A stretch of DNA of 63,887 nt, filler included, from Octopus bimaculoides (lineage: Eukaryota), in the NCBI RefSeq assembly GCF_001194135.2. It is 5 parts of 5 records of this genome, joined end to end, with 100 filler letters (N's around TTAATTAATTAA, not from the genome) between each part and the next. Parts side by side here need not be neighbours in the genome. Positions count along the whole stretch, not along the records: positions 35,466 to 56,052 come from NC_068998.1; 4 more parts are not named here. One strand, given 5' to 3'. Below, piece by piece: positions 1 through 63,887 of the stretch; the stretch's first letter is position 1; every line of letters starts with the position of its first letter. Both the position numbers and the translations under genes were made by a program. The notes beneath the pieces are model-generated. The model saw only the letters and a list, made by a program, of their open reading frames with translations. It was not told the origin of the DNA and ran no database searches.

Positions 1-192
1 GACACGTAAAAGCACCCACTACACTCTCTGAGTGGTTGGCGTTAGGAAGGGCATCCAGCTGTAGAAACTCTGCCAAATCAGACTGGAGCCTGGTGTTGCC
101 ATCCGGTTTCACCAATCCTCAGTCAAATCGTCCAACCTATGCTAGCATGGAAAGCGGACGTTAAACGATGATGATGATGATGATGATGATGA
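1..192 (+). mobile_element. Repeat family D, 3' end of a retroposon with (GAT)n tail
   Basis: Ends ...ccaacctatgctagcatggaaagcggacgttaaacgatgatgatg; the same tail recurs at 45151-45257 and 48224-48417. Confidence 0.8.
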
Positions 193-195
193 TAT

Positions 196-934
196 ATATT
201 GAAAAAAGAAGTCGTCAGAATTTTGGAATAACTTCTTTCATTTATTTTATACATATATTAGCACTTTCGAAATTGTCAAATATAAATCTGTGAAATTACA
301 GAGATCTTGCTTATTTATATAAAAACAGGTGTTTTTGTTTATAACAAAACATTATTTTGTTTTTTTTGGGGTGAGGCTTTGGAGACAATGGAAGATGTAT
401 AAGTAGATAGATAGATAGACAGGCAGATAGAGAGATAGATAGATAAACTGATAGTCAGACAGATAGAGAGATGGATGGGGTAAAAGAAAGAGAGAAGGGC
501 CATTGTATTGAAATGGTCTTTTTAAGGAGTGTCAATAAGAAAAAAAAAAAAAAAAGTNNNNNNNNNNNNNNNNNNNNNNNNNNNNNNNNNNNNNNNNNNN
601 NNNNNNNNNNNNNNNNNNNNNNNNNNNNNNNNNNNNNNNNTTTTCTATTCATTATTCTCTATTTTTCTTCTCTTCTTCTACCATCCCTAAAAACCCTTTC
701 AAAACAATACAGTAAGTAGTAAACAAGCCTCACCCCAAAAAAACAAAAAAACAAAATAATGTTCTGTTATAAACAAAACCCCCAAAAACACCTGTCTTTA
801 TATAAATAAGCAAGATCTCTGTAATTTCACAGATTTATATTTGACAAGTTTGAAAGACAAAGGAAAGCGCTAATATATGTATAAAATAAATGAAAGAAGT
901 TATTCTAAAATTCTGACGACTTTTTTTTCAATAT
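196..934. mobile_element. Foldback/MITE-like element with ~180-210 bp inverted arms
   Basis: 196-379 is the reverse complement of 725-934 apart from small indels (gaagtcgtcagaattttggaataacttctttcatt versus aatgaaagaagttattctaaaattctgacgactt). Confidence 0.7.
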
Positions 935-1084
935 TTACTTCTGTACATCACACCTAACACTCTACACACACACACACACACATATATGATATTTACCACA
1001 TGAACTACGATGAAAAAAATATGAGAAAGATATAGTATATAATTTTTTTTAAGGGTTACACAAGGGCAAAAAGGTTGAGCAACA

Positions 1085-1500
1085 CTGCCTTAGGGTGATG
1101 GGACACACTGCTGCATGCTTCCATGGATTGTGATAAATAATTATAGTTAGAGAGAAGTTGAAGTATTTGGAAGGGCTGGATGTAAATTGAATGTGCTGCT
1201 TATGATTGATGGAAAGGAAAGAGTTAGGACTAATCACTTTGTTGGATTGATGTGATAAGAGATTTTCACATGTTGGGTAAGTGAAACTAGAGATGATAGA
1301 GTGTAATGTCTAGTCAAGAACATGCAATACAAAGTTGGGAACTAAAGTTAGTTGAGAGCAAACGTAGGACTTTTAACAGCATGTGTGGGTTGCTAACAGA
1401 GCCAGCTAGTTTGAGGAACGGCGGACTGGAAGAGTCTGCAAGGGGCTAGATGACTCTACCACAGTTTGCAAGATGAGAGAGTTTCATGGCTGAGTAATGT
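1085..1500 (-). mobile_element. Possible highly decayed LINE fragment
   Basis: Strand-asymmetric non-microsatellite sequence with many stops; similarity to LINE 3' regions is an impression only. Confidence 0.2.
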
Positions 1501-1548
1501 ACCAAAGTATTTACTGCTTTTTGTTTTAGAAGATAACCTGAGGCATTG

Positions 1549-2174
1549 TTAACCCTTTAGTATTCAGATTATTCTGTGGAGGCACAATGGCCCAGTGGTT
1601 AGGGCAGTGGACTTGTGGTCATAAGATCACGGTTTCGATTCCCAGACCAGGTGTTGTGAGTGTTTATTGAGCGAAAACACATAAAGCTCCATGAGGCTCT
1701 GGCAGGGGATGCTGGTGAACCCTGCTGTACTCTTCCACCACAACTTTATCTCACTCCTACTTCCTGTTTCTGTTGTACCTGTAATTCAAAGGGTCAGCCT
1801 TGTCACACTGTGTCACGCTGAATATCCCCGAGAACTACGTTAAGGGTACACGTGTCTGTGGAGTGCTCAGCCACTTGCACGTTAATTTCACAAGCAGACT
1901 GTTCCGTTGATCGGATCAACTGGAACCCCCCTCGTCGTCGTAACCGACGGAGTGCCAACAACAATTCAGATTATTCTATCAAATGTAATGTTTATTTATT
2001 CACATTGTATTGAATTTATCCTGCATTATTTTGTAGCCGTGAGATTTTGATTGTGATTACATTTTTAGACTAACACTGGAGGGTAGTTGTGAGAGGCTTG
2101 ATCTGGCCAGTTTGAACAGAAGACAGGAACAATATTTCGGCTGAATATGAATGATCTGAATGCTAAGGGGTCAG
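1549..2174 (+). mobile_element. piggyBac-like MITE (TTAA-CCC... termini) interrupted by a SINE-B copy
   Basis: Starts ttaaccctttag, ends ctaaggggtcag; body tattcagattattct...gatctggccagtttgaac recurs at 5352-5506, 39666-40660 and 46780-46928. TTAA target plus CCC terminus is the piggyBac signature. Confidence 0.65.
1576..1963 (+). mobile_element. SINE-B, full length, tRNA-derived head, (CAA)n tail
   Basis: A-box tggcccagtgg, B-box ggtttcgattcc; 14-bp TSD attcagattattct at 1562-1575 and 1964-1977. Confidence 0.92.
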
Positions 2175-2789
2175 AGTTGATAAAAACTTACAACACTCGT
2201 GGGCAATGTTCTTTGTCTATGCAGCACAGGGAGTTTTGAGGTTAGAAGCTTTGGTTTTAGTGAAAGACGTAAAGCGACATATTTAAGGTGTTAGTTTTTT
2301 GCCCATCTACTTGCTTGATGATTAAGGACATTTTTTATTAATAATTTTCATAAAAAGGCAAATTGTTGGCTTTATCTAAATGTGTGCAGCAGACTGAGCT
2401 TTCTCAAATGCCTCCATGTCCAAATCTAAGGGGTTGTATTAAACCAAACAGAATGTGAGGTAGGAAAAGCCAAACCTAGTTAAGCTACACTCATTTAATA
2501 ATTAGATCAGTAGGTTCCCCTCACAGTAAGATGAGATCACTTTTACATACACTTAACTAAAGCTTGCTACATAATTTATCTTATTTGATTAACAACATGA
2601 CTACTATATCATTGTACTTCAGCGGGGATGACAATTACAGCCTAAACGTACTGCAAAAATGACAAGTATTATGTTACAAAAGATATTTGATCCATCTCCA
2701 ATATTTAACACACACTATAGTTACTCCAGTGTGTGAATACTGATAAATATTTTAAGTAGTTTTTATACGAAGATTGTTTACTGCAGATA

Positions 2790-4496
2790 TCACAATAGCA
2801 TGGTTTCTCTGTTGTGCGAATACATTTTATGACGTGTTAAAATTTTTTTTGCAGAGAATGCTTTACCACAAATATCACAAGAATATGGTTTTTCTCCTGT
2901 GTGAATACGTTTGTGAAGTGTCAAATATTCGTTTCGAGAGAATGACTTACTACATATATCACAATGGTATGGTTTTTCTCCAGTATGAATGCGTTTATGA
3001 CGGGTTAGAATTTTACTCGTAGAAAATGTTTTACCACAAGTATCACATGGATATGGCCTTTCTATGTGTATGCGTTGGTGAAGAGTCAAATACTCGTTTT
3101 GAGAGAATGATTTACCGCATATATTACAATGATATGGTTTATCACATGTATGAATATCTCTGTGACTAACCAAATATCTCTTTTGTGAAAATATTTTACC
3201 ACAGATATCACACTGATGCAATTTCTCACTTGTGAAAATAGATTCATGAGAAGTTAGATTTTCACTTGCAGTGAGCTCTTTATTGGCCATGTCAGAATCA
3301 CGAGTCTTTACAGCTGTGTGAATGCGTTTGTGACGTTTCAAATAAGTGTTCTGAGAGAATGTTTTAAAACAGATATCACAGCTGAACGGCTTCTCATCCA
3401 TATGATTATATTTATGGCTAATTAATGATTTCATTTCGTAAAATGCTCGACCACAGATATCGCATTGGTAAGGTTTTATACCACTGTGAATGCGCTTATG
3501 ACGAGACAAATCTCCACTTACTGAGAAGGTCTTCCCACAGACATCACACTGGTATGGTCTCTCTCCTGTGTGAATATTCCGGTGATTACTTAAATGTCCA
3601 CTTTGAGAGAATGATTTATCACAGACATCACATTTGTATGGCTTCTCCTCTGAATGAATGCGCTTATGACAAGATAAATTTCCACTGGCTGAGAATGATT
3701 TACCACACACATCACATTGGTATGGTTTCTTACCTGTGTGTGTACGTTTATGACATGTCAGATGTCCACTTCCAGAGAATCTTTTACCACAGATATCACA
3801 TTCATATGGCTTTATCCCAGTATGAATACGTAGGTGACGCTTTAAATAATCATTCCGAGAAAATGCTTTGCTACAGATAGCACAGTGGTATGGTTTCTCT
3901 CCTGTGTGAATGAGTTTATGATAGTTTAAATAGCCATTTTGAGAGAACTTTTTACCACACACATCACAGTGGTATGGTTTCTCATCTATATGAATACGTT
4001 TATGAGAACTTAATACTTTACTTTCACGAAACTTCTCACCACAGATATTACAAGAATATGGCTTCTCCTCAGTGTGAATACGTTTATGAGCAGTTAAATT
4101 TTCAATTGTGTAAAATGTTTTACCACAGACTTCACAGCGGCTTGGCTTTTTGCCCGAGTGGATATACTTATGGCGTGTCAGATTGTCATTGCGAGAGAAC
4201 GTTTTGCCACAGACATCGCAGCAGTATGGCTTGACTCTAGTGTGAGTACATTTATGACGAGTTAACTTTGAACTGTCGGAGAATACTTTAGCGCAGATAT
4301 CACAGTGATGTGTTTTCTTATCTGTGTGGGTAAGTTTGTGATTAGTCAAACTTTCAACATCAGAGAATATTAATAAACATACATCACAGGTGTAGAACTG
4401 TTTTCCTACATCTAATTTTGTCTCATGAGATATACCTTTATTCTCAGATTTTATTTCAACGTGAGCCTGACCCTCACTCCTCAATGTCTCCTCCAT
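2790..4496 (-). CDS. Tandem C2H2 (Kruppel-type) zinc-finger protein, 568 aa: 18 intact fingers plus one degenerate finger, no recognisable N-terminal effector domain
   Basis: Uninterrupted ORF of C-x2-C-x12-H-x3-H units on a 28-aa register with TGEKP-type linkers. Two in-frame TGA codons lie just upstream of the ATG (4494-4496), downstream of a ttttgcag acceptor (AG at 4523-4522), supporting this ATG as the start. Confidence 0.95.
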   Translation of the reverse strand: MEETLRSEGQAHVEIKSENKGISHETKLDVGKQFYTCDVCLLIFSDVESLTNHKLTHTDKKTHHCDICAKVFSDSSKLTRHKCTHTRVKPYCCDVCGKTFSRNDNLTRHKYIHSGKKPSRCEVCGKTFYTIENLTAHKRIHTEEKPYSCNICGEKFRESKVLSSHKRIHIDEKPYHCDVCGKKFSQNGYLNYHKLIHTGEKPYHCAICSKAFSRNDYLKRHLRIHTGIKPYECDICGKRFSGSGHLTCHKRTHTGKKPYQCDVCGKSFSASGNLSCHKRIHSEEKPYKCDVCDKSFSQSGHLSNHRNIHTGERPYQCDVCGKTFSVSGDLSRHKRIHSGIKPYQCDICGRAFYEMKSLISHKYNHMDEKPFSCDICFKTFSQNTYLKRHKRIHTAVKTRDSDMANKELTASENLTSHESIFTSEKLHQCDICGKIFSQKRYLVSHRDIHTCDKPYHCNICGKSFSQNEYLTLHQRIHIERPYPCDTCGKTFSTSKILTRHKRIHTGEKPYHCDICSKSFSRNEYLTLHKRIHTGEKPYSCDICGKAFSAKKILTRHKMYSHNRETMLL

Positions 4497-5351
4497 ATTG
4501 TGGTTGCCTGTGGTTCATCAACTGCAAAAGCAATTCCTTTCTTTTATAAATACATAAATCACTTCAAGGTTATGTAATCAATGTCACATGGTCTTGTTGA
4601 TAATGTCAGTCTTCATTAATGTATCATTGGTGACAAATTCTCTGAAATAGTAAAACAGTAGAAGATATAAGGAGTAATAAAACGGTAAAACAAATGTTGT
4701 TGTGAAGAGGAGGTTTGACTAGAAACATTACATTCTAAAACAGTAAATGGGTGATTAAATACAGAGAAAAGGTACAATGTTATGGACATAGCTTCTTTGA
4801 ACTAGTCACCTCCTGGAATACGTGTATGTGCATGCATGTGTGTGTGTGTGTGTTAACAAGGCTACCAATGGTTTCATGTAAAAAGGAATCTCTTAACAAT
4901 TATCAAGACTGCTACAAGGGGTACTCATCTCCATTTTGGAGATGAGTACCAACATTCTTATATGGCAGGTTTGATAATTGTTACGAGATCTCCTTTTTAT
5001 GTGAGGTCACCGCCTGTGCCTGTAAATAATGCATTCCCATGCCAGGAATTGAACACTGCCTGGGTAAAAGCCAGGAAGCCTAACCATATAATGGATGTAT
5101 AAGTTTAATAAAAGCTAGTTTTCAGTTTATTTATATAACAATCTATATTCTACACGTGTCATTTTTACTATGGTCAATGAAATAAAGGAATGAAACAGGA
5201 TAAAAACAAAATAGAAATTTTATGAAAATAGATTTTGCTTTTTAATTCTCTCAACTGTATTTTTTAGATATTACATTTTAATTTTTGTCATTTTCAACAT
5301 TTTAATATCACTAGAAAATTTGTATTCTTCAACATCAGTTCAATACATTGT

Positions 5352-5506
5352 TTAACTCTTTAGGATTTAAACTGGCCATATCCAGCCCAAATATTCTACT
5401 TGTTTTATGTTCAAACCAGTCAGATCTGGCCTCTCACAGCTACCCTACAATGTCATTCTAAAAATATACAATCACATCATCAAAATCTCAAAACCACAAC
5501 ATAATA
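5352..5506 (-). mobile_element. piggyBac-like MITE, partial copy
   Basis: Reverse complement of the 3' half of the 1549-2174 element, starting ttaactcttta. Confidence 0.6.
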
Positions 5507-5701
5507 TACTCTTTTACTTGTTTCAGTCATTTGACTGTGGCCATGCTGGAGCACCGCCTTTAGTCGAGCAAATCGACCCCAGGACTTATTCTTTGTAAGC
5601 CTAGTACTTATTCTATCGGTCTCTTTTGCCGAATCGCTAAGTTATGGGGACGTAAACACACCAGCATCGGTTGTCAAGCGATGTTGGGGGGACAAACACA
5701 G

Positions 5702-5742
<41 letters not shown>
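5507..5742 (-). mobile_element. SINE-A, 3' half (head lost in N gap)
   Basis: ctcttttacttgtttcagtcatttgactgtggccatgctggagcaccgcc... matches the full copies at 46387, 49489, 51133 and 53203. Confidence 0.9.
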
Positions 5743-5842
5743 NNNNNNNNNNNNNNNNNNNNNNNNNNNNNNNNNNNNNNNNNNNNTTAATTAATTAANN
5801 NNNNNNNNNNNNNNNNNNNNNNNNNNNNNNNNNNNNNNNNNN

Positions 5843-5880
<38 letters not shown>

Positions 5881-6562
5881 GTTGTTGTTTTTGTTATTGT
5901 TGCTGTTCTTGTTCTTGTTGTTGCTTGCTGTTGTTGTTATTTGTCTATCGTTACTGTCAGGTTTTGTTTTGGGAAGCCAGGTAGGTCCCTGTAGTGGCTG
6001 GACCCCTTTGAGTTCACTGTGTTTCTTTTTCTTCTTTTTTTTTCTTTTCTTGAAGCATGGCGACGATGAGAACGGCTGAGAAGAAAGAGAGGTAAGAAGG
6101 AGATGACAAAAAGTGTGGAAGTTGTGAGGAGAATTACCCGATTCGCATATCAGATGCAGATAGTAGGAGGAGTAACTAAGGAGACCTTCCTCTTCTTTAG
6201 CGAGATTGACAGCAGCAGCAGCAGCAACAATAACAACAAACACTGCCAGCCATCCCTCCCTCCCGACTAACAAACGTAAGAATAGAGAGAGAGGCAACAA
6301 AAATAGCCGGGAAGCTAAACCACCACCGTCACCATGGTGGAAATTGTGCCAACAAGCAGCTGCAAAACCTTTCAACAATAGCAACAAGTCCCCTCACATT
6401 TGTTAGGGCAACAAGTAGATGGAGGCAGGTGTTGTTATAGCATTTAAATAAGCCAAGAAATATATAGGGAGCGACAATAGCGAATCAATAAGAGCCTTCA
6501 CGCACACGCATGCGCACACAGATGCCGTCCTGCAAACAATGAAATGATACTACTAATAGTAA

Positions 6563-6772
6563 TAACCCTTTCTACTATAGGCACAAGGCCTGCAATTTGG
6601 GGGAAGGGAATAGTCGATTACATCTACCCGCAATGCATAACTGGTACTTATTTCATCGACCCCCAAAGGATGAAAGGCAAAGTCGACCTCAGCGGAATTT
6701 GAACTCAGAACGTAAAGACGGACGGAAAGCTGCTAAGCCTTGCATGCTAACGATTCTGCCAGCTCGCTGCCT
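6563..6772 (-). mobile_element. SINE-C, near full length
   Basis: Minus strand: gagctggcagaatcgttag (A-box), gagttcaaattcc (B-box), central gaggtcgactttgcctttcatcctttgggggtcgat; matches 34722, 48896 and 16428 copies. Confidence 0.88.
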
Positions 6773-6773
6773 T

Positions 6774-6780
6774 AATAATG

Positions 6781-6853
<73 letters not shown>
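6774..6853. repeat. (AAT)n microsatellite
   Basis: Direct reading. Confidence 0.98.
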
Positions 6854-6854
<1 letters not shown>

Positions 6855-6855
<1 letters not shown>

Positions 6856-6905
6856 GCCCCGAAAGGATGAAAGGCAAAGTCGACCTCGGCAGAATTTGAA
6901 CTCAG
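6855..6905 (-). mobile_element. SINE-C fragment (B-box plus central motif)
   Basis: ccccgaaaggatgaaaggcaaagtcgacctcggcagaatttgaactcaga. Confidence 0.8.
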
Positions 6906-7031
6906 AGACGTCACAATATAGCAAGGATTGTCCATTGGACACTTTGCAACAAGTATGGTCTTGACAGAGCAAAAAAGTGGTACGAACATAAACCCGAAGG
7001 CATAATCGAAAATAATAATACAAAGATTTTT
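6906..7031 (+). mobile_element. R4/Dong-clade (RLE-type) non-LTR retrotransposon ORF fragment
   Basis: Translates RRHNIARIVHWTLCNKYGLDRAKKWYEHKPEGIIENNNTKIF, matching from memory the RHDxVARxVHWxLCxKYG...WYEHxPExVxEN...KILWD segment between CCHC finger and RLE nuclease. Confidence 0.75.
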
Positions 7032-9059
7032 AAGTGTTTCTTTTTTTAAGGGCTGGAACAGATTAATTATAATTTAGTTAATTTCAGTGGGGAGAATTGA
7101 TTTGTAAAACGAGTAAACCATAAGACGAGCTCGGTCATAGAACGAATTAAACTCGTACTGCGAGGTATCACTATACTGTGACTAGTATCACTCTACATTT
7201 CTTTCTTTTCTTCCATTTTATTTTTCATAATGTGTGCTTGATATTTCATGCTGGTATTTAAATGTTCGATTCTACAGCGCAAATTGTCGACTTTCGTTAG
7301 CCACGTGGGTGGCATCCGTTGCTTAATTTCATTGCCATGTGTATCTTGCGGACCTCATAGAAGTTGTTTCAAAGTGATAGCAGCTGTGTATAGAAAGCGT
7401 TGATTGTCCAGTAGACTCTATCACGTGTTCTCGCATTTTCTTTTCCAGCGATTCTGTCGATAACATTTAACGTAAGACTGGCCGTGATTTCCCTTTTCTT
7501 TGAGTCACGTCAAAAACGATTTCTTGTCTAAAGATAGATTCGAGAATTTGGAAAACTTCGCAAACTGTGGCTTCAAAGTCTTTTATTTATTTAGTTTGAA
7601 GCTGTAAATATTCCAAAGGCATCTCTGTCAGTTCAGTTGTATGTAAATGTTGGATTATGGCGATAATGATAGCAATGGCGTTGCTGGTTGCGTATATATC
7701 GTTACATGTGTGTGTTTGTATCAGGCGATGATGGTGGCAACGAAAGAGGCGATGCTATCAGCGGTTTGTTTACATTTCTATTACACTTTCTCCTTATTGC
7801 AGCTTTTCTTTAGTTTGGGTTAGCTTTCAAAATCGACCAAACATTACAGTTGGAATAACACTCAATGTCTGCAAAACTCATTTTGTAAGCAACGAATGAT
7901 GTCCGTTGACGGAGCTACTTGGCTCGAAGTAGCTTATGTTGAGTTGGACTAAATTATTTTTTATTTAAATACCATCTTCAAGAGTTTAGTCGATCAACTT
8001 GACTCAAGCACTTATTGGTGCCTTATGGACGAACCTGCTGTGTTTCTTAACCCTTTTCCCTTGTGTAACCCTCAAAATAAATTACATGTCTCAAGGAACC
8101 CCTGCACAAAAAAAAAAAAATTATATATCATATTTCTCATTTTTTCATCGCAGTTCACGTGGTAAATATCATATATATATATATATATATATATATAACA
8201 ATATATTATAAATTAACTACCAACAAAAATAATTGGTAAGCTAACTTAAAAAATCATCACCTAAATAGCAGAAAAAAACGACAGTGAAGATATGCAGACT
8301 CTTCAAGAATCGATCCTTTTGGTAATATTAATAATAATAAAGGAGTTACGACGCAAAAACGTATAAATTCAAAAGAACATATTTATCTTCTTCAATATAT
8401 ATTTCAGTATAAAGAATTCATTAAGATGCTTANNNNNNNNNNNNNNNNNNNNNNNNNNNNNNNNNNNNNNNNNNNNNNNNNNNNNNNNNNNNNNNNNNNN
8501 NNNNNNNNNNNNNNNNNNNNNNNNNNNNNNNNNNNNNNNNNNNNNNNNNNNNNNNNNNNNNNNNNNNNNNNNNNNNNNNNNNNNNNNNNNNNNNNNNNNN
8601 NNNNNNNNNNNNNNNNNNNNNNNNNNNNNNNNNNNNNNNNNNNNNNNNNNNNNNNNNNNNNNNNNNNNNNNNNNNNNNNNNNNNNNNNNNNNNNNNNNNN
8701 NNNNNNNNNNNNNNNNNNNNNNNNNNNNNNNNNNNNNNNNNNNNNNNNNNNNNNNNNNNNNNNNNNNNNNNNNNNNNNNNNNNNNNNNNNNNNNNNNNNN
8801 NNNNNNNNNNNNNNNNNNNNNNNNNNNNNNNNNNNNNNNNNNNNNNNNNNNNNNNNNNNNNNNNNNNNNNNNNNNNNNNNNNNNNNNNNNNNNNNNNNNN
8901 NNNNNNNNNNNNNNNNNNNNNNNNNNNNNNNNNNNNNNNNNNNNNNNNNNNNNNNNNNNNNNNNNNNNNNNNNNNNNNNNNNNNNNNNNNNNNNNNNNNN
9001 NNNNNNNNNNNNNNNNNNNNNNNNNNNNNNNNNNNNNNNNNNNNNNNNNNNNNNNNNNN

Positions 9060-9177
9060 GGTTCAGTCCCACTGCGTGGCACTTTGAGCAAGGCTCTTCT
9101 ACTATAGCTTCGGGTCGACCAAAGCCTTGTGAGTGGATTTGATAGACGGAAACTGAAAGAAGCACGTCGTATATACG

Positions 9178-9240
<63 letters not shown>
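9060..9240 (+). mobile_element. SINE-A, partial (B-box to internal microsatellite)
   Basis: gttcagtcccactgcgtggcactttgagcaagg...gacggaaactgaaagaagc. Confidence 0.85.
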
Positions 9241-9242
<2 letters not shown>

Positions 9243-9478
9243 CATATTTAGATGCTTTTATTAAATTCATTCAGTTGTTAAACAAATAAATCTTGGAATT
9301 AAATGGTTTTGATTTACTGTCAGGTGACTTTTGGCCAAGCCTGTGTATGTACTATCATACATACACGCTCTCTCTATAGGCGAATCACTCCAGTACAACA
9401 AACTATCGAACCGTACTAGTATCCAGTGGGATTAGATTAAATGTAAACTTCCCCGTGTATTTGTACTTAGCTTATCCC

Positions 9479-9582
9479 GAGGCTATAGTAGAAGACACTT
9501 TCCCAAGGTGCCACGCAGTGGGACTGAACCCAGATCCATGTGGTTGGGAAGCAAGCTACTTACCACACAGCCACTCCTGCGC
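9479..9582 (-). mobile_element. SINE-A head fragment
   Basis: Reverse complement of gcaggagtggctgtgtggtaagtagcttgc...gggttcagtcccactgcgtggcacc. Confidence 0.85.
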
Positions 9583-9645
9583 TCTAACTATTTTCTATTA
9601 GAATTTACATATTTTACTTAACTTCACATATTCAGGGAAAATAGC

Positions 9646-9683
<38 letters not shown>

Positions 9684-10403
9684 TATAGAAACGCTTTGTG
9701 TTCTACGATCCAATGTTATCATTCACATTCACAGCATATCGTGTTTTTGCACATGCCGATGATAATTTTCTCCCGGAAGTAGCTCAGTAGTGGAAGACCA
9801 TCCGTTTGCGCTCGAACGCGCTGGATATAATTTTACATGACAGCAAATAGATTTCCAATTAAAATGTAAAGTAGAGGAGCGCAAAAACCAACCGAGCTTA
9901 TTTTGACGGACATATTGAATATATGTGTTTGCAAATTTCTTTTACGTTATGAACGCAAATGATAAAGAGCGATGATACACAAAATGTGAGGAAAATAAAG
10001 TAGGATAATAGACACACACACACATACACATATGATATATGCTTTTCGCTTGTTAATGAGAAACAAGCATTCAATTCAGTGAGAATGAATAGAAAACTTA
10101 TACGTGAGTCTAAGTGGTTCAGATTCACACACGGTACGCTATACAATCTCGTCCAATTATTTTGAACATGAAACTTGAAGTAGCTCACGTATAACTCCTG
10201 TATACGTTGAATGACATGTATGTGTGTGTGAGTGTAAACAAACCTCTCCAGTCTTATTTTGTTCTATGTACACTTTGTTATATTTATAACGAAAGGAACC
10301 AGTAGCATGGGAGTTGGAGAAAATGACACGAATTTTCTTTACGGTTTTCTATATAGGAATATATACATATATATCTATATATATATATATGTGTGTGTGT
10401 GTG

Positions 10404-10435
<32 letters not shown>

Positions 10436-11138
10436 TGTATTCTGCTCACGTGCGTGTGTGTGTATTAAATAAGTAAATAAGGAAAAAGGGTTTGTCGGAA
10501 AGAGGCGAAAGAATAAACGAAAACAGATAAAGAAGGGAAAGAACGATTGGAGAAATGAATGAAAGAAATCGTTCTTCCGGCTTTAACGAAAGATAAACTT
10601 AAAAAGAAAAGAGAAATAGCTTGAAAGGAAAGCAGGAAGGAAGAGAAGAAAGACAGGTTACTAAGGAAAGAGAATAGAAAGATTAGAGCAAAGGAGAAAG
10701 AAGGAAAGAAAGAAATGAAAATGAAGAGGCACCAGGAAAAAGAAAGGAAAGAAAGAAGGCTGGAGAGGAAGGTGAGGGGAAGAAGGGGGAAGGGAGAGTG
10801 GAAGGGGAGGGAAAGAGAGGGGAAATAGGGGAAAATAAAGAGAGACTGAGAGAGAGAGAGGGAGATAAAGACAACAAAGAGGATTCTGACAAATGTGAGA
10901 GATTAAAGTAGAAAAATGCAAACAAATTAGGAAATGTGGATAGGTGCGTATATGCACATTTCTGTGTGTGAGTGTGTGTGTGTGTATGTATATATATATG
11001 TGTATGTATATATGCATGATTGTATGTATGTATGTATGTATGCATGTATGTATGTATGCATGTATGTATGCATAGATGTATATATGCGTGTGTGTGAGTG
11101 AATTTATATATATATATATATATATATATACACGCACA

Positions 11139-11169
<31 letters not shown>

Positions 11170-11240
11170 GCACGCACATATATTCACACACAGAAACGTG
11201 TAAGAGTATGAGTCCGTCAGTCTTTCTGTCTCTTTCTTTG

Positions 11241-11271
<31 letters not shown>

Positions 11272-11315
11272 CCACTCCAAACGTGTGAGTGCATATATAC
11301 ATATATATATACATA

Positions 11316-11356
<41 letters not shown>

Positions 11357-11483
11357 GTATACTCACATTTATATATGTATGTGCAAATATGTATGTGTTT
11401 GTGTGTGTGTTTGTGTGTGTGTATGTGTGTGCGTGTGCATGTGTGCGTGTGTGAATGTGTGTGCGCGTGAGTGTAGCGGTGTT

Positions 11484-11497
11484 GTTGCCATGGCAAC
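11484..11497. promoter_or_regulatory. Perfect palindromic RFX X-box GTTGCCATGGCAAC
   Basis: Exact 14-bp match to the canonical RFX site, in non-repeat CpG-containing sequence; 12/14 variant gttgccatggtgaa at 12431-12444. Confidence 0.55.
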
Positions 11498-11587
11498 TGA
11501 AAAACGAGTCCTCTCGATGTGACAGTTAAACAAGAGACGCTGCCCCGTGGTTAACCCCTTTACAATGGCGACCATTCTCAGACCCTG

Positions 11588-11935
11588 CACTACCACCACC
11601 ACCACCACCGTCATCACCACCGCCGCCACCACTGCCGCCACCACCACCACCACAATTGACATGAAGCCTACAACCCCTACTACAACAGCCAATACTGCAG
11701 CGACTGCTACTACTACTGCTACTGCTGCTATTACATTTTCTACTGTTGCTGTTACTACTACTACTACTACTACCACCACCACGGCTGCTGCTGCTGCTGT
11801 TGCTGTTGCTATTAGTGCTGCTGCTGTTGATGATGATGATTATGTTGACGTAACTACTACTTCTACCACCGCAGCTTCCGCTGCTACTACTACTGCCACT
11901 ACCACCACCACCACTACCACTACTATTACAATCAA

Positions 11936-11981
<46 letters not shown>

Positions 11982-12063
11982 GCCACCACCACTACTACTG
12001 CTGCTACTACTAATACTGCCAGCACCACCACCATCGCCACCACCACCATTACTACTACTGCTG

Positions 12064-12096
<33 letters not shown>

Positions 12097-12102
12097 CTCC
12101 TC

Positions 12103-12139
<37 letters not shown>

Positions 12140-12370
12140 AGCTACTACTACTTCCACCACCACTACCACTACTGCTGCTACTACTAAAACCTCTACTATT
12201 GCCACCACTATCACCACTTCCACTACTAATACAATCACCACCACTACTACTACTACCAGTTGCCAGTACCACTACCATCGCCATTTTCACCACCACCACC
12301 ACCACCACAAGAACAACCACTACCACCATCTCCCCACCACCACAACCACTACCACTATCGCCACGACAGC
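11588..12370. repeat. Compound ACC/ACT/GCT trinucleotide low-complexity tract
   Basis: Direct reading; produces spurious poly-T/S/V ORFs. Confidence 0.95.
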
Positions 12371-12814
12371 CATCAGAATTCTTAAGGATCTTATTGATCC
12401 CCTTGTCTGTGTGTGACACAAGGAATAGACGTTGCCATGGTGAAAGAGTGACCCTTTAGTTATAAATGTGTTAACACACAATGGCAATGTATGGAGGACG
12501 TGTTACTGAATCTTAAGCATGTGTACTCACACTCACACTCCCCCTCACTCACGCTACCCCTCTCTCACTCTCTCTCTCCTCTTTTTCTCTATTTATCTAT
12601 CTGTCTGTCTGTCACTCTGTTTATTTATCTATCTGCGTTTCTTTTCTCGTTTTTCCTACCGTTTCCGTTTCTGCTTTGTTCTCTTCCTCCCCTCTCCCCT
12701 CTCCTTCTTGCATTCTTGGTTAATGTGCCTGAAACACTCTTCAGCATACACAGAATAGACAGGTCTGCGCATGCATGCACACACACAAGACACAGATACA
12801 AGCATATATGTACT

Positions 12815-12860
<46 letters not shown>

Positions 12861-13114
12861 GCACCCACCTTACTAAAACTCTGCTCTTTTGGAATTCTGT
12901 ACTTAAATACTGTAAAAAAAAAAAACAACAAAAAGAAAAGAGCCTGTCATTCCGGGACACGGGCATGTAATTGAACCCTCACGGAAACTCGAGTGCATTT
13001 TACATTTTGACAAATTTTGAACCTAAAATCAGATTACATGTATGTATGTATGGATGGATGTATGTATAGCTAGCGAGCTAGACAGACAGACAGGTAGGTA
13101 TGTAGGTCGGTAGT

Positions 13115-13196
<82 letters not shown>
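13115..13196. repeat. (GATA)n microsatellite
   Basis: Direct reading. Confidence 0.98.
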
Positions 13197-13198
<2 letters not shown>

Positions 13199-13756
13199 TT
13201 TGTCTTTCATGTTACGTTGTTATCGCTGGTGTGGAAGTCACAAGCTTTGCAATATAACTGAGTTTTTTCTCATGCATCAAACTTTTGTAAAACATTTAAC
13301 TTCCAACATAATCCGTTTGCGGCTCCTTTTAGCTCTACCGACTTCATCCCCGCTTGAAGGCCTCTTTCCTTCATGTTGAATCAGGAAAATGCACCATATT
13401 GCAACGATTTGTAATTAAATCGAATAGCAACGGTGTGAGATTAGAAATCTGTCGAAAGCAACGATGTTTGCGACAACAAAATGTGTTAGGATCCCACAGA
13501 GAAACATTGTCAAATTAGAAGCTGATGATGTCAGAACCGAAACGAACAGCTTGGCAAGATGATACATATGCTCTATCCATTCCACTTCACTCGAATGCAA
13601 AGAATATGGTTATGTAGCTGGTATTTAATGATTTTACCATGTGGTCTATAAGTCCCTGCCTGTAACGATCTTGGTCGTGAACACCATAATATAAATTACG
13701 CACGCTTAAATCATAACATTCCCTTTCGGAATGTTATTTTTTACTCAGATTAGAGA

Positions 13757-13920
13757 TGCAGGCGTTGCTGTGTGGTTAAGAAGTTTGCTTCCTAGCCACA
13801 TGGTCTCGGGTTCAGTCCTACTGCGTGGCACCTTGAGCAAGTGTCTTTTTCAATAGACCCGCTCCGATCAAAGTCTTGTGATTGGATTTGGTAAACGAAA
13901 ACTAAAAGAAATATATCGTA
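13757..13920 (+). mobile_element. SINE-A, diverged 5' half
   Basis: gctgtgtggttaagaagtttgcttcc...gggttcagtcctactgcgtggcaccttgagcaagtgtc. Confidence 0.8.
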
Positions 13921-14009
13921 TAAATATACACATACACACATAGATATATATATTTAAGTATATACAAAGTATGGGAGTTTAGATCACAGGTGATCTAAAC
14001 GATTAGGTA

Positions 14010-14135
14010 CGCTCTCTTTTACTTGTTTCAGTCATTTGACTGCGGCCATGCTGGAGCACCGCCTTTAGTCGAGCAAATCGACCCCAGGACTTATTCTTTG
14101 GAAGCCTAGTACTTATTCTATCGGTCTCTTTGCCG
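14010..14135 (-). mobile_element. SINE-A, 3' fragment
   Basis: ctcttttacttgtttcagtcatttgactgcggccatgctggagcaccgcc...ctatcggtctctttgccg. Confidence 0.85.
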
Positions 14136-14399
14136 TAAACAGTAATACACATGAACACCTCCCCCCCCCCAGCCGCCACACACACAAACACCCACGCACA
14201 CACGATATCACTATTAAATAAACATAAAAATCCAAGCATAAATATTTACAGTTACATTTCAAAATTAACAACAGATGACATTTGTGAATGCATGAATCTA
14301 GATTATAAGAACGCTGTTAACAGTAACGCGGAAAAGATCAGCTCTCGCTCACGTTGTAGGCTATAATGTGACGATAGATTTGAGAAAGCACCAGAGAAA

Positions 14400-14740
14400 C
14401 AAACTCGTGAAGACGAGGTATAAGGCCTGGGCTAGATGTAAGAAAATCCTGGGTAGCCCAATCGTATCGTCAGGATTCCTCTGTCGACCTTGCTGACGTA
14501 GTCCAAAGGAGGGCAGAGCATTACGTTTGGCACCAGCTTGGTTGCAGGAGCTGCCGGAAGAGTGTCGAGTCGAACACTAAACCACCTACGGGGCTCCACT
14601 CCGGATTTCTTTGAAGGTTGTCTCCTTTCCGTAACCTTGGATAGGGGCCCATGCCGGATACCGTCAACTGGAGTCAGCTGAGCCCGGGACTCGAGTCAGG
14701 CAGGGGTCGTCACTCCCAGAAGTAGTGAAGAAAATCGCTA
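14400..14740. mobile_element. GC-rich interspersed-repeat-like fragment, family unresolved
   Basis: Abrupt GC/CpG-rich block with no ORF; possibly a retroelement 5' region (inference). Confidence 0.3.
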
Positions 14741-14819
14741 CCCACTACCTATATATATTTACATATTTATTTATTTACTTATTGTTAATGTCTCCGTAGA
14801 ATTGTTTCTTATTTGCTTG

Positions 14820-16080
14820 AAACACATTGCTCTTCTCCAAGAAACATTCAACTCTTTCGGAGGCTTTGATATTTCACACTTTTGCTAATATGATTCAAGA
14901 TTTTCATTTATTTTATTTTTTATCTATTCATTTGGCCCCCAAAATGTTTTTTTATATTTCAGTGATTGAAATTTCTCTCTTTTCTTTCTTTTCATGTTGG
15001 ATCCCTCCTTTTCCATGCCCCTAAGTAAGGAATAAGGCTTTCTTTTTCGCCATTTTATGAACAAGGATTTTTCTTTTCGTTTGGTATGGAGTTTGTTTAA
15101 GACTCTAACTCTATTGAAATCAAACCCAGTTTCCCTCGACACTACCAAAGTTACTCTCGTTCAATCTGTTTATTTTCGGATAGTTTTCTTCCATGGGCAA
15201 AATTCCTTACAGATCCCTGTTATATTTATTCATACTTTCAGAAAGCTGTTTGTCTCTACGTTCATCAGGTGTTTACGTTGATCTATCTTTACCAATTTTC
15301 TTATTCCTTTTCTTTCTATTTCCTGTATTGCTCCCGTTAGGCACCCACCGTCTCAATATTATCTTTTGTTGCTCTCTCTCTCACGTGATTAATCCTTTTA
15401 TTTTGAGTTGTTTTTTTTTGTTAAGTGTCGTGGGTAGCTGTCTATTTGATTGAATATCCCCATAGGGATCATTATGGTATTCGCGATTTTTTCCGGATTT
15501 TAATTCATTATCTTTTTCTGCGGCTGTTTATGATTAACTGTAATGCCTTGTTTGTTTCTCATAAGATGTCTTCTATAAAACTGCCATTATTCTGATAGTC
15601 TTTGTTGTATTACTTTCTGCTATGGAGTCTCTTATCTGTTTTACATGTAGTAGTTTCCGATACGTAGATTTCATTGGTTTCTGGTAGGTTATCTTTTCTA
15701 TGTGGTATCGAGTGTTTTCATATATTCTCAGTTATATTATTTCTATAAGTTGGCCTATTTCATTTCGGGCATCTTTTTTTTACTTTTTATTATAAATCTC
15801 CATAAATTCGCATATCAACATCGATATCCCCCCACCCCCACTTCATTTTCCTCTCCTTTCATATTGCTCAGATCTTGTGTGTTGCATACAGCAATAACAT
15901 GGCAACACTTATAAAACCCGATGTTTCTCTTTCAAATTTGTTTTTAATCCGGACTCCGCAAGTACGAAAGAGACCGGCCTGTTTGTTCAGAGTCAACTTT
16001 TGTGAGGACACCGCTTCGGAGCTACATTTAAGTATCGGTTTGTTTGGATTCAAAAAATATTCTGTTCGTTATATTTGTCC
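14820..16080 (-). mobile_element. Probable heavily decayed LINE coding relic
   Basis: A-rich minus strand with many stops; fragment IMIPMGIFNQID loosely resembles the APE endonuclease GDFN motif. Weak. Confidence 0.25.
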
Positions 16081-16427
16081 CGCATATAAATGATCGCATT
16101 TACACACATACTATATGTTATTGTATGTGTTATGTGTAGTGCATAAAATTATTATCAATTGTACATACTGAAATCTATATATCATTAATTTCTTCATTTT
16201 CATGATAATTCTGGTTTTGATTCGGTGTTATTGGATCTATTTCAGATTTTATGAAGAGCTAAGTCTACATGTAACGTTACTATCCAACTTTGCTTTGTAT
16301 CTACTTTCAGCATGTGTCAACAGGTCGGAGAACGACAGCGTGAAGAGAGTACTTTAGTGTTCTGATAACCTAGGAGCTATGGGGTTTTCATGTCTGGCTG
16401 TGAATAACGGTTCCTGTTCATGTAAAT

Positions 16428-16580
16428 AATCCTTTCTACTATAGGCACAAGGCCTGAGATTTAGGGAAGGGGGATAGTCGATTACATCGACCCCAGTACT
16501 CATCCCGAAAGGATGAAAGGCAAAGTCGACCTCGATGGAATTTGAACTCAGAACGTAGCGGCAGACAAAATACCGCCTTT
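16428..16580 (-). mobile_element. SINE-C with internal deletion
   Basis: cctttctactataggcacaaggcc...gatgaaaggcaaagtcgacctcgatggaatttgaactcagaacg. Confidence 0.85.
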
Positions 16581-16854
16581 GATATATATATATATATATA
16601 TANNNNNNNNNNTGTAGCATTTAATAAAAATTTATTATCTGTAAAAATCAAACATGGTCCCTTACAGCTGTTTCAATTACACCTAATAGATTAAATAGTA
16701 ATTAATAGAATCGTTATATTAGGCAATATCTCTTCAGAGGGGTAGAAAAAAGATATACCGTTAGGATTTTGTGTGTTGTATTTTAGAATCATCACAGCAG
16801 ACCATTATATAATATATTTTGTGTATATATATATATATAATATGTTATATATTT

Positions 16855-16898
<44 letters not shown>

Positions 16899-17544
16899 GC
16901 GTGTGTGAGTGAGAGAGAGAGAAAGGACAGAAGGCATGTATGTGGGTATGTGTGCTTTCATATGTGTGGCGTATCTGTATCCACCTAAGTCACCTTCTCA
17001 GTGCGTGGGAGCTAAAGAACGCTTATTCCTTATACTACACTGCAAGCAACACACTACAGCCTACACATTTCTTACAATGCTGAGCACAATAATTGGCCAT
17101 TATCGTAATATTAGCAATATGAAACTTCAGCTGATAAAGTAGCACAGATCAATAATGTAGCCTAGCAAGATAACCACTGAAACACAAGATGTGGAATTTA
17201 TTACACATCAGATTCACTCGACAGAAAAATCGACATCAAATTATTACAGCAGCAGAAAGTTATGCTGAAAGATTCCAAGTAACCTACTATGATAATTAGG
17301 CACCGTAAAGCATGCGAAATAGGTCTGTGTAAGGGTACTAGTTCCTGTTATCGGTGGTGGTGTGTATTTGTGATGCTGCATTGCCCTAGGTCATCGTTTT
17401 GCTTGGTCAATGATCAAGCAAGTCATGGGAGTAGACGGTTGAATGCTGAGACAGGATCTACATGTAGGTAAGTATGTATGTAGGTAAGTATGTATGTATG
17501 TATGTATGTATGTATGTATGTATGTATGTATGTCATTGTTCAGT

Positions 17545-18800
17545 TTTATTTCAAGATTTCTTGCCAATAGAGAAAGAACCGGTTTCTAACCTAGATTCAG
17601 GGCTCCTTCATTAGAATTTCAACATCAACAACAGGGTATTTTTTGCATGTATGTATGTATGTATGTTTGTATGTATATATATGTATGCATGTATGCATGC
17701 ATATATGAATGTGTGTATGTATGTATGTATGTATGTATGTATGTGTGCAAATTTGTATGTTTTGTTTTATGTATATATTCTCATACATATAGTTGAATAT
17801 CTAGACATGTTCATGTATATTTAAATGATAAACTTCTGGGAAGTTTTACAGATTTTTACAGTTCCAGTGATGAATTGGATCTGTAGTCTGAGAATTAGGC
17901 TTCTCCTTTCTGATTTTGAGAAGCCTTTATTTGAACATGCTGTGTGATCGGCCAATTTTGTCATAACTGCTTCGAGCAATTCTCGTCGATTCTTGATGGA
18001 TGGGTCCAGTGATCTTCATATTATTTATGTTTCACCCTCTTGCCTCGAGAGTTATTTCTTAACGTGTGTTTGTTTGTATGGGTTCCTTGATACGAATATG
18101 CGGTTTTCGAATAACGATCTCACTGTAGAAATTGCGCACTTATTGCAGGCTCTTTGGTGCTCTAAGTAGGTCCTCGAGCGCAGAGCTAGATTACTGATGA
18201 GACAGTTGGTCAGTGTGCACATATCGTTACTGTCTGTTGGACGATTATAAACAATGTAATAAATTGCGTTTAGTACGGTTATTTAAAAAAAGGTTTATGG
18301 CTAACGTTTGCTCCATGTTTCTAGGCATTTCTGCGAATAAGATTTTCGTCGATGGCGTTCAAAGTATCTAATGTGATTTGATATGGGTGCCTATAACAAA
18401 ATAGAAATGAATCTTTTATCCTATATTTTAAGTGTTTTCGAAGCGCATTGAGGTTTTGAGTTTTCAATTTCTTTTAGCTTGTCATAGAATTCAGACGAAG
18501 AGATAGTGTATAAACATTTTTTGAATAATGCGAAATAGCTCACTTTTCAAAAGGTCAGAGAAAATTGTTTATTGATGAACGTCAATGACATTTAAATCCA
18601 AATATGAAACTGTTGTCCAGATTTTCTTCGTGTTTTCCATTGAAAACTGCAAACCAACTTTCATCACATAATAAAGCTGTCGCCAGACGTTTAAGATAGA
18701 TTTACTTAGAAGGAATAGCAATATTTTTAGTGGACAGATTAAGCTGATGGTTAAATATTTTAAGAATATGATTGTTTAAAGGCTCAACCTAAATTGATTT
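17545..18800 (-). mobile_element. Decayed Penelope-like element (RT thumb/GIY-YIG region and downstream)
   Basis: Frameshifted fragments such as TVSYLDLNV and TISSSEFYDK and a gaaacatggagcaaa (NMEQ-like) segment resemble PLE ORFs from memory; not alignable without tools. Confidence 0.35.
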
Positions 18801-19801
18801 AATATTTAGAATATTTATCCATAAAGACCGAAAGATTCACAGTCTAAATAAATTACTCAAAGAAAATATAAACAGAGTATTTTATATTGTCATAATTAAA
18901 GTTTATACTTTGCAAGATTTTCCAATTCTCAAATGAATTACGTTGGTGCTTTTGTAGAAAAGGAAATAAAAGTTATAGAAAATATAATAAAAAATTATAG
19001 TGATGGTAATAAAGTTTATTATATATATGTGTGTCGAAAACTAGGTGTGAAGGGGAAAAAAACAGAAAAGAGGAAAGATAAAAGTGTCATAAATGTAGGT
19101 AGAATTAAAAATAAAACCGCCATTCAATATATGAAGTTACACAGAATAAATTAAGTTTAAATTAAATATTAATGTAAATCATGGTTTTATGGAAACCAAG
19201 TGATTAAATGTAGAAGAGAAAGGTCAGTTAAACAAATTATTTCGTTGAAACAGCTACAAAATAGACAGTTAATTTCAAAGACATTGTTGTAACAAGAGTC
19301 TGGAAATTATCGAATATAGATGGTAAACACGTTATTGAATATTGTATTGAAAAATGACTATATTTCCTACTCCACCCACTTTTAACATAATAATAATTTT
19401 TTTTCTACCGTTTCCGTTTTACTTTTTCTTTAGGCGTGTGAGTCGAATGGGATGTGGGTTCGACTCTCACGCGGATAGGAAAGCCTTCTTTTTTTCTTTC
19501 GAGGGTTTATATGCCCCTTTATTAAACTATTTTCCTTAGTCATTGCACGGTGATCACCATAAGCTTTAAGCTTATATAAAAATACCATTATTATTATTAT
19601 TTACAGGATTGTAAAAACGGCGCCATATAAAAAAAAAACATTCGCACTGAAAGTATATATGTATAATATAAATGATACGTGAGTATATGCATATATACAT
19701 ACATATATGTACATAAAGGCGCTCCTACCCCATATTAAAATAAATTTGCTTGAAATTTTAAGGTGTTTCCATTATTTTGACTAGCCCCTGTATATATACA
19801 T

Positions 19802-19849
<48 letters not shown>

Positions 19850-20144
19850 GGAGTAGAACAATGATTAATAGCAAGACGGGAAAAGTTTACGATCGACATC
19901 ATTAGTTTGAGGCTCAGCGGAAAAGAAAGTGTTGCTTGTTATGACGTTTCGGATATTTTCGTTCTTCAGAATATCGTGTAGATTGGATTAGAGTAGACGA
20001 GGAAAAACCGAGAAAATTTGAAGGAACATTGTAGCCAAAGAGATACCTATACCCCCCCCCACACACACACACACACACCCCTCCCACATACACACCCCTC
20101 CCACACACACGCATGTATATATTTATATGTATATGCGTATATGC

Positions 20145-20184
<40 letters not shown>

Positions 20185-20525
20185 NNNNNNNNNNNNNNNN
20201 NNNNNNNNNNNNNNNNNNNNNNNNNNNNNNNNNNNNNNNATATATACATACATACATACATACATACATACATACATACATACATACGTTCACACATTCA
20301 CGCGGACAGTCTCTAGTATATATTATGATATATTTGAGCTTTCACTCCAAAGAAAAATAATCAAAATGTCGTTTCTGTGTGTGTTTGTGTGTGTGATGTG
20401 ATACGACCTATCTAACATGCAGTGTATATCATTACTACAAGATTATGTCTGTCTGTGAGTCTTATTGTCTGATCTTCAGTATAATGTTACATCTCAGCTA
20501 TTAAGATAAACACAGAACAGAACAA

Positions 20526-20535
20526 TGCTACCACC

Positions 20536-20576
<41 letters not shown>

Positions 20577-21260
20577 AATGCAGCCACCACCACCATCACT
20601 ATTACTACTACTAGTATTGCTGCTGCTGCCGCCGCCGCCGCGGGTGTAACTCAGCAGAAAATATATCTTCATTAATGCTGACAATACCTTCTCCAACCCC
20701 TCCCCCCGATCACCACCACTGCTACCACCACCACCACCACCATCACCACTAGCACCATTATCATCACCGCCGCCACTAGCACTATGACAAATATCAGCTT
20801 CAAGCAGAGCCCGCCCCGCCTTTACTATCCAGTAACATCACCAATATCGAGTCACCAATACCAACATTAACATCACCACCACCACCACCACTACCACCAC
20901 TACCACTACCACTACTACCGCTGGTACCACACCCAATACCATCACCGCCTTATTTCCACTCTCGCCATCGTTGCTACCACTATCACAACGCCAACACCAA
21001 CGCCACTATGCGAACCACCATCGCTACCATCGCCCTCACCAACAACCCCAGCACTGCCACCCCCAAACACCACCACTACCATTACCACTATCCCCGTCGC
21101 TGTCATCACCATTGCCACCGCCATCATCACCATCACCACCGTCACAATCACCTGTACCACCAACATCACCACCCCCATTGTCATTATCACAGGCATCTCC
21201 ACCACCACCAACAACAACGCCATCATCATCATCAGCAACACCAGCAGCACCAACCTCAAC
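20526..21260. repeat. ACC/ACT/CAT trinucleotide low-complexity tracts
   Basis: Direct reading. Confidence 0.9.
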
Positions 21261-21399
21261 ACACACTACCAACGCTAAAACCAGTGAGACAATGTGATTG
21301 CTCGACTTGCTAAAAATATCAGCTAAAAATCTTCCTCAAACGTGACCCTAATGTCATGTATAAATAGACAGAATGCATTTCAATAATGAAGTTCTACAT

Positions 21400-21470
21400 A
21401 CCCTTAGACAGACAGGGTGGTCATGGCTGGAATGTGCTTTCACTACTATTAACCCAGGGCTAAACAGTAA
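21400..21470 (-). mobile_element. Repeat family E fragment
   Basis: gggtggtcatggctggaatg...cccagggctaaac is the reverse complement of the 43800-43915 segment. Confidence 0.55.
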
Positions 21471-22719
21471 TGTATATACGAAGCCATTATTACAGGAATA
21501 CCACCACCGTCTTTTATACCACTCCACCCTTGTCAGCACCAATACTGTCCCGTTTTTTCTTTTTTCATTTTATTGGTTAACTCTGGAGATTGTCCTGAAG
21601 AAGACATCAAACGGTATGCTGTGGTGTTTATCCAGTTTGGAAGATCAGGAGTCTTGGTGGGGAGTATGGAATTAACCCTTAATCACCAAAACTCCCAATT
21701 CCATTCTAGCTCGTTGTGGTAGTGCCTGTCAAGGGCCCCTGTTATGGATCAAATATCGAAAGATGGTCCTATGGATTTCTAGAATTGAGTCATCGAAGCC
21801 ATGAATCAATCAAGGGAAGGTGGTCCTGTAATTGAGGCAATATAGCGCTCGAGAGAAAGTTTGCCTCTAGAAATGTGCCACAGAATCTATGAGCCAAATA
21901 GCGTAATATGTTCTATAGTTAAGGAATAGACGATTCGAAGAAGGGCGGACTCCTGGACACCGCTGTGTAGGTATGAGTTGATGTCACGTGAACCAGTCCC
22001 CACTGCCAAAGAGTTATTCGGGTCCTGTGCTTGATGGATAACAATACTTCCAGGTGCGCTTGCTTCTTCATAAAACGATGGGGTAAATTTTAGCTGGGGA
22101 ATACTGAGGTACCACCAGAAATCGTAAAAAGGTGAGTTTTTAGCTGGGAAATGCTGAGGCACCTCCAGAAATCGATGGTATTCGGATCCCGGCCGTCGAA
22201 AAAGCACCTATCATAGTCGGCTTATGGTGAAGCAGCGAGATAGAAGTTTCGGTGAAGCATGTCACTGTGTATTGATATATAAAGCTCCAGTGAAGTCCCG
22301 GCAGAAGTTTCGCTTTTTCCAGCGGAACAAATTATAAATGTAAAAAGCTATTTGCCAACATAATGTGGCTTCTGGAAGGGACGATTGTTACTGCTGTTTA
22401 GCCCGAAAAAGCAATCGGGAATCACAGCTTGGTCTCTCAAGAAAAATCATGAATCTTCAAATATTGGCATTGCTGACACTTCCTTAAAAGAATGGGGGGA
22501 TGAGAGAGAAAAAGAGAAAGAGAGAGAGATAGGACGACTGCAGGAAAGATATTATGTAGGGCGGGTCTCCAGCGTTTGTGGGTGGAAGGACTAGAACATA
22601 GAGGGTATGTGGCGGGGAGGGGGGAGTATGATCAGAGGATGAGAGAGATAAGGGTGACACGAGAGGGTCTGAGTGGAAAAACAATGTGACCGACCAGTAA
22701 TAGTATACAAACATAGCAG

Positions 22720-22943
22720 TGTCGTCATCGTCATCGCCATCATCATCATCATGGTCATCGTCATCGTCGTCGTCGTTGTCATCGTTATCATTCATTATCG
22801 CCATGATGATGATGGTGGCGATGATGATGATGAAGATATTATTGTCATCTTTCCTCCTCTTCCTCCTATTTCTCCTTCTCCACCTCCTCTTTCTCCTGCT
22901 GCTCCTGCTCCTCCACCACCGCCACCACCACCACCACCACCAC
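22720..22943. repeat. CAT/GAT/CCT/CCA low-complexity tract running into a gap
   Basis: Direct reading. Confidence 0.9.
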
Positions 22944-23924
22944 NNNNNNNNNNNNNNNNNNNNNNNNNNNNNNNNNNNNNNNNNNNNNNNNNNNNNNNNN
23001 NNNNNNNNNNNNNNNNNNNNNNNNNNNNNNNNNNNNNNNNNNNNNNNNNNNNNNNNNNNNNNNNNNNNNNNNNNNNNNNNNNNNNNNNNNNNNNNNNNNN
23101 NNNNNNNNNNNNNNNNNNNNNNNNNNNNNNNNNNNNNNNNNNNNNNNNNNNNNNNNNNNNNNNNNNNNNNNNNNNNNNNNNNNNNNNNNNNNNNNNNNNN
23201 NNNNNNNNNNNNNNNNNNNNNNNNNNNNNNNNNNNNNNNNNNNNNNNNNNNNNNNNNNNNNNNNNNNNNNNNNNNNNNNNNNNNNNNNNNNNNNNNNNNN
23301 NNNNNNNNNNNNNNNNNNNNNNNNNNNNNNNNNNNNNNNNNNNNNNNNNNNNNNNNNNNNNNNNNNNNNNNNNNNNNNNNNNNNNNNNNNNNNNNNNNNN
23401 NNNNNNNNNNNNNNNNNNNNNNNNNNNNNNNNNNNNNNNNNNNNNNNNNNNNNNNNNNNNNNNNNNNNNNNNNNNNNNNNNNNNNNNNNNNNNNNNNNNN
23501 NNNNNNNNNNNNNNNNNNNNNNNNNNNNNNNNNNNNNNNNNNNNNNNNNNNNNNNNNNNNNNNNNNNNNNNNNNNNNNNNNNNNNNNNNNNNNNNNNNNN
23601 NNNNNNNNNNNNNNNNNNNNNNNNNNNNNNNNNNNNNNNNNNNNNNNNNNNNNNNNNNNNNNNNNNNNNNNNNNNNNNNNNNNNNNNNNNNNNNNNNNNN
23701 NNNNNNNNNNNNNNNNNNNNNNNNNNNNNNNNNNNNNNNNNNNNNNNNNNNNNNNNNNNNNNNNNNNNNNNNNNNNNNNNNNNNNNNNNNNNNNNNNNNN
23801 NNNNNNNNNNNNNNNNNNNNNNNNNNNNNNNNNNNNNNNNNNNNNNNNNNNNNNNNNNNNNNNNNNNNNNNNNNNNNNNNNNNNNNNNNNNNNNNNNNNN
23901 NNNNNNNNNNNNNNNNNNNNNNNN

Positions 23925-36896: not shown

Positions 36897-37371
36897 AATA
36901 CACACATACATACATATACACATACACACACACACACATATATATGTATATACATGTGTGTGTGTGTGTGTAGTTTCTATCATTATCCTTCAAACTTAAA
37001 TTAATAATATTCTGTCTTAAATATTTTAAACATCTTCCTAACTGTTTGCGTTACAATAATCAGAACTCTCGTCTTTTCATATTCCTTAATCTGATTTGTT
37101 TTCTGTCTTTTAAATGCTAAATATTTCTAGAACGTTCTTGAAGTTGATTTGTTTCACTTTTAGACCTCACTTATTTTAATTTTTCTTTATTTTCTTGGTT
37201 TAATTAATTAAGGTAAATAATCTATTTTTGTTTTGGTGTATTCCTTAATTATTATTATTTATATATATTTGCATAACATTACCTCTTTTAAATATACACA
37301 GATATGTGTGCGCGCGCGTGTGTGTGTGTGTGTGTGTATTAGAATAAGAAATAGGAAATCTTTGGTACAGT

Positions 37372-37512
37372 ATTATATATTTGGAAAAAATAAATAGAAA
37401 TGTCTTTTTCTGATAATTTTTCCACTTTAATAATTACATGTTTATAATCTAATTATTAAAGTGGAAAAATTATCAGAAAAGCCATTTCAATTCATTTTCT
37501 GAAATATATACA
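37372..37512. repeat. Short AT-rich foldback with perfect 31-bp inner stem
   Basis: 37406-37436 is the exact reverse complement of 37450-37480 (13-nt loop); imperfect pairing extends about 30 bp further. Confidence 0.85.
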
Positions 37513-37534
37513 TGCATATATAAATATATATATG

Positions 37535-37574
<40 letters not shown>

Positions 37575-38155
37575 NNNNNNNNNNNNNNNNNNNNNNNNNN
37601 NNNNNNNNNNNNNNNNNNNNNNNNNNNNNNNNNNNNNNNNNNNNNNNNNNNNNNNNNNNNNNNNNNNNNNNNNNNNNNNNNNNNNNNNNNNNNNNNNNNN
37701 NNNNNNNNNNNNNNNNNNNNNNNNNNNNNNNNNNNNNNNNNNNNNNNNNNNNNNNNNNNNNNNNNNNNNNNNNNNNNNNNNNNNNNNNNNNNNNNNNNNN
37801 NNNNNNNNNNNNNNNNNNNNNNNNNNNNNNNNNNNNNNNNNNNNNNNNNNNNNNNNNNNNNNNNNNNNNNNNNNNNNNNNNNNNNNNNNNNNNNNNNNNN
37901 NNNNNNNNNNNNNNNNNNNNNNNNNNNNNNNNNNNNNNNNNNNNNNNNNNNNNNNNNNNNNNNNNNNNNNNNNNNNNNNNNNNNNNNNNNNNNNNNNNNN
38001 NNNNNNNNNNNNNNNNNNNNNNNNNNNNNNNNNNNNNNNNNNNNNNNNNNNNNNNNNNNNNNNNNNNNNNNNNNNNNNNNNNNNNNNNNNNNNNNNNNNN
38101 NNNNNNNNNNNNNNNNNNNNNNNNNNNNNNNNNNNNNNNNNNNNNNNNNNNNNNN

Positions 38156-38238
<83 letters not shown>

Positions 38239-38893
38239 CACATACATATATATATATATAGTCACACATACATATTACTAGATGCTTTATTGATAGGGAT
38301 TAATTGATGAGTTTTAGGTTTAAGCGTTGCTAAATGCAAACTATTTTGCACAATATGTTGTAGGTCCCTTTTGATAAATTGAAACGGACAAGTTGGTAGC
38401 TTTTAATATTGAAAATGGACATGACCCTTGCAACTTGGAAGAGAAGAGAGAGAGAGAGAGACCCAGAAATTAATGTAATTAGTTTCAAAAATGTGCGTTA
38501 TTGTGCAGAAGATAATGACATTTTAGTCAGCAAATACAGCCTCGAGGTTAATTTGAGTTGAATATTGATGAGGGATGGAAAGAGAGAGAGAAGAAGGCAG
38601 GGAGGAAGAGAGAGAGGGAGAGAGACAGACAGATAGATAGACTGAGAGGCAAACAGATAGATAGAGAGAGAGAGAGAGCTCTATGAAGACAATTTGTGAT
38701 GGAGCAAAGAAGTGGTCATTCTAGGTAATTAGGTCAGTGTTATAAAGTCCTTTGGCAACAACATTCATCACACTTTTAATATTATGAAAATTGACATTTG
38801 CGCTGATGCCTATGGCTAGGAAAAATTAGTCAAGTCTATTTCCCAAAATACACAATGATGTCTTAGTCAGGAAAAGGCTGGATTAGATAATGT

Positions 38894-39274
38894 GTTGGCA
38901 CTCCGTCGCTTACGACGTCGAGGGTTCCAGTTGATCCGATCAACGGAACAGCCTGCTCGTGAAATTAACGTGCAAGTGGCTGAGCACTCCACAGACACGT
39001 GTACCCTTAACGGAGTTCTCGGGGATATTCAGCGTGACACAGTGTGACAAGGCTGACCCTTTGAATTACAGGTACAACAGAAACAGGAAGAAAGAGTGAG
39101 AGAAAGTTGTGGTGGAAGAGTACAGCAGGGTTCGCCACCATCCCCTGCCGGAGCCTTGCGGAGCTTTAGGTATTTTCGCTCAATAAACACTCACAACGCC
39201 CGGTCTGGGAAGCGAAACCGCGATCCTATGACCGTGAGTCCACTGCCCTAACCACTGGGCCATTGCGCCTCCAC
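38894..39274 (-). mobile_element. SINE-B, full length, inserted into a family E repeat
   Basis: 12-bp TSD attagataatgt at 38882-38893 and 39275-39286. Confidence 0.93.
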
Positions 39275-39665
39275 ATTAGATAATGTAGTCCTGAATAATA
39301 GATGGGATAGCCATGGATGGAGCAGCATTGATTAGGGTTGATTTTAGGGTTAAACAACGACAACCTAGAGGTGCCAAAAATAGGATTTCGGTAAATGTAG
39401 TAACAGGCGGAGACCTGAGGCTATTACACATCTGCAAGAACTCCCTGCAGTTTTTAAAATGAGAACTGCATGTTTTTTTCAAGTACTAAATTATAGGGCA
39501 ACATGTTGTATAATGAAAATAAAATGGTCACATCTAAAACAAGGCTGCATCCTAAAATCTGGATGAACCAATCCTCTGCATATTGAATACATTGAGTTTA
39601 TAGGTGGACCCTAAGTGCTAGATTTGCTCAGCCTCCAGGAACTTAGTCCATAGGAACCATATGCC

Positions 39666-40660
39666 TTAACCATTTAGTATACAGATTACTCTGTCAAATG
39701 TAATTCTTATTCATTCACATTGTTTTGAATTAATTCTGTATAATGTCAAAGCTTCAAAATTTCAATCATATGATTCTTTTATTTTTAGAATGACATTTTA
39801 GGGTAGGTGTGAAAGACCAGATCTGACCTGTTTGAACATAGAAAGGTAGAGGATCTATTTTAAAACGGGGTCCACAGTATTTTCTTAACGAAACACTTTG
39901 AAACTTGGAACACTGGTAGAATGTGTCATATAAAACATCTTTTTCTCTTAGTCTTCTTAAAAAAAAAAGAAATCCCTAAGTTATTCCATGTTAAAGTTGT
40001 CATATTTCTGTAATTTCAACCAATCACTGACGTCCATTCAGCCGATATACATTAAGTGCCAACTACATAAACAAACGCTTCTGAAACAATTCTATCGGTG
40101 ATAAAATTATTATTTCCTTGTCAAAAAATGGCTGAAGCATTTNNNNNNNNNNNNNNNNNNNNNNNNNNNNNNNNNNNNNNNNNNNNNNNNNNNNNNNNNN
40201 NNNNNNNNNNNNNNNNNNNNNNNNNNNNNNNNNNNNNNNNNNNNNNNNNNNNNNNNNNNNNNNNNNNNNNNNNNNNNNNNNNNNNNNNNNNNNNNNNNNN
40301 NNNNNNNNNNNNNNNNNNNNNNNNNNNNNNNNNNNGAAAAAAGCAAATAAAACGAAGCTATGGAGATTAAATATGCTTTACACCGCTTAATCAGCCAAAG
40401 GAGTAAATGTAAACAACTGAATACTTGTCAGTGATTGGTTGAAATTATCGAAATAAGACAATTTTTTACATGAAATAAATTCGAATACAAAAATATTTTT
40501 CTGTTCTATAACACAAAATAGATAAGTATACGAAGTTTGAAAGTCTTTCGGTACCAAAAACACTACGTAAAACATTAATGAAAACTGTGGCCCCCGTTTT
40601 AAAATAGATCCCAGGTAGAATATTCTGGCCAGATATGACCAGCTTAAAAACTCAAACCTA
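39666..40660 (+). mobile_element. piggyBac-like MITE split by a nested DNA transposon
   Basis: Host sequence stops at 39850 (...aacatagaaaggtaga) and resumes at 40612 (caggtagaatattctggccagatatg). Confidence 0.65.
39851..40611. mobile_element. Non-autonomous DNA transposon, ~37-bp TIRs starting GGATC, 8-bp TSD
   Basis: Left ggatctattttaaaacggggtccacag; right ctgtggcccccgttttaaaatagatcc; flanks aaggtaga/caggtaga (7/8); sub-terminal inverted pair tttcaaccaatcactgac / gtcagtgattggttgaaa. Confidence 0.85.
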
Positions 40661-41244
40661 GGTCCTAAATCTAAGAACAGCATGTTTCCAAATAGTGATA
40701 ATGCGGTTACAACTAAAGACGAAGGTTGCATTGCCAAGGTTTGGCCCAAACCAATCCAGAGGATATGAAATATGTTTGGGTTTATTGCTCGGCTCCTAAG
40801 CATTGAATTAACTGGTTCCTTGTTATTAGTCTGCCCGAGGAGAGATGAGGTATGCCAGAGTAGGTGGGAGGGTTTCTCAACAACATCAGCACCATGAACA
40901 ATTATAGAGTGAGGGAGAAATAGATCATTAATGTTGTTTTAAGCTTTGCTCTTCGAGGAACATTCATTATTGCATTTATTCAGTGAAATGGAATTCTTTG
41001 AATGAGGCACTTACAGAAGTGATTAGTTATATGTATGCATATATATGTATGTATATAATAGAACAAAACAGGAATTTGGTAAGTCTTTGTAGCTTAATTA
41101 GTAAAGCATTTGGAGGATGTAGATCCCGTAATAACCAATTTTCTTCTTCAATGGAAAAGCATCCCGTTGGAATTCAATACCCTGTTTTACTTGGCTTCCA
41201 CACCCTTTGTTTGTTATTAACCTGCACATCTTTAAAATTCTATC

Positions 41245-41289
<45 letters not shown>

Positions 41290-42658
41290 TATGTATGCAT
41301 GGTATAAAGTATAGGCACACATGCACATACACATGCACACATACATACATACATATACATACATTCATATATGCTCATACATACATATATGAATGTATCT
41401 ATCTTTTCATGTGTATGTGCATGTTCATGTGAGTATGTGTGCGTGTTTGTGTGTGTGTGTGTGTGTGTGTGTGCATACATGTGCATATGTATGTGTGAGC
41501 GTCTTATTGTGTACTGTTCTATGTCAACGGAGAGAAAGACTAAAGAAATATTTCAGTCGAAAAGAGAGCGATGCTTCACACAATCTCAGAAGGAACGGAC
41601 AAGAAGAGGCAGAGGAACTGCAGGATAAAAGAGCAGCCATTTGGAACAAATTGAGGACAAATGAAAGCAACTGCAACAAAGACAACTGATTCATGCAATT
41701 CTGTCATCTGAAATTTCTTTCAACTGGACAAGATCATTGATGTGGACATTTCCAAATTTATGGACACTTAAAGAATTACAAATGGAAGGGTAAATCAAAG
41801 ATTCTTTGTTGCTGCAAAGGAAAGGTCAGTGTTGATCCATTGGCACACACTACACCCAAACTCAGGAAGTACTTAAACAGCGCTGATCCCTGGCCATTGT
41901 TTAAAGGAAAAAAAGTTTAGGAAGTATAAAATTCGTTGGCTTTTAGAACATTCTTGATTTTGCATGTGTTGTTTATGTTTATTTCTCGACTCAATCTGTG
42001 TTGAAAGTTCAAGGAAAGACTAACACAAACTTCAGTTTCTGTTACTATAAGGCAAGATCAAGAGGATAAAGTTTGCTCAGTTTTACTTTTAAGAATCTGA
42101 TGATAAACTTCAAACTAAACTGAGACTGAAACCTAATCATTACGTTTTGAGAGATCTACAAATTCAACAGTTAAATTGCCAGCTTCAAAGTAGCCATTGA
42201 GCTTCCTGATGCACACAATTTTCAGATTGTCCTTCATATTCTGACAAAGCCTTGAAGGCTGCTGTTGCACATTTCAAATCTTGAATCAAAGACGATTGCA
42301 ATAATTCTAAGAATAATTGTGGGAAATATCATAGCAGAGATTGAAAGAACCAGTGTTTGCTATGAATTCAATGCTTCTTTTCCCTATATGCCGCTCTGAA
42401 GATACAGATGGGTAACAAAATGGTCTTCACAGAACTAATACAAGCGATACAAACACATGTGGATTATTTATACAGTTTCCAGGTATGAGGGGACGGTACC
42501 ATGAAACGCACAAGACCAAAGCTCCAGCTTTGCATTGGCTGTATCAGCCATTGTTGAACATGAAGGGTTGAATATTTTTAGAGCCACTTGAAGATAATTA
42601 AATCCAATATAAAAATTTTTACTTCACAATAAGAATAGAATCACTATAAAGAAAATTT

Positions 42659-43156
42659 GTGGAGGTTGTCGTTGTTTAACCCTAAAATCAACCTTAATCA
42701 ATGCTGCTCCATCCATGGCTATCCCATCTATTATTCAGGACTACATTATCTAATGTGGAGGCGCAATGGCCCAGTGGTTAGAGCAGTGGACTCGTGGTCA
42801 TAGGATTGCGGTTTCGATTCCCAGACCGGGCGTTGTGAGTGTTTATTGAGCGAAAACACCTAAAAGCTCCACGAGACTCCGGCAGGGGATGGTGGCGAAC
42901 CCTGCTGTACTCTTTCACCACAACTTTCTCTCCCTTTTACTTCCTGTTTCTGTTTTGCCTGTAATTCAAAGGGGTCAGCCTTGTCACACTGTGTCATGCT
43001 GAATATCCCCGAGAACTACGTTAAGGGTACACGTGTCTGTGGAGTGCTCAGCCACTTGCACGTTAATTTCACGGGCAGGCTGTTCCGTTGATCAGATCAA
43101 CTGGAACCCTTGACATCGTGAGCGACGGAGTGCCAACAACAACAACAACAGCAACA
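42659..43156 (+). mobile_element. SINE-B insertion carrying 92 bp of captured flank at its 5' end
   Basis: TSD aaagaaaattt at 42648-42658 and 43157-43167; SINE body 42755-43137, (CAA)n tail; 42663-42754 is the reverse complement of 39275-39366 (91/92). Confidence 0.9.
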
Positions 43157-43799
43157 AAAGAAAATTTACCATATTTGGTGAGCGAGCAGCAATCACTTAG
43201 CACACCTGGAATAAACATCCTTGCTTAGCTTATAGCCTTAACCGTACGATACTAAATCAACCTAAACATTTATGGATGCCAGCATAATGGAACTGAGGTA
43301 ATTCTTACTAATAACTTTAGCAAGTCAACCATTTCCACTGCAAAGAGATGCATGGAGGTGAACAAAAATGCTGTGTGTTATCCCATTATCTATTGTTAGG
43401 CCATAAATAATGGGATAAATGGGATAATGAATCCGGTGAAACATTTGAGGAAAGCCATCTACTATATCGTATTTACAAGTTCAAGAGGAAGAACATACAA
43501 GAAAGAATATATCTTATTTAACAGGCTCCGTTTTTTTTTTTATGTTGGAATCTTCAGGACCACAAGAATGTAGTCTCATGAAATGACTTGATGAAACATC
43601 ACATTTTAGCCAAGTTTAAAGACATACATAGCCACAGATGAATGGGACTCCCGTGAAATGATGGCAGGAAGCTAACAAAACCAGAAAATATTGATACGGT
43701 TGCCTGTTTAATATTTCTGCCCTCATAACTAATCAAACAATTATTTCTATCCATTAAATCCATGATTGATTTTGGAGAAAAATGGCCATCAAAGTCCTC

Positions 43800-44045
43800 T
43801 GCCTTGTTGCTGTTTAGTCCCAGGTCATCCTTGACCGAACAAACATATAATCAAAAGAATTCCAACCATAACCAAGATCAAAAGCATTCCAACCATGACC
43901 ATCCTGTCTTTTTAGGGTTGTCAAAGACTACTTTATTCAATATGCACTTTTCTATTGTTTTCTCATTTTTTTTTTCTCAATATGGTAGGGTCTGATGTGA
44001 GGGAGATTTGGCTGCTACTTCTAGAGTGTTGTCTGACCACATAGT
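43800..44045 (+). mobile_element. Repeat family E, diverged
   Basis: gttgctgtttagtcccaggtca...cattccaaccatgaccatcctgtcttt...gatgtgagggagatttggctgctacttctag; related pieces near 27362, 29010, 45880 and 52330. Confidence 0.6.
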
Positions 44046-44859
44046 GGTTCTATCACTGGTTTGTGAGTTCTGGCATTACTCCAGTAATTATTCTACTTAC
44101 GGAAGGCATATGTCATATGCTGTAAATGGAAACTCATGAACTAAGATTTAGAAACCCAAACACTAGTGTTGACGAACCAATAAATATCCTACGTAGACTC
44201 AAGTATTGGATTCATACAGAGTTGTCTACAGTGTAGGAATCCATCAATTCCATTGGCAAATGTATTATAAACAGGTCGGATCAAATGTGTATGGTTGGAG
44301 ACTGTCATTGAGAGCTTAGAGTTGTCAAAACAAAGTACTTATTATCCAATGGAACAGTCTGCCATATTGCTTCATGTGAAAGTGACAATGAAGGGGGATC
44401 TGGTTGACTTTGCTGAGACAGCATCATCACCACCACCACCACCACCACCACCACCATCATCATCACCATCAGCATCGTCAGCATCAGCATCATCATCAGT
44501 AATTTTCCATGAGTGGATGCCCTTCCTGTCACCAACCCTCACCTATTTCCAAGCAAGGTGATATTTCCCCTATGGCAGGACATCTACTCACAAGGCTTTG
44601 TCGGCCAGGGGTTGTAGTACACAACACTTGCCCAACGTGCTGTGAAGTGGGATTGAACCCAAAACCATATAGTTAGACAGCGGGCTTCTTAACCTCAAAG
44701 TTATCCCTCCACTTACCAATTAGTAAGAATTACCAAAGTTTCTTTGAGTTGGAATCAATAAATGTTTAGATTGATTTAGTATTCTAAAGCTTTAAGCAGG
44801 GATGTATATCCTGGAAGTGTCAAATGAATTCCATACCAATCCATCGAAAATCTTTTCAT

Positions 44860-45140
44860 CTTTTATTCATTTCATTCTTTGAACTGCAGCCATGTCTGTG
44901 TGTGGTGGTAGTGGGGGGGGGGCACCCCCTTGAAGGGCTTTACTCGAACAAATTGAACCCCAGTACTTATTTATTAAACCCTGGTGTACTTATTCTATCT
45001 CTCTCTTTTGCCAAACTGCTAAGTTGTGGAGACATAAACAAACCAATATCGGTTGTCAAGCGATAATGGGTGTCAAACAGAGATGAAAACACACACATAC
45101 ACACACACACACGCACATGCATACACACACACACACACAC
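44860..45140 (-). mobile_element. SINE-A, older diverged 3' half
   Basis: tacttattctatctctctcttttgccaaactgctaag...tcggttgtcaagcg. Confidence 0.7.
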
Positions 45141-45150
45141 ACATATATAT

Positions 45151-45257
45151 ATCAGATTGGAGTCTGGTGTAGCCACCTGGTCCAACTCAGTCAAATTGTC
45201 CAACCCATGCTAGCATGGAAAGCGGACGTTAAACGATGATGATGATGATGATGATGA
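45151..45257 (+). mobile_element. Family D 3' fragment with (GAT)n tail
   Basis: Matches 78-192. Confidence 0.8.
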
Positions 45258-45297
45258 TATATATATTACCAACCACATATAATTAATGTGTATGTTT

Positions 45298-45403
45298 CGT
45301 GTATTTGCTGGTAGGCTGCGATTTGGAATGGTAGAGAATATTCTCTCAAAGTGGTAGGTGTATTCTCCACCTCACCAAATCGCAGCCTACTGGCAAATAC
45401 ACG
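45298..45403 (+). other. 43-bp-stem hairpin (pre-miRNA-like or palindromic MITE remnant)
   Basis: 45298-45340 pairs with 45361-45403, including two G-U wobbles, a 3x3 internal loop and one A-C mismatch; 20-nt loop. Confidence 0.7.
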
Positions 45404-45475
45404 GGGCTTTTATACTTTACGTATAAGTGACTGATAATGTCTATTACACTAGTACTGCTTCTATTTCATATTTGA

Positions 45476-45518
<43 letters not shown>

Positions 45519-45520
45519 TA

Positions 45521-45732
45521 CAGGGTGGCCCAAAAGTAGGTTTACAGTTATTCAACTATCTCTTTCGCATTCATATATTAACACTTTAGGTCTTAATTAC
45601 AAAAAAATATGAAACTATTATTCTATGCTAATTTAGTTAATAGTAAGATAGAAATTTAAATGTAATAAAATGTTTTAAAAGTAATTTAAAGTGCCTACCT
45701 GATAACTGTAAACCTACTTTTGGGCCACCCTG
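45521..45732. mobile_element. Tc1/mariner-type MITE, 212 bp
   Basis: Perfect 31-bp TIRs cagggtggcccaaaagtaggtttacagttat (45521-45551 and 45702-45732) flanked by TA on both sides. Confidence 0.93.
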
Positions 45733-45984
45733 TATACATATATGTTACCATGCATACGAAAACCTTACTTCTTTCTAATATTGGGGCAGTGAATATTGTA
45801 TTTCCTTTCCAGTATGTTACAAAATCAAGAAAAACCAAAAACAAATTAGATATTGTGAGTCACTACTTTATATATCACACAACCTATTAAATATAGCAGC
45901 CAAAATCTCCCTCAAAACCTCTACTCTAATCACATTGGCTCTCAAACAGTACATACTGTGGTACGTTCATGCGTAAAATGTAAC

Positions 45985-46300
45985 TAAGTGGTTGGGTACT
46001 CCGTCAGATATGATGACATGTGTTCCAGTTGATTCAATCAACGGAACAGCTTGTTCATGAAATTAATGAGCAAGAGACTGGGCCCTCCGGAAAACACCTG
46101 TACCCTTAATGTAGTTCTCAAGGAGATCCAGAGTGACAAACCAAATGAGACAAGGCTGTTCTTTGAACTGCAGGTACAACTCATTTTTACCTGTTGAGTG
46201 AACAGGAGCAACAATGAAATTAGTATCTTTGTTAAAGAACACAGTACACCATTAGTAACCAAACTGCCAACCTTACAATCTAAACCATGTGCCTTCATTG
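45985..46300 (-). mobile_element. Old SINE sharing the SINE-B 3' module but with a different 5' part
   Basis: gttccagttgattcaatcaacggaacagc...gtacccttaatgtagttctca...caaggctg matches the SINE-B tail; beyond caggtacaac it diverges completely from SINE-B. Confidence 0.6.
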
Positions 46301-46386
46301 TTGCTAAGCGCACTATGAAAATAACATTATTATATTTTCTAAAAACGTGAAAACTATAAAAATGAAATTCTAAATATAAATCTTAT

Positions 46387-46776
46387 TCTTTTACTCTTTT
46401 ACTTGTTTCAGTCACTTGACTGTGGCCATGCTGGAGCACCACTTTTAGTCGAGCAAATCGACCCCAGGACTTATTCTTTGTAAGCCTAGTACTTATTCTA
46501 TCGGTCTCTTTTGCCGAACCGCTAAGTTACAGGGACGTAAACACACCAGCATCGGTTGTCAAGCGATGTGGGGGGGGGGACAAACACAGTCACAAACACA
46601 CATATATATATACATATATACAACTGGCTTCTTTCAGTTTCCATCTGCCAATTCCACTCACAAGGCTTTGTTCGGCCTGAGGCTATAGTAGAAGACACTT
46701 GTCCAAAGTGCCACGCAGTGGGACTGAACCCAGACCCATGTGGTTGGTAAGCAAGCTACTTACCACACAGCCACTC
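46387..46776 (-). mobile_element. SINE-A, full length
   Basis: tRNA-like head (gtggctgtgtggtaag; gggttcagtccc), CORE-like ...gacaagtgtctt segment, internal (TA/TG)n, (GTAAAAGA)n tail. Confidence 0.93.
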
Positions 46777-46779
46777 ATT

Positions 46780-46928
46780 CTATAGCTTTGAGATTTTGAT
46801 AATGTGATTGTTAATTTTTAGAATGACATAGTAGAGTAGGTGTGAAAGGCCAGATCTGACCAGTTCAAGCATAGAACATATAGAATATTTTGGGCCAGAT
46901 ATGACTGTTTTAAATGTTAGAGGGTTAA
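46780..46928 (+). mobile_element. piggyBac-like MITE, 3' half
   Basis: Ends taaatgttagagggttaa. Confidence 0.65.
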
Positions 46929-47330
46929 ATCAGTGATGTGTAGCTGAAGTCCCGAAGGTGATCTGCAAAAGACATCTAGAGGGATCATCACATTTGTTGT
47001 TTGAATGTATGCCTTTACAATACATGTGTGGGTTAGATGGAATTTGTTGAGGCAGGTTTTCTGTAGGTGGATTCCCTTCGTGTCATCATCCTCACTTGTT
47101 TACCAAGCAAGATAATATTTCTCCATGACTGGACACATTTTCAAGGAAAATTGGAATCAAATAACAGGGCTTCTATGATATCAACACTGATTTACGACTA
47201 TCACAAGATATCAAGGAGCGCAAACAGAAACACACACACGCACACACACACATACACACACATATGCACACTCACACATACACATGCATACACACACACA
47301 CACATATATATATACATATATACTGTGTTA

Positions 47331-47556
47331 CTCTTTTATTTGTTTCAGTGATTTGACTGTGGCCATGCTGGAACACCGCCTTAAAAGGTCTTAGTTGAAC
47401 AAATCAACCCCAGGCCTTTTTTTTAAAGCCTAGTACTAGTACTTATTCTATTGGTTTCTTTTGCTGAACTGCTAAGTTACGAGGTCGTAAACACACCAAC
47501 ACTGGTTGTCAAATGGTGATGAGGAGACAACACACAAACACACAAGTACAAACAAA

Positions 47557-47604
<48 letters not shown>

Positions 47605-47738
47605 TATGACAAGCTTCTTTCAGTTTCTGTTTGCCAGATCCACTGAGGCTGTAGCAGAAGACACTTGCCCAAGGTACCATGCAGTGGGACTGAAACTTGA
47701 ACCATGTGGTTGGGAAGTAAGCTTCTTACCATACACAG
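47331..47738 (-). mobile_element. SINE-A, older full-length copy
   Basis: Same modules as 46387-46776 with more substitutions. Confidence 0.85.
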
Positions 47739-48223
47739 ATTCTATCACAAAGATTTGGCTGGCTCCAGGCTATGGTAGAATCACTTGCTGAAGGATTGGA
47801 ACCCTCTGCCATTCTGTTTTTTTTTTTTTTGTTTTTTTTGAATAGGTAGAAGTAGTAGTGATGGCTGAAGAAGTAGTAGAAGAAACAGTATATCTGTGGG
47901 CTAAGGATGCTGATGTGTCTTAGCCAATCAGCATTCTTCTGAAGACAGTCCAAGATGTTTGAACGCTTTTTTTGTTTTAACATCCACTTTTGCATACTGG
48001 CATGGGTTAGATGAATCTTACTGAGGTGTATTATTATTTTCTATAGTCAGATGCTCTTTCTGTCTGCAAGCCATACTATTTTTATACAAACCAGGGTATT
48101 TTCATTCCACACCTTACACACAAACACACGTGCGCACATGTGGGGTTCAAAAGGTGAAACCATGGGACTTTTGTTGACTGAAAAATGTAGACAAAATAGT
48201 ATTAATGAGGACCTTGACACAAA

Positions 48224-48417
48224 GGCACTGGTGCTGGTGTCACGTAAAAAAGCACCCAGTCCACTCTGTAAAGTGGTTGGTGTTCGGAAGAGCATTCAGC
48301 TGTAAAAACCATATCAAAACAGACAGTGGAGCTTGCTATGGTCCCCAGGCTTTCCAGGTCCTGTCAAACCATCCAACCCATGCCAGTATGGAAGATGGGC
48401 GTTAAATGATGATGATT
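48224..48417 (+). mobile_element. Family D retroposon 3' part
   Basis: cacgtaaaaaagcaccc...gtggttggtgttcggaagagcattcagctgtaaaa...ccaacccatgccagtatggaagatgggcgttaaatgatgatgat. Confidence 0.75.
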
Positions 48418-48835
48418 ATATATGTATATGTCTGTTATGTGCTTCAAAAGCAGTATTAGATTAAAATGGTCATTTGTGTATCATACTTAAAACAAATACA
48501 TAGCAGAAAGGAAAACTGGAGATAATATTTCTACAAGCATGGTACTGTGTGCATTTGTGATGTACATTGGAAACAAACATGATGGTATTATTTAGCAAGA
48601 AAGCCACTTAATAAACCACCTTCATAAAGAAGTGATGGATAAGAGAATTCTGTACAGTTAAACCCTGACCCTAACCCTCTTGGTAAAGGGAACAGAAGAC
48701 CCTGCTGAAATTTGGAAGACAAGATACCTTGCATGCTATATAATGGTATAAAGCATCTACTGCTTTAGTAATGATTATCCTGAAGGTGTTTTGAATAATG
48801 GGTGATTTCCTTCAGGTGTTATAGACAAGCTGTTT

Positions 48836-48895
<60 letters not shown>

Positions 48896-48897
<2 letters not shown>

Positions 48898-49113
48898 CCT
48901 TTCTACTAGAGGCACAAGGCCTGAAATTTTGGGGGAGGGGGACTAGTTAAATACCTCAACTCCAGTGATTCGCTGGTACTTAATTTATTGACCTTGAAAG
49001 GATGAAAGGCAACGTCGACCCCGGCTGAATTTGAACTCAGAATGCAAAGACAGACAAAATGTTGCTAAGCATTTCACCCAGCGTGCTTACGATTCTGCCA
49101 GCTCACCACCATT
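48896..49113 (-). mobile_element. SINE-C, full length, embedded in (AAT)n
   Basis: (AAT)n at 48838-48895 and 49116-49146 on either side. Confidence 0.88.
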
Positions 49114-49488
49114 AGAATAATAATAATAACAATAATGATAATAATAAGAGGAAATATATCTAACTGTTTTGCCTATGGCTTTATGTCTAATTAAGATATT
49201 ACTTAAAGCTGAGAAGGAGGAACTGACTTTGTGTTTGATATGATTTTGACACCACTTATTTCTGAGAGTAAATCACAGCAAGAACACTTTGGTCTTTGAT
49301 CTCCCCAAAGGCATAAAAATAAATAAATAAATAAAATATAAAATATACCAATCACATGACCGTGTTTGTGTTTATCGTCTTTCTTCTAACCATCCTCTGT
49401 TACAATGATGTCATTTACCTCGGAAAGGAAATTTTAGGGAAGATGGTCAGGACGTGTTGAACCAAACTGAATGCTTTATTTATATATG

Positions 49489-49952
49489 CTCTTTTACTCT
49501 TTTACTTGTTTCAGTCATTATTGACTGCGGCCATGCTGGAGCACCGCCTTTAGTCGAGCAAATCGACCCCAGGACTTATTCTTTGGAAGCCTAGTACTTA
49601 TTCTATCGGTCTCATTTTGCCGAACCGCTAAGTTACGNNNNNNNNNNTACTTATTCTATCGGTCTCATTTTGCCGAACCGCTAAGTTACGGGGACGTAAA
49701 CACACCAGCATCGGTTGTCAAGCGATGTTGGAGGGACAAACACAGACACACACACACACATATATACATATACGTACATATATATATACGACGGGCTTCT
49801 TTCAGTTTCCGTCTACAAAATCCACTCACAAGGCTTTGGTCGGCCCGAGGCTAAAGTAGAAGACACTTGCCCAAGGTGCCACGCAGTGGGACTGAACCCG
49901 GAACCATGTGGTTGGTAAGCAAGGTACTTACCACACAGCCACTCCTGTGCCT
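49489..49952 (-). mobile_element. SINE-A, full length (contains an assembly overlap duplication)
   Basis: Near-consensus copy. Confidence 0.93.
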
Positions 49953-50206
49953 ATATATATTTTTTTCTGTTTAGTGTCAGCCAATTCACAATGTTTCTCA
50001 AGGCCTTTGAGACTGGTAGAGAGGAAAGAAGGAAGGAAGGAAACAAGGAAGTTATGTGGAGGCAGGAGATCTACCCAGAATGCTTACCAAAGAGTGGACT
50101 TACTCAAGGCCCAGATGACGGTATTAAAGCTTGTGATGGTTTAATGCCGCCGCCCAAGAAGAGAAGCAAACCCTCGATGGCATTCCATAATATTTCTTTC
50201 TGCATA

Positions 50207-50470
50207 TTCTTTTACACGTTTCAGTCATTTGACTGTGGCCATGCTGGAGCATCACCTTGAAGGGTTTTAGCCAGAGAAATCGACCCCAGGACTTGTTCTT
50301 AGTAAGCCAAATACTTATTCTATCGGTCTTTTTTGCCGAACTGTTAAAGTTATGGGGAGATAGTTCAGCACAGAGATGAAGTAGAAGACACTTACCAAGG
50401 GTGACATGCAATGGGATTGAACTTAAAACCAAGTAGTTATGAAGTAAAATCTTAAATCCCACAGCAATAC
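50207..50470 (-). mobile_element. SINE-A, old copy with central deletion
   Basis: Tail and diverged head modules joined directly. Confidence 0.7.
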
Positions 50471-50659
50471 TTGCAGCCCCTGTCTGTTGGTTCTTGTCAT
50501 TCACACCAAGGTCAGCCGTTACCTTTCATCTGTTCAAAGCTAATAGAATAACTAGTGTGATGGTCATTACAGCCAAGATTATCCCTCTTCTGTGAACATT
50601 TTAATGCCATGCTTAATTACAAGTAATTACCAAAATTATCATTCCTCACTCCCCCATAC

Positions 50660-50676
50660 CTGTCACAACCACCACC

Positions 50677-50707
<31 letters not shown>

Positions 50708-50990
50708 CCACCACCACTATCGTCATCTTCATCATCATCAACAGTAGCAGCATCACTATTACTCATATCCTTATCATCACAATTATCATCATTGTCATTG
50801 TCATCCTCATCACTCTCATCATCATCATCATCATCATCACCATTACCCTCATCACTATCGTCATCATCATCATCATCATCATCATTATCATTATCACTTT
50901 CCTCATCATGAAGCCATTACCCTCCTTATTGTCATCATCATCATCATCATAGCTGTCATCAATACTGTCATCATCTCCATCAGTACTACG
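50660..50990. repeat. CAC/CAA/CAT trinucleotide tract
   Basis: Direct reading. Confidence 0.92.
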
Positions 50991-51092
50991 ATGCAAGAAA
51001 TATAGTCCTGATATATATATTTTGATATATATATAGTGCACTAACAAAAACATTTTTGATTACTAATTGTAATTATTTTCAAAAAAATGCTG

Positions 51093-51540
51093 AGGCACAA
51101 GAGCGGCTTTACAGGTGCAAGAGTGGCTTTATAGGTGCAGGAGTGGCTGTGTGGTAAGAAGCTTGCTTCCCTACCACTTTGTTCCGGGTTCAGTCCCACT
51201 GCATGGCACCTTGGGCAAGTGTCTTCTACTAAAGCCTCAGGTTGACCAAAGCCTTGTAAATGGATTTGGTAGATGGAAACTGAAAGAAGCCCATCGTATA
51301 TATATAAATATGTGTGTGTGTGTATTTGTGTGTGTGTGTTTGTGTGTGTGTCTGTGTCTGTCCCCCCACGGTCGCTTGACAACCAGTGTTGATGTGTTTA
51401 CGTCCCCGTAACTTAGCATTTCGGCAAAAGAGACCGATAGAATAAGTACTAGGCTTACAAAGAACAAGTCCTGGGGTCGATTTGTTCGACTGAAGGTGGT
51501 GCTCCAGCATGGCCACAGTCAAATGACTGAACCAAGTAAA
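51093..51540 (+). mobile_element. SINE-A, full length, with triplicated 20-bp 5' unit
   Basis: Units at 51093, 51113 and 51133: aggcacaagagcggctttac / aggtgcaagagtggctttat / aggtgcaggagtggctgtgt. Confidence 0.9.
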
Positions 51541-51729
51541 AAAAATAACTGACTGAATATCTCAACTTCTTCTTTCTCCCCCCCCCTCTCTCTCTCAGTC
51601 TCTCTTTCATGTCCTTATAAAATGAACCATCTTTGTTTTTTTATGCTTAGATAAACCTTTTCTAATACTGTTAGTCTCATCGCTATTCTGTGAGTTGCAC
51701 TTTTTTATATGAATAATGGTTTTTGATTT

Positions 51730-52095
51730 AGGTGTAGGGCCAAAGATTTTGAAGGGAGTTGGGTGGGTAGATAGCAATTTCAGTACTTTACGAGTCCTTT
51801 ATTTTTACAGACCTCACTCCCAGCACCAAGAAGGATGAAAGGCAAAATCCACCTCAGCGGGATTTGAACTCAGAACATAAAGGGCTTGAAAGAAATATCA
51901 CAATGCAATTTTTTTCTGATGGTCTGGACTGCATTCAGATAATGTAATCCCTGGGAGGGACAACGATTATTCAATGAGCTGGCAACTAAGTGATCCCGAG
52001 AGGGACAAAAAGCAAAGTTGACCTCAGTAGGATTTGAACCCATAATGTAAAGGACTGGAAGGTATACTGCAAAATATTTTTTCCAGTCGTCTGGG
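51730..52095 (-). mobile_element. Two decayed SINE-C-like fragments
   Basis: ggatgaaaggcaaaatccacctcagcgggatttgaactcagaac (about 51833-51878) and gcaaagttgacctcagtaggatttgaaccc (about 52012-52041). Confidence 0.6.
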
Positions 52096-52204
52096 CTAAA
52101 TCCAGATTATCTGATTTTCCAAAAGAAAAAAAACTTTATTGAATGAGTCAACAAGAAAGAGGTAGAGAGGTAGAGAGAGAGAGGTAGAGAGATAGAGAGA
52201 GAGT

Positions 52205-52266
<62 letters not shown>

Positions 52267-52714
52267 ATTAGTAACTGAAGCCCACAATGGAGCTATAGGC
52301 GTTCACTTGAACCAACAGGGAGCTGATTGCAGCCATTTGAGCCAACAAGAAAGACACTGCATGGTTGCTCGATCTGCTAGAAACAGCAGCCAAATTTCCC
52401 TCAAATCACACCCTGTTACTTTGTATAAAAAAAAAAAAGGCAGGGGGCAGGAAATAATAATGTAGTTCTAGTTTCCTAACTACACTATGCATGAAAAGAA
52501 AAATGTAGGAATAGCCATGAATAGAACACCTTCGAGCAGTAAGAGTCTGTTTGACCAGAACTGACCTAGGATAAGTAATACCTGACATATTCTTCTCCCA
52601 GCAATAGTTTACAGCCACTGGTGCAGTGATACACAGCCCTCCAATTTCTATTCTACCATTATTACAGTGGTCTCTGCTTTTCTTAAGTTTCTAACTCTGT
52701 GCTGCCCTCTACAT

Positions 52715-53711
52715 CAGTCGTTTCTAAACCATTATTTACCTGTGGGCCCTTTTGCTTACTACTCTATTATTGTGGTACACCCCCACTTCTACCCCCTGCT
52801 AGTCATTCAAATGTTTAAAATACCAGCTTTATAAATACTTCTTTCAAAATTCCTATATTGTTATCCACACATTAACTTGCGTAGGTTGAACTGTGTAAAA
52901 CATTAGAAAAAGAAACTCTAGTTGTTTCTTGCAATGAATACATTCAAAGTAACATATTTTCATGGACCCTTAAAATACCATAGTAGATTCCCAATTTTCT
53001 ATTTTGCTTGCTTGGACCCCTTTGATTACTATTTTATTCTGGTTGACCCCCATAGCCATTCCATGTTTAAAAACTAATTTCCTTTGAAATTCCAGTTTTG
53101 TTTTTCATACATTAACTTCCGTAGATTGAATCATGTAAAACATCAGAGAAAGAAACTGACCTGTTTTTTGCAATAAATACATTCAAAGTAAAAAATTTTC
53201 ACAGGCATAGGAGTGGCTGTGTGGTAAGTAGCTTACTTACCAACCACATGGTTCTGGGCTCAGTCCCACTGTGTGGCATCTTGGGCAAGTGTCTTCTACT
53301 ATGACCTCAGGCCGACCAAAGCCTTGTGAGTGGATTTTGTAGACGGAAACTGAAAGAAGCCCGTCGTATACATGTACATATGTATACATGTATATATATA
53401 TGTGTGTGTAAGTGTTTCTGTGTTTGTCTCGCTTGACAACTGATGCTGGTGTGTTTACGTCCCCGTAACTTAGCGGTTCGGCAAAAGAGACTGATAGAAT
53501 AAGAACTAGGCTTCTAAAGAATAAGTCCTGGGGTCGATTTGCTCGACTAAAGGCGGTGCTCCAGCATGGCCACAGTCAAATGACTGAAACAAGTAAAAGA
53601 GACTTTTAAAATCCTACTTTGGATCCTCAATTTACTGTTTTGTTTGTAAGGATCCCTAAAAGTCTTACATGGACCTCAAGAGGTCATATGGATCCTGACT
53701 GAGAGCCACTG
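52715..53711. mobile_element. hAT-type non-autonomous element with internal tandem duplication and nested SINE-A
   Basis: Termini cagtcgtttct... / ...gagagccactg (CAGTGG-type); 8-bp TSD ctctacat (52707-52714) / ctttacat (53712-53719). Confidence 0.75.
53203..53601 (+). mobile_element. SINE-A, full length
   Basis: Near-consensus copy. Confidence 0.93.
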
Positions 53712-54182
53712 CTTTACATAAACCAACTGAATAGTAACAGCATTGCCTATTTTCAATGTCTCTCCTGTGTTTTATTAAATATTTCATCCAATCTTTCCCT
53801 CTTGGAATTTGATACCCACAAGACACTCTCTGCCTGTATTTTTTTCCTGACATGAACAACCTCTAAGAAGTTCAAACTGAACACCATTCCATTTTCATCT
53901 CCCATTATAAACACCACTTTTATTCTCATTTTTGCCTCCTTAGATTAATACAGAGTACATATATTAAAAAAAAAAGGGGATCGAATATATATATGAATGT
54001 ATGTATATATGTATGAATGTATATATGTATGCATGTATGTATAAGAATTTTGCAAAACAAATACATAAATGATTATATATATATATATATGTATGTATAA
54101 TATATATATATGTATATGTATATCTTTATACTTCTCTGTCTCTCATTGTTACACACACACACATACACACACATGCACAAGG

Positions 54183-54218
<36 letters not shown>

Positions 54219-54354
54219 NNNNNNNNNNNNNNNNNNNNNNNNNNNNNNNNATGTATTAGGAAGAATAATTAACTCAGGTACACATAAATTCTTCTAAGAC
54301 CAATATTCTTTCTCCTTGGTTGTCTCTTAGGAAAAAAAAAAAAAAAAGAAAATA

Positions 54355-54415
<61 letters not shown>

Positions 54416-54514
54416 TAATTGCAAAACCAATATCGAATGAGAATAAACTGCTTTATATCTGGTATATTTAATCTAGCATCTATTACCTAGAAAGAAAAAG
54501 AAAAAAAAGGAAGC

Positions 54515-54557
<43 letters not shown>

Positions 54558-55328
54558 GAAGAAAGGAAGGAAGAAAGAAAGAAAGAGAACACCTGGATAA
54601 TATCACATTGATCCTTAAGACCAGCATCACCAATGACATTAATGGCTAACTGGCTTAGCTTATTGATCTATTCAATATCTGAATTATTATATAATGAGAA
54701 TATTTAATTTAAACAGTGCTAAAATACTGAAGGAAATCTTACAGTAGCTATGTTCTATTGTGTGCGTTTGTTAGTTGTATTCTAATTCATTTTAAAGCAT
54801 TCTGAAGGTCAATGAAAATAAAGGTTTTAGAATATTTAGGTTTTCAAAAGAATATTTATGATGATTAAATGCAAATATGAATTTATTTACTTCATATAAA
54901 ATGATATTTCGTATATTTTTTTCTCCCTACTTTACCTTAAAAAAAATGTTATTTTCATAATGCAATCTTAATTTTAAACACTATGATCAATATGTTTTGG
55001 TATATTCTTGAAAAAAATAATAATAATCTTTCTTTTTTGTTCTTTTTCTTTTGTTTCTTGTTTTTTTTAATATACATTTTCTTAAAGTTATTAAAACACT
55101 TTGTTCTTTGTTATGCAAAAGTGAAAATTTCACATACAATGGCTATGATGATGATGATGATGACAAAATTTGCATAGTAAACAATTAAGAAAAATATTAC
55201 TCAAGAAAAATGTATTAAACTGAAAATATTTTAAATTTAGTTTCTGATAATCATATATTTTTTTTTATTTTAGACAATTTTAGGATGGGTATACAGTTTA
55301 AATTATTCATATCTAAAATCATACTTAT

Positions 55329-55365
<37 letters not shown>

Positions 55366-55620
55366 ATTATATATACATATATGTATATACACACACATAT
55401 ATATATATATATGCATATATATATTCATGTATATATACATACATGTATATACATATTTATATATATATATACATATATATATAGGGAATTATGCCATGAA
55501 TGTCATTAGCTTACAGCTGTTTCTGCTATGGCATGCAATTCACTCACAGTTGAATGCTTATGTAAGACCTCATAGCTTAATCAAAGTTTCAAAAATGAGG
55601 TGCAATTTTATTTAGGAAAA

Positions 55621-55785
55621 CACAGGAGTGGCTGTGTGGTAAGTAGCTTGCTTTACTAACCACATGGTTCCAGGTTGGGCAAGTGTCTTCTTCTATAGTC
55701 TGAGGCCAACCAAAGCCTTGTGAGTGAATTTGGTAGACAGAAACTGAAAGAAGCCCATCGTGTATATATGTATATATATATATAT
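55621..55785 (+). mobile_element. SINE-A 5' half with B-box deleted
   Basis: caggagtggctgtgtggtaagtagc...ggttccaggttgggcaagtgtc lacks cagtcccactgcgtggcacc. Confidence 0.8.
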
Positions 55786-56052
55786 ACTAGCAGAAATACC
55801 CGGCTTTGCCCGGGTTAAAGAGAATAATGAAATCTAAAAACGCTGTCTAGACTACGCAACCCTCAACTGTTAGTAGCTACGATACCATATTTCTACATTA
55901 ATAACTCTCCAATCCATGCCAGCATGGAACATAGACATTAAGTGGAATGCCAGTGTCTCATCTAGGAGGGCCTTGAAATCAATATTACCAACTGGGGACT
56001 ATGTGTGTCGCAGTGATAATAAAAAGACCCAAAGGAGGTCTGCAACGAAATA
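55786..56052 (+). mobile_element. Helitron/Helentron-like non-autonomous element end
   Basis: Begins actag followed by GC hairpin acccggctttgcccgggt, inserted in a (TA)n run; family call from recalled end structure. Confidence 0.45.
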
Positions 56053-56152
56053 NNNNNNNNNNNNNNNNNNNNNNNNNNNNNNNNNNNNNNNNNNNNTTAA
56101 TTAATTAANNNNNNNNNNNNNNNNNNNNNNNNNNNNNNNNNNNNNNNNNNNN

Positions 56153-56211
<59 letters not shown>

Positions 56212-56750
56212 TAGATATATGTGTATTTTTATGTGTATATTAATATATGCATATATGTATATATATAAATATATATATAGACATATAACACGTATACACA
56301 TATATGAAATTTATACATAGTTCATATGTGTGTCTGTGTGGTGTACGTATAACTGTATATTTGTGTTTATATTTTTTTAAGTAAGTGTAAAGATATATAC
56401 AAAACACATTTCAGTATTCACAACCATAGATTTATTGTCTACCAACTCCTCTCGAGGTTTTCAGTTGAAGAGCAATTGCGATACGTTTTCTGGTGTTAAA
56501 AAACATAATTACGTTTTTATTGCCAGAATGCTAAAATGATTTTGCTAATACGAAAAACTTCAGCAACCCCAAATGTCCAATAAAGATATTCGAAAAATAA
56601 AGTTACAGCCACTTGACGTAATGGAATGAATGTGAAGTTAGATATTCGCTGCTTTTATCCGCTATGATACCCATGGTGTCCGATAAGCTTAATTCCGTCA
56701 TCAAGAAAGGCAGGTATCAAAGTCAACCAATTCGTATAAATCACTATATG

Positions 56751-56790
<40 letters not shown>

Positions 56791-57169
56791 NNNNNNNNNN
56801 NNNNNNNNNNNNNNNNNNNNNNNNNNNNNNNNNNNNNNNNNNNNNNNNNNNNNNNNNNNNNNNNNNNNNNNNNNNNNNNNNNNNNNNNNNNNNNNNNNNN
56901 NNNNNNNNNNNNNNNNNNNNNNNNNNNNNNNNNNNNNNNNNNNNNNNNNNNNNNNNNNNNNNNNNNNNNNNNNNNNNNNNNNNNNNNNNNNNNNNNNNNN
57001 NNNNNNNNNNNNNNNNNNNNNNNNNNNNNNNNNNNNNNNNNNNNNNNNNNNNNNNNNNNNNNNNNNNNNNATATAAACACACGCATATATATATATAGAA
57101 GAATGTATGTATATATATATATATATATATTTATACATATATACATACATATATATGTGTATATATATA

Positions 57170-57209
<40 letters not shown>

Positions 57210-58989
57210 CATGCATATATGTATTTATGTATGTATATATGTATATATATAGACATACATATACATCTATATGCACATATATACATATACATACATATAT
57301 ATACACTTATATGTATGCATGTATGTATATATGCGTGTATGTTTTCAAAATCAGTGTTACCATGCTATTAGTTTGATGCTTCAGTGAAGGGGAAGGCATT
57401 TCAGAGGGTGCTCTCCTCGGTATAGTGGAGTGAAAATACATATTGTTGATCTCATAATTATATTGTTGATCCTTATAATTATAGTAAGGGCTGTAATGAG
57501 TAACTCTACATGTTAGAAATAGACGCCAAATTGCTATAAGAGCTACATTTTTTACCACTTTGGCACGGGCTGAAAGCGTGAGAAATGAACATATAAGATC
57601 TTTTTTTTAAATGGTTTAACGATAGATTGATTTCTAGTTTAGGAATATAACTCCTTTTACCGTCTTCAGTATGGTACAACTCAAAGTCCATTATTATAAA
57701 CCTTTACACCTGCCCATACGAATATAATGTATTCCCGAGCGAATGTACAAACGTTCACACTTACGTAACAAGCTAAATCTAATTTGTCAACCTCAGCCAC
57801 GTGCCAATTCGACCAAAATAATCTCGGAAGTGGTTTATATTTATCTTTATAAAGATTTTAATCTTGATTATAAAGATAAATATAAACCCCTTCAACCGAT
57901 ATATTGTTGATCTTATATATCTGACTGTTGTCTGATCAGAAATATGCTGTAGGGCAGGTGACCGAGGAGGAGGAGGACAATCGTTTGTCTGTAGGGGTGT
58001 TGTTCTTTGTGTGTGCGCGCGCACGTGCGTGTGCGCGCGTGCGTACATGTATGTATTGTGTGTATGTGTGAGATGGCATGTATATATGGATTTTTAGTCG
58101 GTATGTTTTACATACATTTCTCTGTATATATGCATGATTGTGTGTAGGAGAGAGTTGGGGGTTAGGGTTAGGGTTAGGGTTAATGTCTTTGAACACTCAT
58201 GTCCTAATGTTTGGCAGGTAGAGAGGGCTGTGCCTGATATATCCAGAAGGAAAGTCCAAAACACCTTCGTCGCTTATTTGATAAGCGATTCCGGAACTCA
58301 TTTGTCTACAACTGAGTGATTTGGTAGCACAATTGAGAGACTTGATAAAGTTCCGTAAAGTATTTTGGTCTCCCTTCTGATTTTTCAGGTCGCTGTAACC
58401 TTTGATAGATAGCCGAGTAAATAGAAGGAAGAATAATATATGCTAGCGATACACTTTATGGCTTTTGTAATCAGAATCTACACTCCTCTCGAATAATGGG
58501 CCGCCGTGCTTGGTCAATGGAAATCAATAATACTAAGTATACTGCATTGCTACGGCCACTTGAGATCTCTTTATTCCCCCAGTTTATGGAGCAAATCAAT
58601 CTTGGGAGTACACTGTGGTTGATTTAATTGTTTTGGCCTTGCTACATAATCAGTGTCATAAAACATGTTTATTCCTGACGTAGCCGTTGTTATTGTTTTG
58701 TTAACACCTATGTAGTCTATCAACGAATAAAGTCATATTATTAGTTACAATGTCCCAGATAGAGTAATTTCATCTAGTTCTAGGCGATGTGTTATTTATC
58801 GCACTCTATACACGATAGTAGATAAAACGAATTGCTTCAAAAGATCCTTTATTTACTGTGCATTCTACGTTTGTCGGTGTTAGCCTTATTGATTAGAATC
58901 AAGTTAACAATGTCCGAACAATTCTGTGGTCAAACAAACTCCAGTTACCATGATTTCAGTTTTTCTCTATCACGTATGTTCGTCCACCA

Positions 58990-59700
58990 TTCAAAAAAGG
59001 TTCAGTGTGGAGTTGGCGACCTTCTTCAGTCCGTGAACGCAAGTGTCTTTGATAACGAGGACAGGGAACACGAACAACAATGAGAAATCTGATGGCGTAT
59101 TCCTTAGTAGCCTCTCTGTATTGTTATTGTTCAGCTGCGGTGTCTCTGATAGCCCCTTTTCTCTCACAGTTCTTGTGGTCTGCTGCATACAATTCCTCTA
59201 TTCAATGCCTGGTGCTTTAATTCTTTATGGTTTATATTGAAAACCATCAGAGAAATCTTAAAATGGTTTTGCAACGATATCTCTGGCCTTCTAAAGAGCG
59301 TTTACCGTGCAGAAGTTCGCTACGGAGCAATAATACTGTTAGCCGGTGATGTGTCAGATTTAGTGCATGTGAGAGTACATTATCTAATAGGATCTTATTT
59401 TTAAGGAAAGCACATACTGCGATTTGAAGGGTAGTTTATCAAGTAAATACGGCCTGGTGATTAGAATACAGGCTTACGAGATAGTTTCAGTAAGCAGGCA
59501 GTGTATTTTATACATCTGCACAGATCATTGATAATATACTTTTCCATACAGTGTCTGGGAATTGTCTTCTGCCAACGATACTTTAAATGTTAAATAGCGG
59601 CCAATGAATTCAAGGAGTAATTCTCGCAGCATATGTACTCTTTCAGATGTAGGTACAGGGAAATATGTCATAGAGGATATGCACTGTTGACGAATTTCAA
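58990..59700 (-). mobile_element. Decayed RTE-clade (BovB-like) LINE, ORF C-terminal region
   Basis: HHRLTVLLLRSELLHGKRSLEGQRYRCKTILRFL*WFSI resembles RLPKxLLYGELxxGKRxxGGQRKRxKDxLK; upstream SIVGRRQFPDTVWKS resembles ASxAFGRLRxxVW; many stops. Confidence 0.6.
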
Positions 59701-60628
59701 GCCATTGATTTCGTTAATTCTGATATAACACGTTGAAGCTGGTTATAATATGCTTTGTTGTCTGCACAGTTACTACCACGGTGCTGCATGTCAATAATCC
59801 AGCAGGCACACCACGTCGAACACCATACAGCGGCATTCATCTGCTGTCGCTAAGATATCACTACACCAACCAGACAGTAACAGATCATCAGATGTTAAAT
59901 TCTCTGTGAAGTAGAAGCCATTCCTTAAAACCAAGCCTCGAGCAACGATATCGCCGATGCATCATATATCACTACACCTAGTTGACTAAGCGACGCTAAC
60001 ATCGAGATGAAGATGCAGATATATTATCGGTGAGTTATTACCAGAGCAATGTGACCCCAGTTGACCCACGGGGATTAAGCAATCTATGTAATAAAAATGC
60101 AAGCTTTCTCTACTTGGCTTCTAAATGTCCGAGGATGTGAACGTGTTTCTCACGTCCGCGAAACCTTAAGTAACATGAGGTGCTGAATCAGCCTGTTATG
60201 CAATAATTACGTAAAGTTCAATTACGTGTTGAGTGTCGCTTCCGTTACTTTATCTACTCATATATATATATATATATATATATATAATGCATGTGCTCAC
60301 GTAGCTAATCTCACAAGAAATATAATAGTCAAGTAATGTCCTTTAATATATCTATACGGTTATCAACTGTTTTATAATCTCTTTTATAGCATATAAGTTG
60401 TCAGATTAGTAGTTAGCATATACCAGCAATGCAACTGGATTTCAACAGGAAATTATGGCTATTCATAAGTTGAAATGAAAACTCGTCAAACTGAGAATCA
60501 TTTGGAAAGCTTAAGTATGGGTGACATGCTTGTGAAATCTTTAACATCTGTAATTATACTGTAACATATACATAAGTTCATACATATAAATATACACATA
60601 AACACTCACATATGAGTACGCATTCACG

Positions 60629-60661
<33 letters not shown>

Positions 60662-60825
60662 TTACACACACATTTATATGCGTGTTTGTGTGTGTGCATG
60701 TGTGTATGTGTAAGTGTACGTCAAAGTATGTGAGTAAGTGTATAACGTGGTATGAGTATGGACGAATACACGATATAATTTAACGGATACACATATACAA
60801 CAGAATAACAGTACAAATGTATGTT

Positions 60826-60859
<34 letters not shown>

Positions 60860-61024
60860 NNNNNNNNNNNNNNNNNNNNNNNNNNNNNNNNNNNNNNNNN
60901 NNNNNNNNNNNNNNNNNNNNNNNNNNNNNNNNNNNNNNNNNNNNNNNNNNNNNNNNNNATATATATATGTATATATGTATATATCTGTATATACACAGAC
61001 ACACGCGCACACACACACATACAC

Positions 61025-61063
<39 letters not shown>

Positions 61064-61451
61064 TACACATATATATATACACTCCTATATTCGGTGTCAC
61101 GTCAGCAATGATGGAGTAGTGTTACATTCTTGTAATAGTTTGCTAAGATTTAGTTTAGCGTCAAATATATTTCGTCAAAAGAAAACAGTTGATTTCACGT
61201 CGTATCAAAGTTTGTTATGTTAAAGCAAGCGTTCTCAACAGCCATATTGCATGTCACAGACCTTACTAAATTCCACAAAAAAAAAAAAAACGGATAGAAT
61301 TATACCGATGCAAGGTTGATGAGTTGAGAGAATGTATGTCGATATATAAGTTACATATATGTGTTTGCGTGGGCGTGTATGTACGTGATTCTACATACAC
61401 ATATATATTTCTGTATACTTATATATGGGTATATATATGTGTGTGTATGTG

Positions 61452-61497
<46 letters not shown>

Positions 61498-62413
61498 TAT
61501 GTATATATATACATACAGTTATACATATATACAAATATGCATACAAACATGCATATATACATATATATATATATATAGTGTGTGTGTGCGTGCACAAACG
61601 TGCGCCTAGCTTCGGCAAAACACGCCTCAGTCCCTCAAAACGTTAATATTCTACGTGTTTCAAATAACTGAGACTCCAACACGAATAATACATAAACGCG
61701 CGCGCGCGCGTATCCAGGATCTCGATTTTTAGGACGCACATTTCCCTCACTCAACAGTTGAAAAATAAGTACGGATGCATTAGATACTTTTTGGCTAAAA
61801 CAGACATGTTAGTCACAATCACGAACATCTTTGATCATAGATCTGTTCGAATTTGGCTTACCTGGGGCTAATTAATAACATCATCTCACATATAATATCC
61901 AACTTTCAAATTTGAAAACCCTATCGCTTTTTAAATTCGTGGAATACCTCATCAATGTTCTTTGTTTGTCTTCTATTTCGTTATTTATTTCTTAATACAT
62001 GTATACATACGTACATGTGTTTGTATATGCGTGTGAGCGTGTGTGGGGGTTGTGGGGGAGGAGTGTGAGTTCGCGTTTTTTTAAACTCTCTTGTAATTAT
62101 CTATATAAAGTATGTGAAAGGTGTCGATATCTTGTGAGCCATTAGAATTTTTATGTAGAAGTGATAATTTCAGGCGTTACGAGGATGTTGACCCTCTACT
62201 AGAAGCTAGATCATGAATTTGTGGCAGTTTTGCGATGCTATAAAATGCTTTAGTAAGCTGGGATGCCTGAATATGCAAATTTGCCCAACAACTATCACTC
62301 TTATTGACGACCCTCTAACTCTCGGAACAAAATGATAATGCACATGTTATGTCCTTAGGTACGTCTAAGCGTAAACACATTCTTACTAATCGTAGCGGTT
62401 ACTTACTATTCAT

Positions 62414-62777
62414 GTGGAGGCGCAATGGCCCAGCGGTTATAGGATCGCGGTTTCGATTCCCAGACCGGGCGTTGTGAGTGTTTATTGAGTGAAAACACCT
62501 AAAGCTCCACGAAGCTCCGGCAGGGGTTGGTGGCGAACCCTGCTGTACTCTTTCACCACACCTTTCTCTTATTCTTTCTTCCTGTTTCTGGTGTACCTGT
62601 AATTCAAAGGGTCAGCAGACTTGTCACACTCTGTCACGCTGATTTCACGAGCAGGCTGTTCCGTTGATCGGATCAACTGGAACCCTCGACGTCGTAAACG
62701 TTAATTTCACGAGCAGGCTGTTCCGTTGATCGGATCAACTGGAACCCTCGACGTCGTAAGCGACGGACTGCCAACAG
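62414..62777 (+). mobile_element. SINE-B, rearranged copy
   Basis: About 20-nt deletion in the head; central segment replaced by a 56-bp duplicate of the tail (62642-62697 = 62704-62759). Confidence 0.88.
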
Positions 62778-62877
62778 NNNNNNNNNNNNNNNNNNNNNNN
62801 NNNNNNNNNNNNNNNNNNNNNTTAATTAATTAANNNNNNNNNNNNNNNNNNNNNNNNNNNNNNNNNNNNNNNNNNNN

Positions 62878-62908
<31 letters not shown>

Positions 62909-63887: not shown

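What the first reader, a model, noticed from the sequence alone, without database searches (positions are those of the whole stretch)
39275..43167. SINE that captured the flank of a neighbouring SINE 3.4 kb away
Seen: between its own TSDs (aaagaaaattt) the 42.7-kb insertion reads gtgg + 92 bp + full SINE-B + (CAA)n. The 92 bp (42663-42754) match the reverse complement of 39275-39366, the 5' flank of the oppositely oriented SINE-B at 38894-39274, at 91/92, yet the two SINE bodies differ at roughly 20 positions. The left junction gtggagg is the SINE's first 7 nt, overlapping the flank by an agg microhomology. Inference: one-sided strand invasion of the nearby homologous SINE during integration or break repair, copy-out into flank, and microhomology rejoining. 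This is a SINE-mediated route for moving unique DNA distinct from 3' transduction.
Basis: partly seen in the sequence, partly recalled or inferred. Interest (0 to 1): 0.7.

Follow-up and report, generated by a model that had tools for sequence, protein, structure and literature searches.

The report
SINE copied its neighbour's flank
One short retrotransposon (SINE) carries, inside its own insertion scars, 92 bp of unique DNA copied from beside an inverted sister copy 3.4 kb away. This is most likely a footprint of ordinary homology-guided break repair or template switching, so it is a clean example of a known process and not a new way of moving DNA.

Summary
42663-42754 equals the reverse complement of 39275-39366 at 91/92. 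It lies between a 4-nt stub (gtgg) and a full SINE-B with a (CAA)n tail, and the whole unit is bracketed by a perfect 11-bp duplication that occurs nowhere else in the piece.

The 92 bp contain the left SINE's own 12-bp target-site duplication, so the copying went left to right.

The best fit is DNA-templated copying. A 3' end in the head of the right SINE paired with the inverted left SINE, was extended 92 nt into that copy's flank, and rejoined at a 3-nt microhomology (agg) to the retained first 7 nt of the right SINE. Four things support this:
- the gtgg stub;
- the 3.4-kb proximity;
- the canonical tail;
- three SINE-B copies that are equidistant (5.5-6.1%), so right is not nested with left.

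The flank-versus-body divergence contrast is only marginal (Fisher one-sided 0.029; 0.11 without CpG sites).

5' transduction from a read-through transcript and an assembly artefact remain possible but less likely.

No outside sequence of this genome could be reached, so copy number, alleles and the family consensus are untested. The mechanism class is already known (one-sided invasion plus end joining, Alu/Alu template switching). Interest is modest.

The parts
42648..42658 (+). 5' target-site duplication of the right (R) unit, AAAGAAAATTT
   Evidence: Only two copies in the window, at the two ends of the unit; 0.01 expected by chance.
42659..42665 (+). Stub gtgg + agg, equal to the first 7 nt of SINE-B. 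gtgg (42659-42662) is absent from the donor flank. agg (42663-42665) is the 3-nt microhomology shared by the SINE head and the donor flank.
   Evidence: At this position the donor reads ctct-agg.
42663..42754 (+). Captured 92 bp, a copy of the left SINE's unique 5' flank. It includes that SINE's 12-bp TSD at 42743-42754.
   Evidence: 91/92 match to the reverse complement of 39275-39366. TSD 12-mer located. No other copy in the piece.
42755..43137 (+). Right SINE-B body (R). A box TGGCCCAGTGG at position 13, B box GGTTTCGATTCC at position 56.
43134..43156 (+). (CAA)n tail of R
   Evidence: direct reading.
43157..43167 (+). 3' target-site duplication of the R unit
38894..39274 (-). Left SINE-B (L), inverted relative to R. 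It is the donor of the head and flank. Its tail is reduced to caac and its B box is mutated.
38882..38893 (-). 3' TSD of L (ACATTATCTAAT on the SINE strand)
39275..39366 (-). Donor flank: the unique 5' flank of L. Its first 12 nt (39275-39286) are L's 5' TSD.
40143..40335 (.). Assembly gap in the spacer between L and R. It lies at the centre of a diverged foldback with arms about 39851-40041 and 40417-40611.
36587..36894 (-). Third SINE-B copy (C3), cut off by gap 36021-36586. Used as the outgroup.
45988..46180 (-). Diverged (77-79%) fragment matching the 3' part of SINE-B (C4)

Best explanation
R began as an ordinary SINE-B retrotransposition: an 11-bp TSD, a full element and a (CAA)n tail. 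L was already in place 3.4 kb away, in inverted orientation and head to head with R.

Later, or less probably while R's 5' end was being sealed, a DNA 3' end lying within the first 27 nt or so of R's head paired with the homologous head of L. That end arose from a double-strand break or a stalled nascent strand. It was extended by a DNA polymerase through L's 5' end and 92 nt into L's unique flank. It then dissociated and was rejoined at a 3-nt microhomology (agg) to the other end, which still carried R's original first 7 nt (gtggagg).

The product is TSD - gtgg/agg - 89 nt of L flank - gtggagg... - R body - tail - TSD. The inverted-repeat arms grew from 381 to 473 nt.

Shown: the structure, the direction L to R, the junction sequences, and the equidistance of the SINE copies. 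Inferred: the break or stall, the polymerase step, and the timing.
For: 1. **R is a bona fide TPRT insertion.** It has a perfect 11-bp TSD found nowhere else and a canonical SINE 3' end plus (CAA)n tail.
2. **Direction.** The 92 bp carry L's own 12-bp TSD next to the SINE head. They are therefore L's native flank copied into R.
3. **The stub.** The 4 nt between R's TSD and the captured flank are gtgg. With the flank's agg they rebuild the SINE's first 7 nt. A retained recipient end predicts this. By chance it is about 1/256.
4. **The two junctions.** One junction is hidden in homology: R and L show no difference across the flank-SINE boundary until SINE position 28. The other is a 3-nt microhomology. 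This is the signature of one-sided invasion plus end joining, or of a two-step template switch.
5. **R's body is not a daughter of L.** R-L, R-C3 and L-C3 differ by 5.5, 6.1 and 5.8%. Private changes number 10, 9 and 11, a star-like pattern. The flank differs by 1.1%. The best change point falls at SINE position 27.
6. **Proximity.** A donor 3.4 kb away in cis is what homology-directed repair favours. This rests on established knowledge. LINE-mediated integration has no known local preference.
7. **Tails.** L has almost no tail (caac) while R has about 8 CAA units. This fits R coming from a normal master RNA.
Against: - The divergence contrast is statistically weak: Fisher one-sided 0.029 for all sites, 0.11 for non-CpG sites, change-point permutation p=0.08.
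- The polarisation rests on a single outgroup copy.
- SINE-internal bases in what looks like a gapped short-read scaffold may be less reliable than unique flanks. C3 is truncated by a gap.
- L and R lie on different contigs, so their linkage depends on scaffolding. The symmetric foldback across the gap supports that linkage.
- No allele, sister species or genome-wide copy count could be examined.
- Whether the event was post-insertional or happened at integration is unresolved.
Confidence: 0.62

Rival explanations
1. 5' transduction. A transcript that started at least 92 nt upstream of L (read-through or an upstream promoter) ran through L. The partner LINE's machinery reverse-transcribed it into the R site. 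R is then a retrocopy of flank + L.
For: The extra sequence is contiguous with L's 5' flank and lies inside R's TSDs, with a tail at the 3' end. 5' transduction is documented for L1 and SVA (for example PMC12593883, found). CpG decay could inflate body divergence: 9 of 22 substitutions are at CpG, and CpG o/e is 0.36 in flanks against 0.65-0.87 in the SINEs. With CpG sites removed, the flank/body contrast is not significant (p=0.11).
Against: - gtgg is unexplained (about 1/256 by chance).
- R is no closer to L than to an unrelated third copy.
- Landing within 3.4 kb of the source is roughly a 1e-5 to 1e-6 event for random integration into a large genome (inference).
- L lacks the (CAA)n tail that the daughter has, and none of L's 3' flank was carried along.
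- A pol III SINE with an internal promoter normally starts at its own +1.
Confidence: 0.17
2. Assembly artefact. The 92 bp were placed at R by a misjoin or gap-closing error at the repeated SINE head, and the real R is a plain SINE insertion.
For: The scaffold has many N gaps, and one of them truncates a SINE-B copy. The 87-nt stretch between R's two nearest private markers (42694 and 42782) is identical in L and R, so a short-k graph could cross over there.
Against: The left junction (tttgtgg|aggttgtcg) shares only 3 nt with the L locus. That is far below any assembler overlap, so its k-mers must exist in reads. R context is consistent on both sides of the segment, with matching TSDs. The captured copy carries its own private base at 42694.
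Confidence: 0.08
3. Composite or dispersed element. Either 92 bp + SINE-B is a multicopy subfamily, or both SINEs inserted independently at the same site of an older repeat.
For: Copy number in the genome could not be checked.
Against: - The 92 bp end in L's TSD, whose second copy lies on the far side of L, so they are L's target DNA and not part of an element.
- R lacks that TSD on its 3' side and has a different TSD outside the 92 bp.
- C3 has an unrelated 5' flank.
- There is no further copy of the 92 bp, or of 426 bp of L flank, in the piece.
Confidence: 0.05

Closest known systems
One-sided invasion / coupled homologous and non-homologous double-strand-break repair (Belmaaza and Chartrand 1994, listed in the references of PMC4888836; Richardson and Jasin 2000 cited from my own knowledge)
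   Same: One end uses homology to invade an ectopic donor. Synthesis runs past the homology into donor-specific flank. The new end is then joined to the other break end with little or no homology. The donor is unchanged.
   Different: Those events were seen in engineered reporters. This one is a fixed natural event between two dispersed SINE copies, inferred from sequence alone.
Alu/Alu-mediated rearrangement by template switching or MMBIR, and mutagenic break repair between diverged Alus (PMC6071635, PMC4356517; FoSTeS/MMBIR section of PMC4888836)
   Same: Diverged SINE copies a few kb apart serve as the homology for a switch of template. A second junction forms at microhomology.
   Different: Those events are usually scored as deletions, duplications or chimeric Alus. 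Here the outcome is a 92-bp templated insertion that lengthens an inverted repeat, with no loss of sequence.
5' transduction by L1 and SVA retrotransposons (PMC12593883)
   Same: Unique DNA from the source element's 5' flank ends up inside the TSDs of a new copy.
   Different: Transduction is RNA-mediated and lands anywhere in the genome, and the daughter body derives from the source. Here there is a SINE-head stub at the junction, the source lies 3.4 kb away, and the body is not nested with the source.
Expansion of inverted-repeat boundaries in plastid genomes by gene conversion or break repair (Goulding et al. 1996; from my own knowledge, not checked here)
   Same: One arm of an inverted repeat is extended by copying the sequence that flanks the other arm.
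   Different: A different genome compartment and much larger repeats. Here the arms are retrotransposon copies.
Templated insertions in polymerase-theta end joining (PMC2895639, listed)
   Same: Nearby sequence is copied into a repair junction and sealed at microhomology.
   Different: Those inserts are typically a few to tens of nt and are primed by microhomology on both sides. Here priming used at least 27 nt, and probably far more, of SINE homology and copied 92 nt.

Membership tests
tRNA-derived SINE inserted by target-primed reverse transcription | Internal pol III A and B boxes in the 5' head | tested here: met
   A box TGGCCCAGTGG in R, L and C3. B box GGTTTCGATTCC in R and C3, mutated to GGTTTCGCTTCC in L (regex).
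tRNA-derived SINE inserted by target-primed reverse transcription | The head is recognisable as a tRNA | tested here: not met
   ARAGORN found none. The Rfam tRNA model gave no hit even at E<=10 on the head alone. tRNA origin therefore rests on the boxes only.
tRNA-derived SINE inserted by target-primed reverse transcription | Target-site duplications and a 3' simple-repeat tail | tested here: met
   R: 11-bp TSD and (CAA)n tail. L: 12-bp TSD with the tail reduced to caac.
tRNA-derived SINE inserted by target-primed reverse transcription | Dispersed multicopy family | tested here: inconclusive
   Three good copies plus one diverged fragment in 20.6 kb.
5' transduction | Extra 5' sequence contiguous with the source's flank and inside the daughter's TSDs | tested here: met
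5' transduction | The daughter element derives from the source element (nested with it, with the same divergence as the transduced flank) | tested here: inconclusive
   R, L and C3 are equidistant, which argues against nesting. The flank/body contrast is only marginal: p=0.029 for all sites, 0.11 for non-CpG sites.
5' transduction | The 5' junction joins the target directly to transcript-derived sequence | tested here: not met
   Four extra nt, gtgg, rebuild the SINE head together with agg.
One-sided invasion / template-switch repair between repeats | A homologous donor is present and unchanged; one junction lies within homology | tested here: met
   L is intact with both TSDs. R and L are identical across the flank-head boundary up to SINE position 27.
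One-sided invasion / template-switch repair between repeats | The second junction is at microhomology and retains the recipient's original end | tested here: met
   agg microhomology, with the gtggagg stub next to R's TSD.
One-sided invasion / template-switch repair between repeats | A recipient allele existed before the event (plain R without the 92 bp) | not testable with these tools
   No other individual, haplotype or species of this genome was reachable.

The most novel reading that the evidence does not exclude
Flank capture between neighbouring inverted SINE copies could be recurrent in this SINE-dense genome. Repeat pairs would then progressively extend their homology into unique DNA. 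That would seed long inverted repeats or palindromes and copy short unique segments, possibly including regulatory or exonic ones, between nearby sites. It would be a DNA-level counterpart to transduction.
Probability: 0.1. Interest if true: 0.55.

Novelty: new member of a known kind. Interest (0 to 1): 0.3.

Why it matters
If the reading is right, this locus is an unusually legible natural footprint of homology-primed, microhomology-resolved repair between dispersed repeats. Donor, recipient, both junctions, the retained recipient stub and the intact TSDs are all visible.

It shows that SINE pairs can lengthen their own inverted homology, and so their potential for later instability. It also shows they can duplicate small pieces of unique DNA locally.

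There is a practical caution too. Extra 5' sequence inside TSDs should not automatically be scored as 5' transduction, and SINE presence/absence markers can carry post-insertional changes.

It does not reveal a new mechanism.

Tried and rejected
**Searches for outside sequence, all negative**
- Exact look-ups of three window ORFs found nothing on record: the flank+head ORF 42657-42803, the L-flank ORF 39276-39482, and the spacer ORF 40387-40803.
- A SINE 19-mer scanned against viral contigs gave 0 hits. Against metagenome contigs it gave 2 hits, both bare 19-mer chance matches with no SINE homology.
- A protein search with a SINE-derived peptide found no candidate.
- A full-text search for six SINE k-mers found no paper.
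- As a result, no family consensus, allele or sister species was available.

**Searches for coding sequence**
- I looked for an exon that could lead to orthologous loci. The piece has no convincing coding stretch.
- Pfam found nothing in 41.5-42.6 kb.
- I ran no further search on junk ORFs.

**RNA family searches**
- Rfam on the whole piece returned only microsatellite-driven miRNA noise.
- The tRNA models do not call the SINE head.

**Models rejected**
- The 85-92 bp as a mobile element with a 7-bp TSD. It contains L's TSD, so it is L's target DNA.
- Independent insertion of both SINEs at the same site of an older repeat. R lacks that TSD on its 3' side, and homology does not continue past the SINE.
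- L derived from R. L's TSD abuts the SINE, not the 92 bp.
- A mate-pair circularisation junction. The orientation is wrong, and two junctions would be needed.
Full report
**What is there**

The piece (35466-56052) is AT-rich, microsatellite-rich, SINE-dense eukaryotic DNA with several assembly gaps. It holds three good copies of a roughly 383-nt element, called SINE-B here:
- R at 42755-43137 (+);
- L at 38894-39274 (-);
- C3 at 36587-36894 (-), truncated by the gap 36021-36586.

There is also a diverged 3' fragment, C4, at 45988-46180. The head carries pol III A and B boxes, although neither ARAGORN nor the Rfam tRNA model recognises it as a tRNA.

R ends in about eight CAA repeats. The whole R unit is bracketed by AAAGAAAATTT at 42648-42658 and 43157-43167. 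These are the only two copies of that 11-mer in the window, against 0.01 expected by chance.

L is bracketed by its own 12-bp duplication, ACATTATCTAAT, at 38882-38893 and 39275-39286.

**The observation**

Between R's 5' TSD and R's head lie gtgg (42659-42662) and then 92 bp (42663-42754). These 92 bp equal the reverse complement of 39275-39366 at 91/92. The alignment shows homology beginning exactly at agg, where L has ctct upstream and R has gtgg. gtgg+agg repeats the first 7 nt of the SINE.

The 92 bp, and 426 bp of L's flank, have no other copy in the piece.

The last 12 nt of the captured segment are L's target-site duplication. The segment is therefore L's native target DNA, L was already inserted when the copy was made, and the copying went from L to R.

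The bodies differ at 22 substitutions and 2 indels.

**The gap**

The gap 40143-40335 lies in the spacer and does not interrupt either repeat unit. It does put L and R on different contigs.

Two nested inverted-repeat pairs straddle it: 39993-40041 with 40417-40465 at 84%, and 39851-39881 with 40581-40611 at 94%. Both are symmetric about 40229-40231, within 10 nt of the gap's midpoint. The gap therefore sits in the centre of a diverged foldback. The two contigs are very probably adjacent in the stated orientation, and the estimated gap length is about right. No reading frame is at stake.

**How strong is the flank-versus-body contrast?**

It is less strong than it looks.
- Flank 1/92 against body 24/383 columns gives Fisher one-sided p=0.029 (two-sided 0.064).
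- Nine of the 22 substitutions are at CpG. The genome is CpG-depleted (o/e 0.36 in unique flanks) while the SINEs still hold 0.65-0.87.
- At non-CpG sites the contrast is 1/90 against 15/331, p=0.11.
- A change-point scan puts the best break at column 119, which is SINE position 27. Its permutation p is 0.08.

The contrast is suggestive, not decisive. SINE-internal bases in a gapped scaffold may also be less trustworthy than unique flanks.

**Relationship of the copies**

Over the 308 columns shared with C3, the pairwise differences are R-L 5.5%, R-C3 6.1% and L-C3 5.8%. Private changes number 10 (R), 9 (L) and 11 (C3). This is a star: R is no closer to L than to an unrelated copy 6 kb away.

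If R were a retrocopy of L, the copy would have had to be made immediately after L inserted. The flank should then also be about 5% diverged, which returns to the marginal test above.

Two further details fit independent origin:
- R has a full (CAA)n tail and none of L's 3' flank, whereas L's tail is just caac.
- R and L carry different halves of two decayed CGCG sites.

**Mechanism**

The model that accounts for every feature is DNA-templated copying from L.
1. R first existed as a plain insertion: TSD-gtggaggcgc...-tail-TSD.
2. A 3' end within R's first 27 nt or so, from a break or a stalled nascent strand, paired with the inverted L head.
3. It was extended through L's 5' end and 92 nt into L's flank.
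4. It was released and rejoined at agg to the end that still carried gtggagg.

This yields exactly TSD-gtgg-agg-flank-gtggagg-body. One junction is invisible in homology and the other sits at a 3-nt microhomology. The TSDs stay intact, the body keeps R's own sequence, and the donor is untouched.

It also explains the proximity. Ectopic repair prefers donors nearby in cis, whereas LINE-mediated integration has no known local bias (established knowledge, not tested here).

I cannot tell a break-repair version (SDSA plus MMEJ) from a replicative two-step template switch (FoSTeS/MMBIR). I also cannot exclude that it happened while R's 5' end was being sealed. That last version needs more steps to regenerate gtgg.

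**Rivals**

- **5' transduction.** It explains the position inside the TSDs. It does not explain the gtgg stub (about 1/256 by chance), the star-like relationship, the tail, or a landing 3.4 kb from the source.
- **Assembly artefact.** It would require an assembler to join sequences that share only 3 nt. It would also have to restore R context on both sides. The captured copy even has a private base at 42694.
- **Composite subfamily, or parallel insertion into an older repeat.** This is contradicted by the arrangement of the two different TSDs and by C3's unrelated flank. Genome-wide copy number remains untested.

**Comparison with what is known**

The mechanism class is established:
- one-sided invasion coupled to end joining (Belmaaza and Chartrand 1994, listed in the references of PMC4888836);
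- FoSTeS/MMBIR (PMC4888836);
- Alu/Alu-mediated rearrangement and mutagenic repair between diverged Alus (PMC6071635, PMC4356517).

Inverted-repeat boundary expansion in plastids is a close formal analogue (from my own knowledge). 5' transduction (PMC12593883) resembles the product but not the junction.

I therefore rate this as a new, unusually legible member of a known kind. Interest is modest.

**Limits**

All attempts to reach other sequence from this genome failed, and no exon was found that could lead to orthologous loci. Read support, alleles, the family consensus and genome-wide copy number are left for the next steps listed.

Noticed in passing
window 39851-40611 (gap 40143-40335 at the centre): A diverged foldback. 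Two nested inverted-repeat pairs (39993-40041 with 40417-40465 at 84%; 39851-39881 with 40581-40611 at 94%) share a symmetry centre at 40229-40231, inside the assembly gap. The gap probably hides the hairpin centre of a palindromic element.
   Followed up: partly
window 42935-42958 (R) and 39212 (L): R-private substitutions create two TTTT runs (pol III terminators) at SINE positions 181 and 199. An L-private A-to-C change hits the B box (GGTTTCGCTTCC). Both copies look disabled as pol III sources today.
   Followed up: partly
window 38300-44400 unique parts versus SINE-B copies: CpG observed/expected is 0.36 in unique flanks but 0.65-0.87 in the SINE-B copies. The genome is CpG-depleted, and the SINEs are young enough to be still decaying. 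Two CGCG sites decayed differently in L and R.
   Followed up: partly
window 44923-55786: A second repeat family of about 400 bp, unrelated to SINE-B, with at least 8 copies or fragments in 11 kb. Copies include 46394-46776, 47316-47735, 49482-49968, 50205-50358, 51130-51541, 53187-53601 and 55675-55786, at 75-95% pairwise identity.
   Followed up: no
window 36021-36586, 37575-38155, 54219-54250: The assembly gaps are bordered by (TA)n/(TG)n microsatellites. One gap cuts SINE-B copy C3 in mid-element, which suggests a short-read assembly that struggles inside repeats.
   Followed up: no
window 39750-39843 and 46784-46876: A further small dispersed repeat of 94 bp at 81% identity. The second copy abuts a copy of the 400-bp family.
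   Followed up: no
window 41741-41917 (+): One frame reads CCCKGKVSVDPLAHTTPKLRKYL. From memory this resembles the N-terminal motif of Helitron Rep/Hel proteins. Pfam found nothing in any forward frame of 41.5-42.6 kb, so the resemblance is unsupported.
   Followed up: partly
window 45988-46180 (-): A fragment 77-79% identical to the 3' half of SINE-B only. It could be an older relative or the 3' end of the partner LINE from which the SINE tail derives.
   Followed up: no
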